A stretch of 53,417 nt of DNA from an uncultured Polyangiales bacterium (GCA_964456305.1 CAYWAT010000004.1:1-53417); one strand, 5' to 3'; shown: positions 1-53,417, counted from the first letter of the stretch. Made by a program: numbers and translations. The notes: a model not told the origin generated them from the sequence alone.

Positions 1-685
1 TTAACGTCATGGGTAGGCACCGATGTCAGCAATGCCTACATTCTGCTTTTTCTCTGACGAACCTGAATCAGCCCTGGCCTATCCCGGATATCTGCGTACT
101 TGTAAATCTTCCATAAAAGGCTGATTAAGCCTCCAAAATATTTCCTGATACGGTCTTCTAAACACAGTGGTAATAATTGATTAAGCATTATTTTTAAACT
201 TAAAGCCTGAGCTTTATCTCGGTATTTCTTAAAAAGGTAGCCTCTCGATGGATTTTTTTGCTGCTATAAAGCGAGCCCATCGAGAGTTTTTATTTTGCTT
301 CTATGAATTTCTAGAGGATTATTTTTTTGCCTAGGCTTCGAGATTTTTATCACACTCTGCAGGCTTGAATTCCTCTTTAAGAAACTCGTGAGGCCGCAAT
401 TAAAGACTCTATGAGCCCCTGCTAAAAGCAGATTTCTCCTGCTTATGTAGAGATATTCTAAGTTAGGTAGTCAATTTTACAGCCTCTCAATCGGTACTTT
501 AAATAAGCCGCCACATCATCAAGGAGCTGAAAAGTTTACGCCTATAAACCGGGTTTGCATCAGAACTACTGCAAGAGTGAAGTAACGCACTAGATAGCTT
601 CAATGTGGGTAATAAATAGCTAGTTTTACTATCTTTTTTACTCATCTATTCCTTCAAACACTGTTCCTTGAACAGCACTTTCCAC

Positions 686-1777
686 ATGGTTTTAGCAGGT
701 ACTTTAACTCAAAAAGCTTTAAACCCTCTGACGCTTTTGGCCCAGCTAGTCGGTCGCCAAATCACTGGTGAGCTGCTGGTGGTGACGGGCGAAACCCGGT
801 GGTCTTTATGGCTGCAGCGCGGCAAACTAACGTTTGCTACTAGCTCTCAGAATGGATTTAATGCCCTCAGGTTCGAGACCCGTCAGCTTTTTCCATCGGC
901 CATGTCCGATCTGGTACTGGCTCAGCTACAGCTTTATCACCGGCAGTACGCCCAGCAGGGCAACAGCCTGATAGCAGACTACCGATCGATCTGCTGGCTA
1001 GTGGATCAGGAGCATATTTCTGCAGATGAAGCGACCGAGCTGATTCGCTCCTTTGCTATTACCACCCTGACGTCCCTATTAGAGGTGACCCAGGGCAGCT
1101 ATGAAGTCAATGACCCAGGTCAAATCAAAAAGTATCCTATTTTTTGTTCTTTAGAAATTCGTCCGCTAGTAGAGCAGTGCCATCGTGAGGCTGCCACCCT
1201 CAGCCGCGATCGTTCGCGACCCGGCCGACCGGCGGCTCCTGCGGAGCGAAGCAGCGGACGTAAGCCTGCGGCCCAGCCTCAGCAGGATGCAGATATTGAT
1301 ATTAAGGACCTGCTGCGCCAGGCGTCTAGTCAGCCCTTTGATGTATCCATGGGGCTAGAGAGCAGCATCCTATCTGAACCACCGGTATCCACGGAGCTAC
1401 CCGATGCTCCCCTACGATATCAGCTGGTCTGTGTAGACTCTGACAAAGTCTGTATTCAAGAGCTGCACAGCTATTTAGAAGATACGGTATTTTCTATTAA
1501 CTCCGTAGAAGATGCGGTGACGGCCCTAACGGATTTGGCCAATATGCGGCCAGACCTGATTTTGCTCACTACCTCAATGCCCGGTCTAGACGGCTTCGAG
1601 GTCTGTGTGCACCTGCGTCGCCATCCGGAGTTTAAAGATATTCCTATTATTTTGATGGCCCAGCGACCCAATATATTTGGTCGTCTACGGGCAAAGCTGT
1701 GCGGAGCCTCTGTATACCTGGGTAAGCCCCTAGACCGCACCCAGCTGATGGTCAAGCTGTTTATGCTGCTGGTATAG
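686..1777 (+). CDS. PatA-family response regulator (N-terminal PATAN/DUF4388 domain, linker, C-terminal atypical receiver domain)
   Basis: N-term 'ITGELLVVTGETRWSLWLQRGKLTFATS' is PATAN-like. C-term has a receiver fold ('LVCVDSD...PDLILLTTSMPGLDGFEVC...DIPIILM...GASVYLGKP'). ATG at 686 preferred over TTG at 668. Confidence 0.85.
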   Translation: MVLAGTLTQKALNPLTLLAQLVGRQITGELLVVTGETRWSLWLQRGKLTFATSSQNGFNALRFETRQLFPSAMSDLVLAQLQLYHRQYAQQGNSLIADYRSICWLVDQEHISADEATELIRSFAITTLTSLLEVTQGSYEVNDPGQIKKYPIFCSLEIRPLVEQCHREAATLSRDRSRPGRPAAPAERSSGRKPAAQPQQDADIDIKDLLRQASSQPFDVSMGLESSILSEPPVSTELPDAPLRYQLVCVDSDKVCIQELHSYLEDTVFSINSVEDAVTALTDLANMRPDLILLTTSMPGLDGFEVCVHLRRHPEFKDIPIILMAQRPNIFGRLRAKLCGASVYLGKPLDRTQLMVKLFMLLV

Positions 1778-1799
1778 AAGTAAGCCCAGCGGTCAGGCG

Positions 1800-2762
1800 C
1801 TAACAGCCCCGCTGGGGATGCCAGCTAGACCGCTGCTCTGAGCCGTGGCGGCCTAGCTTAGCCTTGTGTTCCAGGGACTCGATGGAATGAAAATGGTTAT
1901 AGTCAATGACGGTTTGTCCTAGCTCATTGGTGGAAATAATATCGACAAATTTGTGGTTCCAATAAATGTCATAGGCACCGAATGCATGCCTGGCGTGGAT
2001 TGTCTGGGAGAGGGTTTCGTCTAATCCTGTCAGCGTAACGATCACCTCCGCTCGGCTCTGCTTAAGGCTCTCGGGGGTTTGGCCGTAGAGGGGGCTGTCG
2101 CTGGTCAGACGGTGCATGGCTGTCCAGGACATGCTGAAGACGGGGGTATGGGAGCGCACTAGAGGTAGGTCGTGGAAGCGGCGGATATGCTCTCCTTCCT
2201 GGGTTACCTCATCGCGCACTAGGGTGACCCAGAGCTGCGCCTCTAAGATATAGTTACGGCGCTCGTTGGCGGTGCGAAACATGAGCGTAGGAACGCCGTT
2301 AAACGGGGCTACGACGGCCACGTTGCTATAGAGAATGCGGGCCGTTGGTAGGGAAAATCGGGCAAATACCAGCCCCGTGGTCATAGCGATAAAAAAGAGG
2401 CCGAAGATAGACTCGAAGACGACTAGCCAGTGGGTATAGGTGCTGGTGGGGTGGAGCGCACCATAGCCGATGGAAGCCATGGTCTGAACGCTGAAGAAAA
2501 ACAGATCCTGAAAATAGCTGTCGCGGATGTTTGCGATCGCACCTGCGTCAAAGCTGTATGCGATCGCAAAAAGGCCGTTGACTCCCAAATAGCAGCTGCT
2601 CACAAGCAAAATAAAGCCGGGCCAGGGAATAGTGAGCAGGATATGGTAGAGATCGCCCCAGTAGGAGTGGGAGACGCCAAGGCGCTCAATATTGGTTGGG
2701 TAGCGCTGCTCCTGATATATCAGCAATCGTTTCGAAGCACGGCGCAAACGAGGTTTCAGCAT
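1800..2762 (-). CDS. Inward-rectifier potassium channel (KirBac-like)
   Basis: Two TM helices flank the pore 'FFFSVQTMASIGYG'. 'ARFSLP', 'PTLMFRTANER' and 'WTAMH' are Kir cytoplasmic-domain motifs. Confidence 0.9.
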   Translation of the reverse strand: MLKPRLRRASKRLLIYQEQRYPTNIERLGVSHSYWGDLYHILLTIPWPGFILLVSSCYLGVNGLFAIAYSFDAGAIANIRDSYFQDLFFFSVQTMASIGYGALHPTSTYTHWLVVFESIFGLFFIAMTTGLVFARFSLPTARILYSNVAVVAPFNGVPTLMFRTANERRNYILEAQLWVTLVRDEVTQEGEHIRRFHDLPLVRSHTPVFSMSWTAMHRLTSDSPLYGQTPESLKQSRAEVIVTLTGLDETLSQTIHARHAFGAYDIYWNHKFVDIISTNELGQTVIDYNHFHSIESLEHKAKLGRHGSEQRSSWHPQRGC

Positions 2763-3295
2763 AGAATTCTTCCGGCAGAATCAGTGGGTAATCAGCGCTG
2801 GCGTTGTGAACAGTAGCCAGACTTCCCTAGCTATGCGGGATGGAACTGTTGATAGTGCTATCTTCCTTGACTATTTGCTCCGGGCAACAGTCTGACCGCT
2901 GAGGCTAAAGGCCGAGCCTGTCACTGGCAGAGAGATTGGGTAGCAGCAGCCAGTCGCAGGAAAACTCTACCGGTCGATTAGTAACGCCAGGGATGACAGC
3001 CTATTTTTTACAAAGATTTACATGATAATGGGCCTATTGTAACCAAAAGTCGGCCTTGCTACGGCTGTTCAGGGGCTGTCTAAATTGTTTACACGACCGT
3101 GACCGGACGTTGTAAAAACTCTTTAGAGCAGCCACAGCCCTGGAGTTGATGATTTAATTAGGAAGCAATACAGGAGCTGTAAGCAAATGGCAAGACATCG
3201 GCTTGACCGAAATTCTAGCTACTTTGGCTGTTGTCTATAGGGTGTTGCCATCTGCCGGCGGCCGCATGGGGCAAATTTTCGCTTGTTACTGCGTT

Positions 3296-3343
3296 TAAAC
3301 GCGCCCCTAAACGCACCCCTAAACGCGTCTTTGAATGCGCCTT
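3296..3343. repeat. Four degenerate 12-bp tandem units upstream of the peptidoglycan-binding gene
   Basis: TAAACGCGCCCC TAAACGCACCCC TAAACGCGTCTT TGAATGCGCCTT, read directly. Confidence 0.8.
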
Positions 3344-3366
3344 TGATATCTGGATAGAGTCACTCA

Positions 3367-4179
3367 GTGTTGGGAAATAGGTACATGAATATTTTGGGTT
3401 CCGCAGCTATGCGTAACTACAGCGCCCAAATTTTGGTAGGAGCCTGTTTACTGGTAGGCATGCCCGCAGCCGCCCAGGGTATTGTCCCTGGGCAGCCGAT
3501 ACAGATCGCCAGCAGCATCAGCCTCCGGGAGGGCAGCCGAGGGGCAATGGTGGCGGCACTGCAGCGCCGACTCGATCAAAATGGGCTATTTCCCTACGCT
3601 ATTGATGGCTACTACGGCCCGGCTACTGTCCAAGCTGTCAGGCAGTTCCAGCGAATTCGTCGGCTGCCGGTCACCGGCGTTGCCGATCCTCAGACTCTAG
3701 AGCAGCTAGACGTCAGCGTCAGCGGCTTTCGCCATCCTGTCCATGGCTTTGTCAGCGAAGAAACCCTCACTCCCGGTAGCGTTTCAGCCGATGTGCGGGT
3801 GCTGCAGTCCGTGCTGCGCAGTTTTGGATTTGGCGTTGCCGTAGACGGTGACTACGGCGACAACACCCGCCGGTCGGTCCGGGCCTATCAGCGGACGGCG
3901 GGGCTACCGGTGACCGGCAGCGCCGATCGAGAAACGCTGATTCACATGGGATTCGAGCCCGTAGGCGATCAGGCTAGCGACAGTCGCTATGTTGCCGCTA
4001 TCATTGCGAATCCAGAAGAGCTGTCAGCTATCCGTCGAGACTTTCCCTCCGCCCGTCCTGACATCAGCCGTCAGGGCAGCTACATTAGCATCGGCCGCTT
4101 CGATCAGCGCTCTCGAGCCGCTGCTAGAACAGCCGATGCCCGGCGTCTGGGCTACGACGCTCGGGTGATTGTGGACTAA
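3367..4179 (+). CDS. Secreted peptidoglycan-binding protein (2x PG_binding_1 plus SPOR-like C-terminus); exact start uncertain
   Basis: Signal peptide ending 'PAAAQ'. Two 'DG.YGxxTxxAVRxFQ...LPVTG.AD..TL' repeats. C-term 'SIGRFDQRSRAAA...RRLGYDARV'. Confidence 0.85.
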   Translation: MLGNRYMNILGSAAMRNYSAQILVGACLLVGMPAAAQGIVPGQPIQIASSISLREGSRGAMVAALQRRLDQNGLFPYAIDGYYGPATVQAVRQFQRIRRLPVTGVADPQTLEQLDVSVSGFRHPVHGFVSEETLTPGSVSADVRVLQSVLRSFGFGVAVDGDYGDNTRRSVRAYQRTAGLPVTGSADRETLIHMGFEPVGDQASDSRYVAAIIANPEELSAIRRDFPSARPDISRQGSYISIGRFDQRSRAAARTADARRLGYDARVIVD

Positions 4180-4286
4180 AAATCGATCAGCGTGGAGGAG
4201 CGATCTGCTGCTCTTCAAGCAGGGAACCTGGGTTTTGTTAGTTTGCTGTCCTGCTGCAGTAATCAGATGTCATCTACACCGTTGCC

Positions 4287-4850
4287 ATGTCTAAGCTACT
4301 TACCTTTCTGACCCTGGGCTGGATTCTTACCCTCAGCGGTAGCGCCTGGGCCCAAAGACTGCTGCCGCCGCCGCCGCCGGGGAGTTTTTCTAGCCCTAGT
4401 CAGGTTGATATTGAGCTAGATCGCGATAGCCTACAGCTTGGCGATATTGGTGACGATGTTGAGTCTCTACAGCGAGCCCTCGATCGCAACGGCATCTACA
4501 CAGGGGCCTTCGATGGCGACTACGGTCCGATTACCGCTGGTGCTGTGCGAGAATTCCAGATGCAGCAGGGGCTACCCGTCACCGGTATTGCTGATAGCGA
4601 TACCCTAGAAGCCCTCGGACTTAATTTTTCAGGTCCAGGTATTGCCGACCGCCGCTATGTAGCGGCGGTGACCGAGTCTCCTAGACGGCTCAGCTCAGTG
4701 CGTCAGCAGTTTAACAACGCCGCCCTGGATGCCGTCAGGCAGGGGCAGTTTATCAATATTGGCAGCTACGACAGCCGCGCCGCTGCGGCAGAGCGGGTCC
4801 AGGAGGCTCGACGCAGCGGCTTTGACGCTCGAGTGCTCTATCGCCGTTAG
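4287..4850 (+). CDS. Secreted peptidoglycan-binding protein (1x PG_binding_1 plus SPOR-like C-terminus), paralog of the upstream gene
   Basis: Signal peptide 'SAWAQ'; 'FDGDYGPITAGAVREFQMQQGLPVTGIADSDTL'; C-term aligns with that of 3367-4179. Confidence 0.85.
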   Translation: MSKLLTFLTLGWILTLSGSAWAQRLLPPPPPGSFSSPSQVDIELDRDSLQLGDIGDDVESLQRALDRNGIYTGAFDGDYGPITAGAVREFQMQQGLPVTGIADSDTLEALGLNFSGPGIADRRYVAAVTESPRRLSSVRQQFNNAALDAVRQGQFINIGSYDSRAAAAERVQEARRSGFDARVLYRR

Positions 4851-4880
4851 GAAAACCGATCTTTTAGGAAAACCGATCTT
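4847..4880. repeat. Perfect 17-bp tandem duplication at a convergent stop-codon junction
   Basis: TTAGGAAAACCGATCTT x2 (4847-4863, 4864-4880). Confidence 0.95.
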
Positions 4881-7425
4881 CCAGCGGCTGTCTGGGGGCG
4901 ATGGCCAGGGCCTGACCTAGAGCCTGGAGCAGGGCCGCTTGTCCGGGCTTGGCTAACACATGGTTATAGTAGGTCTCCTGGGACTTTTCTAGATTGAGCT
5001 GGAGACCCAGATTGACCCCCAGGTCGATGAGCCGCTGGATGCCCTGGGCTGCAGTCTGGACAATGCTGGTGTCCTTAACCCGCAGGGTCTGACGCAGGGC
5101 CTGCAGAATCAGCCCCTCCAGCAGCGGTATCGCCGCTGGCAGGGACAGATGACAGCGCAGGTGATTGGCTTCGATGGCAATACCCTCTAGCTCGGCAATA
5201 TAGCCGCCGCTGATGAACAGGACATTTTCATCAATATCGCTCAGATCTCGCTCTAGAGAACGCAGCACTCTGATGGCGCGGTTAGTAAGAGCTATTTCTG
5301 CAGCTACCTGAATTTCCTGGGGAGCCGCCATATTGTCCCGATGGAAGGCCATCAGCACACCGTAGTTTTCCCGATAGATTTGGGTGTACAGCTGGTCAAG
5401 CCGCTCTAGCGTGTTTTGGCTCAGCCGCTGCATAATTTGCTGGCGCTCTTCGCTGAGCAGCTGCTGTAGATTAAAGGTCTGTTCGCCAAACTGATGTTGG
5501 ATGGCCTCAATGGTTTGAACCATGCTGCCCTGGGCAAAAGCCTGTAGCACCGTATCCTTTGCCCTGGTGTAGGCTAGACGACTCTTAAAGGCCTGGAGTC
5601 CGCACAGGAATTCCCATCCCCCCAGGTGGCAGACAGCGAAGGTATAGGTGCCTTCGGCCTGGGTAATATCGGCCAGAATGTGCACCTGACCAGTGACCAG
5701 AGTCAGAGACCCCATGGTCTGCTTTTGAAAATCCTGCAGGGTCAGGGTATAGCAGTACAGCTGCTGCTGGCGGTGATAGGTCTGAAACAGCGAGGAGATG
5801 GCATAGTGGGCGACCATCTGCTCCATGGTGATGCGCGCAGTTTTGACCTGGGCGCGGTAGACCCCGGCGCCGGTCTTAAACTGGGGCACGTTACTGGGGG
5901 CCAGAGCCAGATATTCTAGAAATTCGGCTTCTAATGACTCGCCGCAGACCTCCTCCGCTAGCTCAATGGCCCGGGCGGCATAGCGCAGAATTTGAGTTCC
6001 CTCGGGGCGAGAAATCTCTTCGAAAAACCAGCCGCAGCTGGTATACATCAGCAGGGCATGGCGCTGCATCTCTAACAGGCAGAGGGCGTCAGTGCGGTCG
6101 GTGCTGCTCATGGGGCGACGCTGGTGCCGCGCAAAAAAGTCGTTGATGGTGGCGGTGGTGCGGTTAGCCAGGACCTCAATGTAGTCGTTGCGAGCGGCCC
6201 AGACGTCTTCAAAGAAGTCTTCTCCGGTGACCTCGTAGATTTCAATCAGCTGATCCCGCAGCCAGTCTAGGGCCTGACGTAGGGGGGCTCGCCACTGCTG
6301 GTGCCAGACGCCACCGCCGCCGCAGCCGCAGTCGTTGCGCCAGCGTTCTATACCGTGGGCACAGCTCCAGGCGGTAACCGGCTTTAGCTCCAGCTCCCAG
6401 GTGGGGGGAAACAGGCTGAGATAGCGGGCATAGCTGACTACCTGCCAGCCCCGGTCGATAAACTCGTGCTCTAGCGCGTAGGCCAGGGCCCGCTCTGCTC
6501 CGTGGCGGTGGTGGCCGAAGGTTTCTCCATCGGTTGCCACAGAAATCAGCTGGGCTTCTGTGCGATCGCCTCGGATGGCCTGGCCAATGCGGTTGGCAAA
6601 AGACTGGGAGGACTGAAGCAGATCGCTAAAGCCCATGTCGCCGGAGATGGGACCGTCGTAGACGAAAATATCAATGTAGTTGCGATCGCCTTTGACGCCA
6701 GGTACAAAGCAGCGGTACGGACGGGTAGGATCGATTTGACCGCCCCCCACCTCATGCCATTTTTCCGGGGGCTGGCCGGCAGAGGCCATGGGACGACACC
6801 GCTGTACCTGGGACGGGGCCACAATGGTAAAGGTGAGACCCTCTTCAATGAGCACTTTTAGGGTGGCGGCATCGACGGCGGTTTCCGCTAGCCATATGCC
6901 CTCGGGTCTGCGGTTGAACCGTCGCTGAAAGTCGGCAATGCCCCAGCGCACCTGGGTGATTTTATCCCGCTGGTTGGCCAGGGGCATGATGATGTGGTTG
7001 TAAACCTGGGCAATGGCGTTGCCGTGGCCGTTGTTGCGATCGCAGCTGAGGCGATCGGCTTCTAGAATACGTCGATAGGTTTCAATATCGTGGCGGGCCA
7101 GCCAGCTCATCAGCGTAGGGCCAATGTTGAAGCTGATATGCTCATAGTTGTTGACGATGCGCAGAATTCGCCCCTGATGATCGACGATGCGAGCAAAGGC
7201 ATTGGGGCGGTAGGACTCATGTAGAATGCGCTCGTTCCAGTCGTGAAACGGTTCGGCGCTTGGCTGGCGCTCTACGGTTTCGATGCCAGGATTTTCCCGG
7301 GGTGGCTGATAGAAGTGCCCGTGGACGCATACGTACACATCGCACATGGGCGCAGACGGCGTCTCTGGCGATATGGTCTCTTGAGAAACAGGGATCGCCG
7401 CCGTCTTGGAAAATAGCTCAGCCAT
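4864..7425 (-). CDS. Glycoside hydrolase family 57 protein with DUF3536 (cyanobacterial alpha-glucan-acting enzyme)
   Basis: 'HGHFYQPPRENP', 'GIWLAETA', 'ATDGETFGHH', 'WSCAHG' and 'MYTSCGWFF' motifs. ATG at 7425 chosen; the ORF extends to 7491. Confidence 0.9.
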   Translation of the reverse strand: MAELFSKTAAIPVSQETISPETPSAPMCDVYVCVHGHFYQPPRENPGIETVERQPSAEPFHDWNERILHESYRPNAFARIVDHQGRILRIVNNYEHISFNIGPTLMSWLARHDIETYRRILEADRLSCDRNNGHGNAIAQVYNHIIMPLANQRDKITQVRWGIADFQRRFNRRPEGIWLAETAVDAATLKVLIEEGLTFTIVAPSQVQRCRPMASAGQPPEKWHEVGGGQIDPTRPYRCFVPGVKGDRNYIDIFVYDGPISGDMGFSDLLQSSQSFANRIGQAIRGDRTEAQLISVATDGETFGHHRHGAERALAYALEHEFIDRGWQVVSYARYLSLFPPTWELELKPVTAWSCAHGIERWRNDCGCGGGGVWHQQWRAPLRQALDWLRDQLIEIYEVTGEDFFEDVWAARNDYIEVLANRTTATINDFFARHQRRPMSSTDRTDALCLLEMQRHALLMYTSCGWFFEEISRPEGTQILRYAARAIELAEEVCGESLEAEFLEYLALAPSNVPQFKTGAGVYRAQVKTARITMEQMVAHYAISSLFQTYHRQQQLYCYTLTLQDFQKQTMGSLTLVTGQVHILADITQAEGTYTFAVCHLGGWEFLCGLQAFKSRLAYTRAKDTVLQAFAQGSMVQTIEAIQHQFGEQTFNLQQLLSEERQQIMQRLSQNTLERLDQLYTQIYRENYGVLMAFHRDNMAAPQEIQVAAEIALTNRAIRVLRSLERDLSDIDENVLFISGGYIAELEGIAIEANHLRCHLSLPAAIPLLEGLILQALRQTLRVKDTSIVQTAAQGIQRLIDLGVNLGLQLNLEKSQETYYNHVLAKPGQAALLQALGQALAIAPRQPLEDRFS

Positions 7426-7984
7426 AGTTGGCAATAGTGAAAATACTGGTGAAAAAAGTAAGCTGACTCTAGCCAAGACAGAACTAACCAACCACCTGCG
7501 GTTGAAGCAGCTGACTGTATAGGCTAATGATTCCTGCAGCTGGCTAGGGCTGCTTTTGCATGGCCTGCGTACTACGCAGCTGGGGGAAGAACAGCTCAGG
7601 TTGCCCTGTTAAACGTGCGTAGCGATTGCCACGGTGAATACCATGATGATTGTGTGCTAGCTTCGCGATCGGCTTCTAGCCGCGAAGCGCTGCGCAACAG
7701 CTGCCCTTAAAACTCAACCTGGAAATTCGGCCTTGATAATGGCCTTACTTATGAAACTCTCCCGGGGCTGGGGGGTGTTCCTGACGCTTCTGTCGAAGGC
7801 ACCAAGATACTCTAAGGCTAAAGACAGAGAATAAATCGGCGGCCGTTACGATTCTCAAGAGAGATTTACATAGCAACGTAACTGCACAAAAAAGTTACCG
7901 TCGCTCTACGGCGGCTAAAAGCGCAGCGTTGCCCCAGGCTCTCAGTCAAACTGCCTACGGGGCAGTGATCCCCATCGATTTTGC

Positions 7985-8371
7985 CTACTTGAGTTCGACT
8001 CCCAGGTAGGTTTTGGTGAGATAGTTGGCGACCCGTCGCAGCTGCAGAATGCCCTCGGGACGAATGACCGCTCCGGGCTTCATACCCAGCCGTTTGGCTA
8101 GGGCCTGGTCGGAGAGTTCCCCTGCCTGATGCTGACGGAATGCCTCAACCACCGCCATCAGTTCCTCTGTGGAAAACTGATAGCCCTGGGACGACGCTAG
8201 CTGAATTACGCTGGGGGCACGCTGGCTCAGGGCTAGAGACTCTTCGGGATCAAGATTAACGCTGGAGCTAATGTCGCCGTCGCCGCAGCCCAGCAGCTGC
8301 TCTAGCTGATCCTGAAGCCCTTTATCCTTGGCGGTTTTCTGCATAAACTGCAGTACGTTGTTAGTTGTCAT
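7985..8371 (-). CDS. Nif11-like domain protein
   Basis: 'MTTNNVLQFMQKTAKDKGLQDQL...VIQLASSQGYQFSTEEL...GELSD' matches the Nif11 leader pattern. Confidence 0.7.
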   Translation of the reverse strand: MTTNNVLQFMQKTAKDKGLQDQLEQLLGCGDGDISSSVNLDPEESLALSQRAPSVIQLASSQGYQFSTEELMAVVEAFRQHQAGELSDQALAKRLGMKPGAVIRPEGILQLRRVANYLTKTYLGVELK

Positions 8372-8976
8372 ATCTGTATTGTGCTGACCTGTATGGAATG
8401 ACACGCTGACTGAACCTCGATCCCCGCTGCCAGAGCGAATTGGCTCTGGCCACTAGCAAAGAGAATCTGCCGAGGGTGAGAAACCGGACTAGAGAGAGCA
8501 GCCTAATAACAGCTCTCAAGGAGATTAGTTTCAGTCCCGTCTAACACTAGCTATAACAACTTTGAACCGAATTGACCGTTAACAAAAACAGAAATTTAAC
8601 GGGAGCCGCCGGAAACTAGCTGCTGAGGTTTGCCGTTGGCGCTGGGGGTGTACCCCTGGCGACGCTGACGACGCTTGCGACGCTTGCTGTTACCTAAGTA
8701 GGCCATGATGCACCATCCTTACTTGTGGCTTGCTTGTCGGTCGATACGGCTGCCCTAGATGTAGGAAAGGACCGCTACGGATTTCCCTATCTTGCCTAGG
8801 CAGCCTGTTCATAGGTTAGCTTCATTCCCGACTGCCATAATTCCAGAAGCAGCGGGTTGTCAGGCGCTTTACAGCGGCTGGGATCGCCGCTTGGGGATAT
8901 CTCTACCCCCTTATCTACTAAAAGGGTATTTATAATTTTAGCTATAGAGATATATTATCGAGCGACCATACGCCCT

Positions 8977-9654
8977 ATGCCCGACCTCGCTGTCCTTGCC
9001 CAAAGATTAAAGACTGGGGATCTTAAAGATAAGAAGCTGTCCCTGGCTGCCCTCAGGGACGTTCCTAGTCCTGAGGCAGTAGAGCTGATCAAGCTAGTGC
9101 TAGATGATGACAATCAGCAGGTGCGCTCCATGGCCATTTTTGCCCTGGGGGTCAAGCCCACCGATGAATGCTTTCCCCTGCTGGTCAGAATTCTAGAGAC
9201 CGATCCAGACTACGGCATTCGCGCGGATGCTGCCGGTGCCCTGGGCTATCTAGAGGATCCCCGTGCCTTTGAACCCCTGAACCGAGCCTTCTACGAAGAT
9301 ACGGATTGGCTGGTGCGGTTCAGTGCGGCCGTTTCCCTAGGCAATCTCAAAGACCCCCGCGCCCATGACGCCCTACTGCAGGCCCTCAACGGTAAGGAGG
9401 TGATCCTGCAGCAGGCGGCCATCGCCGCTCTAGGAGAGATTGGCGATATGTCTGCTATTGATGACATTCTTGCCTTTGCCCAGGCTGAGGACTGGCTGGT
9501 GCGTCAGCGGCTGGCGGAGGCCCTGGGCAATCTGCCTAGCCCTAAAAGTCTGTCAGCCCTGCGCTACCTGGTTAAGGACGAACATTCTCAGGTGGCAGCG
9601 GCGGCTCGGATCTCCCTGGAGCGTCTTGACGCCGCTAGCGCCGCCGATGCCTAG
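8977..9654 (+). CDS. HEAT/PBS-lyase repeat protein, NblB-like (CpcE/F lyase-related)
   Basis: Repeated 'VR..A..ALG.L' HEAT_PBS units, e.g. 'DPDYGIRADAAGALGYL' and 'DTDWLVRFSAAVSLGNL'; ATG at 8977. Confidence 0.85.
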   Translation: MPDLAVLAQRLKTGDLKDKKLSLAALRDVPSPEAVELIKLVLDDDNQQVRSMAIFALGVKPTDECFPLLVRILETDPDYGIRADAAGALGYLEDPRAFEPLNRAFYEDTDWLVRFSAAVSLGNLKDPRAHDALLQALNGKEVILQQAAIAALGEIGDMSAIDDILAFAQAEDWLVRQRLAEALGNLPSPKSLSALRYLVKDEHSQVAAAARISLERLDAASAADA

Positions 9655-9658
9655 CAGT

Positions 9659-10999
9659 CTACAGCCATCGATCTAGCTCACGATAGTCCGGCAGGGTGGT
9701 GTCTATCTGGCGGCCCTGGCGGATGACGACGCGGTTGTGCTGCGATCGCGACAGCAGCTCATTCAGGCTGCGGGCCTGGAAGCAAATCAAATCCGCCGAG
9801 GCCCCAGGGCCGATGAGGACAGCTGCCGGGTCTAGGCCCATAAGCCTGGCCGGTCGGCTGGTGATGCTGCGGGGCCAGTGGTCAAAGGGATGGTCTAGGT
9901 GACCGATGCGAACCGCTTGCTCAAATACTTCTAGGCCATCGTGATCCCCGTAGGCGTAGAAGGGATCGCGGCAGTTGTCGCTGGCAATCGCGGCGGGAAT
10001 ACCCCGACGGTGCAGCTCCTGGAGTAGGGTGATACCCCGGTAGCGGGGGGTTTGGCCACCTCGACGATGCTGCAGATAGAGGTTACACAGGGGGAGGCTG
10101 ACAATACCGATAGGGGCCGCCGCCACCAGCTTCAGGGTAGACTCAATCGTCTCAGGAGACTGCACAGACAGGCTGCAGCAGTGGCCGCAGGTAATCTGAC
10201 CGGTGAAACCGTGGCGGAGGGCCGCAGTGGCCACGTGGCGCAGGGTAATATCCTCCGGATTGAGGCTTTCGTCGGTGTGAAAGTCCAGGTCAAGGCCGTA
10301 GCGCTGGGCCAGGGTAAAGACCCGATCGAGCTGGCGGTCCAGGTCAGGATTCATATAGGCCACTCCCCCCAAAACACCGCCAAACTCTGCCACCAGAGCG
10401 GCCAGGGTGTCGCCGTCGGGGGTGAGAAAATAATCTAGAGACACCAGACATACGGCCTGGAGGCTGATGCGATTGGCCCAGCGCCGTCGCAGCTGATCAA
10501 AAACTTCAAAGCTGGCTCTAGCCAGGGGGGCGAAGCAGTCTAGGTGGGTGCGTAGGGCTCGGGTGCCGTGGGCGTAGCTGCAGCGCAGGCCAAATTCCAT
10601 ACGGTGATATAGCTCTTCCGGGGTCCAGCAGTCGTGGTCCTGGCTGACCGCCTCCAGGGCCGCTGAGAAGCTGCCGTCGGGATTGGGGCGACGGGGCCAC
10701 ACGTGGCCCTTGTCTAGATGGGTGTGCATGTCCACAAAGCAGGGCCACACCAGTCCCTGGTCCAGGTCGATGTAAGCGTCGAGAGCGGCGCTGTCACCCG
10801 CGGCAACAATGCGACCAATTGCTCCACCACGAATTTCGATATCGACCGGTACCAGCTCCTCCTGGGACGATGCTCCGACTAAATGGTGACCGGGCATCAG
10901 GGCGACCTCAGGGTTGAGCAGGGGGGCTGGCACCCGTCCGTTGCGTAGCCAGTAGCAGTCAGAATCAGGAATCGTGAGAAATTCAGGCATAAAATCCAA
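9659..10999 (-). CDS. codA: Cytosine deaminase-like metal-dependent amidohydrolase
   Basis: 'VDMHTHLDKGH', 'DFHTDES', 'CGHCCSL' and 'ASDNCRDPFY' motifs. True substrate uncertain. Confidence 0.8.
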   Translation of the reverse strand: MDFMPEFLTIPDSDCYWLRNGRVPAPLLNPEVALMPGHHLVGASSQEELVPVDIEIRGGAIGRIVAAGDSAALDAYIDLDQGLVWPCFVDMHTHLDKGHVWPRRPNPDGSFSAALEAVSQDHDCWTPEELYHRMEFGLRCSYAHGTRALRTHLDCFAPLARASFEVFDQLRRRWANRISLQAVCLVSLDYFLTPDGDTLAALVAEFGGVLGGVAYMNPDLDRQLDRVFTLAQRYGLDLDFHTDESLNPEDITLRHVATAALRHGFTGQITCGHCCSLSVQSPETIESTLKLVAAAPIGIVSLPLCNLYLQHRRGGQTPRYRGITLLQELHRRGIPAAIASDNCRDPFYAYGDHDGLEVFEQAVRIGHLDHPFDHWPRSITSRPARLMGLDPAAVLIGPGASADLICFQARSLNELLSRSQHNRVVIRQGRQIDTTLPDYRELDRWL

Positions 11000-11015
11000 A
11001 AAGATTGGTTAAATC

Positions 11016-11819
11016 CTAATCTTCGCCCTGAATAGCGCTTTCATGCCAGTTTTTGAGCAGGTAGGTAGACAGGGCCGCTAGCCCCCCAAAGATGGCAATG
11101 CCGAGGGCCGTGGTCATCACCAGAGCCGCAAACATGCGCGGTATCTGTAGATTAAAGCTGGAGATCAAAATCTCGTAGGCGATGCCCGAGCGGCTGCCGC
11201 CGGTGCCTGCCACAAACTCGGCTACCACCGCGCCAATCAGCGCCAGGCCGCCGCTGATGCGCAAACCTCCTAAAAAGTAGGGCAGGGCACTGGGTAGCCG
11301 CAGATACACCAGGGTTTGCCAGCGGGAGGCTCCGTAGATGGCAAACAGATTTTTGAGACTCTGGTCGGCGCTGTTGAGCCCCAGGGTCGTGTTAGAGATA
11401 ATTGGAAACAGGGCCACAATCCAGGCACAGACCACCAAGGCCCAAAAGATATCGTTCTGCAGCCAGATAATAATCAGCGGCGCGATCGCAACGATAGGAG
11501 TCGTCTGCAGCATCACCGCGTAGGGAAACAGGCTGCGTTCGATCCACTTGCTCTGGGCAAACAGCACCGCCAGCCCTACCCCGGATACTACCGCCGCAAC
11601 AAAGGCTACGACCGTGATCTTGAGGGTCACCAGCAGTGCTGGAAACAGCTCTCCCCAGTCTGCCGCCAAGGTTTGCAGCACCAGCCTCGGCCCCGGCAGC
11701 AGATAGGGAGGCAGCTGGGTCAGGCGCACCACGGCCTCCCAGGCAAGGAGAAATGTCAGCCCCACGGTCAGGGGCGCTAGCCACGGGCCTATTAGCTTGG
11801 TTGGTCTTAGCTCAGCCAT
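11016..11819 (-). CDS. ABC transporter permease, NitT/TauT family (probably pyrimidine/nucleobase uptake)
   Basis: 'QTTPIVAIAPLIIIW', 'GASRWQTLVYLRLPSALP', 'GAVVAEFV'. ATG at 11819 overlaps the ATPase stop. Confidence 0.9.
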   Translation of the reverse strand: MAELRPTKLIGPWLAPLTVGLTFLLAWEAVVRLTQLPPYLLPGPRLVLQTLAADWGELFPALLVTLKITVVAFVAAVVSGVGLAVLFAQSKWIERSLFPYAVMLQTTPIVAIAPLIIIWLQNDIFWALVVCAWIVALFPIISNTTLGLNSADQSLKNLFAIYGASRWQTLVYLRLPSALPYFLGGLRISGGLALIGAVVAEFVAGTGGSRSGIAYEILISSFNLQIPRMFAALVMTTALGIAIFGGLAALSTYLLKNWHESAIQGED

Positions 11820-12565
11820 GGTGTCTCCGGCTCGGCCTGCTCTAGCGCCGCTAAGACCTGGCGACAGTAGCGATTGAAGGCAGACGATGTGCGAAAGCTT
11901 TGGGAGCGGGGGTAGGGCTCCTGAATGGGAATATCGGCCGCAATTTGGCCAGGTCTGGCGGTCATCACCACCACCCGGCTCGATAGATAGACCGCCTCGT
12001 AAATATTGTGGGTGATAAACAGCACGGTCCAGCGGCGCTGTTCCCACAGGGTCAGCAGATCCCGGTTGAGGCGACTGCGGGTCATTTCGTCTAGGGCTCC
12101 AAAGGGTTCGTCCATCAGCAAGACCTGAGGGTCGGTCACCAGGGCTCGGGCAATGGACACCCGCATTTTCATACCCCCCGACAGCTGACGCGGGTAGCGC
12201 TGCTCAAACCCGTTCAGCTCTACGGTGTTGATAGCCTGCTGTATTCTGGGCCGGGCGGCCCGCCGTCGCTGGCCGCTGAGCCGCAGGGGCAGATAGACAT
12301 TCTCTAGCACCGTGGCCCAGGGCATCAGGGCAGCATCTTGAAAGACAAAGGCCAGCTGCTGGGACTGGTGCCAGATCAGACGGCCGCTGCTAGGCTGACC
12401 CAACCCTGCTGCCAAACGCAGTACCGTACTTTTGCCGCAGCCGGAGGGGCCTACCAGGCTGACAAATTCCCCAGACCGGATGGATAAATCAATCGGACTG
12501 AGGGCTACGGTCCCGTTCTGATAGGTTTTGGTGACCTGCTTGAGGGTCAGCAGCGGCTCGGTCAT
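11807..12565 (-). CDS. ABC transporter ATP-binding protein, NitT/TauT family
   Basis: Walker A GPSGCGKS, signature LSGGMKMR, Walker B LLMDEPF. Confidence 0.95.
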   Translation of the reverse strand: MTEPLLTLKQVTKTYQNGTVALSPIDLSIRSGEFVSLVGPSGCGKSTVLRLAAGLGQPSSGRLIWHQSQQLAFVFQDAALMPWATVLENVYLPLRLSGQRRRAARPRIQQAINTVELNGFEQRYPRQLSGGMKMRVSIARALVTDPQVLLMDEPFGALDEMTRSRLNRDLLTLWEQRRWTVLFITHNIYEAVYLSSRVVVMTARPGQIAADIPIQEPYPRSQSFRTSSAFNRYCRQVLAALEQAEPETPWLS

Positions 12566-12638
12566 GGAGGCTGGAAAAACAGAAATGAAATAGTGAAATA
12601 CGGTTTGACCTGTCGGGCGCTCGAGGCGCGACTCAGGA

Positions 12639-14336
12639 TTAGCTTCCGCCGGCGGCGGTGGTATCCCGACGGTAGGATTGCAGCACTGTGATGCCCTCCA
12701 GGAGGGTGCGATCGCGACTGAGGTGGGGCAGTTTTACCTGGGCATCGTCCTGGACGCCGGGCCGGAGGCGGCGCTGGCGCAGCTGCTTGAAGCTGCCGGG
12801 AGCCAGGACGTTTAGCTGGGGGGCGGTAATATCACCCCGGCGGCGCTTTGACCCGTAGGACTCATTGGTCCGCTGCATGCCCTGATCGAAGTGCTGCAGC
12901 ATCTCCTCTAGTCGGGCGGAGGACTGGTCAGGCCCTAGCTCAATATTCAACACGTAGTAGGGATCGACCAGGGATGGTGACAGCGTGACGCAAAAGTCCT
13001 CGACGGTCAACGTTTTTCCGACCTCGGCCATGACCTGGGAGGCGTGGTGCTCCGTCGTTTTTTCAGAAATAGCCGAGAGGGTGCCCCCCCGGCGGTAGCG
13101 AAAAACAATCACCGGCACCCCGTCCCGCATTTCCAACACCTGGAGCACATCCCCCAGGTCGTATCGGCAAAATCCGGAGTAGTTGGTCACCAGCACTCGA
13201 TAGTATTCGCCCACCTGTAGCTCATGGGGCAGCAGGGTTTTAGGCGATGCCGCTTCCCACTGGTCCGGGGCAATAAATTCGAAAAAATTGGTCTTGATAG
13301 CCAGAATGGCACCATCTTGATTGAGATAGCAGCAGCTGCCAAAGACTGCCTCGGAAGCGGCATAGGTACCGCCAAAGACGGGCAGATCGCCGAAGTATTC
13401 GTCAAATCGCTTGAGATAAAAGTCCGACGGCCCACCCCGAGCCGTAATTAGAAAAGACAGCTGGGGCCACACGTGGCGCGGCAGCAGCCGACCGTGGGTG
13501 TTTAGCAGCTGCTCTAGGGCCGCTGCCCGCCGGGGTTGAGGACGCAGCCGTCGCTCCAGCTGTTGACGTAGGGGGGCGGCGATATCTAAATCTTTAGCCA
13601 GGCTGCCCTGGCCTACGTCCGCCACTAGCTGGGGACCAAACCGCTCTAGATAGGTACACAGCTGCAGCATGATCAGAGGGAAATTTGCTGCAATATAGGC
13701 GAGCTGAGGATTTTGCAAAGCAAACAGCAAACAGACATAGTTGCGGGCTGCGGTGCTGCTAACGCTCAGGGCCGCCGCTGGCTGCACAAACAGCTGCTTG
13801 AAAACCAGGGCCGGTGTGGTCCGCAGCTGGTTGCCGCTGACGTGGCCGTAGGGAATGCCGCCGTCGGTTTCTCCCAGGGCCTGGGTGTTAGTCGTCAGTA
13901 GCAGCTGACCCACCGGACGATTTTGCTGACAGGCCTGGCCAAAGGCGTAGCCCATGGCCACCTGGTTGGCATAGGCCCGGGTCTGGCTCACCCGGCGGGT
14001 GATGGGTACCAGCTTGCGGCTGCCGGTGGAGCCGCTGCTCATATTGAAGACCTGCACCGGCAGCGGGGAGACGACCCCGGTTTCTCCGGCGGCGGCCCTT
14101 TCAAAGTAGGGGCTGTAGTCGTCATAGCTCCAGCGGGGAACCTGCTGGCGAAACTCTTCAACGGTGGTAACCCGGTCTAGGCCCAGGGCCTGGCCCAGGG
14201 CAGTAGGGCGTTGCTCCTTGATCAGCCGCTGAAGAAACTGGGCCTGAATGGCATCCCCCTGTCTGAGCTGGCGGCCGAAGGAACGCTGTCGCCATCGGGC
14301 GGCCGCCGCAAAAACAGACACAACTGGATGAACCAT
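12639..14336 (-). CDS. GH3-family acyl-acid amido synthetase (adenylating enzyme)
   Basis: GH3 nucleotide-binding motifs 'SSGSTGSRKLVP', 'YAASEA' and 'RYDLGD', plus 'FFEFI' and 'EKTTE'. The real start is ATG 14336; the longer ORF overlaps the divergent gene. Confidence 0.9.
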   Translation of the reverse strand: MVHPVVSVFAAAARWRQRSFGRQLRQGDAIQAQFLQRLIKEQRPTALGQALGLDRVTTVEEFRQQVPRWSYDDYSPYFERAAAGETGVVSPLPVQVFNMSSGSTGSRKLVPITRRVSQTRAYANQVAMGYAFGQACQQNRPVGQLLLTTNTQALGETDGGIPYGHVSGNQLRTTPALVFKQLFVQPAAALSVSSTAARNYVCLLFALQNPQLAYIAANFPLIMLQLCTYLERFGPQLVADVGQGSLAKDLDIAAPLRQQLERRLRPQPRRAAALEQLLNTHGRLLPRHVWPQLSFLITARGGPSDFYLKRFDEYFGDLPVFGGTYAASEAVFGSCCYLNQDGAILAIKTNFFEFIAPDQWEAASPKTLLPHELQVGEYYRVLVTNYSGFCRYDLGDVLQVLEMRDGVPVIVFRYRRGGTLSAISEKTTEHHASQVMAEVGKTLTVEDFCVTLSPSLVDPYYVLNIELGPDQSSARLEEMLQHFDQGMQRTNESYGSKRRRGDITAPQLNVLAPGSFKQLRQRRLRPGVQDDAQVKLPHLSRDRTLLEGITVLQSYRRDTTAAGGS

Positions 14337-14414
14337 GGTAGACCCGCTTACTTCACAAGTCGTAATTTTTTCACAATAATGGGTAGCAGAAAAGACCGCT
14401 CTACCGGAGTCCCC

Positions 14415-14903
14415 ATGTCTCAGCCTGCTGTTTTCCTGCTTAGTTTCGTAGCGGCCTTTGTGTTTGCCAGCTTTGTTGAATACTGGATGCATCGCCTGAT
14501 GCATGCCTCTCCCCGGGTGGGCCAGCGCCACCGGGATCACCACCGTCGCAACGAGGCCCAGGGGGTGATTTGGGAGTTTCGTGACTATGTGCTGGGCAGC
14601 GCGATCGCAATGGCGGTGCCGTTTTTCTTCTCCGTCACCGTCGGCATTGGCTGGGCCGTGGGTGCCCTGGTCTATGCTGCCTTTTCCGCCTACGCCCACC
14701 AGCTGCAGCATGAAAACCCCCGCCGCTGCTTCTGGATGAAGATGCCGGTCCACTACGTTCACCACAAGTACGGCATGTGGAACCACAATTTTGGCCTAGC
14801 CGTAGACTGGTGGGACCACGTTTTTGGTACCTACAAGCCCGTTGAGTGGCCCGCTGCCGATGATCAGGCCGCCCTACCTATGCTGGCGGTGCGCTGGTGG
14901 TAG
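14415..14903 (+). CDS. Fatty acid hydroxylase / sterol desaturase superfamily membrane di-iron enzyme
   Basis: His boxes 'EYWMHRLMH', 'HRDHH', 'HQLQH', 'HYVHH', and 'NFG...WWDHVFGT'; hydrophobic segments. Confidence 0.9.
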   Translation: MSQPAVFLLSFVAAFVFASFVEYWMHRLMHASPRVGQRHRDHHRRNEAQGVIWEFRDYVLGSAIAMAVPFFFSVTVGIGWAVGALVYAAFSAYAHQLQHENPRRCFWMKMPVHYVHHKYGMWNHNFGLAVDWWDHVFGTYKPVEWPAADDQAALPMLAVRWW

Positions 14904-14909
14904 CAAGAC

Positions 14910-15647
14910 CTAGACGTTCTGGCCCCAGGTTTCGTAGTTTTCCTTAGCCTGCTTGACCTGGGGCGACAGGGCAAGCAGCTGGGAGACACCCCAGTTCACC
15001 CAGGACAGGGGAAACCGAAAGGGGCGCTCAATATCTAGAAATAGCACCACTCGGTAGCCGTCGGTGTCGTTCCAAACCTCGTGGTAGTAGGTGTCATCAA
15101 AAATCAGGCTTTTGCCCTCCTGCCAGTGGGTAATTTCCTCCCCTACTCGAATCCGACATTTTTCCCTAGGCTCTGGCACCCGCAGCCCCAGGTGGTAGCG
15201 AATCAGCCCCTTGTGCTTGCCCCGGTGCTCGGGGATATGTTTCCCCGGAGCCAAAATTGAAAAAAAGGCCACCTTCAGCCCTGGAATATCTTTAATCAGC
15301 TCCCAGGTGCGGGGGCAGCGCTCACAGTTGCGAGTGGCTACAAACCCAAAGCTGCAGAAGTAGTAGGTTTTCCACTTGCTGTCCGGGCTGATGCGGCTCT
15401 GACGCGGCATGATGTCCTGGAAGCTGGGTAGCGCGTTGACCTCCTGCAGCACCTGGTCTAGCTCCTGGCGAATGGTCTGCCAGTTTGTCTCTAGCTCGGC
15501 GGCCCAGGAAAAAGTCTGGGTCGGAAAGAAGGCCGCATTGCCCAGGGGGGAGCTTTTGCCCAACCAGGCTTCAAACCGACGATAGCCAGGTCGATCAAAA
15601 ATTGGATGAATGGGGGTTTCGGGACTGCGAGGTAGGGAAACTGACAT
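14910..15647 (-). CDS. Aspartyl/asparaginyl beta-hydroxylase (AspH/LpxO-like) Fe(II)/2-oxoglutarate dioxygenase
   Basis: 'LETNWQTIRQEL', 'CPRT', 'FSILAPGKHIPEHRG...RYHLGL', 'FDDTYYHEVWN...RVVLFLD'. Confidence 0.9.
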   Translation of the reverse strand: MSVSLPRSPETPIHPIFDRPGYRRFEAWLGKSSPLGNAAFFPTQTFSWAAELETNWQTIRQELDQVLQEVNALPSFQDIMPRQSRISPDSKWKTYYFCSFGFVATRNCERCPRTWELIKDIPGLKVAFFSILAPGKHIPEHRGKHKGLIRYHLGLRVPEPREKCRIRVGEEITHWQEGKSLIFDDTYYHEVWNDTDGYRVVLFLDIERPFRFPLSWVNWGVSQLLALSPQVKQAKENYETWGQNV

Positions 15648-15776
15648 CAGCGCTGCAAACAAATAAAACAGTTTGACAAAAATTGTCTAATTTTTGAGAT
15701 AAACGCGCTATGGCTATAGTAATCAGGGTATCAGCTCGCCCTTAGCGCTCTTCAATCCTCCCACAGGCCTTACCCC

Positions 15777-16208
15777 ATGAAGCATCCTCTACTCGGTGCC
15801 GCTGCGATCGCAATGTTAGCCATGCCTGCGGCGGCCCAGGTAATTCCGGTAGATCAAACCCCCGAAATGGCCGATCGGCTCCTCCAGGAAGGCTACTTGC
15901 CCCTGGCCGATCAGCCGGGGCTGCGGCTGGAGCTGGAGTGCCGAGCCTATCTGGCGGTGAGCTTCCCTAACGGGTTTATTGAACCGGCCTATCTCAATGC
16001 CGACGTTGAAGCCACCTTTGTAGAAGCAGGACGGCGCGGCGGCGTTTTCTCTGACACCATCTACGAGTACGGAGGGCCGATTGCCCGGCGCGTGGGGGAG
16101 CTGATGACCCTGAGTAACAGCGCCGTTGATATTGAGTCAGGCCTCAAGCTGCAGTTTCTCTACGAGGAGCTTGAGACCTTTGTCTGTGCCCAGCTGCCCA
16201 AAGGCTAG
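15777..16208 (+). CDS. Hypothetical secreted protein
   Basis: Signal peptide 'MKHPLLGAAAIAMLAMPAAAQ'; two Cys; fills the gap between neighbours. Confidence 0.7.
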   Translation: MKHPLLGAAAIAMLAMPAAAQVIPVDQTPEMADRLLQEGYLPLADQPGLRLELECRAYLAVSFPNGFIEPAYLNADVEATFVEAGRRGGVFSDTIYEYGGPIARRVGELMTLSNSAVDIESGLKLQFLYEELETFVCAQLPKG

Positions 16209-16217
16209 CGGCTTTTT

Positions 16218-17132
16218 TTAAGCGGTCGGTCCGCTGCTGCTTTCCGGACTGAGCCGCTGTTTGAGAAAGTCAATGAGCAGCTGCACCTTGGTGGACAGCT
16301 GTCGGTTGAGGGGATGGACTACCGTCAGGTCCAGGCTGGTGGGGAAATACTGCTCTAGAACAACGGGCACCAGCTGCTGCTGGGCTAGCGCGGCCGCCAC
16401 GATAAACCGGGGCAGCAGGGCAATGCCCACCCCCCGGATCGCCGCATCCCGCAGCACGTCCCCATTGTTTGAACAGAAGGCTCCGGTTACCGGCACTGTC
16501 TGCGTGCCCCCTGGCCCTTGCAGACTCCAGCCGTGACGACGGGTGAGCTCGCCATAGGCCAGACAGCTGTGGTCAGCCAAATCGTCCGGACAGGTGGGCA
16601 CTCCCCGCTGCTCCAGGTAGGCCGGGGCGGCACACAGCAGACGGGGCAGGGTAGCCAGCGGATGCACGACGAGCTGGCCCGAGTCCACGGAGCGGGCAAT
16701 GCGCAGGGTGATGTCAAACCCCTCCACCAGCGGATCGATAAAGCGATCGTCCAGGGTGAGCTGAATCTGGAGCTTAGGATACTGTTGTGCAAATTCCGCC
16801 AGCAGCGGTCCTAAATACTGGGTGCCGAAGCTCATGGGGGCGTTAATACGCAGCGGCCCCACCGGCTCAGACTGCCCCTGGGATACAGCCTGCTGGGCTT
16901 CTTCTAGATCTGCCAGAATGCCGACGCAGCGCTCGTAGAAAGCCATGCCCGTGGCCGTAGGGGTAACCCGACGGGTGCTGCGCTGCAGCAGCTTCACCCC
17001 CAGCTCTGCCTCCAAACTAATCACCAGCTTGTTGACCGCAGAGCGGGATAGGTCCATCTGACGAGCGGCGGCGGCAAACCCCCCTGCTTCTACCACCTGT
17101 ACAAAGGCCCCGAGGGCCGCAAGCTTGTCCAC
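16218..17132 (-). CDS. LysR-family transcriptional regulator (CrgA/DmlR-like)
   Basis: N-term HTH '[38 protein letters not shown]'; divergent from pirin. Confidence 0.95.
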
Positions 17133-17158
17133 GGCTGTTTTTCCTGGCTACACCGCTG

Positions 17159-17222
17159 ATTGTCTTTTATTTGTAGACAATATGTCAATTAAATTGGCTA
17201 TTGTCTTTTAAATGGAGTCAAT
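17159..17222. promoter_or_regulatory. Two copies of a 23-bp palindromic operator in the LysR/pirin divergent promoter
   Basis: ATTGTCT-TTTATTTGT-AGACAAT (17159-17181, perfect 7-bp arms) and ATTGTCT-TTTAAATGG-AGTCAAT (17200-17222). Confidence 0.7.
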
Positions 17223-17278
17223 ACATAATTAAAACAGTTCACCCACAGTTCATCTGTTATTAGCGGGAGGTAAGCTAC

Positions 17279-17980
17279 ATGATCACCATTCGTCCGGCCT
17301 CAGAGCGTGGCGCTGCCGACTTTGGCTGGCTTGATAGCCGCCACAGCTTTTCCTTTGGTAGCTACTACGACCCCAGCCACATGGGCTTTGGTAGCCTGCG
17401 GGTCATCAACGAAGACAAGGTGGCTCCCGGCCAGGGGTTTAGCACCCACAGCCATCGCGATATGGAAATTATTTCCTACGTGATCGATGGAGCCCTGGAG
17501 CATAAAGACAGCCTGGGCAACGGCTCTACGATTCGTCCGGGGGACGTACAGCGCATGAGCGCCGGTACCGGTATCAGCCACAGTGAATACAACGGCTCTA
17601 GCAGTGCCCCGGTTCACTTTCTTCAGATTTGGGTGCTGCCAGAGCAGGCCGGTATTGAGCCGGGCTACGAGCAAATCTTCGTCAGCCCCCAGGAGAAGCA
17701 GGGTAGGCTGCGACTGCTTGGCTCTCGCGACGGTCGCGATGGCTCCGTGACTATCCACCAGGATGTCAATCTCTACGGCGCGCTGCTGGGGGAAAACGAG
17801 TCGGTAACACACAGTGCGACCCCAGGTCGCGCCCTATGGCTGCAGGTTGTGCGGGGCCAGGTGGATCTCAACGGCCAGGCCCTGGGCCAGGGTGACGGTG
17901 CTGCCATTGCTGACGAGGCTGCCCTGACGATTGCAGGGCGCTCCGATGCTGAGGTTTTACTGTTCGATATGGCCGCCTAG
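17279..17980 (+). CDS. Pirin family protein (YhhW-like quercetinase/cupin)
   Basis: '[10 protein letters not shown]', '[11 protein letters not shown]', '[11 protein letters not shown]', 'FLQIW'; strong GGGAGG ribosome-binding site. Confidence 0.95.
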
Positions 17981-17982
17981 CT

Positions 17983-18012
17983 CAGGCGGGCGACGGTGCC
18001 GTCGCCCGCCTG
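17983..18012 (+). terminator. Very stable GC hairpin immediately after the pirin stop (terminator or 3' stabiliser; no U-tract)
   Basis: CAGGCGGGCGACGG-TG-CCGTCGCCCGCCTG, a perfect inverted repeat. Confidence 0.65.
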
Positions 18013-18130
18013 TGTGAAGCCCCGATAAAGCGCCCTGGCGAATTTATTGCTGTCTACAAGTTAGGTCATAGAATCAGCTGGTACGCTCGTGCCAGGCTGC
18101 CACGGCGGCTTGAGCCTATCAGGAAATACT

Positions 18131-20539
18131 ATGACTAGCTTTTTATCTTCTGCTGCTACAGGTGGTGTACTGGGGTATCTGGCGCTTGCGATCGCAGCCC
18201 CCACGGCCCTAGCCGAGCCCGCTGAGCGGCTCGCCCAGGCTACCGGCACCGCCGCCGATCTGGCACTAATTTCCCCTCGGGTAACCATTGACTATCGCTC
18301 CTCCGGCGGCGGCTACGACGGTTTTGGCGGTATTGAAGGATTTGTTCCCCTGGTTCAGACGCCAGGCAAAAATATTACCTACGTTGACGGTCGTTTTAAC
18401 CTCGACAACGACGCCAACGTGGGCACCAGTCTGCTGGTTGGTCATCGTCTGCTGAAGCATGAGGCCGTTTTTGGCGGCTACATCGGTTACGACCTCCGGG
18501 AGACCGACCGCAGCACCTTTCATCAAATCGGCTTGGGCCTAGAGGCCTTCTGGCAAGATTGGGAAACTCGCCTCAACGGCTATATTCCCGTGGGCGACAC
18601 CCGCAATCGCGTCGGCACCAGCGGCAGCGCCAGTGCTGGTTTTGCCTTCCAGGGCAACAGCCTGGTACTAGACGGGCTAGAAGAGCGATTCGAAGCGGCC
18701 CTGACCGGCGTAGACTTTGAAATCGGTCACCGCCTGGCTGCCTTTGAGAACGGCGGCGATCTAAAAGGCTATGGCGGCCTCTACTACTACGATGCCGAAG
18801 GTACCGACGGCAGCCTCGGCATTCGCGGTCGCCTAGAGGCCCGTCCCAATCGATTCCTGGGTCTGGGCTTTGGCGTGCAGCACGACGATATTTTTGGCAC
18901 TAACCTGCTTTTCTCCGTCAGCGCTAGCTTTCCCCAGCGCCGTCAGGCATCAGCGGATGCCACAGCAGAGGAGAGCCTGTGGACGATGGCCGGAGCCGAT
19001 ATCAGTCGCCTCGACACCATCGCCGTAGATGTCCAAACCGAAGGAATGGGTACGGTGGTAGCCACCGACGCCAGCGGCCAGCCCTATGTCTTTTACCATG
19101 TGGACCCGGCCACCGGCAGCGCTGCCGGCAGCGGCGCAATTGACTCTCCGCTAGATACGGCAGCCGGAGGCGCAGATCTCGCCAGCAGCGGCAGCATTGT
19201 CTATGTTCGCTCCGGTGATGCCGGTGGCGGCTTTACCATTCCAGACGGGGTGCAGGTGCTTTCTGCCAGTATCGACCAGTCCCTAGAGACCCAGCTAGGC
19301 ACGGTACTGCTAGCCGGTGCCGGTGGCGGCTCGCCGGGGCTAACCGGCACGGTGACCCTGGGCAGTAATACGGTGCTCTCGGGTTTTAATATTAGCGCCG
19401 CCGGAGCAGATGCCATTGTTGGCACCAATATTGACACAGCATCGGTACTTAACAACCGGATCGTCGGAGCCGACAACGGCATTAGCCTTACCGACGTCAC
19501 CGGGACTGTCATCGTGGACAGCAATCAGATCGACAGCTCCGCCGACCGCTCGTTTATCCTGGCCAATACCGGCGGTAGCCTGGAGCTGCTGTTTACTAAC
19601 AACAGCCTTAGCATCGCCAATACCGATGCGGTCAGGGTGAACCTGGTCGGTGACGCCAGCTTGAGTGCTGCGTTTACCGGTAACCTGATTGACGGCGTTA
19701 CCGATGCTGGCGGTGACGGCTTTGATATCGAGGCCAACGGCGCGTCTGTCTTTACCGCCACCGTTGCTAACAATCAAATCCGCAATGTTGGTAACTCCGC
19801 CGTTGAGCTAGAGGCCTGCAGTGAGCTAGCGGGTGGCACTCCCATTGTCTGCACCTCAAGCGTCGATGTAATTATCGACAACAACATTATCGAAAACGCG
19901 GGCGGCGACGGTATTCTGTTCCTGGATAACAGCGATGGCAGCGCTACGTTAGCAATTACTAACAATCAGCTAACCGACATCGGCACTGCCCAGACCGGCC
20001 TTACCCGCAATCCGCTCAATCCTCTGCCGGTACAGGGTAACGGGGGCTTTGGCATATTTGTGGCCACCTTTGCCGATGGCGACCTGGCCCTGCAGATTCA
20101 AGACAATACGATCGTCAATACCCAGGATGAAAAAATTGCCGTTGCCGCTAACCCAGAGGATGCGGGCGCATCGGCTATCACCGCTCAGATCACCGGCAAT
20201 ACCCTAAGCGGTACGGGCACTAACGTTCTAGCCGGTACTGACCTGTCTGCCGTGGTGGCAAACGGCGGTGAGATCTGTCTGCAGCTCGACAACAACGACG
20301 CCGTTAACGGATTTTTCCTGACTAACGGGGTTGATGCGGCCGGTACCGTCGGGCTAATTCCAGTGAATGTCAACGTGCTGCCTGCCGGTACGTTTAATCT
20401 TGAGACTCCGTCCGGCAATACCGGGACCGTCACGAGTACCGGTGCCATTACCTTGGACGTTCCTCCCCTGGGCACTGTCAACGCTACCACCACTACTGCA
20501 GGCGCGATCGCAAACCAGGTCAGCGGCTTTTGCAACTAG
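18131..20539 (+). CDS. Outer-membrane protein: inverse-autotransporter-type beta domain plus right-handed beta-helix passenger
   Basis: Signal peptide. Alternating aromatic beta strands 'FGGYIGYDLR...FHQIGLGLEA...RLNGYIPVGD', 'GVQHDDIFGT'. Then many N/T/G-rich 'I.NN.I' repeats. Confidence 0.75.
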   Translation: MTSFLSSAATGGVLGYLALAIAAPTALAEPAERLAQATGTAADLALISPRVTIDYRSSGGGYDGFGGIEGFVPLVQTPGKNITYVDGRFNLDNDANVGTSLLVGHRLLKHEAVFGGYIGYDLRETDRSTFHQIGLGLEAFWQDWETRLNGYIPVGDTRNRVGTSGSASAGFAFQGNSLVLDGLEERFEAALTGVDFEIGHRLAAFENGGDLKGYGGLYYYDAEGTDGSLGIRGRLEARPNRFLGLGFGVQHDDIFGTNLLFSVSASFPQRRQASADATAEESLWTMAGADISRLDTIAVDVQTEGMGTVVATDASGQPYVFYHVDPATGSAAGSGAIDSPLDTAAGGADLASSGSIVYVRSGDAGGGFTIPDGVQVLSASIDQSLETQLGTVLLAGAGGGSPGLTGTVTLGSNTVLSGFNISAAGADAIVGTNIDTASVLNNRIVGADNGISLTDVTGTVIVDSNQIDSSADRSFILANTGGSLELLFTNNSLSIANTDAVRVNLVGDASLSAAFTGNLIDGVTDAGGDGFDIEANGASVFTATVANNQIRNVGNSAVELEACSELAGGTPIVCTSSVDVIIDNNIIENAGGDGILFLDNSDGSATLAITNNQLTDIGTAQTGLTRNPLNPLPVQGNGGFGIFVATFADGDLALQIQDNTIVNTQDEKIAVAANPEDAGASAITAQITGNTLSGTGTNVLAGTDLSAVVANGGEICLQLDNNDAVNGFFLTNGVDAAGTVGLIPVNVNVLPAGTFNLETPSGNTGTVTSTGAITLDVPPLGTVNATTTTAGAIANQVSGFCN

Positions 20540-20598
20540 GCCCCGGCATCGCCCTCAGCTAGATATATGCTGGGAAATATTTTTCTGAGGGCGATGCT

Positions 20599-20916
20599 GT
20601 GATTCTAGAAACCGCCGTTCTGAAGGTACGGCCCCACGAGGCCGATGCCTTTGAAGCCGCTTTTGCCCAGGCCCAGCAAATCATCAGCTCAATGCCCGGC
20701 TACGGCGGCCATCAGCTGCATCGGTCTCTAGAGTCCCCCCACCAGTACCTGCTGCTTGTGCTGTGGCAGCGGCTAGAGGACCACACCGTGGGCTTTCGAG
20801 GTTCCCCTGAGTACCAGCGCTGGAAAGCGCTGCTGCACCACTTTTACGACCCCTTTCCCACGGTGGAACACTATCGGCTGCTGGCCGGCAGTGCTCAGCT
20901 GGACTGGGAGAAGTAG
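20599..20916 (+). CDS. Antibiotic biosynthesis monooxygenase (ABM) family protein
   Basis: 'MILETAVL.V...FEAAF...YLLLVLWQRLEDHTVGFRGSPEYQRWKALLHHFY'. Confidence 0.9.
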   Translation: MILETAVLKVRPHEADAFEAAFAQAQQIISSMPGYGGHQLHRSLESPHQYLLLVLWQRLEDHTVGFRGSPEYQRWKALLHHFYDPFPTVEHYRLLAGSAQLDWEK

Positions 20917-20938
20917 TGTTTCTACAAGTGTTTCTACA
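20915..20938. repeat. Perfect 12-bp tandem duplication at a convergent stop-codon junction
   Basis: AGTGTTTCTACA x2 (20915-20926, 20927-20938). Confidence 0.9.
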
Positions 20939-22091
20939 CTGCCATGACTTTCTCCAGGGCCGTCAGGAGGGCCTCTACGTTCTCAGAACGGCTGTTGTAG
21001 CCCATGAGACCAATGCGCCACACCCTGCCGCCCAGCTCTCCTAGACCGTTCCCAATTTCAATGTTGTGGTCGTTGAGCAGCTTGCTGGTGACGGTTTTGG
21101 CATCTACTCCGTCCGGCACCCGTACCGTGGTCAGCGTGGGCAGGCGGTAGGCCTCATCCACGTGGCAGCTGAGGCCGAGCTGCCCCAGGCCGTCCCACAG
21201 CTGGCGAGCGGTTTTCTGATGACGCTCCCAAGAGGTTTCTATTCCTTCTTCTAGCACCAGCCGTAGGGCTTCACGAATGGCGTAGGTCATGTTGACCGGG
21301 GCGGTGTGGTGGTAGGTGCGGCCTTTACCCCAGTAGTTGCGCAGCAGGGAAATATCTAAATACCAGTTAGCGACCTTGGTCTGACGCCGATCCATTTTCG
21401 CTAGAGCCCGCTCTCCCATGGTGAAGGGGGAGCTGCCGGGGGGGCAGCTGAGACCTTTTTGGCTGCAGCTATAGGCCATGTCAATTTTCCACTCATCTAG
21501 AAAAATCGGCACGCCAGCCAGGCTGGTGACCGTGTCCACCAGCAGCAGGCAGTCAAACTCGCGGCACAGATCGCCAACGCCTTCTAGGGGCTGGCAGGCG
21601 CCGGTGGAGGTTTCCGCGTGCACCAGGGCGAGAATGGCAGGGCGGTGCTCCTCTAGGGCAGAGCGCAGCTCCCCGAGGCTGAAGACTTCACCCCAGGGCT
21701 TGGAGATAGTGCGCACGTCGGCCCGGTAGCGGCCAGCCATGTCCACGAGACGATTGCCAAAGTAGCCGTTGATTCCTACCAGCACTACATCGCCGGGTTC
21801 CACAGAGTTGGCCAGGGTCGCTTCCATGGCGGCGGAGCCGGTGCCGCTAATGGGCAGCGTCATCTGATTTTCAGTCTGCCAGACGTAGCGCATCATTGCC
21901 TGTACTTCGTCCATCAGGTCCAGATAGGCCGGGTCTAGATGGCCGATGGGCTGGCGGTTCATGGCCGCTACTACCTCAGGGTTGGCATTGGAAGGCCCGG
22001 GTCCTAGCAGCAGCCGGTGGGGCACTGCTAACGGCTGAGTCTTGATCCGAAAATGTTCGTTGACCCTGGGCGAAGAAGCTGTAGAAATCAT
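20934..22091 (-). CDS. Alanine-glyoxylate / serine-pyruvate aminotransferase (class V PLP enzyme)
   Basis: 'LLLGPGPSN', 'SGTGSAAME', 'VHAETSTG', PLP lysine in 'SCSQKGLSCPPG', 'YHHTAP', 'WRIGLMG'. Confidence 0.93.
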   Translation of the reverse strand: MISTASSPRVNEHFRIKTQPLAVPHRLLLGPGPSNANPEVVAAMNRQPIGHLDPAYLDLMDEVQAMMRYVWQTENQMTLPISGTGSAAMEATLANSVEPGDVVLVGINGYFGNRLVDMAGRYRADVRTISKPWGEVFSLGELRSALEEHRPAILALVHAETSTGACQPLEGVGDLCREFDCLLLVDTVTSLAGVPIFLDEWKIDMAYSCSQKGLSCPPGSSPFTMGERALAKMDRRQTKVANWYLDISLLRNYWGKGRTYHHTAPVNMTYAIREALRLVLEEGIETSWERHQKTARQLWDGLGQLGLSCHVDEAYRLPTLTTVRVPDGVDAKTVTSKLLNDHNIEIGNGLGELGGRVWRIGLMGYNSRSENVEALLTALEKVMAV

Positions 22092-22394
22092 GGCAATTGT
22101 TTAGTAACTAGGCAGACTAGTTTTCGGCTGTGGATTGATACAGACGGAGCTACCGGCGGTGGGACCGCTGGGGCAGCGGTGAAAATTATTTTGTTTGGGT
22201 GATTTTGCGTCAGAATGGTCGCTTTTGGGTTGGCTAACCTCGTTCAACGGTATCGCACACAACAGCAGAATTTTTGTCAGACGGCTTTTATTGTCGGACG
22301 TTATGGCGTTTTCGTTAATGCGTTGGTCACAAGGCTTTGCTTTTAAAGAAAGGAGTCGGTGAAAAGCTGAAGTCGGGTACCGTCGTCGTCGATA

Positions 22395-23135
22395 ATGTGG
22401 GGTGTCGATCGAGGCCATCGGAGAGGTAACGGATTGGAACTCGGTGAGCTAAAAGAGCGCTGGCGAGCCTATCCTCAGGAGCAGTATCGCTGCGATCGCA
22501 ACCTCAATCTCTACCAGGGGCCGGAGCAAGACGGCCTAGTGACCCAGGCGGCTGCCGGTCGTCAGCTGGTGATTACAGACATTGACGCCGACGGGCTGCA
22601 GGTGGTGCTCTGTGCCGATGCCTACCCTGGCTGGCTGCCGCTGTCAGCGGCGGCGGCCCTAGCCATCAGTCCGCCCTACCAGGCTCCCCAGCTTGACCGG
22701 GAAGCCATCGTGCGCGCTATTCCAGGTGCCATCGCCTTCACCCAGGCGGCCATGGCCGTACCTAACACTTATCTATGGGGAGGCACCGTCGCTCCCAACT
22801 ACGACTGCTCCGGTCTAGTACAGGCCGCCTTTTCCTCGGTGGGGGTGCCCCTGCCCCGTGACTCCTACCAGCAGGAAGCGTTTACCCGGCCCGTCAGCGT
22901 CAATGACCTGCAGCCCGGCGATCTGCTCTTTTTTGGCACTTCAGAACGCACCACCCACGTGGCCCTGCACCTGAGCGCTGGCCGCTACATCCACAGCTCA
23001 GGCAAAGATCAGGGCCGTAACGGTATCGGCATCGACTCCCTCGTTGACCGATTTCATCCGGTCAGCCAGACCTATTACGAGCAGCTGCGCGGCTGCGGAC
23101 GCATCGTGGAGGGCTACGGCGGTCTACATGGCTAA
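22395..23135 (+). CDS. NlpC/P60 (C40) cell-wall peptidase; start uncertain
   Basis: 'YLWGG...YDCSGLVQ', 'LPRDSYQQ', 'PGDLLFF...HVAL...YIHSS'. Confidence 0.9.
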   Translation: MWGVDRGHRRGNGLELGELKERWRAYPQEQYRCDRNLNLYQGPEQDGLVTQAAAGRQLVITDIDADGLQVVLCADAYPGWLPLSAAAALAISPPYQAPQLDREAIVRAIPGAIAFTQAAMAVPNTYLWGGTVAPNYDCSGLVQAAFSSVGVPLPRDSYQQEAFTRPVSVNDLQPGDLLFFGTSERTTHVALHLSAGRYIHSSGKDQGRNGIGIDSLVDRFHPVSQTYYEQLRGCGRIVEGYGGLHG

Positions 23136-24108
23136 ACGGTTTCTACGCTGGCTGCTGCTGGGGGGCATTCTTTACTTTTTGGCTAAAACCCTGCAGCAGC
23201 ACTGGTACGAGGTTCTCACCCTAGAGATTACCCAGGCTACCTGGGCGCTGCTGACCATGGCGCTGGGGGTTACCCTGCTGGCCCACATTTGGTCTGGCTG
23301 GGTCTGGCATCTGATTTTGCATGCCCTAGGCGAGGGCCGCAGCGGCCGCTGGTCGACGGTGGTCTATCTGAAAACCAACATTGCTAAATATCTGCCGGGC
23401 AACGTCTGGCATTTTTTAGGCCGCGTCAGGGCGCTGAAAACCACCGGAGCCGACACTGGCACCGCCGTGGTAGGCGTGGTGCTAGAGCCGCTGCTCATGG
23501 CCGCTGCCGCCCTGAGCCTGGCCGCCCTGAGCTTTGGCCTAACGGCGGTACAAGACTGGCGAGTGCTGGTTCTGTGTCTGGCGGCTGGTGGCGCTATTCT
23601 GGCGGGGCTGCACCCGCAGATCCTCAATCCCCTGCTGCGCACCCTGGGGGCTGCCAAGGCTCGCGCCCAGGGGCTGACGGTTGCGACTGACAGCCTGCGG
23701 CTCCGGCGCTATCCCTGGGCGGCCCTCCTGGGGGAAATTGGCTTTGTGCTGCTGCGGGGGCTGGGTTTTGTGCTGGCGGTGGTGGCCCTGCGGCCCCTGA
23801 CGCCTGGCCAGGTGCTGGCCGTGCTTGGGGCTTTTAGCGTAGCCTGGCTGCTGGGGCTGGTGGTGCCGGGGGCACCGGGAGGAATCGGCGTTTTTGAAGC
23901 CGCTGCGATCGCACTGCTAGAAGGCCAGCTGCCCGGCGGTCTTATTCTGAGCAGTGTTGCGTTCTATCGGCTGCTGAGTACCCTGGCGGAGGCCCTGGGG
24001 GCTGCCCTAGTATGGCTGGACGAAGGCCTGCTGGCCTTAGGGAAACCGCCCGAGCGCCTTGGCCTGCCCGTGGCCACTGAGGAAGCGGCGGTGGATGAGC
24101 CCGGCTAG
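23128..24108 (+). CDS. Lysylphosphatidylglycerol synthase TM-domain (UPF0104/flippase-like) membrane protein
   Basis: 'TNIAKYLPGNVWH', 'PGAPGGIGVFE', 'FYRLLS'; multiple TM helices; 8-bp overlap with the C40 gene. Confidence 0.85.
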   Translation: MAKRFLRWLLLGGILYFLAKTLQQHWYEVLTLEITQATWALLTMALGVTLLAHIWSGWVWHLILHALGEGRSGRWSTVVYLKTNIAKYLPGNVWHFLGRVRALKTTGADTGTAVVGVVLEPLLMAAAALSLAALSFGLTAVQDWRVLVLCLAAGGAILAGLHPQILNPLLRTLGAAKARAQGLTVATDSLRLRRYPWAALLGEIGFVLLRGLGFVLAVVALRPLTPGQVLAVLGAFSVAWLLGLVVPGAPGGIGVFEAAAIALLEGQLPGGLILSSVAFYRLLSTLAEALGAALVWLDEGLLALGKPPERLGLPVATEEAAVDEPG

Positions 24109-24199
24109 GTTCAGCAAGACGTGGCAGGCCGCCAGGGTCAGATCACAGCGGCTGTGCCCGATGCCGCCCATCATGGGTGCAGTCACTGTCTTACCGGCT

Positions 24200-24607
24200 A
24201 TGAAAGCTCAGCTACGGCGTGTGAGTCGTTATTTTCTGCGCTGTTCCTGGATCGAGGGATTGGCACTGCTGTATGCCAGCCTATTTCTAATCGTGTTGGT
24301 GGCCGCCTACCGGGGGCAGCTGCCCCTGGAGCAGCTGAGTAGGATTCCCTACTACGACAAACTGGGCCATGTCCTGCTCTACGCCATTGCTACCTATCTG
24401 GGGCATCAGGTCTGCTATCGGTGGCGGCTTTTTGGGGGGCTCCGTCTGCCAGCCTTTCCCATCCTATTTGGCATCGCCACCGTCGCTGAAGAACTGACCC
24501 AGGGGCTGGCCCCCAGCCGTACCCTAGACCCTATCGATCTGATCTGCAGCGTTGGTGGAATTTTTCTAGGCTACGGGCTAGCGGCGGCCTCGGGACGATC
24601 CAAATAG
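24200..24607 (+). CDS. VanZ-like membrane protein
   Basis: 'YDKLGHVLLYA', 'EELTQGLAPSRTLDPIDL'; start uncertain. Confidence 0.75.
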   Translation: MKAQLRRVSRYFLRCSWIEGLALLYASLFLIVLVAAYRGQLPLEQLSRIPYYDKLGHVLLYAIATYLGHQVCYRWRLFGGLRLPAFPILFGIATVAEELTQGLAPSRTLDPIDLICSVGGIFLGYGLAAASGRSK

Positions 24608-24787
24608 CCCTGGGATATCCGCGTTTTCTGCATGGGCTACGGCGGCTGCCGGAGGGCACAAAAGTTAGTATCAACTCGAACTGGCATTACGCTACCCTAA
24701 TTTTGTAAGTAGCTTGTAGGGACCGGTTGCTGAATCCAGGCCCACGGATTTCAACATCAGACAGTCGGTAAACGATTCAAAGCAGGT

Positions 24788-25135
24788 ATGTACTACGGCG
24801 TGCCAGGTATAGAAGAAATTTCAGCAGCGGACCTAGCGGAGCGGCTGGGAAGTGAAGAACTGCAGCTAGTAGATGTGCGAGAACCTGAAGAAGTTGCGAT
24901 CGCAGCGCTACCCAACTGTATCTATCTTCCCCTCAGTCAGTACCCCGACTGGGGTGAGCAGATCTTTAGCTATCTAGACCCCAGCCGCGAGACCGTTGTT
25001 CTCTGCCACCACGGCATGCGCTCTGCCCAGATGTGCCAGTGGCTGCAGCGCCAGGGCTTTGAACTCACCAAGAATCTAGCCGGTGGCATTGATGCCTACG
25101 CCCGTTTCGTCGACCCCTCCCTGCCCCGCTACTAG
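24788..25135 (+). CDS. Single-domain rhodanese-like sulfurtransferase
   Basis: 'LVDVREPEE', active-site loop 'CHHGMRS', 'NLAGGIDAY'. Confidence 0.92.
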   Translation: MYYGVPGIEEISAADLAERLGSEELQLVDVREPEEVAIAALPNCIYLPLSQYPDWGEQIFSYLDPSRETVVLCHHGMRSAQMCQWLQRQGFELTKNLAGGIDAYARFVDPSLPRY

Positions 25136-25205
25136 CGCACTGGACAATCATCGCCCCCAGTAATCCAGATCGCTCATCTGCCACTCTATTCCTGGCTAGA
25201 TTCTA

Positions 25206-25676
25206 ATGCTCAGCAAACTGAAAAATCTGGTATCCGAAGTGGACGGTCGCTACGCCACCGACGGGGAGCTAATGTTTCTCAAAGGCTACCTTGAGACCGC
25301 CCACCTACGCTTTAGTGCCTATCAAAAAATCCAGGCGGCCGAATCGAAAATCGTGCAGCAGGTCAAGCAGCAGATCAAAAGCACCGAACCTCAGCTGCTC
25401 CGCAGTGGTCCAGCGGATCTTAGCGGTAAGTGGCAGCGCGACACGCTACGGGGACTGCGCTACTGCGCCCACGCCATGCTGGTGGCTGACAGCGATGGCC
25501 TCGAAGAAAACTTTTTACTGTGGTTTCAGGCCGTGATGCGCGCCTTTAAGGCCCAGCCTAGCTGTGATGCTACCTATCGAATTCTTCAGAGCGTAGTCCG
25601 TCAGTATCTGACCCCGGAGGAAGCTGGCCTATTTTGTCCGATTTTGGAACAGGCCCGCACCACCTTGGGCCAATAG
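25206..25676 (+). CDS. Phycobiliprotein (globin)-fold protein of a Pap-like operon
   Basis: 'VDGRYATDGEL' resembles the phycobiliprotein 'ADxxGRYLSxxEL'. 'KWQRDTLRGLRY' resembles 'CxRDxxYYLRY'. Confidence 0.75.
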   Translation: MLSKLKNLVSEVDGRYATDGELMFLKGYLETAHLRFSAYQKIQAAESKIVQQVKQQIKSTEPQLLRSGPADLSGKWQRDTLRGLRYCAHAMLVADSDGLEENFLLWFQAVMRAFKAQPSCDATYRILQSVVRQYLTPEEAGLFCPILEQARTTLGQ

Positions 25677-25744
25677 AGCTACCCTAAGGCTATCCAGTCG
25701 TTTAGCCCCAGCATATCTGTTCAGTCCGGACTTATCTTGAACGT

Positions 25745-26425
25745 ATGAATATCGCCCCAGTCGTTCCCCACAAGCTGCGTCAAAAATTTCCCAAAAAGCA
25801 CAATCACTTCAGCTTTGATACTTTCTTTCAGTTCAATCCTGACCAGGGCACCATCACTGACTGGAACAACAGCCGCAATATCCTAACTAGCGAAGACTTT
25901 ATCATCGGTCTGCAGGAAGGGCTAGAAGAAGAGGTCGGAGCTGCCTCTGCTGCGGTCATGTATTCCATTGGGGTGGAATGGGGCAAGCAGGACTCCCTGT
26001 TCTTTGAAAAGTGGTTTGAGCAGGAATTTGACGTCAATCCTCGCCAGTCAAATCTCATGTTTTTGCTAGAGACCTGGTGGTGGCCTTTCACCGCCCAGGG
26101 ATGGGGCCGCTGGGAAATTGACATGGCGGAGCGAAAACATGGGTTTATGTTTATTAACCTCTTTGACTCCGCCGTTGCCCGTACCCTGGGAGATGTCGGT
26201 AAGCCGGTGTGTTTTTTATACGCTGGGCTGTACGCCGGTTTTTTTACCGAGATGGTGCGTAAGCAGCTGAGCTGTATCGAAATTCAATGCTATTCCATGG
26301 GTGAAACCTACTGTAAGTTTTTGCTGGGCTCAAAGGAACGCATCGATGCGGCGACCTTTTGGCTTAACGAAGGCGCCTCAGCCAAGGAAATTGAACAGCG
26401 GCTCAAGGCCGGAGAACGGCTGTGA
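25745..26425 (+). CDS. V4R domain protein (Slr0144-like)
   Basis: 'AQGWG', 'PVCFLYAGLYAGFF...LSCIEIQCYSMGETYCKF'. Confidence 0.88.
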   Translation: MNIAPVVPHKLRQKFPKKHNHFSFDTFFQFNPDQGTITDWNNSRNILTSEDFIIGLQEGLEEEVGAASAAVMYSIGVEWGKQDSLFFEKWFEQEFDVNPRQSNLMFLLETWWWPFTAQGWGRWEIDMAERKHGFMFINLFDSAVARTLGDVGKPVCFLYAGLYAGFFTEMVRKQLSCIEIQCYSMGETYCKFLLGSKERIDAATFWLNEGASAKEIEQRLKAGERL

Positions 26426-26676
26426 GCGGCCTGGTATCTGGCGGCCACCTCTCGGTACAGGATTTCTTCAGCCAGATTTCCTGGGAAGGGCCGGTCTACC
26501 GGCCGGTGGAGGTGCCTAGGCCGGTAGAACCCACCGGAGTTGAAACCGTGGCGCAGTTTTTCGACACGTTTCCCTGGGAGGGAACGGCGGTGGCTGTATC
26601 ACCCTCTCCCCCACCGCTACCGGAGAAGGGCGACGGAGCTTCCCTAACGCTTGAGGCCCTTTCGGAGCTGTTTTAA
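26422..26676 (+). CDS. Small protein with a duplicated V..FF...WEG motif (Slr0145-like)
   Basis: 'SVQDFFSQISWEG' and 'TVAQFFDTFPWEG'; GTGA overlap with the upstream V4R gene. Confidence 0.7.
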   Translation: MSGLVSGGHLSVQDFFSQISWEGPVYRPVEVPRPVEPTGVETVAQFFDTFPWEGTAVAVSPSPPPLPEKGDGASLTLEALSELF

Positions 26677-26708
26677 GATTGCCTGTAGTTTTCTCCAATG
26701 TGAAGGGT

Positions 26709-27200
26709 ATGGACACAGACTTTGGCCAGCATATCCTTGCCCAGCTCGAACGACAGCCCGACCGTGGCTATCTCAGCCAGCAGGAGATGCTGGGTTTGAA
26801 GCAGTTCACCAGCTCTCTCCCCGAGCGCATTCGTACCTATCGACAGCTGCGAGAGGTGGAGGTACGTCTGCTCCAGAGTTTGGTAGACCGTCTACCGACG
26901 GAGCTTAAGCAGGACGAACCAGCCCTAGAGCAAAGCATTAGGCAGACAATACTGATTTTGCGCTACGCCGCCCTGGGCATGCTGGTGGACGACGTCGGCC
27001 TCGGTCAGCGTCGTCTGGAGGGATGGCTGACTACGATGGCGGAGGTGTATCAAACTGCTGAGGTCGATCGGCATCTGTATCAGGCCTTGAACGATCATCT
27101 GTCGCGTCTGCTGTCATCGGCACAGTTTGATCTGATTCACCCTGCTCTAGAGGCAGCGCATCAGGTGCTACAGGCCCGTGATTCAATAGAAAAAGCCTAG
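26709..27200 (+). CDS. Second phycobiliprotein (globin)-fold protein (Slr0146-like)
   Basis: 'RGYLSQQEM...LPERIRTYRQLRE...ILRYAALGML'; ATG 26709 with GAAGGG ribosome-binding site. Confidence 0.72.
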   Translation: MDTDFGQHILAQLERQPDRGYLSQQEMLGLKQFTSSLPERIRTYRQLREVEVRLLQSLVDRLPTELKQDEPALEQSIRQTILILRYAALGMLVDDVGLGQRRLEGWLTTMAEVYQTAEVDRHLYQALNDHLSRLLSSAQFDLIHPALEAAHQVLQARDSIEKA

Positions 27201-27236
27201 CCGTTAGCCCACTGTCTGAAAGGATATAAAGTCTGG

Positions 27237-27896
27237 ATGGTCTCCGTTGCCGATCTGCTCATCGATAGTAAGCTGTCTGCTAACTATTTTGCCCGTGACG
27301 TCTACGTACGCGGCACCCTCGATCTGGGGCTGCTAGAAAACCGCCGGGGAGATCGGCTACTGGCGCTGCCGGATACCCTCATCCGAGCGATCTATTCGGG
27401 GTTAGATCGAGAAACCGGTCAGGCTGCCATGCTGGTGCTCCACAACTGCGGTCGCTGGTGGGGCAAAAATTTTTACATGCGCTTTAGCGAAGAGCTGGCC
27501 GACTACCACGGTCAGTCAATACGTTCCCTACCTATGGCAGTGCTAATACAGGCCCTGCAGCAGTGCTGGCAAACCCACGGCTGGGGCCACATTGCCTTGG
27601 ACAATACCCACCAGGACCAGGGCTTTTTACTGATTACAACTGAAAATTCAAGCTTCGTACGCTACGCTCCCAAAATTGAGCGTCCGGTATGCTTTTTAGA
27701 GGCTGGCATACTGCAGTCATTTTTTAGTCAGTTAAGCGGGCGGGAACTACACTGTGTACAAACAGCTTGTGAATCGCTTGGTGCCGATCGTAATTATTTT
27801 GTGTTGGGGCTTAAACAACGTCTCTCCGTGGCAGAAACCTGTGTCGATCAGCAGCTCTCCCACCTCGAGATCATGGAAGCTCTAACGTCGGTGTAG
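27237..27896 (+). CDS. V4R domain protein (Slr0147-like)
   Basis: 'GLLENRRGDRLLALP', 'THGWG', 'PVCFLEAGIL...ELHCVQTACESLG'. Confidence 0.88.
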   Translation: MVSVADLLIDSKLSANYFARDVYVRGTLDLGLLENRRGDRLLALPDTLIRAIYSGLDRETGQAAMLVLHNCGRWWGKNFYMRFSEELADYHGQSIRSLPMAVLIQALQQCWQTHGWGHIALDNTHQDQGFLLITTENSSFVRYAPKIERPVCFLEAGILQSFFSQLSGRELHCVQTACESLGADRNYFVLGLKQRLSVAETCVDQQLSHLEIMEALTSV

Positions 27897-27920
27897 CTGC
27901 TAGAAACCTTTCCTCTCTCT

Positions 27921-29684
27921 GTGCTCCCTGATAGCATCCGGCGCTCCAACTATCGACGCCTCGGCCTGATTGGCAATGGTCAGTTTGGTCGTGTCTACTG
28001 CGCCATTCATCGTCATACCGGCCAGCTGGTAGCTCTGAAGCATCTCTACCGCTACAGCCTGCCGACCCGGGCTTTTCTGCGGGAGCTGCGCTGTCTGATG
28101 AGCGTTGAGCATCCCAATATTGTCACCTGTCAGGCTTTAGAACATAGCGATGACGGTCGCCTGCTAGTGCTTGAGTACTGTGCCGGGGGGACTTTGCGAT
28201 CGCACATGACCCAGGCAATTTTGCCCAGCAGCGACCAGCTGCTTTGCTACATCAGGGACATCTTGCAAGGCCTCGCCCATGCCCATCAGCAGGGCATTAT
28301 CCACTGCGATGTCAAGCCAGAAAATATTCTGCTGCACTATGCCCAGGACCGCTGGCAGGCCAAAATATCGGACTTCGGCATTGCCAAGCTGGTACAGGAC
28401 CGCCAGCAGGCTGGCGAGGCTTCTGGCTACACTGGTTCACCCGCCTATATGGCCCCGGAGCGATTTGACCGCTACTTTTCGCCCGCCGCCGATATCTATG
28501 CTGTCGGTGTAATTTTGTTCGAGCTGCTTGTGGGTCATCGGCCTTTTTCCGGCACGGCCCAGGATCTCAAACAGGCCCATCTAGAAACCCCGGTTCCTCG
28601 CCCCGAGCAGCTTAGCGGTCCGCTTAAGCCTATTATTCTGAAAGCGCTGGCCAAGCAGCCCGAACACCGTTACGCCAGTGCTGCCGACATGCTGGCGGAA
28701 ATAGACAGTATCCCTACCCTAGCCAGCCAGGTATTTACCTCTCCCTGCGCCTATTCCCATCAGGCTCCACAAATCTATCAGAGGCCCCCCCTGCGCAAAC
28801 TGCGTCGACCCATCAATCAGCTGATATCCACCTCCTCCTTAGGGCTAGTCTGGGCCCAGGGCAAACAGCTCCACGACTATCCTGAGGGGAGCTTCTCCCA
28901 CAGCAGCCATCAGACGTTGGACAGCCCGGTTCAAGGACTCTACATCTCAGACAAAAATATTTTTGTCAGTACCCTGCAGAGTCTGTGGCAAGGCAGCTTG
29001 CACCGTCGAGACCTGCTGACGCCAATCGCCCACTGGAAGTCTCCTACCCTCACCGTCGTAGATACCCGGTATGGATGGGTTGCCGCAGCGACCCCTCGAT
29101 ACAAGCGACTTACCATGGGGCTGCTACGCCAGCCTCGGCATATGCTTGCCTCCTGCTATCTGCCCCAGGCTAAAGACGTAGAGCAAATACTGCTGGTGGA
29201 CGCAGGTCACCTGGCCTTAGTAAGTCGGTCCGCAGGCAGTGGTACCCAGCTACATCTGTGGACCCGGCGCGGCCATGACCTAGGCAAGTTCACCCTTGGT
29301 ATTACCCTGCGGCACATCACGCCGACGAGCCGTCCGTATCAGTGGCTGGGGGTAGACGAGCGCAACACAAATACCATGGTGATTTTGCAGCTAAAGCCCC
29401 TGCGAATTACCTGCTTGGAAGTTGAAATTTCTCCCCGGTGGCTATTGGAGATGTCCTGGGGGTATCTCTTGGCCGATCGCCAGGGAAAGCTGCTCCTCCT
29501 CGACCGCGACGGCTATCCGGCAGGCTCTATCCATGGACCCGCCGATATTACTGCCATGACCCCCCTAACCGATCACCAGCTGCTCCTTGCCACCTGGCCA
29601 GAGTCCCACCCGTCCGATCGGCAGTCTCAAGGGCAGCTACATCAGCTCAACCTGAAGCAGTTTGATTTAGATATTCTGTTCTAG
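27921..29684 (+). CDS. Hanks-type Ser/Thr protein kinase with beta-rich C-terminal domain (SpkG-like)
   Basis: GNGQFG, VALK, HCDVKPEN, DFG and YMAPE motifs; last gene of the V4R operon. Confidence 0.9.
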   Translation: MLPDSIRRSNYRRLGLIGNGQFGRVYCAIHRHTGQLVALKHLYRYSLPTRAFLRELRCLMSVEHPNIVTCQALEHSDDGRLLVLEYCAGGTLRSHMTQAILPSSDQLLCYIRDILQGLAHAHQQGIIHCDVKPENILLHYAQDRWQAKISDFGIAKLVQDRQQAGEASGYTGSPAYMAPERFDRYFSPAADIYAVGVILFELLVGHRPFSGTAQDLKQAHLETPVPRPEQLSGPLKPIILKALAKQPEHRYASAADMLAEIDSIPTLASQVFTSPCAYSHQAPQIYQRPPLRKLRRPINQLISTSSLGLVWAQGKQLHDYPEGSFSHSSHQTLDSPVQGLYISDKNIFVSTLQSLWQGSLHRRDLLTPIAHWKSPTLTVVDTRYGWVAAATPRYKRLTMGLLRQPRHMLASCYLPQAKDVEQILLVDAGHLALVSRSAGSGTQLHLWTRRGHDLGKFTLGITLRHITPTSRPYQWLGVDERNTNTMVILQLKPLRITCLEVEISPRWLLEMSWGYLLADRQGKLLLLDRDGYPAGSIHGPADITAMTPLTDHQLLLATWPESHPSDRQSQGQLHQLNLKQFDLDILF

Positions 29685-29694
29685 ACACGTAGCC

Positions 29695-31338
29695 TCAGAG
29701 TCTTCTGCTAATGCGGCCTTCAATCCCGTTGGCGCGCAGCCAATCCAGTCGTTCCTGGGCCGTAGCTTCGTCGGCATAGGCACCTGCCTGCATATAGGTC
29801 CGCTGGTTAACCTGGGTACGAAAGGCGTCTGGTACTAGCTGGCGCAGGCTGCTGGCTGCCGACATCTCAACGAGCACTAAATAGGGTAGCGCCTGGGCTA
29901 GCAGCTCCATCCCCGGCGGTCGTAGACCTGTAGGGGCACCGCCGCTGCTGGGAATAGCGGCTCCAGGCACCTGGATGCGCTCGTCGGTAACCGGCAGCAG
30001 AATCAGGGGAGCGGCGGTTTCTGGGGTTGTATTGCTAGCTTGGTTGGGTATTTCAGACTGGGACTGAAATGGCACAACCGCCACGGGAATGCCAGGCTGA
30101 TTAGAGCTAGACAGGGCTAGGTCAGGGTCAGTGCTCGCACTTAACCGTTCAGTTTGCTCGGCTCGCTCCCGCTCGGTTGGCCCGGTCGCTAATCTTTCGG
30201 CTCGCTCCCGCTCGGCCTGCTCGGCCGCTAATCTTTCGGCCCGCTCCCGCTCGGCTTGTTCGGCGGCCAGTCTTTCGGCCTGCTCCCGCTCGGCCTGTTC
30301 GGCGGCCAGTCTTTCGGCCTGCTCTCGCTCGGCTCTTTGACGACGCAGCTGCTCTAATCTTGAGGCAATGGGAGGAGCCGAAGTCTCTGCTACAGCTGGG
30401 TCAGCTGGTTCCAAGTTGGCCGTCTCTTCCCCGGCAGAGGGCTCCGGAGCGCTGGCGACGCTAGCGGTGGTCTCCACCTGTCCATTGCGCTGATTGTCGC
30501 TGAGGACATTGTCTCGAATCAACGGCTGGGGATGGTTCCTCAGGACAATCCCGACCGCGTTATTCGCAATGCGATTATTCCGAATTGCAGGTGTAGCAGG
30601 GCTCTCTATGGTGACGCCGACCGCCGTGCGGTCAAAGTAGTTGCCCTGAACGACCGCCGAACCCTGACCCTCTAGCGCCAGACCAGTTTGACCGTTTTGA
30701 TAGAAATAGCTCCGTTCGATAATGGGAGACCCATTATCTACCTGAATCCCAACCGTAGCATTGGCCGTCAGCACGACCCCTCGAATAATAGGACTACCGC
30801 CCCTAACCCAGATACCCTGTCCCTCCGGGTTGGATATCAGCAGGTGGGCTATCCCGGAGCGATCGGCGGCCAGAACAGCGGTATTCGACCCAGTAGTAGC
30901 TTCTCTACCGCCCCCCACAATCCAGGTTCGTCTGGCCTGTCCGCTGTGCCCTTGCAGCGTGATACCAGGGCGCAGCTGCAGGGGAAACTGCTCTCCAGAC
31001 TCGCGACTGTATCGCCCGGGGGATAAAAGAATAACCGTGCTACCTGCTGGGGGAGCCTGGCTGAGGGCTTGGGTAATGGTTTGAAACGGCTGGCTCTCGC
31101 TGCCTGAGCCCTGGCTATCGCTCCCGTTTGATGGGCTGACATGCAGCACTGTATAGTCTCGTCTGACCTGGCTTGAGGCTGGGCTAGGTGCGGCCGTACT
31201 GGAGGAAGAACTAACTTGGATGCTGCTGTCACCGTAGGCGGGCAGTACTGCTAAAGAGCCCAGGGTAAGGACCAGGGCTGCTGAGCCTTGAGCCCAGCGG
31301 CAGCGGATATTCGGACATTTTTGCCTGGAGCGAACCAT
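29695..31338 (-). CDS. Secreted DUF1565 / parallel beta-helix protein with a charged repeat linker and SPOR-like C-terminus
   Basis: 'LHVSPSNGSD...GSESQPFQTITQAL...LSPGRYSRESGEQFPL', 'P.I..N' repeats, C-term 'MQAGAYADEATAQERL'. Confidence 0.82.
   Translation of the reverse strand: MVRSRQKCPNIRCRWAQGSAALVLTLGSLAVLPAYGDSSIQVSSSSSTAAPSPASSQVRRDYTVLHVSPSNGSDSQGSGSESQPFQTITQALSQAPPAGSTVILLSPGRYSRESGEQFPLQLRPGITLQGHSGQARRTWIVGGGREATTGSNTAVLAADRSGIAHLLISNPEGQGIWVRGGSPIIRGVVLTANATVGIQVDNGSPIIERSYFYQNGQTGLALEGQGSAVVQGNYFDRTAVGVTIESPATPAIRNNRIANNAVGIVLRNHPQPLIRDNVLSDNQRNGQVETTASVASAPEPSAGEETANLEPADPAVAETSAPPIASRLEQLRRQRAEREQAERLAAEQAEREQAERLAAEQAERERAERLAAEQAERERAERLATGPTERERAEQTERLSASTDPDLALSSSNQPGIPVAVVPFQSQSEIPNQASNTTPETAAPLILLPVTDERIQVPGAAIPSSGGAPTGLRPPGMELLAQALPYLVLVEMSAASSLRQLVPDAFRTQVNQRTYMQAGAYADEATAQERLDWLRANGIEGRISRRL
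30143..30334 (-). repeat. About five in-frame 39-bp (13-aa) tandem repeats, ERE(Q/R)AERLAAEQA
   Basis: Visible in the DNA (ctttcggc...gctcccgctcggc units) and in the translation. Confidence 0.9.
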
Positions 31339-31570
31339 GGCGTTTCTGGAGTAGGGTAAGACATTAGCCGGGAAGCTGTGGACCAGCCAGCTGACCGAGT
31401 TAATGTCCTGTTGATGTCTTGGGATTTTGGTTGGGCGCTAGCTATTTGTCAACCCTTTAAGCCTGCTTGAACGTAAATCGTTAGCTTATTGAGGGCTGAT
31501 TTAGAGGCTCCAGAGTTTACTAAAACAGAGCTGCTACCATGGGAAAGCCTTTGCCCAGATACTTTTTTGC

Positions 31571-32635
31571 ATGAATCCCCCGTCCGTTACCGATGCCCAC
31601 TCTCAGCAGATTCTTCACCGTATCCTGGATGCCAATCTAGACCGGGCTCGCGAAGGACTGCGTATTCTTGAAGAGTGGTGTCGATTTGGCCTAAACGACG
31701 CTGTTCTAACTGCTGAACTCAAGCACCTTCGTCAGACCTTGGGCAGCTGGCACAGCGATGCCATCCGCCAGGGGCGGGATACCCCAGGAGACCTAGGAAC
31801 CGGGCTTACCCATCCGCGCGAAGAGGATCGAGAGACCCTTCAATCCGTGGTTAGGGTGAACTGTAGCCGAGTACAGGAAGCGCTGCGGGCGTTAGAAGAA
31901 TATGGCAAACTCTATGCTGCCGAGATGGCCTCGGGGGCAAAGCAGATGCGCTATCGTCTCTATCATTTAGAAGGCCTACTGACGGGAGACAGACGACGTC
32001 AGCAGCTAGCTCAGGCCCGTCTTTATCTGGTGACATCGCCCCAAGAACGCCTGCTCGAAACCGTGGAAGCGGCCCTCAAGGGGGGCACCGACATTGTGCA
32101 GTATCGGGAGAAGTCGGCGGATGACCGGCTCCGTCTAGAGACGGCTGCCAAAATGAAGGACATCTGTCACCGCCATGGGGCTCTATTTATTGTTAACGAT
32201 CGGGTGGACATCGCAGCGGTTGTGGGAGCCGACGGCGTTCACTTGGGGCAGCAGGACATGCCGATGGAGGCTGCCCGTCGCATCCTTGGTCCGGGGCCAA
32301 TCGTGGGCCGTTCTACCACTAATCCCCAGGAGATGCAACGAGCCATTGATGAGGCCGCAGACTATATTGGCGTTGGTCCAGTTCATGCGACTCCCACTAA
32401 GCCAGGCAAGGCGGCAGCGGGGTATGACTATGTTCGCTATGCGGTGGAACGAGCTCCCATGCCCTGGTTTGCCATCGGGGGGATTGATTTGAGCAACGTT
32501 GCTGCCGTCTGTGATGCCGGAGCCTCTGGTGTAGCGGTGGTACGTGCGCTGATGGCAGCTGGCGATCCAACAGCGGCGGCGGCGGACTTTAGGCGGGTTT
32601 TGACCTGTGTGACGCCAGCTTTATCCCAGGGATAG
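31571..32635 (+). CDS. thiE: Thiamine-phosphate synthase (cyanobacterial long form)
   Basis: N-term 'RILDANLDRAREGLRILEEW'; 'VQYREK', 'NDRVD', 'GVHLGQQD', 'TPTKPG'. Confidence 0.96.
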   Translation: MNPPSVTDAHSQQILHRILDANLDRAREGLRILEEWCRFGLNDAVLTAELKHLRQTLGSWHSDAIRQGRDTPGDLGTGLTHPREEDRETLQSVVRVNCSRVQEALRALEEYGKLYAAEMASGAKQMRYRLYHLEGLLTGDRRRQQLAQARLYLVTSPQERLLETVEAALKGGTDIVQYREKSADDRLRLETAAKMKDICHRHGALFIVNDRVDIAAVVGADGVHLGQQDMPMEAARRILGPGPIVGRSTTNPQEMQRAIDEAADYIGVGPVHATPTKPGKAAAGYDYVRYAVERAPMPWFAIGGIDLSNVAAVCDAGASGVAVVRALMAAGDPTAAAADFRRVLTCVTPALSQG

Positions 32636-32712
32636 GACCGGCAGTATTTAGTGCCTATCTGTATTTAGTATCTATCTATAGTGTGTTGATCAGCTCAGGT
32701 AGTGAATCGTCT

Positions 32713-32967
32713 ATGAGTCAGTCAGATTCCCAACTTTCCCAATCCGGTTCTGCCTCCGGCCATTTATTGGCGCTTCAGGTGAATGGCCAGGTCCATCACT
32801 GCGCTCCAGAGACTGCTCTGCCAGATTTGCTGAGGCAGCTCAATATGGATCCTCGGCTCGTGGCTGTAGAGTACAACGGTGAAATTCTGCACCGCCAGTT
32901 CTGGGAGACTACGCTGATGCAGGCTGGCGACCGCCTTGAGGTCGTCACCATTGTGGGCGGCGGCTAG
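32713..32967 (+). CDS. thiS: Sulfur carrier protein ThiS
   Basis: 'QVNG', 'VAVEYNGEI', C-terminal 'EVVTIVGGG'; follows thiE. Confidence 0.93.
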   Translation: MSQSDSQLSQSGSASGHLLALQVNGQVHHCAPETALPDLLRQLNMDPRLVAVEYNGEILHRQFWETTLMQAGDRLEVVTIVGGG

Positions 32968-32991
32968 AGACGGCCCGGTTTCCCGGTAAAA

Positions 32992-33017
32992 TTTATCGCC
33001 TTTGTTTATCGCCTTTG
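32992..33017. repeat. Perfect 13-bp tandem duplication downstream of thiS
   Basis: TTTATCGCCTTTG x2. Confidence 0.9.
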
Positions 33018-33310
33018 TAAGAGGGGATTACCGTCCCTGTGGAAGCCACGCTGCTCAGACCAAACGCGTTAGAGTAATAGAGATTGTTAACCCACGATTC
33101 TAGCTGGAAATAGCATGCTTCCTGATGGTTGATGCCGATGCCCCGCTGGCGCTTCCCACAGCTGTAGAACAGCTACCAGGTTTGCGAGTTTTGGGCTGGA
33201 GCTTCTAGACGCTAGCGATGTGTGTTTCCCCAACTACGGGGCTACCAACGTTCTAGATCGGGCAGAACGGTGCTAAGCCAGCTCTCAATACCCTCTTCGA
33301 ACGATTTACG

Positions 33311-34264
33311 ATGAGATCACTGCAGCTAAAATCCCTTAGAACCTGGCTACGGCCTTTGCTGAGGCCAACCCTGGCGGTCTTGCTAGCCTGTGTTCTGCTC
33401 TTTTCTTCTGCTGATGCAGCCTGGGCGGCCCGCTCCGGCGGCCGCATCGGCGGCGGCAGCTTCCGAGCTCCCCGTCCCTCCTATAGCCAGCCCTATCGCT
33501 CTCCCTCCCGCAGCTATCAGTCCCCCAGGGGCTATTATCCGGGCGGCGGCTATGGCTTTGGTTTTCCATTCCTAGTGCCGTTCTTTGGCTTTGGCGGTGG
33601 GGGTGGCCTCTTTGGTCTGCTGATTTTCTTTGCGATCGCATCCTTTCTCGTTCGCACCCTGCGCTCCGTTACCGAGGGCGACGAATCAGGCTACAGTACC
33701 AATCCCAAAGTATCCGTGGCCCGGCTGCAAATTGGTCTGCTGGCCAAAGCCCGCCATCTACAGGACGATCTCAACCAGCTGGCTACCTCCGCCGATACCA
33801 GCTCGGCGGCCGGTCTGTCCCAGGTGCTGCAGGAGAGCACCCTATCCCTGCTGCGCCATCCGGAGTACTGGGCCTATGCCGATACCAACTCGATTGCGGC
33901 CCGTCTGACGTCAGCGGAGACTGAATTCAACCGCCTGGCGCTGACCGAGCGCAGCAAGTTTAGCCACGAGGCCGTCTCAAATGTCAACAACCAGCTGAAG
34001 GGGGCTAACCAGACTGCTTTAACCGACGGCAGCAGTCCCGCCGGAGACTACATCATTGCCACGCTGATTGTGGCCACCCAGGGGCAGCTATCCCTGCCTG
34101 ATATTCAGTCTGAGGACAGCGTCCGCACGGCCTTGAATCAGATAGGTGCTGTGCCCCAGGAACAGCTGATGGCGGTCGAGGTGCTGTGGACCCCCCAGGC
34201 CAGTGGCGAGACCCTGACCGCTGATGAAGTGCTGGCCCTTTATCCCAATCTGAAACTGGTCTAG
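33311..34264 (+). CDS. DUF1517 protein (FLAP1-like)
   Basis: 'ARSGGRIGGGSFRAP', Gly-rich TM segment, 'LLRHPEYW', 'ERSKF', 'EVLWTPQ...YPNL'. Confidence 0.88.
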   Translation: MRSLQLKSLRTWLRPLLRPTLAVLLACVLLFSSADAAWAARSGGRIGGGSFRAPRPSYSQPYRSPSRSYQSPRGYYPGGGYGFGFPFLVPFFGFGGGGGLFGLLIFFAIASFLVRTLRSVTEGDESGYSTNPKVSVARLQIGLLAKARHLQDDLNQLATSADTSSAAGLSQVLQESTLSLLRHPEYWAYADTNSIAARLTSAETEFNRLALTERSKFSHEAVSNVNNQLKGANQTALTDGSSPAGDYIIATLIVATQGQLSLPDIQSEDSVRTALNQIGAVPQEQLMAVEVLWTPQASGETLTADEVLALYPNLKLV

Positions 34265-34290
34265 CTCCCGGTTTAAGATTAGGCGGATTC

Positions 34291-34343
34291 TAGAAAATAG
34301 CCCCGGAACCAGGTCCAGAGCGACTTTGACCGGGGCTGTTCTA
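34291..34343 (+). terminator. Stem-loop after the DUF1517 gene
   Basis: TAGAAAATAGCCCCGG ... CCGGGGCTGTTCTA inverted repeat. Confidence 0.5.
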
Positions 34344-34494
34344 TGTTAAAAAATACAGTTTTTATCTATTCCAGGCAGACCTACGGACGGATCCAGGTAT
34401 ATTAGTTGCGGTTTCAGGCGAATACAGTAGCCGAAAACCAACTAATATGCTTAACTTTTGAACAATTCCGCGCCCGTTTTCTTCAAGCCGTCCT

Positions 34495-35586
34495 ATGCTC
34501 GTTCTGCTCACCCGCGTTCTTCTCTGGGCCACTGTCGGGCTGTTAATCTGGTACATTCTTACTAAGATTATCCCGCGTAAGTACCTGACCTGGTTTGGCG
34601 GCGTCGTTGTCCTAGTCATGTTAGTGGCTGCGTTTGCTGATCCTAACGACGAGACAATTGGCACTCTATGGCGGCTGCTTTCCCTGCCCCTGACTCCCCT
34701 AGGCGCTACGGTGCTGCTGCTAGGCTCCGCTGTCAGTGAGGGGGTAAAAAAAGTCAAAGGCCAGCAGGTTGCCACTGCCCTAGCAATTTTGCTAGTCACG
34801 AGTCTGCCAATCTTCGCTAGAGCCATTGTTGCCCAGTCAGAGCAGGCGATTCAGCAGGCCTATGAAGACCGGGCTGCCCAGTGTGAAGGCATATGCCCCG
34901 CCGACATCCGCCAGGCCAGGCTGGCCCTCACCGGAGCCATCGTCGTATTCGGCGATGATACGACCGGTCTTGGCGGCGATATCGCTTTTCAAAACGCCGA
35001 CGATCAGGCCTACAACTCCGACATTGTGCCTAGCCTAATCTACGCTAGTGGCCTTTATCGAGACGTGCGCAACGCCGGAGCGACACCGTTTGTGATTGTT
35101 ACCGCCGATCCCGGCGGCTCGGGGGACGAAAGCGAGGCCAAGCGCAGCAACATGCGCTCGATTTTGGTGAGTAACGGTGTGGCCCCTGCCGATATCCACT
35201 TTGAGTCCACCGGTCTCAACGTCTACGGCACCGCCTCGCGGGTTAAGCGATTTTTACGAGATCAGAACGTACTAGACGGTGGCGATCCCGACGAGGAGAC
35301 CGATCCTAGAGTCATGCTAGTCGCTCCGGCGGTCACCATGACTCGCACCGCTCTTACCTTTGAGCAGCTGGATATGCAGGCAATTGCCAAACCTACTAAC
35401 TTCTACGCTCCCAATCTCTGGTCCGGGGACGATGTGTTTGAGCGGCTTCCGGACCTAATCCCTAGCGTGGATGCGCTGCAGCTCAGCTCCCGCTACTGGA
35501 ATGAGGTCTTGACTTCCACCTACTACTTTCTCCGGGGCTGGCTGCCGGGCTTTAACTTTGGTTGGAATCCCAATATTGAGGTGTAG
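34495..35586 (+). CDS. Membrane-anchored YdcF/DUF218 (ElyC/SanA-like) protein, cyanobacterial type
   Basis: Four N-terminal TM helices, then 'AIVVFG', 'ILVSNGVAPADIHFE', 'MLVAPAVTMTR', 'IPSVDAL...YYFLRGW'. Confidence 0.7.
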   Translation: MLVLLTRVLLWATVGLLIWYILTKIIPRKYLTWFGGVVVLVMLVAAFADPNDETIGTLWRLLSLPLTPLGATVLLLGSAVSEGVKKVKGQQVATALAILLVTSLPIFARAIVAQSEQAIQQAYEDRAAQCEGICPADIRQARLALTGAIVVFGDDTTGLGGDIAFQNADDQAYNSDIVPSLIYASGLYRDVRNAGATPFVIVTADPGGSGDESEAKRSNMRSILVSNGVAPADIHFESTGLNVYGTASRVKRFLRDQNVLDGGDPDEETDPRVMLVAPAVTMTRTALTFEQLDMQAIAKPTNFYAPNLWSGDDVFERLPDLIPSVDALQLSSRYWNEVLTSTYYFLRGWLPGFNFGWNPNIEV

Positions 35587-35715
35587 AGAGGTATAGCCCC
35601 TAGCCCGGCTGAAAAAGCCATAGCCCTGCTGTGGTGGGTAGCGGTGGCTACCGCTTCGTCAGGGTACTAGGATAGGAGAGCGGCGACGGCTGCAAAATCT
35701 CTCTATACCGACTCT

Positions 35716-37464
35716 ATGGCGAAGTCCAGGCTACAGTATCTAGGAAGCTATCTGCGTCCCCACTGGCCCCAGGCCCTGTTAGGCGTTGGGGCACTACTTT
35801 CGGTTAATATTCTGGCCGTGCGTATTCCCATCCTGATTGGGGATGCGGTAGATCGTCTCAAGATCACCTTCGACCAGGCCACCATGGTCCGCTACGCGGC
35901 GTTAATCTTCGCCCTAGCAAGCATCATGTGGCTCATCCGGATGGCTTCTCGCGTACTGCTGTTTGGCGTGGGGCGCAAGGTGGAGTTCGATCTCAAGCAG
36001 CGTATTTTTGAACACCTGCTTTCTCTAGAACCCGCCTACTTTTCAGAAAATACGATTGGCGATCTAATCAATCGGGCCACCAGCGATGTAGACAATATTC
36101 GTCGCCTGCTGGGCTTCGCCGTTCTCAGTCTGGCAAACACCCTGTTTGCGTATCTGATCACGGTGCCCGCCATGATCAATATCAGCCTGCGCCTGACCCT
36201 GGTAGCTCTGGCTATCTATCCGGTAATGCTAGTGCTGGTGCGCCTGTTTAGCGAGCGGCTGCGGCGGCAGCAGCTGGATGTGCAGCAGTCTTTATCTGAC
36301 ATCAGCACGCTGATTCAAGAAGACATGAGCGGCGTAGCCCTGATCAAAATATACGCTCAGGAAGCCAACGAGCAAAGGGCCTTTGCCCAGCGAAACCAGG
36401 ACGTGTTCCAGGCTAACCTCAGCCTGGCAAAAACTCGTAATACCCTGTTTCCCCTCTTGGGCGGTCTGGCCAGCCTCAGCCTGGCCATTATCTTGGCCAT
36501 TGGCTCTCGCAGCATTGCCGCTGGCACCCTGGCGGTCGGAGACTTTGTCACGTTGCTGCTCTACGTCAATAATCTGGTCTTCCCCACGGCGCTGCTAGGA
36601 TTTACGATTACCGCCTACCAGCGGGGAGAAGTGAGCGTTGACCGAATCGAAGCGATTTTTGCGGCCCAGCCGCAGGTGGCGAATGTAGAAGAACCGGTGA
36701 GGATAGCGCCCGAAGAGGTGGCTGGGCATATTAATGCTCAAAACCTGACCTACAGCTACCCTGGGAATGCTGTACCGGCGCTGAAAAACGTTAGCTTCTC
36801 AATCAACGCTGGAGAAACCGTTGCCCTGGTGGGGCCGATTGGCTCTGGTAAATCTACCCTGGCCAAGGCTCTACCACGATTGCTGGATATTGCTCCCCAG
36901 CAGCTATTTATCGACGGTCAGGATGTTACCCAGGTGGCCCTAGCCGACCTGCGCCGTACGATTGCCTTCGTCCCCCAGGACAGCTTTCTGTTCAGCACCC
37001 AGGTCAAAAATAATATCCGCTACGGCTATCCCCAGGCCGATATGACCGACGTGGAGCAGGCCGCCAAGCTGGCCCAGATTCGCGACGAGATTCTCAATTT
37101 TCCGCAGCAATATGACACCCTGGTGGGTGAGCGCGGTATCACGCTGTCTGGGGGGCAACGCCAGAGAACTGCCCTGAGTCGAGCCCTGCTGGTGGATGCG
37201 CCAATTTTAATCCTAGATGACGCGCTTTCTAGCGTCGATAATCGCACCGCTACCCAAATCCTTGAGAATCTCTCCCAGGGCACCCAGCTTAAGACCGTTA
37301 TTTTTATCACTCACCAGATGGCGGCTGCGGCAAACTGCGATCGCATTCTAGTGATGGACGAAGGCAGCATTGTTCAGAGCGGCTCCCACCGCGAGCTAGT
37401 CAGCCAGCCTGGCCTGTACCAGCAGCTGTGGAATCACCACAAGCTGAAGGAAACCCTGGTCTAG
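35716..37464 (+). CDS. ABC exporter, fused permease/ATPase (MdlA/YheI-like half transporter)
   Basis: 6-TM domain; GPIGSGKS, LSGGQRQR, 'LILDDALSSVD'. Confidence 0.93.
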   Translation: MAKSRLQYLGSYLRPHWPQALLGVGALLSVNILAVRIPILIGDAVDRLKITFDQATMVRYAALIFALASIMWLIRMASRVLLFGVGRKVEFDLKQRIFEHLLSLEPAYFSENTIGDLINRATSDVDNIRRLLGFAVLSLANTLFAYLITVPAMINISLRLTLVALAIYPVMLVLVRLFSERLRRQQLDVQQSLSDISTLIQEDMSGVALIKIYAQEANEQRAFAQRNQDVFQANLSLAKTRNTLFPLLGGLASLSLAIILAIGSRSIAAGTLAVGDFVTLLLYVNNLVFPTALLGFTITAYQRGEVSVDRIEAIFAAQPQVANVEEPVRIAPEEVAGHINAQNLTYSYPGNAVPALKNVSFSINAGETVALVGPIGSGKSTLAKALPRLLDIAPQQLFIDGQDVTQVALADLRRTIAFVPQDSFLFSTQVKNNIRYGYPQADMTDVEQAAKLAQIRDEILNFPQQYDTLVGERGITLSGGQRQRTALSRALLVDAPILILDDALSSVDNRTATQILENLSQGTQLKTVIFITHQMAAAANCDRILVMDEGSIVQSGSHRELVSQPGLYQQLWNHHKLKETLV

Positions 37465-37481
37465 CCAGGGCTGACGGGGCC

Positions 37482-38705
37482 TTATTGAATTGCATCCATC
37501 ACGGAGAAGATAGGCAGATACATAGACACCAGAATCGAGCCAACCATTCCACCCAAGACAATAATCATGATCGGCTCAATGATGCTGGTCAGTGCCTTAA
37601 CGGCCTGTTCAACCTCGTCTTCGTAGAAATCGGCCACCTTCATGAGCATCTGGTCTAGCTCTCCAGTTTCTTCGCCAATGCTGATCATCTGAATAGCCAT
37701 AATCGGAAAAACCTGGTGCTTTTGCAGCGCCAGGCTGATCATGCCACCCGTTTGAATTTCGGAGCGGGCATCTTCAATCGCATTAGCAATAACCTGATTG
37801 CCCGCAGTGTCTCGGACGATTTCCAGGGCAGTTAAAATTGGTACGCCTGAACGGGATAGGGAACCAAAGGTACGACAAAATCTAGCGGTAGAAGACTTTT
37901 GTACCAGGTCACCAAACAGGGGCAGCCTCAGGAAAAGGCGGTCCATGGTTTCACGACCGGCCCGAGTTTTGTAGTACTGCCGGTAGACGATGCCCGCAAC
38001 CACGACGATGGCGATCATCGTCAGCACCATAAGAGGATTACGGAGAAATTCGCTAATCCCCATCATGAACTGGGTAAACGCTGGCAGCTCCGCCCCCAAG
38101 TCCTCGAAAATCTCAGCAAAGATTGGCAGCAGAAATACTGTCATGCCAATAAAGATCGTAACGGCCAGAAAACCCACCGTCAGGGGATAGGCCATGGCAG
38201 ACTTGATCTGATTCTGCAGCCGATTGAGATCTTCAAGCAGTTTTGCAAGCCGGTTGAGTACCTCATCTAGGACACCGCCGACTTCCCCGGCCTCTACCAT
38301 GCTGACGTAGAGCTTGTCGAAGCTGCCGGGATGCTTGGCCATGGAGTCAGCCAGGTTATTACCCTGCTGTACGTCGGCGTTGATTTCCAACAGCGCTTTT
38401 TTCAGCTTTGGATTGGGACACTGCTCGCTGAGGATGCCTAAACCGCGCACCAGGGCCACCCCAGCATTGACTAAGGCTGCAAACTGACGGGAAAAGACTG
38501 CTTTATCCTTGACCGTGACCCGAGCCAGAGATGTCTTGATATCTTCGGGATTGAGGCTTAGCCCACGATCCTCCTTGATATTCTGGATCGAATCAACTCC
38601 CCGGTCCCGCAGCAGCACGCGAGCTTCGCTAGGGCTAGCGGCAACGACTTTCTCTCGTCTGGTACGACCGGTACTATCTCGACCGGTGGCAACGTAGGTG
38701 GGCAT
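37482..38705 (-). CDS. pilC: Type IV pilus inner-membrane platform protein PilC
   Basis: 'FSRQFAALVNAGV', 'AGEVGGVLDEVL', 'IGEETGELD'; downstream of pilB-pilT. Confidence 0.95.
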   Translation of the reverse strand: MPTYVATGRDSTGRTRREKVVAASPSEARVLLRDRGVDSIQNIKEDRGLSLNPEDIKTSLARVTVKDKAVFSRQFAALVNAGVALVRGLGILSEQCPNPKLKKALLEINADVQQGNNLADSMAKHPGSFDKLYVSMVEAGEVGGVLDEVLNRLAKLLEDLNRLQNQIKSAMAYPLTVGFLAVTIFIGMTVFLLPIFAEIFEDLGAELPAFTQFMMGISEFLRNPLMVLTMIAIVVVAGIVYRQYYKTRAGRETMDRLFLRLPLFGDLVQKSSTARFCRTFGSLSRSGVPILTALEIVRDTAGNQVIANAIEDARSEIQTGGMISLALQKHQVFPIMAIQMISIGEETGELDQMLMKVADFYEDEVEQAVKALTSIIEPIMIIVLGGMVGSILVSMYLPIFSVMDAIQ

Positions 38706-38806
38706 AGCAACCTCACTATCAACAGCTGAAGACCCTCAGGTCTCGAAAAGTAAATAGGCGACCTTATCTTAGACCAGATAGTCTAATCCGAGTTGAAATG
38801 ACCGCT

Positions 38807-39946
38807 TTACCGCCGCATTCCTGCCGCTGAGCGTCCCTGCTGGCCCGCCGCTGGCTTGCCTCGGTTAGGCCCACCGGCGTTAATTAAGCGCTGTAGCTCA
38901 TCGGGACGAGAGGTTTTACCAATGGCCTGATCAAATCCGATAGCTCCCTGCAGATAGAGCTTAGCCAGCACCATTTCCAATGTCTGCATGCCCAGCTTGC
39001 CACCGGTTTGAATAGCGCCGTAGATCTGAGCTGTCTTACCTTCTCGAATTAGGTTGGAAATTGCCGGTGTTACCACCATGATTTCCTGAGCCATGACGCG
39101 CCCAAACTCGCCTGGCTTCGGCTTAGCCTTAGGGATCAGGGTCTGGCTCATGACTGCAACCAGGGAGTTAGACAGCTGTACGCGCACCTGCTGCTGCTGC
39201 TCTGGAGGGAATACATCGACCATACGGTCTACGGTTTGAGAGGCAGAGCTGGTGTGCAGGGTTCCGAAAACCAGGTGTCCTGTCTCAGCTGCCGTAATCG
39301 CTAGCTGGATAGTTTCTAAGTCCCGTAGCTCACCCACTAGAATCACATCCGGGTCTTCCCGCAGCGCCGCTTTCAAAGCGTTAGCAAAGCTCTTAGTGTC
39401 TTCCCCCACCTGGCGCTGGTGGATCAGGCTTTTGATGGGCTCGTAAACAAATTCAATCGGGTCTTCCACGGTCAAAATATGCTCTGCCCGAGTCATATTG
39501 ATGTCGTTGATCATGGAAGCCAGGGTGGTCGACTTGCCCGACCCCGTGGGACCCGTCACCAGGATCAGTCCCCGGGGCTTACGAGCCAGCTCAATGACAA
39601 TTTCTGGTAGTCCTAACAGATCTGGGCTAGGAATCTTAGAGCTGAGCACGCGCAAGCAGGCGGCATAGGTGCCCCGGTCTTTGTAGACGTTGACGCGGAA
39701 GCGGGCTAGCCCCTTAACACCGTAGGAACAGTCTAGCTCCCAGGTTTGCTCTAGCTGCTTACGCTGGGTATTGTTCAGCATGCTAAAAATTAGCTGCTGA
39801 CACTGCTGAGGGCTGAGGATGGGATGCTCGGTGGGAGTTAGATGACCGCTAATCCGGATGTAGGGCGGCAGTCCTGCTGACAGGTGCAGGTCCGAACCAC
39901 CTCGCTCGACTACCTCTTCCATCAAATCTTCGATCATCATGTCCAT
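38807..39946 (-). CDS. pilT: Type IV pilus retraction ATPase PilT
   Basis: 'SDLHLSAG', GPTGSGKS, 'ALREDPDVILVGE', 'AISNLIRE', 'GMQT'. Confidence 0.96.
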   Translation of the reverse strand: MDMMIEDLMEEVVERGGSDLHLSAGLPPYIRISGHLTPTEHPILSPQQCQQLIFSMLNNTQRKQLEQTWELDCSYGVKGLARFRVNVYKDRGTYAACLRVLSSKIPSPDLLGLPEIVIELARKPRGLILVTGPTGSGKSTTLASMINDINMTRAEHILTVEDPIEFVYEPIKSLIHQRQVGEDTKSFANALKAALREDPDVILVGELRDLETIQLAITAAETGHLVFGTLHTSSASQTVDRMVDVFPPEQQQQVRVQLSNSLVAVMSQTLIPKAKPKPGEFGRVMAQEIMVVTPAISNLIREGKTAQIYGAIQTGGKLGMQTLEMVLAKLYLQGAIGFDQAIGKTSRPDELQRLINAGGPNRGKPAAGQQGRSAAGMRR

Positions 39947-40107
39947 AGGGTTACCTCAGTAGATGTGATTGGTTACTAGCGTGAAGGATGCAGATGCGAC
40001 CGTACGGTGGTTGAAAGGTTTTCAGAGGAGATAAAAGCTGGGATTACTACGGGCCGTTACTGATTTGCAGGCTACCCAATTTCGTTCCATAGATTTCTGG
40101 CAGTACC

Positions 40108-42114
40108 CTAGTTCTGAAAACGCGGCGTTAGACAGTAGGGACAGTCTAACCAGTCATGGTTGAGATCGGCGTTACAGGTAGAACAGCTGAGCACGCTCTT
40201 GCGGCGGGCTTTTAGCTCGGCTTCTAAACTCGTGTCGGTAAAGGTCACCCGCTCGACTTCGTCTAGGGTGGTGTAGCCCTGCTCTACCAGGTCCAGGCTG
40301 TAGGCTAATAGGGTCTTCATCCCCTCTTCGACCGCTGCTTCCTTAATGCGTTCAGCAGGGGTGCCGTTGGAAATCATTTTCTGCAGATTTTCGGTGATGC
40401 GCATCACCTCAAAGACGCCTACGCGGCCTTTATAGCCTGCTCCTTGGCAGGTCTGACAGAGGGTGCCAGCGTTGCGGCTCGACTCTAGCTGATCGATCGG
40501 CAGGGTATTGGCCTTGTAAAAGGTAATATCGCTGCCGGCCGAGCTCAGGCCAAAGCGCCCTAGCTCCTCGCTGCTGGGGGAGTAGGGCACGCGGCAGTCA
40601 GCGCAGACTCGCCGTACCAGACGCTGGGCCAGGATACCAATGAGAGAGCTAGAAACCTGGAAGGGTTCAATCTCCATCTCATTGAGGCGAGAGATGGCGC
40701 CTGCCGCATCGTTTGTGTGGAGCGTTGTAAGTACGAGGTGCCCGGTCAGAGCTGCTTCGATAGCCGTTTGGGCAGTTTCAGAATCTCGGGTCTCACCGAC
40801 TAGAATGACGTCCGGGTCCTGACGCAGGAACGCCCGTAGAATCAGGGGAAAATCCATCCCCTTCTCGCGAATAATCTGTACCTGGGTAATACCGGGCAGG
40901 GCGTATTCGATGGGGTCTTCAGCGGTGCTGATGTTGATGCCGGGCTCGTTTCGCTCGGCCAGAATGGAATACAGCGTAGTGGTTTTACCCGAACCTGTCG
41001 GACCGGTGACCAGCAGCAGGCCGTAGGGCAAACTGGTCATCTCTTTGACAATATTAAGCGTCTCAGTATCGGTGATGAGCTGGTTGAGATCCAGCCGGGT
41101 TGTGGCGTTATCTAGAATTCGGAGTACTACCTTTTCTCCGTAGCGGCTAGGTAACGTACTGACGCGGAAGTCCACCTTACGTCCTTGAAATACGCGACGG
41201 ATACGACCGTCTTGGGGAATCCGCCGTTCTGCAATGTCTAGCTCGGCGATAATTTTGAAGCGGGCTGTAACCGCCGGAGTGATTTTCTTAGGCAGCGGCT
41301 GAAACGCCTGGCGCAGAACGCCGTCACGTCGGAAACGGATTCGTAGAAATTCTTCCTGGGGCTCGACGTGGATATCCGAGGTGCCTTCCTGGAGGGCTTT
41401 GACCAAAATTTTGTTAACTAGGGCGATTACCGGTGCCGCTCCGGCATCCTGCACGGCCGCGCCTAGATCGGCCTCTTCATCAATGGCTTCCTCTAGGCCT
41501 GAATCATCGAGCTCTAAGTCTTCAAGATTTTCATTGACGTCAACGGCCTTTTCAAAGTCCCGCTGTTTTTCCTTGGCAACCTGCTCGTCTAGATAGGCCG
41601 ATATCATCCGCTGATAGTCTTCAACGGTGATCACCATGCGACGCAGTTTTAGACCCTTAGGGCGAAAGATACGGTTAAGGTCGTCCTGGGCCTCCAGATT
41701 TTCCGGGTCAACCATGGCCACCAGCACGGTCGTAGTCGCGCCTTCCTGGGTTTGAGAAAGGGGCAGCAGCCGATGGCGACGGCAGATATCGATGGGAATC
41801 AGCCCGTCGATGAGATTGCCAACCTTGGTGTCCGAAACCCTCTCTATCTCAGGGTCTAAGGATTCAACACCGTATAAAATCTTCAGCTCGAACAGCTGCT
41901 GCTTTTTGTACTGTCGCAGGAGTTCGGGACTGAGCTGCTGACCGGTTAAAGACTCTAGAACATCCGTCAGCAAGCGACCCGTTTTTCGGCTCTCAACCAA
42001 CGCCTTTTGCATCTGGTCGGTATCGACATAACCAGACTGAACTAGCTTGTTGCTAAATGGGGAAAACCCCCTCTGCAAAACAAGCGCTTTTCGAGACGAG
42101 GAGGAGTTGGTCAT
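40108..42114 (-). CDS. pilB: Type IV pilus assembly ATPase PilB (PilB1-type, with C-terminal Cys4 extension)
   Basis: 'SDIHVEP', GPTGSGKTT, 'LRQDPDVILVGE', internal CxxC pairs, terminal 'CSTC...CPYC'. Confidence 0.96.
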   Translation of the reverse strand: MTNSSSSRKALVLQRGFSPFSNKLVQSGYVDTDQMQKALVESRKTGRLLTDVLESLTGQQLSPELLRQYKKQQLFELKILYGVESLDPEIERVSDTKVGNLIDGLIPIDICRRHRLLPLSQTQEGATTTVLVAMVDPENLEAQDDLNRIFRPKGLKLRRMVITVEDYQRMISAYLDEQVAKEKQRDFEKAVDVNENLEDLELDDSGLEEAIDEEADLGAAVQDAGAAPVIALVNKILVKALQEGTSDIHVEPQEEFLRIRFRRDGVLRQAFQPLPKKITPAVTARFKIIAELDIAERRIPQDGRIRRVFQGRKVDFRVSTLPSRYGEKVVLRILDNATTRLDLNQLITDTETLNIVKEMTSLPYGLLLVTGPTGSGKTTTLYSILAERNEPGINISTAEDPIEYALPGITQVQIIREKGMDFPLILRAFLRQDPDVILVGETRDSETAQTAIEAALTGHLVLTTLHTNDAAGAISRLNEMEIEPFQVSSSLIGILAQRLVRRVCADCRVPYSPSSEELGRFGLSSAGSDITFYKANTLPIDQLESSRNAGTLCQTCQGAGYKGRVGVFEVMRITENLQKMISNGTPAERIKEAAVEEGMKTLLAYSLDLVEQGYTTLDEVERVTFTDTSLEAELKARRKSVLSCSTCNADLNHDWLDCPYCLTPRFQN

Positions 42115-42459
42115 AGCTGCCGTAGAAAATCCTTACAAACCATACAGAAAGCTGCCATATCGAGCGTGCCTGCAGACGGATGGCAGCCATTTTGAGTTGC
42201 TGCTGCTGTCCCTAGCCACAAGCCAGACTCCAAACCAAAGACTGCCCAGGCGCTGCAGCGTTCTTTTTATATGTCCCGATAATAGCTTGAACATCTTTAT
42301 CCAGCTATCTTTAAATTCGGGATGGCCGTACTTCTAGGCTGCTCACCAAGGGCAGTCGGTTTAATAAAATCATTTCTGTTGGGGAGCGTTGGCTTAAAAT
42401 AGCGGCGTTCTGCAGCAAATTCTACGATCTGTGTACCGTTATTACGTAAGGTAGAAAGC

Positions 42460-43149
42460 ATGGTAGAGGAAGTGAATTCGGCAGAAGAAAATTCAATGGC
42501 GAGCAACATGGCAGCAAACGAAGAAGAAGCCAATATCGAGGAGCTGAAGGCAGAAGACGCGGAGATCGAAATCGACTTCGACGGGAGCCAGGACGAAAGC
42601 GCTCAGTCTGATGCTGATGTTGGGGCTGCTGGGGAGACCGATGACGGAGCGGCGGCAGGAGACGAGGCTGCTGTCTCTGTCTTAGAAGAGCAGATTACGA
42701 GCCTGAAGGGGCAGCTAGAGGAACGCAGCAGCCAGTATATGCGCCTTACCGCTGACTTTGAAAACTTTCGGAAGCGCACCAGCCGTGAGAAGGAAGATCT
42801 AGAGCTGCAGGTAAAGTGCAACACCATCAGTAACCTGCTAGAAGTTGTTGATAACTTTGAACGGGCCCGGGCTCAAATTAAGCCCCAAACCGATGGCGAA
42901 ATGGCTATCCATAAGAGCTATCAGGGGGTCTATAAGCAGCTAGTAGAGGCGCTGAAGCGGATTGGCGTTGCACCGATGCGGGCTGAAGGCAGCGAGTTTG
43001 ACCCTAATCTCCATGAGGCCGTGCTGCGTGAGCCCACCGAAGAGCACCCTGACGGCACCGTTCTTGAAGAGTTGGTGAGGGGATATTTGCTTGAGGAACG
43101 GGTTCTGCGCCATGCCATGGTTAAGGTCGCTACCGCTCCAGATAGCTAG
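42460..43149 (+). CDS. grpE: Nucleotide exchange factor GrpE
   Basis: 'RLTADFENFRKRT', 'FDPNLHEAV', 'RGY...VLRHAMVKV'. Confidence 0.96.
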   Translation: MVEEVNSAEENSMASNMAANEEEANIEELKAEDAEIEIDFDGSQDESAQSDADVGAAGETDDGAAAGDEAAVSVLEEQITSLKGQLEERSSQYMRLTADFENFRKRTSREKEDLELQVKCNTISNLLEVVDNFERARAQIKPQTDGEMAIHKSYQGVYKQLVEALKRIGVAPMRAEGSEFDPNLHEAVLREPTEEHPDGTVLEELVRGYLLEERVLRHAMVKVATAPDS

Positions 43150-43628
43150 GTGGGACAGCTGAGGGCACCCGCAGCTTCGAGCTGGGTTGGTTTTCAGAGC
43201 CGACCCGGTTTGTGAAGCTTACTTGAACTTCTCCGTGCTTTATCGGAACTTTCGGTTTTGGGTATTGTATTGGGTAAGTGCGTCTACAGTCTCGTTGGCT
43301 ACCTGTACGGGCTGAGTTTGATTCCGGGCCGGGCCTGGGTCCCCCAGTCGCACTACTACTGATAACTTTTGTGTAGGTTTACTGATGAATGTAGTGACCT
43401 GGCTCAAGAGTGGGCTGATGTGACTGTAGGTTGATGGTTGAGCGTTGCGATCGCACCGTAACACCTGCTGCAATATCTATCGTTATCTGTGAATGTATTG
43501 CCTTCATGACTGACGATGCTAGCCAGGTGTCAGGCTGCTGCTGTGGCTTTTATAAGCCCGTCTAAATTTAAAAAAGTAAGCGTAAAGTAAGCATAGCTAT
43601 AGAGCAGGTAATCTTAGGTTTTTAAGGC

Positions 43629-45614
43629 ATGGGTAAAGTTATAGGCATTGACTTAGGGACAACCAATAGCTGCGTAGCCGTACTTGAGGGCGGCAAGCCT
43701 GAGGTGATTACCAACACCGAGGGCGGTCGCACCATGCCAAGCATCGTTGGTTTTGCCAAAAACGGCGAGCGTTTGGTGGGTCAGCTAGCCAAGCGCCAGG
43801 CGGTTACCAACGCAGAAAACACGGTCTACAGCATCAAGCGTTTTATCGGTCGTCGTTGGGAAGATACCAGCAGCGAGCGTTCTCGGGTTCCCTATACCTG
43901 TGTGCGAGGGCGCGACGACACCGTAGATGTGCTCATTCGGGAAAAGGCTTACACCACCCAAGAGATATCGTCCATGATCCTGCAGAAGCTTAAGCAGGAT
44001 GCCGAAGCCTATCTAGGGGAAGAGGTAACCCAGGCCGTGATCACCGTACCTGCCTACTTTACGGATGCCCAGCGTCAGGCCACCAAAGATGCCGGTAAAA
44101 TTGCCGGTCTAGAGGTACTGCGCATTATCAACGAGCCCACGGCGGCGGCTCTGTCCTACGGTCTGGACAAGCAGGATCAGGACCAGACCGTTTTAGTGTT
44201 TGACCTGGGCGGCGGCACGTTTGATGTCTCTATTCTGCAGCTAGGAGACGGCGTATTCGAAGTAAAGGCTACCTCTGGCAATAATCACCTAGGCGGCGAT
44301 GACTTTGACAGCTGTATTGTGACGGCTCTGCTAGAGCAGTTTCGCGATCAGGAGGGCATCGATCTTTCCACCGATCGTATGGCCCTACAGCGAATTCGAG
44401 AGGCGGCGGAGAAGGCTAAAATCGAGCTCTCTACCCGCGCCACCACCTCAATCAATCTGCCTTTTATCACTGCCGATGAAACTGGCCCCAAGCATTTGGA
44501 AACCGACCTGTCGCGGGTCAAGTTTGAGGAGCTAGCTAAATCTTTAGTCAAAGCTACCCTGGAGCCGGTAGCCCAGGCGCTTAAAGACGCAGAGCTTAAC
44601 CCGGGGGATATCGACCGCATTTTGCTGGTGGGGGGCTCTACCCGGATTCCGGCGGTACAGCAGGCCATTAGCCAGTTCTTCAACGGCAAGGCTCCGGATC
44701 GCTCGGTCAATCCGGATGAGGCCGTTGCCCTGGGTGCCTCTATCCAGGCTGGAGTGCTAGGGGGCGAGGTAAAAGACCTGCTTCTATTAGACGTCACTCC
44801 TCTGTCCCTGGGAATTGAAACCCTAGGAGAAGTGTTTACTAAGCTCATCGAGCGTAACACCACTATCCCCACCAGCAAGTCTCAGATTTTCTCAACGGCT
44901 ACCGATGGACAAACTTCTGTAGAGGTACACGCCCTCCAGGGTGAGCGTGCCATGGCTCGAGATAATAAAAGCCTGGGCCGGTTTGAGCTGACTGGAATTC
45001 CGCCAGCTCCTAGGGGAGTACCGCAAATCGAGGTGTCCTTTGAAATCGACGCCGACGGTATTCTCCAGGTCGCCGCCCAGGATAAGGGTACCGGACGGGC
45101 CCAGAGCATTCGCATTACCAATACGGGCGGTCTAACCAATAGCGAAATCGACAAGATGCGTGAGGAGGCTGAAGCCTACGCTGATGAAGATGAGCGCCGC
45201 AAGGTAGTGGCTGAGCTGAAAAACCGCGCCGATAGTCTGTTCTACAGCTATGAGTCCACGATGCGCGACAATGCGGAGCTAATCAGCGAGGAACTGCGCC
45301 TTAGCTCCCAGGAAGCCGAGGCGATGCTGCGGGCTGCCCTAGCCGATAAGAGTATTAGCCCAGAAGACCTGCAGGCGGCCCTAGACGGTCTGCAGACCGC
45401 TATCTTTGAAATTGGCCGCTATCTGTACGGCCAGGTCAAAGAAAACTACGACATCGACGACGATGCTACGGCTCCAGACGTAGATAGGTCTGCGGACGGC
45501 GATGAAACCGCTGCAGACATCGCACCTGAGGAGGCTGTTGAAGTATCGGAGGAGGAGCCGCTAGATTTAGACCTAGATGAAACGCTTCAGGTCAACTACG
45601 AACCGATCGAGTAG
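43629..45614 (+). CDS. dnaK: Chaperone DnaK (grpE-linked DnaK1-type with acidic tail)
   Basis: '[10 protein letters not shown]', 'TVPAYF', 'DLGGGTFD', '[12 protein letters not shown]'. Confidence 0.97.
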
Positions 45615-45712
45615 GAAACCGTATGTTGAGGAGTACGGAAATTGCGAATTAGAAACCAGCCAGGCTTACGTAGAATGGTTGGATATGTTCGTTGTTGTTA
45701 AGCTAGCGTTCT

Positions 45713-46840
45713 ATGGCTCGTGATTACTACGAGGTGCTGGGTGTTTCCCGCAGTGCCGATGCGGATGAGTTAAAACGCGCTTACCGGCGTCTGGCTCGTA
45801 AGTATCATCCTGACGTCAATAAAGATCCAGGGGCAGAAGACCAGTTTAAGGAAATCAACCGCGCCTACGAAGTGCTCTCAGAGCCAGAGGTTAGAGCCCG
45901 CTATGACCGCTTCGGCGAAGCTGGGGTAGGCGGCGCTGCTGGCGGTCCTGGTTTTCAGGACTTCTCCGCCGACATGGGCGGATTTGCCGATATTTTTGAG
46001 AGTTTTTTCAACGGCTTTTCAGGAGGTACGGCCCAGGCCAAGCGCCGTGGTCCGACTCGAGGCGACGATCTGCGCCTTGACCTCAAGCTAAACTTCACCG
46101 AGGCCGTTTTCGGCGGTGAGAAGGAAATAAAAATTAGTCACCTGGAAAGCTGTACTACCTGTAAGGGGTCGGGGGCTAAACCTGGTACGCGTCCTCGCAC
46201 CTGTGCCACCTGCAACGGCGCTGGCCAGGTCAGAAGGGCTACCCGCACTCCGTTTGGCAGCTTTACCCAGGTTTCTGCCTGTCCCACCTGTAACGGCAAC
46301 GGAGAGGTGGTTGAAGATCGCTGTGAGGTCTGTGGTGGAGCCGGGCGTAAGCAGGAAAGCAAAAAGCTCAAAATTACCGTGCCTGCTGGTGTCGACAATG
46401 GCACACGCCTGCGGGTCTCGAACGAAGGAGATGCGGGTCAGCGCGGCGGTCCTCCCGGAGATCTCTACGTCTATCTATTTGTCAAAGAACACAGCACCTT
46501 CAAACGAGAAGGTATCAATATTCTCTCGGAGCTGAAGGTAAGCTATCTCCAGGCAATTTTGGGCTGTGAGCTGCAGGTGGATACCGTCGATGGACCAGTC
46601 GACGTGGCGGTACCTTCTGGTACCCAGCCAGGAACGGTACTCACCCTAGAAAACCATGGGGTACCCAGGCTGGGAAATCCGGTAAGCCGAGGCAATCATC
46701 TGTTAACGGTTTTGGTGGATATTCCAACTCGAGTAAAACCCGAAGAGCGAGAAATGCTGCAGAAGCTGGCGGAACTGCGGGGAGACAGCGTTTCTAAAGG
46801 CGGTATTGAGGGCTTTCTGGGGGGGCTGTTCAAGGGATAG
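45713..46840 (+). CDS. dnaJ: Chaperone DnaJ (class A)
   Basis: J-domain HPD, G/F region, four CxxCxGxG repeats. Confidence 0.97.
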
Positions 46841-46844
46841 CGCC

Positions 46845-47111
46845 ATGGACAACCTCAACCAGTCTGCTAGGGACCGTGCTCCTGATAAGACCCTGGATTT
46901 GCGGGGAACTCCCTGCCCCATCAATTTTGTGCGCACGAAGCTGCAGCTGCAGCGCATGGAGAATAACCAGCTGCTGGAGGTTTGGCTAGATGCGGGAGAG
47001 CCAGTGGACCAGGTGCCGGATAGCCTTAGAACCGAGGGCTACACCATTGAGTCTCTCTCCCCCCAGGCAGACGGCTACTACGCCCTCAGGGTACGTAGTC
47101 TATCCTCATGA
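46845..47111 (+). CDS. TusA/SirA-family sulfur carrier
   Basis: 'LDLRGTPCPINFVRTKL...EVWLDAGEP'; ATG at 46845. Confidence 0.88.
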   Translation: MDNLNQSARDRAPDKTLDLRGTPCPINFVRTKLQLQRMENNQLLEVWLDAGEPVDQVPDSLRTEGYTIESLSPQADGYYALRVRSLSS

Positions 47112-48238
47112 GCGACGTAGATAGCGCCTCTAGAAACATCGGGCGGCCGTCTGAGGCTAGGGGAACGGTGGTTGCCTGTCAGGCCAACTTTTATCGCGTA
47201 CAGGTGCCCCTAGCTGCTGGGCAGACGTCTGTCTACTTTCTCTGCACCCGGCGGGCGCTGTTAAAAAAAATGGGACAGCAAATCGTCGTAGGGGACCAGG
47301 TACAGCTAGAAGAGCTAGACTGGCAGAGCCAGCGCGGTGCGATCGCAGCCTGCTATCCCCGGCGCAATCTGCTCGATCGTCCTCCGATCTCCAACGTCGA
47401 TCAAATTTTGCTGGTGTTTGCCCTAGCTGAGCCTGCCCTCGATCCGATGCAGCTCAGCCGGTTTTTAGTCAAAGCAGAGTCCACCGGTATTCCGGTCTCC
47501 CTATGTCTCAATAAGCGAGATCTGCTCTCTGACCAGCAGATTGCTGATTGGAAAACCCGGCTCAACGGGTGGGGCTACAGCCCTGTCGTTCTCAGCATTC
47601 AGCAGGATCGGCAGCTGCCAGCGGCACTGCTAGAGCAGCTGCAGGGACGTATCAGCGTTGTGGCAGGTCCTTCGGGGGTGGGCAAATCTAGCCTGCTCAA
47701 TCGGCTAGTGCCCCACGTTGAAGCTCGCACCAATCAGGTCTCCGGTAAGCTCGGGCGCGGCCGCCACACCACCCGCCATGTTGAGCTATTCGAGCTGCCC
47801 GGCGGCGGTCTGCTGGCCGATACCCCCGGCTTTAACCAGCCGGATGTGACCTGCTCTGTGGAAGCTCTCAAGGACTGCTTTCCTGAGATTCGTCAGGGCC
47901 ACAGCCGCTGCCAGTTTAAGGACTGCTCCCACCGAGGGGAGCCTGGCTGCGCCGTGGGAACCCACTGGGAGCGCTATGACCACTACTGCCTATTTCTAGA
48001 GGATGTCCTGCGCCATCAGGAAACGATTAGCCAGCGTCCTGATGCTGATGCCGCTGCCAAGATCAAAATCGGCAGCGACGGTCAGGTGCAGCACGAGCCG
48101 AAGCTAGAGGCGAAAAAGTATCGTCGCGTTTCGCGCCGCCAGCGTCACCAGGATCTGCAGGACATGTGTGCCGATCTGACAGCAATCGATTCTATCGACG
48201 ATTTGGATGATGCCGCCCTGGAAGAATACGGCTTTTAG
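47108..48238 (+). CDS. rsgA: Small ribosomal subunit biogenesis GTPase RsgA
   Basis: Circularly permuted G motifs NKRD, GPSGVGKSS, GRHTT, DTPG; Zn finger 'CQFKDCSHRGEPGC'. Confidence 0.95.
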   Translation: MSDVDSASRNIGRPSEARGTVVACQANFYRVQVPLAAGQTSVYFLCTRRALLKKMGQQIVVGDQVQLEELDWQSQRGAIAACYPRRNLLDRPPISNVDQILLVFALAEPALDPMQLSRFLVKAESTGIPVSLCLNKRDLLSDQQIADWKTRLNGWGYSPVVLSIQQDRQLPAALLEQLQGRISVVAGPSGVGKSSLLNRLVPHVEARTNQVSGKLGRGRHTTRHVELFELPGGGLLADTPGFNQPDVTCSVEALKDCFPEIRQGHSRCQFKDCSHRGEPGCAVGTHWERYDHYCLFLEDVLRHQETISQRPDADAAAKIKIGSDGQVQHEPKLEAKKYRRVSRRQRHQDLQDMCADLTAIDSIDDLDDAALEEYGF

Positions 48239-48963
48239 GGCGGGTCTATATCTTTGTCTGTGTCGCTACCGGCAGCGGCCCAGAACTGGGCCTCTAGCTG
48301 TGGCCAGCCCCGGTGGGAAAGCCGGTACCACTGAGCCCTCAGCAGGGCCTTCTCAGGGTCAGACAGCTGCCAGGCAATGTCGGAGCTACGCAGACGATGG
48401 CATAGGGGCTGCAGCCCCAGGGCAGTGCAGACTGACACATTGAAACTCTCGCTAAACCCATACATCGGCAGCCTGACCTGCAGATCTGCCTGAGCTAGAG
48501 CCTCCGTAGACAGTCCCTCTAGCTCATTGCCGAAGAGCAGTGCTATGGGGCTATCTAGGGATAGCTCGTGGAGACTGTGGGAGGCATTGGGGGCAGTGGC
48601 CACCAGGCGGTAGCCTGCGTCTCGAAGCCGCGAGAGGCAGGTGAGTGTATTACCTCTCTGACGACTGTAGCGGTGGAGACTGAGCCACTGGTGACAGCCC
48701 CGGGTGACCTTGGGTGTAGTCTTAAACCCGGTGGTATTTTCAATAATGTGGACATCTTGAATACCAAAGCTGTCGCAGTTGCGTAGGACTGCTCCGGCAT
48801 TGTGGGGACGATGGAGGTCTTCGAGCACCACGGTCAGGTAGCGGGTACGCTGGGTCAGTACTGCCTCGATGCGCTGGCGACGCTCGGCGGTCAGAAACTG
48901 CCCCAGGTAGTCGGTCAGCTTTCTGTGCTGGCCATAGTCTAGGGCCTCGAGGGCAGCTTCCAT
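48235..48963 (-). CDS. trmH: TrmH/SpoU-family tRNA (Gm18) 2'-O-methyltransferase
   Basis: 'LEDLHRPHNAGAVLRNCD', 'LFGNELEG', 'PMYGFSESFNVSV'. Confidence 0.85.
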   Translation of the reverse strand: MEAALEALDYGQHRKLTDYLGQFLTAERRQRIEAVLTQRTRYLTVVLEDLHRPHNAGAVLRNCDSFGIQDVHIIENTTGFKTTPKVTRGCHQWLSLHRYSRQRGNTLTCLSRLRDAGYRLVATAPNASHSLHELSLDSPIALLFGNELEGLSTEALAQADLQVRLPMYGFSESFNVSVCTALGLQPLCHRLRSSDIAWQLSDPEKALLRAQWYRLSHRGWPQLEAQFWAAAGSDTDKDIDPP

Positions 48964-48968
48964 AGCAC

Positions 48969-50414
48969 CTAGCGATGCCAGTCAGTAACGCCGCCGGGTT
49001 TGTCAATCAGAGTAATACCCTGGGCGCTGAGGCGATCGCGAATTTCATCGGCCAGGGCAAAGTTTTTCTCTTTTTTCGCCTGGCGACGCTGTGCAACGAG
49101 GGCTGTGACTTCCTCATCGCTGGGGCCAGCGGCCTCTTCAGCGGCTTCGGCAGTTGCTTCAATCCCAAGCACTCCCGACAGCTCCACGAGGGTCTGCCAC
49201 TGCTGCTGTAGCTCATTGCTAGGGGCAGTAGTCTTACCCTCGTGGACTAAAAGATTGCCCTGGCGGCGCAGCTCCTTGGCTAGCTCAAACAGGACGGCAA
49301 CGGCCTCGGGGGTATTGAAGTCATCGTCCATAGCGGTCTGAAATCTCTGGACCGGCTCGCTATCGCGATCGACCGCGTCGCCATCGATTGCGCTCCATCC
49401 CAGGGCTTCGCCGTGGACGCTGCCAAACAGCAGGCCCTCTCGCAGGGTCTGCCAGCTTTGGGTCGCCGATGCGATCGCATCGGCAGTAAAGTCCACTGGC
49501 TTGCGGTACTGGGCCTGACAGAGAAACAGACGCAGGGCCATGGGATGCAGACCGTCTTTTGAATCCAGCAGCTGGCGAATGGTGGTGAAGTTACCCAGGG
49601 ACTTGGACATCTTCTCCCCATTGACGTTTACCATGCCATTGTGCATCCAGTAGCGGGATAGGGGCTCACCCGTGGCCGCTTCCGACTGGGCAATTTCGTT
49701 TTCATGGTGGGGAAAGGTGAGATCGCCGCCTCCCATATGAATATCAATGGTGTTGCCCAGCTGCTCTCTGACCATGGCCGAGCATTCAATGTGCCAACCG
49801 GGCCGACCAGGCCCCCAGGGAGACTCCCAGGAGGGCTCGTCAGGTTTCGCCCCTTTCCACAGGGCAAAGTCAAAGGGATCCTGCTTCACCTGCTGGCCAC
49901 CAACTCGACCGCTGGCCCCGGCCTGCATGTCTTCTAGCTTGCGTCCTGAGAGTTTGCCATAGCCGTCAAACCGCCGCACCCGGTAGTAGACATCTCCGGC
50001 TGCGGCGTAGGCATAGCCCTTTTGCTCTAGTTCGCTAATCAGCCGCTGGATGCCATTAATGGTGTGGGTAGCGTAGGTGTAGGCGTCTGCCTCAGCAATG
50101 TTCAAGCGGGCCATATCCTCGAAGTAGGCCTCGGTATATTGCTTGGCAATCGCCTCCATGGAGGTGCCTTCTTTGCGAGCCCGGTTGAGAATTTTGTCGT
50201 CAATGTCCGTAAAATTTTGGACATACCGCACGTCATAGCCCCGCCACTGCAGATAGCGCCGCACCGTATCCCACACGATGTAGCAGCGGGCGTGGCCCAA
50301 ATGGCAGTAGTCATACACCGTAACCCCGCAGCAGTAGATCTTGACAGCGCCGGGGCTCAAGGGCTCAAAGGGCTCTTTACGGCGGGACAGAGTGTTATAG
50401 ATAACGACGCTCAT
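48969..50414 (-). CDS. cysS: Cysteine--tRNA ligase
   Basis: 'CGVTVYDYCHLGHAR', 'GRPGWHIEC', 'FPHHENE', KMSKS. Confidence 0.97.
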   Translation of the reverse strand: MSVVIYNTLSRRKEPFEPLSPGAVKIYCCGVTVYDYCHLGHARCYIVWDTVRRYLQWRGYDVRYVQNFTDIDDKILNRARKEGTSMEAIAKQYTEAYFEDMARLNIAEADAYTYATHTINGIQRLISELEQKGYAYAAAGDVYYRVRRFDGYGKLSGRKLEDMQAGASGRVGGQQVKQDPFDFALWKGAKPDEPSWESPWGPGRPGWHIECSAMVREQLGNTIDIHMGGGDLTFPHHENEIAQSEAATGEPLSRYWMHNGMVNVNGEKMSKSLGNFTTIRQLLDSKDGLHPMALRLFLCQAQYRKPVDFTADAIASATQSWQTLREGLLFGSVHGEALGWSAIDGDAVDRDSEPVQRFQTAMDDDFNTPEAVAVLFELAKELRRQGNLLVHEGKTTAPSNELQQQWQTLVELSGVLGIEATAEAAEEAAGPSDEEVTALVAQRRQAKKEKNFALADEIRDRLSAQGITLIDKPGGVTDWHR

Positions 50415-50470
50415 GGCGGCAGTTAGGAAAATTGGCAGTCTTTATCGTAAGCTGCGGTGCTCACCCCGGC

Positions 50471-50499
50471 AAAAAAAAAGAAGGCCGGAGCCTTCTTTT
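50471..50499 (-). terminator. Rho-independent terminator of petCA
   Basis: The minus strand reads AAAAGAAGGC-TCCG-GCCTTC-TTTTTTTTT just past the petA stop. Confidence 0.8.
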
Positions 50500-50525
50500 C
50501 TATCTATAGAGTTTTCTGGTTTCCT

Positions 50526-51494
50526 CTAGAAGGTAACGTTGGCGGCTTGAACCGTCTCTACCTGCTTCTTCTTAAGGACCAGCATAATTTGGGTAAGGGT
50601 AGCTGCGCCCAGGAAGGCTAGTAGTCCCTTAATCCGGTTGGGGCTCTGTAGAACGATTTCAGTGTCGTGCTGACCAAAGCCGCCAACGTTGGGATCGTTG
50701 GTGAGAGCACTACCAGCGGTAACAGTGTCTCCCTCAGCCACGATTAGCTCAGGGCCGGGCTGCAGGGTCTCAGTTACGGTCTTACCGTCTTCGGCTTCGA
50801 TGGTGACGGTGGTCTGGTAGTCGCCTTTATCGATGGCGGTAATAGTACCTGCCTTGGAGGCGGTGTACTTCACGTTGTTTGTGGCCTGACCGGTGGGATA
50901 CACCTGACCACGGCCGCGGTTTCCACCGACGTGGATCTGATATTTCCCGAAGCTGATGTTCTTATCAGTAGCCGGGTCGGGAGACAGAATTGGAAAGACG
51001 ATTTCCTGATACTGTTCACCGGGTACGGGACCCACTAGCAGAATGTTGTCCTGCTCTTCGCTGTAGGGAAGGAAGTAGGTACTGCCCACCTCTTCTTTTA
51101 GCTCTTCGGAGATACGATCTTCAGGAGCTAGCTTGAAGCCTTCGGGCAGCATCAGCACTGCGCCTACGTTCAGGCCTCCTTTGCTCCCGTCGCCTAGCAC
51201 CTGCTGGGCATCTAGGTCGTAGGGTACTTTGACTACCGCCTTAAATACGGTGTCGGGCAGTACCGCCTGGGGCACTTCAATCTCAGTCTTTTTCTGACCT
51301 AGGTGGCAGTTGGCACAGACAATCCGACCGGTGGCTTCCCGAGGAGTTTCGTAGTTCTCCTGGGCCCAGAAAGGGTAGGCCGCTGCGGACTGGGCATTGG
51401 TCAGTACCAGGCTGATGGTCGCGATCGCAACGACGCAGCCGACGACAGCCGTTTTCAGCAGTCTATTCAAAATACTCAGCAAATCAAATTTCAT
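50526..51494 (-). CDS. petA: Apocytochrome f
   Basis: Mature N-term 'YPFWAQ', heme motif CANCH, 'GGNRGRGQ', C-term TM and 'LKKKQ'. Confidence 0.98.
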
Positions 51495-51548
51495 CCGTCA
51501 CACGCCAGCAATTCAACAGAAAACGTACAGAGAGGCTGTTGGCCTAGG

Positions 51549-52091
51549 CTAGCTCCACCAGGGAGCTTCCCCGGTTCTAAAGTCTGTTTCAGTCCAGGGA
51601 GTTAGCGACACCTTATCGTCTTCGCCAACTTCCACGTGGGCCAGGGCCAGGGAGAGGGGAGCCGGGCCGCGCACCACTTTACCCGTTGCATCGTATTGAG
51701 AACCGTGGCAGGGGCACATGAACTTGTCTTCGCCAGAGTTCCAGGGAACTACGCAGCCTAGGTGTGTGCAGACAGCATTGATGCCATAGTCACCGACGGA
51801 CCCGTCCTCGGTCACCACCAGGTAAGTTGGGTCACCCTTAAGACCCTGTACCAGGGAGCGGTCGCCAGGATCGTGAGTAGCTACGTAGCTGGTCGCCACA
51901 ACGTCGTTACCCAGCTCGTCTTTAGCACTCACTCCGCCGCCAGCAGCGCCGCTGCTCGGAGGTAAAAAGTACTTGACGATAGGGTAAAGCGCTCCTACGG
52001 CCGTACCGGTGGCTGCTCCAAACGTGAGCAGGTTCATAAATTGGCGACGCCCTAAATCGGGAACGTCAGGGTTTCCAGAAGCTTGAGCCAT
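51549..52091 (-). CDS. petC: Cytochrome b6f Rieske iron-sulfur subunit
   Basis: Tat motif 'GRRQFMN', CTHLGC and CPCHGS boxes. Confidence 0.98.
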
Positions 52092-52486
52092 AACTACCAG
52101 ACTATATATGCGATATGAATTTAACAGGGTGCACTGCCCCAGAACAAAACCGCTGTAACGGACAGCCGGTGAACCACTGCACCTCTGATTGTCACAGAAG
52201 TTTTCAAATTCCTAAGAGCATTATTACATCTGCCGCCTCACCTACGCGGCGATTCCCTGGCATGACTTTGGTTTAGGCGCTATCTTGTGTGTCCGCAGGC
52301 GGCGGTATCTGGGAATTTTGGGTTGCGATCGCGGCCGCTGAAATAGTCTGATTGAAGGGGATTCTGGTGATATTTGGCTTTTCAGCATGCCAGCGTGAGC
52401 GCTCTGGCTACGCTACTGTCAGACTAGATAATAGAAGCTAGCGCTCAAGCCGGTAAGTAAACAAATGTAAACTCATTGACGTATCC

Positions 52487-52795
52487 ATGACCCCTGAGAC
52501 TTTTCAACAGCTGCTGATCGACAAATGGGGATACTCCTTCGATGTGCAAATCCGCAAACTACCGAATAAGGTTTTTTTCCAGGTGATGTGGCGCTACCTG
52601 GAGCAGGCTTCTTTTCCCATGACCGAAGAAGAGTATCTCAGCCACCTCAATGATGTCATGACCTACCTGGACGCCATGGGAAGCCTGAGCCAGGTGGTGA
52701 AGGCAATTCAGTCCACAAAGGAACGACCCCGCTTGGGTAAGGCTGTCAGTATTCCGCTTGAGCTAGGGGAACGCGCTACCGAATGGATGCTGTAG
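52487..52795 (+). CDS. DUF3067 family protein
   Basis: 'KWGYSFDVQ...QVMWRYLEQASFP...RPRLGKAVSIPL...EW'; divergent from petC. Confidence 0.88.
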   Translation: MTPETFQQLLIDKWGYSFDVQIRKLPNKVFFQVMWRYLEQASFPMTEEEYLSHLNDVMTYLDAMGSLSQVVKAIQSTKERPRLGKAVSIPLELGERATEWML

Positions 52796-53417
52796 CCCCT
52801 CACCGTACCTGGGACAGGCGTCGCCTTTTCCTTGATGGCCTTTTGGCCCACGGGCGTGGTCGGCATCGGCCCGTGCAGCGCTTCTAACTTTTCTGATAAT
52901 ATCTCAGTGGCCAAGATGTGTTCTAGAGCACCTGAAGGTGTCCAAGCATCTAGCTAGGTTGCTCTGGTAAAAAGTCATCACTTCTTGATACCTTTCCGCA
53001 TCGCGATCGGCGACTGTGGTGATAAATCATTTAAATATCTAAATTTAATTAAGAAACTAATTAAGAAAACAGTAGCTAGCAATTAGCAGACTGACACAGT
53101 TCTAAAAGAAGGTGTTGCGTCTAAAATTTGTTCGGCTGGCGGCATTCTGAATGTTTTTATTGATGCATCGACAGACGACTAGAGCAGCCTTCTGTGGCTG
53201 GGGTGCTGAACTTAGAAAATCTTGAACAGTCAGTAGCTCTGGTCAATTATCTTTGTTAACTAAAGCCGATTAAGACTAGTTTTACCGCTGTCTCTTATCG
53301 AGCAGCGGATCGTAGATCCCAGGCCCGTTAACTTTATTTGTTGACGACATTGAAATACGATCGATTTCGGGTCCGATGCTACGATTTGCTTGAACACGCT
53401 CAGTATGCTTCCGAGGG

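Follow-up and report, generated by a model that had tools for sequence, protein, structure and literature searches.

The three genes at 12639–15647 of the window, by which we mean the whole 53,417-nucleotide stretch analysed, encode a GH3 acyl-acid amido synthetase (GH3), a small FA_hydroxylase protein (FAH) and an AspH/OlsC-like Fe(II)/2-oxoglutarate (2OG) dioxygenase. Their comparison across genomes links a cyanobacterial GH3 group with some ten specific genes, including that of an SPT-like condensing enzyme, through repeated adjacency and all-or-none co-occurrence. This gene set appears to serve a sphingolipid-like or amino-acid-containing membrane lipid. We give even chances to the reading that the trio contributes amide formation and hydroxylation to a conserved cyanobacterial lipid pathway whose genes are partly dispersed, in which GH3 would N-acylate a pathway amine and the two oxygenases would hydroxylate the lipid.

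GH3 (12639..14336, minus strand, 565 aa) begins with an ATG at 14336 and is divergent from FAH (14415..14903, plus strand, 162 aa), with 78 bp between the two ATGs, while the stop codons of FAH and of the convergent AspH-like gene (14910..15647, minus strand, 245 aa) lie 6 bp apart. ORF listing and start-codon analysis confirm exactly the tight packing described in the original prediction, and in relatives conservation sets in at about residue 1, which backs the starts. A longer GTG-initiated ORF of 715 aa for GH3 was rejected, as it overlaps the FAH gene and its extension is not conserved. The 78-bp intergenic region (14337..14414) is probably a shared promoter/operator region, to judge from two TTCACAA (TTGTGAA) boxes at 14352–14358 and 14370–14376. 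Across the window and 12 aligned close relatives, conservation extends to the ATTATTGTGAAA box and to another, ATTGTGAA-like one, and two of the five occurrences of the TTCACAA heptamer in the 53-kb window fall in this region; the TTGTGAA box is absent from the eight distant FAH-GH3 intergenic regions examined. Beyond the AspH-like gene lies ORF143 (15777..16208, plus strand), a conserved 143-aa protein of no known family (no Pfam or NCBIfam match) with an N-terminal signal or anchor segment, hydrophobic at residues 4–26. Of the 21 close-relative loci 18 contain it, and no distant locus does; because it is a neighbour of the AspH-like gene in the close clade alone, its place in the module is uncertain.

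The contig is cyanobacterial, yet it is binned with a non-cyanobacterial genome. In the order and phylum of the window's own assembly, GH3 genes occur only at 25–37% identity, and a photosystem II gene was found in none of 21 genomes of these relatives. We thus re-centred the comparison on Leptothoe kymatousa. The locus is present in five DNA metagenome runs, four of which are its probable source, and the listed holders include no RNA run.

GH3 matches the Pfam N, M and C domains with 229.2, 69.6 and 61.5 bits (PF03321, PF23571 and PF23572; cut-off 23.6 each), and its closest PDB matches are plant GH3 enzymes (JAR1, E 1.9e-33). The segments nmSSGStGsrK, tYaaSE and cRYdLGD align with the three nucleotide-binding motifs of JAR1, which we take to be the SSGT-, YxxSE- and YRxGD-type motifs. 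Judged by its domains and motifs, GH3 is an adenylate-forming, amide-bond-making enzyme. It shares with JAR1, GH3.8 and GH3.12, its best solved relatives, a full-length alignment and conserved adenylation motifs; the similarity to these plant enzymes reaches E-values of only 1e-33 to 1e-25, and the gene context differs in being lipid-related rather than hormone-related.

A bacterial precedent is OlsH of Singulisphaera (JBC 2025), reported to make N-acyl-ornithine from free fatty acid with ATP and Mg (PMC12493201). Only with that work was a bacterial membrane lipid traced to a GH3-type enzyme, and it assigned no function to the many other bacterial GH3 homologues. Planctomycete OlsH always shares an operon with the alpha/beta-hydrolase O-acyltransferase OlsI (PMC12493201). 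The predicted idea of a GH3-made aminolipid has therefore since been demonstrated, for OlsH; the concept is no longer new, and only its cyanobacterial version is. Like the enzyme of the OlsH-OlsI(-OlsG) system of Singulisphaera acidiphila, the window's GH3 has the GH3 fold with three conserved nucleotide motifs, and by analogy it would share the ATP- and Mg-dependent coupling of free fatty acid and amine that needs neither CoA nor ACP (PMC12493201). Unlike in that system, it has no adjacent OlsI alpha/beta hydrolase or OlsG methyltransferase; it is accompanied by FAH and the AspH-like dioxygenase and, at genome level, by the cluster of an SPT-like alpha-oxoamine synthase (AOS). The main texts searched yielded no characterised cyanobacterial GH3, and the consulted part of a 2026 review does not name cyanobacteria among the orders with OlsH homologues (PMC12971839).

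FAH belongs to the FA_hydroxylase superfamily (PF04116, 57.7 bits, cut-off 31) and carries four His boxes (HRLMH, HRDHH, HQLQH and HYVHH) and two to three hydrophobic segments (residues 1–25 and 58–94), as expected for a small membrane di-iron hydroxylase/desaturase. Among PDB entries it comes closest, though weakly, to the ceramide fatty-acid 2-hydroxylase Scs7p (69 residues, E 0.004). It has the superfamily, His boxes and membrane-embedded fold in common with OlsE and with Scs7p/FA2H-type enzymes; unlike these, it counts only 162 aa and has no cytochrome b5 domain. The AspH-like protein belongs to the Asp_Arg_Hydrox family (PF05118, 185.2 bits). The His, His and Arg columns conserved in its alignment with human AspH are presumably the Fe-binding (His, His) and 2OG-binding (Arg) residues of the latter. 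The catalytic motifs of all three proteins are thus intact, as had been predicted, on the strength of the GH3/JAR1 and AspH/human AspH alignments and of the FAH His boxes. LpxO has been described as an inner-membrane dioxygenase; the AspH-like protein shares the Fe(II)/2OG Asp_Arg_Hydrox family with OlsC, OlsD and LpxO, with OlsC as best NCBIfam match aligned almost full length. Unlike them, it stays below the cut-offs, and it appears soluble, since a search of its sequence found no hydrophobic segment. PMC12971839 describes OlsC, OlsD and LpxO as acyl 2-hydroxylases, and OlsE as a di-iron hydroxylase.

These likenesses bear on the possibility of a stand-alone OlsH-like aminolipid pathway, along the lines first proposed and mechanistically independent of AOS, in which GH3 would N-acylate ornithine or another amino acid, FAH would act OlsE-like on the head group and the AspH-like enzyme OlsC/OlsD-like on the acyl chain. 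OlsH, OlsC and, faintly, OlsE are indeed the nearest NCBIfam models, which agrees with the named families proposed at the outset, and none of the three proteins reaches a curated cut-off. The scores fall far short: 85.6 bits against 620 for OlsH (NF052613; two stretches matched, the best being residues 274–530), 255.6 against 450 for OlsC (NF052565; residues 31–243 on positions 35–247 of 259 in the model) and 12 against 475 for OlsE (NF052566; E 0.094). LpxO membership of the AspH-like protein was likewise rejected (NF033391, 130.8 bits, cut-off 500). A PlsC-type acyltransferase, which we take to be of the OlsA family, lies directly upstream of GH3 in L133, L134 and L137, and a cysteate synthase, an Asp/Glu racemase and a PLP decarboxylase occur near GH3 in L118, L119 and L121, as if supplying an amino-acid substrate. 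Against this, the genes on either side of the trio in the window include neither an OlsI-like alpha/beta hydrolase nor PlsC, no cyanobacterial ornithine lipid has been identified according to PMC12971839, and co-occurrence with the AOS cluster in 24/24 genomes, set out below, would be left unexplained. We regard a stand-alone pathway as unlikely.

GH3, FAH and AspH adjoin one another recurrently and co-occur at genome level. In close-relative loci, FAH lies beside GH3 in 21/21 and AspH in 18/21. Among 29 regions from 23 distant cyanobacterial genomes (GH3 38–48% identical), 11 have FAH no more than 8 kb from GH3, against about 0.1 in 29 expected by chance (own arithmetic for a single-copy gene in a 5-Mb genome, the genomes being kin and not independent), and AspH adjoins GH3 in three. 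A quick tree of GH3 with SH-aLRT support (37 rows, after removal of 15 near-identical ones from the close clade and of any shorter than 450 aa) places the FAH link in both major clades. Orthologs of GH3 (38–73% identity) are spread across many cyanobacterial lineages and were found in 24 of 401 sampled cyanobacterial genomes; FAH orthologs (at least 65% identity) occur in 27 of the 401, including all 24 with GH3, and AspH orthologs (at least 62%) in five, all of them GH3+FAH genomes, with four of the five adjoining GH3. These counts are from related genomes and carry no phylogenetic correction. As a negative control, 63 loci of distant GH3 genes are without these neighbours, save one weak Rieske match. 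Adjacency across the deep split of the GH3 tree and genome-level co-occurrence of orthologs support the functional tie that had been claimed for the three genes. That they might be neighbours by descent only, with unrelated functions, is already disfavoured and the least probable of the readings considered: the full trio is indeed confined to one clade, which shares wider synteny (Pirin, LysR, ORF143), but distant genomes that lack this synteny also have FAH or AspH next to GH3, and co-occurrence is complete for FAH (24/24) and AspH (5/5). Other genes also accompany FAH. An Amidohydro_2 partner is present in 18 loci and was not found in G439, G440, G786, G457 and G598 by a search run without a positive control, and a B12-radical SAM enzyme lies near the FAH operon in several loci.

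The trio itself, originally taken as the unit, does not hold up as such. AspH is accessory, being present in only 5/24 GH3+FAH genomes, and GH3 and FAH always co-occur with the AOS cluster. Taking at least 70% identity as the threshold, we found an AOS ortholog in 24/24 GH3+FAH genomes and 3/3 FAH-only genomes, in 0/7 genomes having only a 51–63% FAH-like gene, in 0/8 having only an AspH paralog and in 1/38 arbitrarily chosen others. Besides AOS, the cluster encodes a GNAT-domain acyltransferase of 380 aa together with an SDR reductase, a Rieske oxygenase and an MFS transporter. Directly next to GH3 in L112, L114, L116, L122, L125 and L131 lies this SDR-GNAT-AOS-Rieske / MFS block, all module genes are contiguous in several genomes, and the block stands apart from GH3 in Leptothoe kymatousa, Leptolyngbya PCC 7375 and G786. 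In the window's Leptothoe-like clade it is encoded elsewhere in the genome, and the original prediction could therefore not see it. GH3 was not found in four AOS-bearing genomes (G734, G630, G660 and G442) and hence seems not to be essential to the core. The main texts searched contain no GH3-AOS link.

The closest PDB match of AOS is serine palmitoyltransferase (4e-39), with cysteate-C-fatty acyltransferase at 9e-27. Among NCBIfam models it scores higher for BioF (235 bits, cut-off 426) than for SPT (175 bits, cut-off 640), below all cut-offs. A protein-atlas look-up of the GNAT protein returned generic GNAT clusters only. In other cyanobacteria, 5/11 loci with AspH paralogs are FAAL-ACP-AOS or PKS-AOS clusters, which independently ties the dioxygenase family to AOS-derived lipids. 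In the 70 GH3/FAH/AOS loci, tblastn with cyanobacterial FAAL and ACP queries found neither.

The same neighbourhood has to be weighed against a non-lipid role. The substrate that GH3 joins to an amino acid might be a non-lipid acid, for instance a small aromatic one, yielding a hormone-like, siderophore-like or secreted metabolite that would be exported by the MFS transporter and tailored by Rieske, FAH and AspH. The plant hormone-conjugating enzymes are the best solved relatives of GH3, and the MFS transporter, accompanied by the VanA_C-type Rieske oxygenase, abuts GH3 in nine distant regions. The partners are nevertheless of lipid type, namely an SPT-like AOS, a membrane di-iron FAH with a ceramide 2-hydroxylase as its best PDB match and an OlsC/LpxO-like enzyme; an Mpo1-like 2-hydroxy-fatty-acid dioxygenase, a GDSL lipase and a PlsC acyltransferase also co-occur, and the only characterised bacterial GH3, in the part of the report consulted, uses fatty acids (PMC12493201). 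A small-molecule product thus seems decidedly unlikely, and the predicted alternative of a hormone-like signal found no specific support.

A triterpenoid link may exist, given the resemblance of SDR to HpnA (220 bits) and SdmB and of Rieske to the sterol-demethylase component SdmA (238 bits). The gene set would then modify the side chain of a hopanoid or other triterpenoid, for instance by (amino)acylating an amino-bacteriohopanepolyol, with GH3 forming the amide; the B12-radical SAM enzyme near the FAH operon and a squalene-hopene cyclase that follows GH3-AspH in L120 would fit. All these scores are below cut-offs, however, and the cyclase adjacency is seen in only one of 29 regions. We also know of no role for AOS in hopanoid synthesis, and consider this reading very unlikely.

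We thus favor a lipid pathway whose core would consist of the SPT-like AOS, the GNAT acyltransferase, SDR, Rieske and MFS. In it, GH3 would adenylate a free (hydroxy) fatty acid with ATP and then transfer the acyl group to an amine. If the amine is a long-chain amino-alcohol base made by AOS and SDR, the product would resemble a ceramide or sulfonolipid; if it is an amino acid (cysteate or ornithine, for example), an OlsH-like lipoamino acid would result. A point against this role of GH3 is that the core GNAT-domain protein could already be the N-acyltransferase. Hydroxyl groups would then be added to the acyl chain or the base by FAH, the membrane di-iron enzyme, and by the soluble OlsC/LpxO-like dioxygenase. 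What the comparison establishes is the identity of the genes, their intact motifs, their recurrent adjacency and their co-occurrence at genome level; substrates, step order and the membrane-lipid nature of the product are what we infer. The arrangement recalls the Caulobacter ceramide set (Spt-CerS-CerR with AcpR and AasR; PMC11324152, in part) in combining AOS with candidates for an N-acyltransferase and a dehydrogenase, an adenylate-forming enzyme and acyl hydroxylases. Unlike in Caulobacter, the AOS scores fall short of the SPT cut-offs, the loci searched with the cyanobacterial queries yielded neither an ACP nor a FAAL-type synthetase, and GH3 would be the adenylating enzyme instead.

A narrower version of this pathway, which we regard as tentative and rather unlikely, makes GH3 an ATP-dependent, CoA- and ACP-independent ceramide-synthase-like enzyme that would N-acylate the AOS base (mostly serine-derived, in a few genomes cysteate-derived and capnine-like), with FAH and AspH adding hydroxyls. 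To our knowledge, no sphingolipid genes have been assigned in cyanobacteria. Sphingolipids are reported from only two cyanobacteria in the part of PMC8895605 consulted, whose Nostoc punctiforme 'SPT' is a BioF-like AOS and not this cluster. If true, the narrower version would provide the first genetic basis for cyanobacterial sphingolipid- or sulfonolipid-like lipids, and GH3 would be a candidate for sulfonolipid N-acylation, a step without an assigned enzyme in the parts of the sulfonolipid literature consulted. The capnine/sulfonolipid pathway comprises cysteate synthase, cysteate fatty acyltransferase and 3-ketocapnine reductase (PMC11211663, PMC9304779, each in part). Three genomes resemble it in having a true cysteate synthase beside GH3 together with AOS and SDR; unlike it, the window's clade, represented by the proxies L. 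kymatousa (G439) and G440, yielded no cysteate synthase. True cysteate synthases (TIGR03844 over cut-off) number three among 65 genomes, all 0.1–3.6 kb from GH3; 3/28 AOS-bearing genomes have one and 25/28 do not. The PLP enzymes of L132, L151 and L153, which had clustered with cysteate synthase, do not qualify as such under the family model; G514 and G734 gave no match at 1e-60, and the sole match in G688 is the L118 copy. The gene set is present in the culture-collection strains Leptolyngbya sp. PCC 7375, Geitlerinema sp. PCC 7407 and Halomicronema hongdechloris, which makes directly testable which amino-lipid cyanobacteria make, and with which genes.

The window carries genes for cytochrome f (50526-51494), the b6f Rieske protein PetC (51549-52091), a PBS-lyase HEAT protein (8857-9654) and a phycobilisome-family protein (25206-25676), and the nine genes round the trio of GH3 amido synthetase, di-iron fatty-acid hydroxylase (FAH) and AspH-like Fe/2OG dioxygenase share synteny with genomes of the Leptothoe and Leptolyngbya PCC 7375 type, their proteins being 60-85% identical. 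No photosystem II core genes were found in the assembly to which the window was assigned (G000; 2.7 Mb, 213 contigs) or in 20 of its relatives, and among the bin's contigs of at least 5 kb, C4, the window's contig, stands out by 7 sigma on the second tetranucleotide axis. The window DNA is cyanobacterial, and C4 is probably a mis-binned contig. Searches of G000 itself are thus uninformative on the window's organism, for which Leptothoe kymatousa (G439) and Leptolyngbya sp. PCC 7375 (G440) served as proxies.

The trio consists of GH3 (12639-14336, minus strand, 565 aa, ATG at 14336), FAH (14415-14903, plus strand, 162 aa) and the AspH-like dioxygenase (14910-15647, minus strand, 245 aa), with 78 bp between the divergent starts of GH3 and FAH and 6 bp between the convergent stops of FAH and the dioxygenase. 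A 715-aa GH3 reading frame from an upstream GTG was rejected, as this start falls inside the neighbouring gene and the extension is unconserved. All three proteins exceed the Pfam cut-offs (GH3 N, M and C domains; FA_hydroxylase; Asp_Arg_Hydrox). GH3 matches plant JAR1 end to end in the structural database (E 1.9e-33) and keeps three adenylation motifs, while the dioxygenase, in which no hydrophobic segment was found, aligns with human AspH (E 1.9e-22) and keeps the His and Arg residues that in the human enzyme serve as Fe and 2OG ligands. FAH contains four histidine boxes as well as two to three hydrophobic segments; among solved structures it comes closest, though only weakly, to Scs7p, a ceramide fatty-acid 2-hydroxylase (E 0.004). 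Hence, ORF, Pfam and structure alignments bear out the original prediction as to genes, coordinates, gaps and motifs in all details.

That prediction also had GH3 taking the place of an OlsB-type transferase in an aminolipid or N-acyl-amino-acid pathway. The concept has a precedent: as described for Singulisphaera acidiphila, a planctomycete, a GH3-like enzyme (OlsH) converts free fatty acid with ATP and Mg to N-acyl-ornithine, the second acyl chain is then added by OlsI, an alpha/beta hydrolase, and other bacterial GH3 homologues may take other amino acids (PMC12493201). Since OlsH has been published, the idea is no longer conceptually new. Membership of the trio proteins in the named families is ruled out by scores below the cut-offs: GH3 reaches 85.6 bits on the OlsH model, held by NCBIfam as the equivalog 'lyso-ornithine lipid synthetase OlsH' (cut-off 620), the dioxygenase 255.6 bits on OlsC (cut-off 450) and 130.8 bits on LpxO (cut-off 500), and FAH 12 bits on OlsE (cut-off 475). 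In a 2026 review, OlsC and OlsD are LpxO homologues, cyanobacterial orders are absent from the list of orders with OlsH homologues, and ornithine lipids are described as not identified in cyanobacteria (PMC12971839). Weighing the precedent against these scores, we consider an OlsH-like lipoamino-acid pathway standing alone unlikely.

By protein search, GH3 orthologs of 45-73% identity occur in many cyanobacterial lineages, including Leptothoe, Halomicronema, Romeria, Geitlerinema PCC 7407, Lyngbya, Rivularia, Richelia, other Nostocaceae, Halothece and Crinalium. FAH adjoins GH3 in 21 of 21 close-relative loci and AspH is found in 18 of them, being missing from L038 and L051, with L046 ending at a contig edge. 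Because this close clade has wider shared synteny, linkage was also looked at in distant genomes. There, among 29 regions extending 8 kb to either side of the GH3 copies of 23 genomes, FAH lies within 8 kb of GH3 in 11 and AspH is adjacent to it in three; no region has both near GH3, and 15 have neither. Across the phylum, in raw counts that ignore kinship, 24 of 401 genomes have a GH3 ortholog (E below 1e-120), 27 an FAH ortholog (at least 65% identity), among them all 24 GH3 carriers, and five an AspH ortholog (at least 62% identity), all within these 24. A quick tree of GH3 (37 rows, SH-aLRT support only) separates the window's clade from all other orthologs with full support, and the GH3-FAH link is present on both sides of the split. 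At 63 loci of more distant GH3 genes, controls that comprised genes of the myxobacterial phylum and divergent paralogs of cyanobacteria, the neighbours of the trio and its wider gene set were absent bar one weak Rieske match. These adjacency, co-occurrence and negative-control counts make GH3 and FAH a conserved pair; AspH is accessory and adjoins a GH3 gene in four of its five carrier genomes. The recurrent linkage expected of all three genes in cyanobacterial neighbourhoods therefore holds for FAH and only partly for AspH. That synteny alone links the trio, as the shared gene order of the close clade would allow, seems hardly credible beside the pairing in distant genomes.

Clustering of all ORFs of the fetched regions, followed by scanning of representatives, revealed further partners. 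Next to GH3, an MFS transporter gene recurs together with a divergently oriented block that encodes a Rieske oxygenase (SdmA being the nearest model, at 238 bits), an alpha-oxoamine synthase (AOS), a GNAT-domain protein of 380 aa and an SDR closest to the HpnA and SdmB models. The block adjoins GH3 at loci L112, L114, L116, L122, L125 and L131; together with the MFS gene it lies 730 kb from GH3 on the same contig in Leptothoe kymatousa, and it occurs in PCC 7375 and genome G786 as well. Among solved structures, the AOS is closest to serine palmitoyltransferase (4e-39), with cysteate-C-fatty acyltransferase matching at 9e-27; of the NCBIfam models, BioF gives it the highest score, and it falls short of every cut-off. 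In a survey of 80 genomes at 70% identity or more, AOS orthologs were present in 24/24 genomes with GH3 and FAH and 3/3 with FAH only, in 0/7 with only an FAH-like gene of 51-63% identity, in 0/8 with only an AspH paralog, and in 1/38 arbitrarily chosen others. From the occurrence of the block and these counts, the window trio appears to be an arm of a scattered pathway centred on the AOS cluster. A secreted conjugate of a small molecule, with which the MFS transporter and the JAR1 match would agree, appears distinctly improbable beside the lipid-type enzymes that co-occur with GH3.

FAH furthermore heads an operon in 18 genomes (L116, L119, L122, L123, L125, L127, L129-L132, L142, L144-L148, L151, L154), together with an Mpo1-like protein of the 2-hydroxy-fatty-acid dioxygenase family PF06127 and an Amidohydro_2 protein of about 463 aa, to which decarboxylases and the oxygenase PtmU3 are related among solved structures. 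This operon, which was not found in four of the five AspH-ortholog genomes (G454 has both), may be an alternative tailoring module.

The neighbours also bear on the chemistry. True cysteate synthases (TIGR03844 over cut-off) occur in 3/28 AOS-bearing genomes and 0/37 others among 65 cyanobacterial genomes, and all three lie 0.1-3.6 kb from GH3, at L118 (G688) with a PLP-dependent decarboxylase and a VTT-domain protein, at L119 (G690) with a methyltransferase and an Asp/Glu racemase, and at L121 (G598), a pattern suggestive of a sulfonated head group (cysteate, taurine or capnine-like). In three related genomes the gene before GH3 encodes a PlsC-type acyltransferase, at one locus a GDSL lipase sits between GH3 and FAH, and at two a JmjC/Cupin_8 oxygenase occupies a place beside GH3. 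AspH paralogs of other cyanobacteria (49-55% identity, often tandem) lie inside other AOS systems in 5/11 loci (L165, L166 and L167 in G792, G686 and G752; L170 and L171 in G457 and G454), so that the dioxygenase family is independently tied to AOS-derived lipids in cyanobacteria. Three of these clusters contain FAAL-type AMP-binding enzymes, ACP, AOS, B12 radical SAM, a KshA-like Rieske protein and a GT1 glycosyltransferase, and two loci lie beside a KS-AT-DH-ER-KR-ACP-AOS megasynthase (PKS), a PagL-like deacylase and PMT_2 transferases; both kinds would seem to be additional, uncharacterised clusters for sphingoid-like lipids. Neither FAAL nor ACP was found near the GH3-type system in 70 loci searched with cyanobacterial queries, and GH3 is the sole adenylate-forming enzyme in sight there.

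The data establish who the genes are, their motifs, their adjacency and their co-occurrence; on top of these we propose a joint mechanism, for which we infer the substrates and step order and which we hold to be about evenly balanced between right and wrong. GH3 would activate a free fatty acid, which may carry a hydroxyl group, as the adenylate and join it in amide linkage to an amine of the AOS pathway. Hydroxylation of the acyl chain or of the base would follow, by FAH as the di-iron membrane enzyme and by the soluble dioxygenase of OlsC/LpxO-like type. If the amine is a long-chain base from AOS and SDR, the product would be a ceramide-like lipid, or a capnine-type lipid in genomes with cysteate synthase; alternatively, the amine could be an amino acid, as with OlsH. 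Against this mechanism speak four AOS-bearing genomes without GH3, the GNAT protein, which may already be the N-acyltransferase, the co-occurrence counts, which are raw with respect to kinship, and the similarity of the Rieske and SDR pair to sterol and hopanoid enzymes. Hopanoid modification, which that last similarity would suit, is nevertheless very improbable in our judgement.

Our literature search found neither a characterised cyanobacterial GH3 nor a GH3-AOS link. In an earlier study, sphingolipids in cyanobacteria are recorded only for Scytonema julianum and Moorea producens, and a test of the one AOS that Nostoc punctiforme possesses yielded no sphingolipids. As it groups there with cyanobacterial BioF homologues, we rejected it as a member of the GH3-linked AOS cluster (PMC8895605). 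Our findings give the vague class of 'bacterial GH3 homologues' the form of a defined gene set, open to testing in strains that can be cultured; Leptolyngbya sp. PCC 7375, Geitlerinema sp. PCC 7407 and Halomicronema hongdechloris carry it.

The GH3/FAH spacer (14337-14414) contains two TTGTGAA boxes, at 14352-14358 and 14370-14376, which read TTCACAA on the plus strand. An ATTATTGTGAAA box stays unchanged across the window and 12 close relatives, is missing from distant FAH-GH3 spacers, and may represent an operator or promoter element specific to the clade. Beside the AspH-like gene, a 143-aa protein (15777-16208, plus strand) that carries an N-terminal hydrophobic stretch and matches no family is conserved in 18/21 close relatives and absent from distant loci. 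Elsewhere in the window, the phycobilisome-family gene (25206-25676) is followed, in an unusual grouping, by V4R-domain proteins (25745-26425, 27237-27896) and a Ser/Thr kinase (27921-29684). In the myxobacterial part of G000 (C107 3535-4620, C10, C109) we observed a 32%-identical full-length homologue of the cyanobacterial 380-aa GNAT-domain protein and two AOS genes of 25-28% identity, which together could be the bin's own sphingolipid genes.
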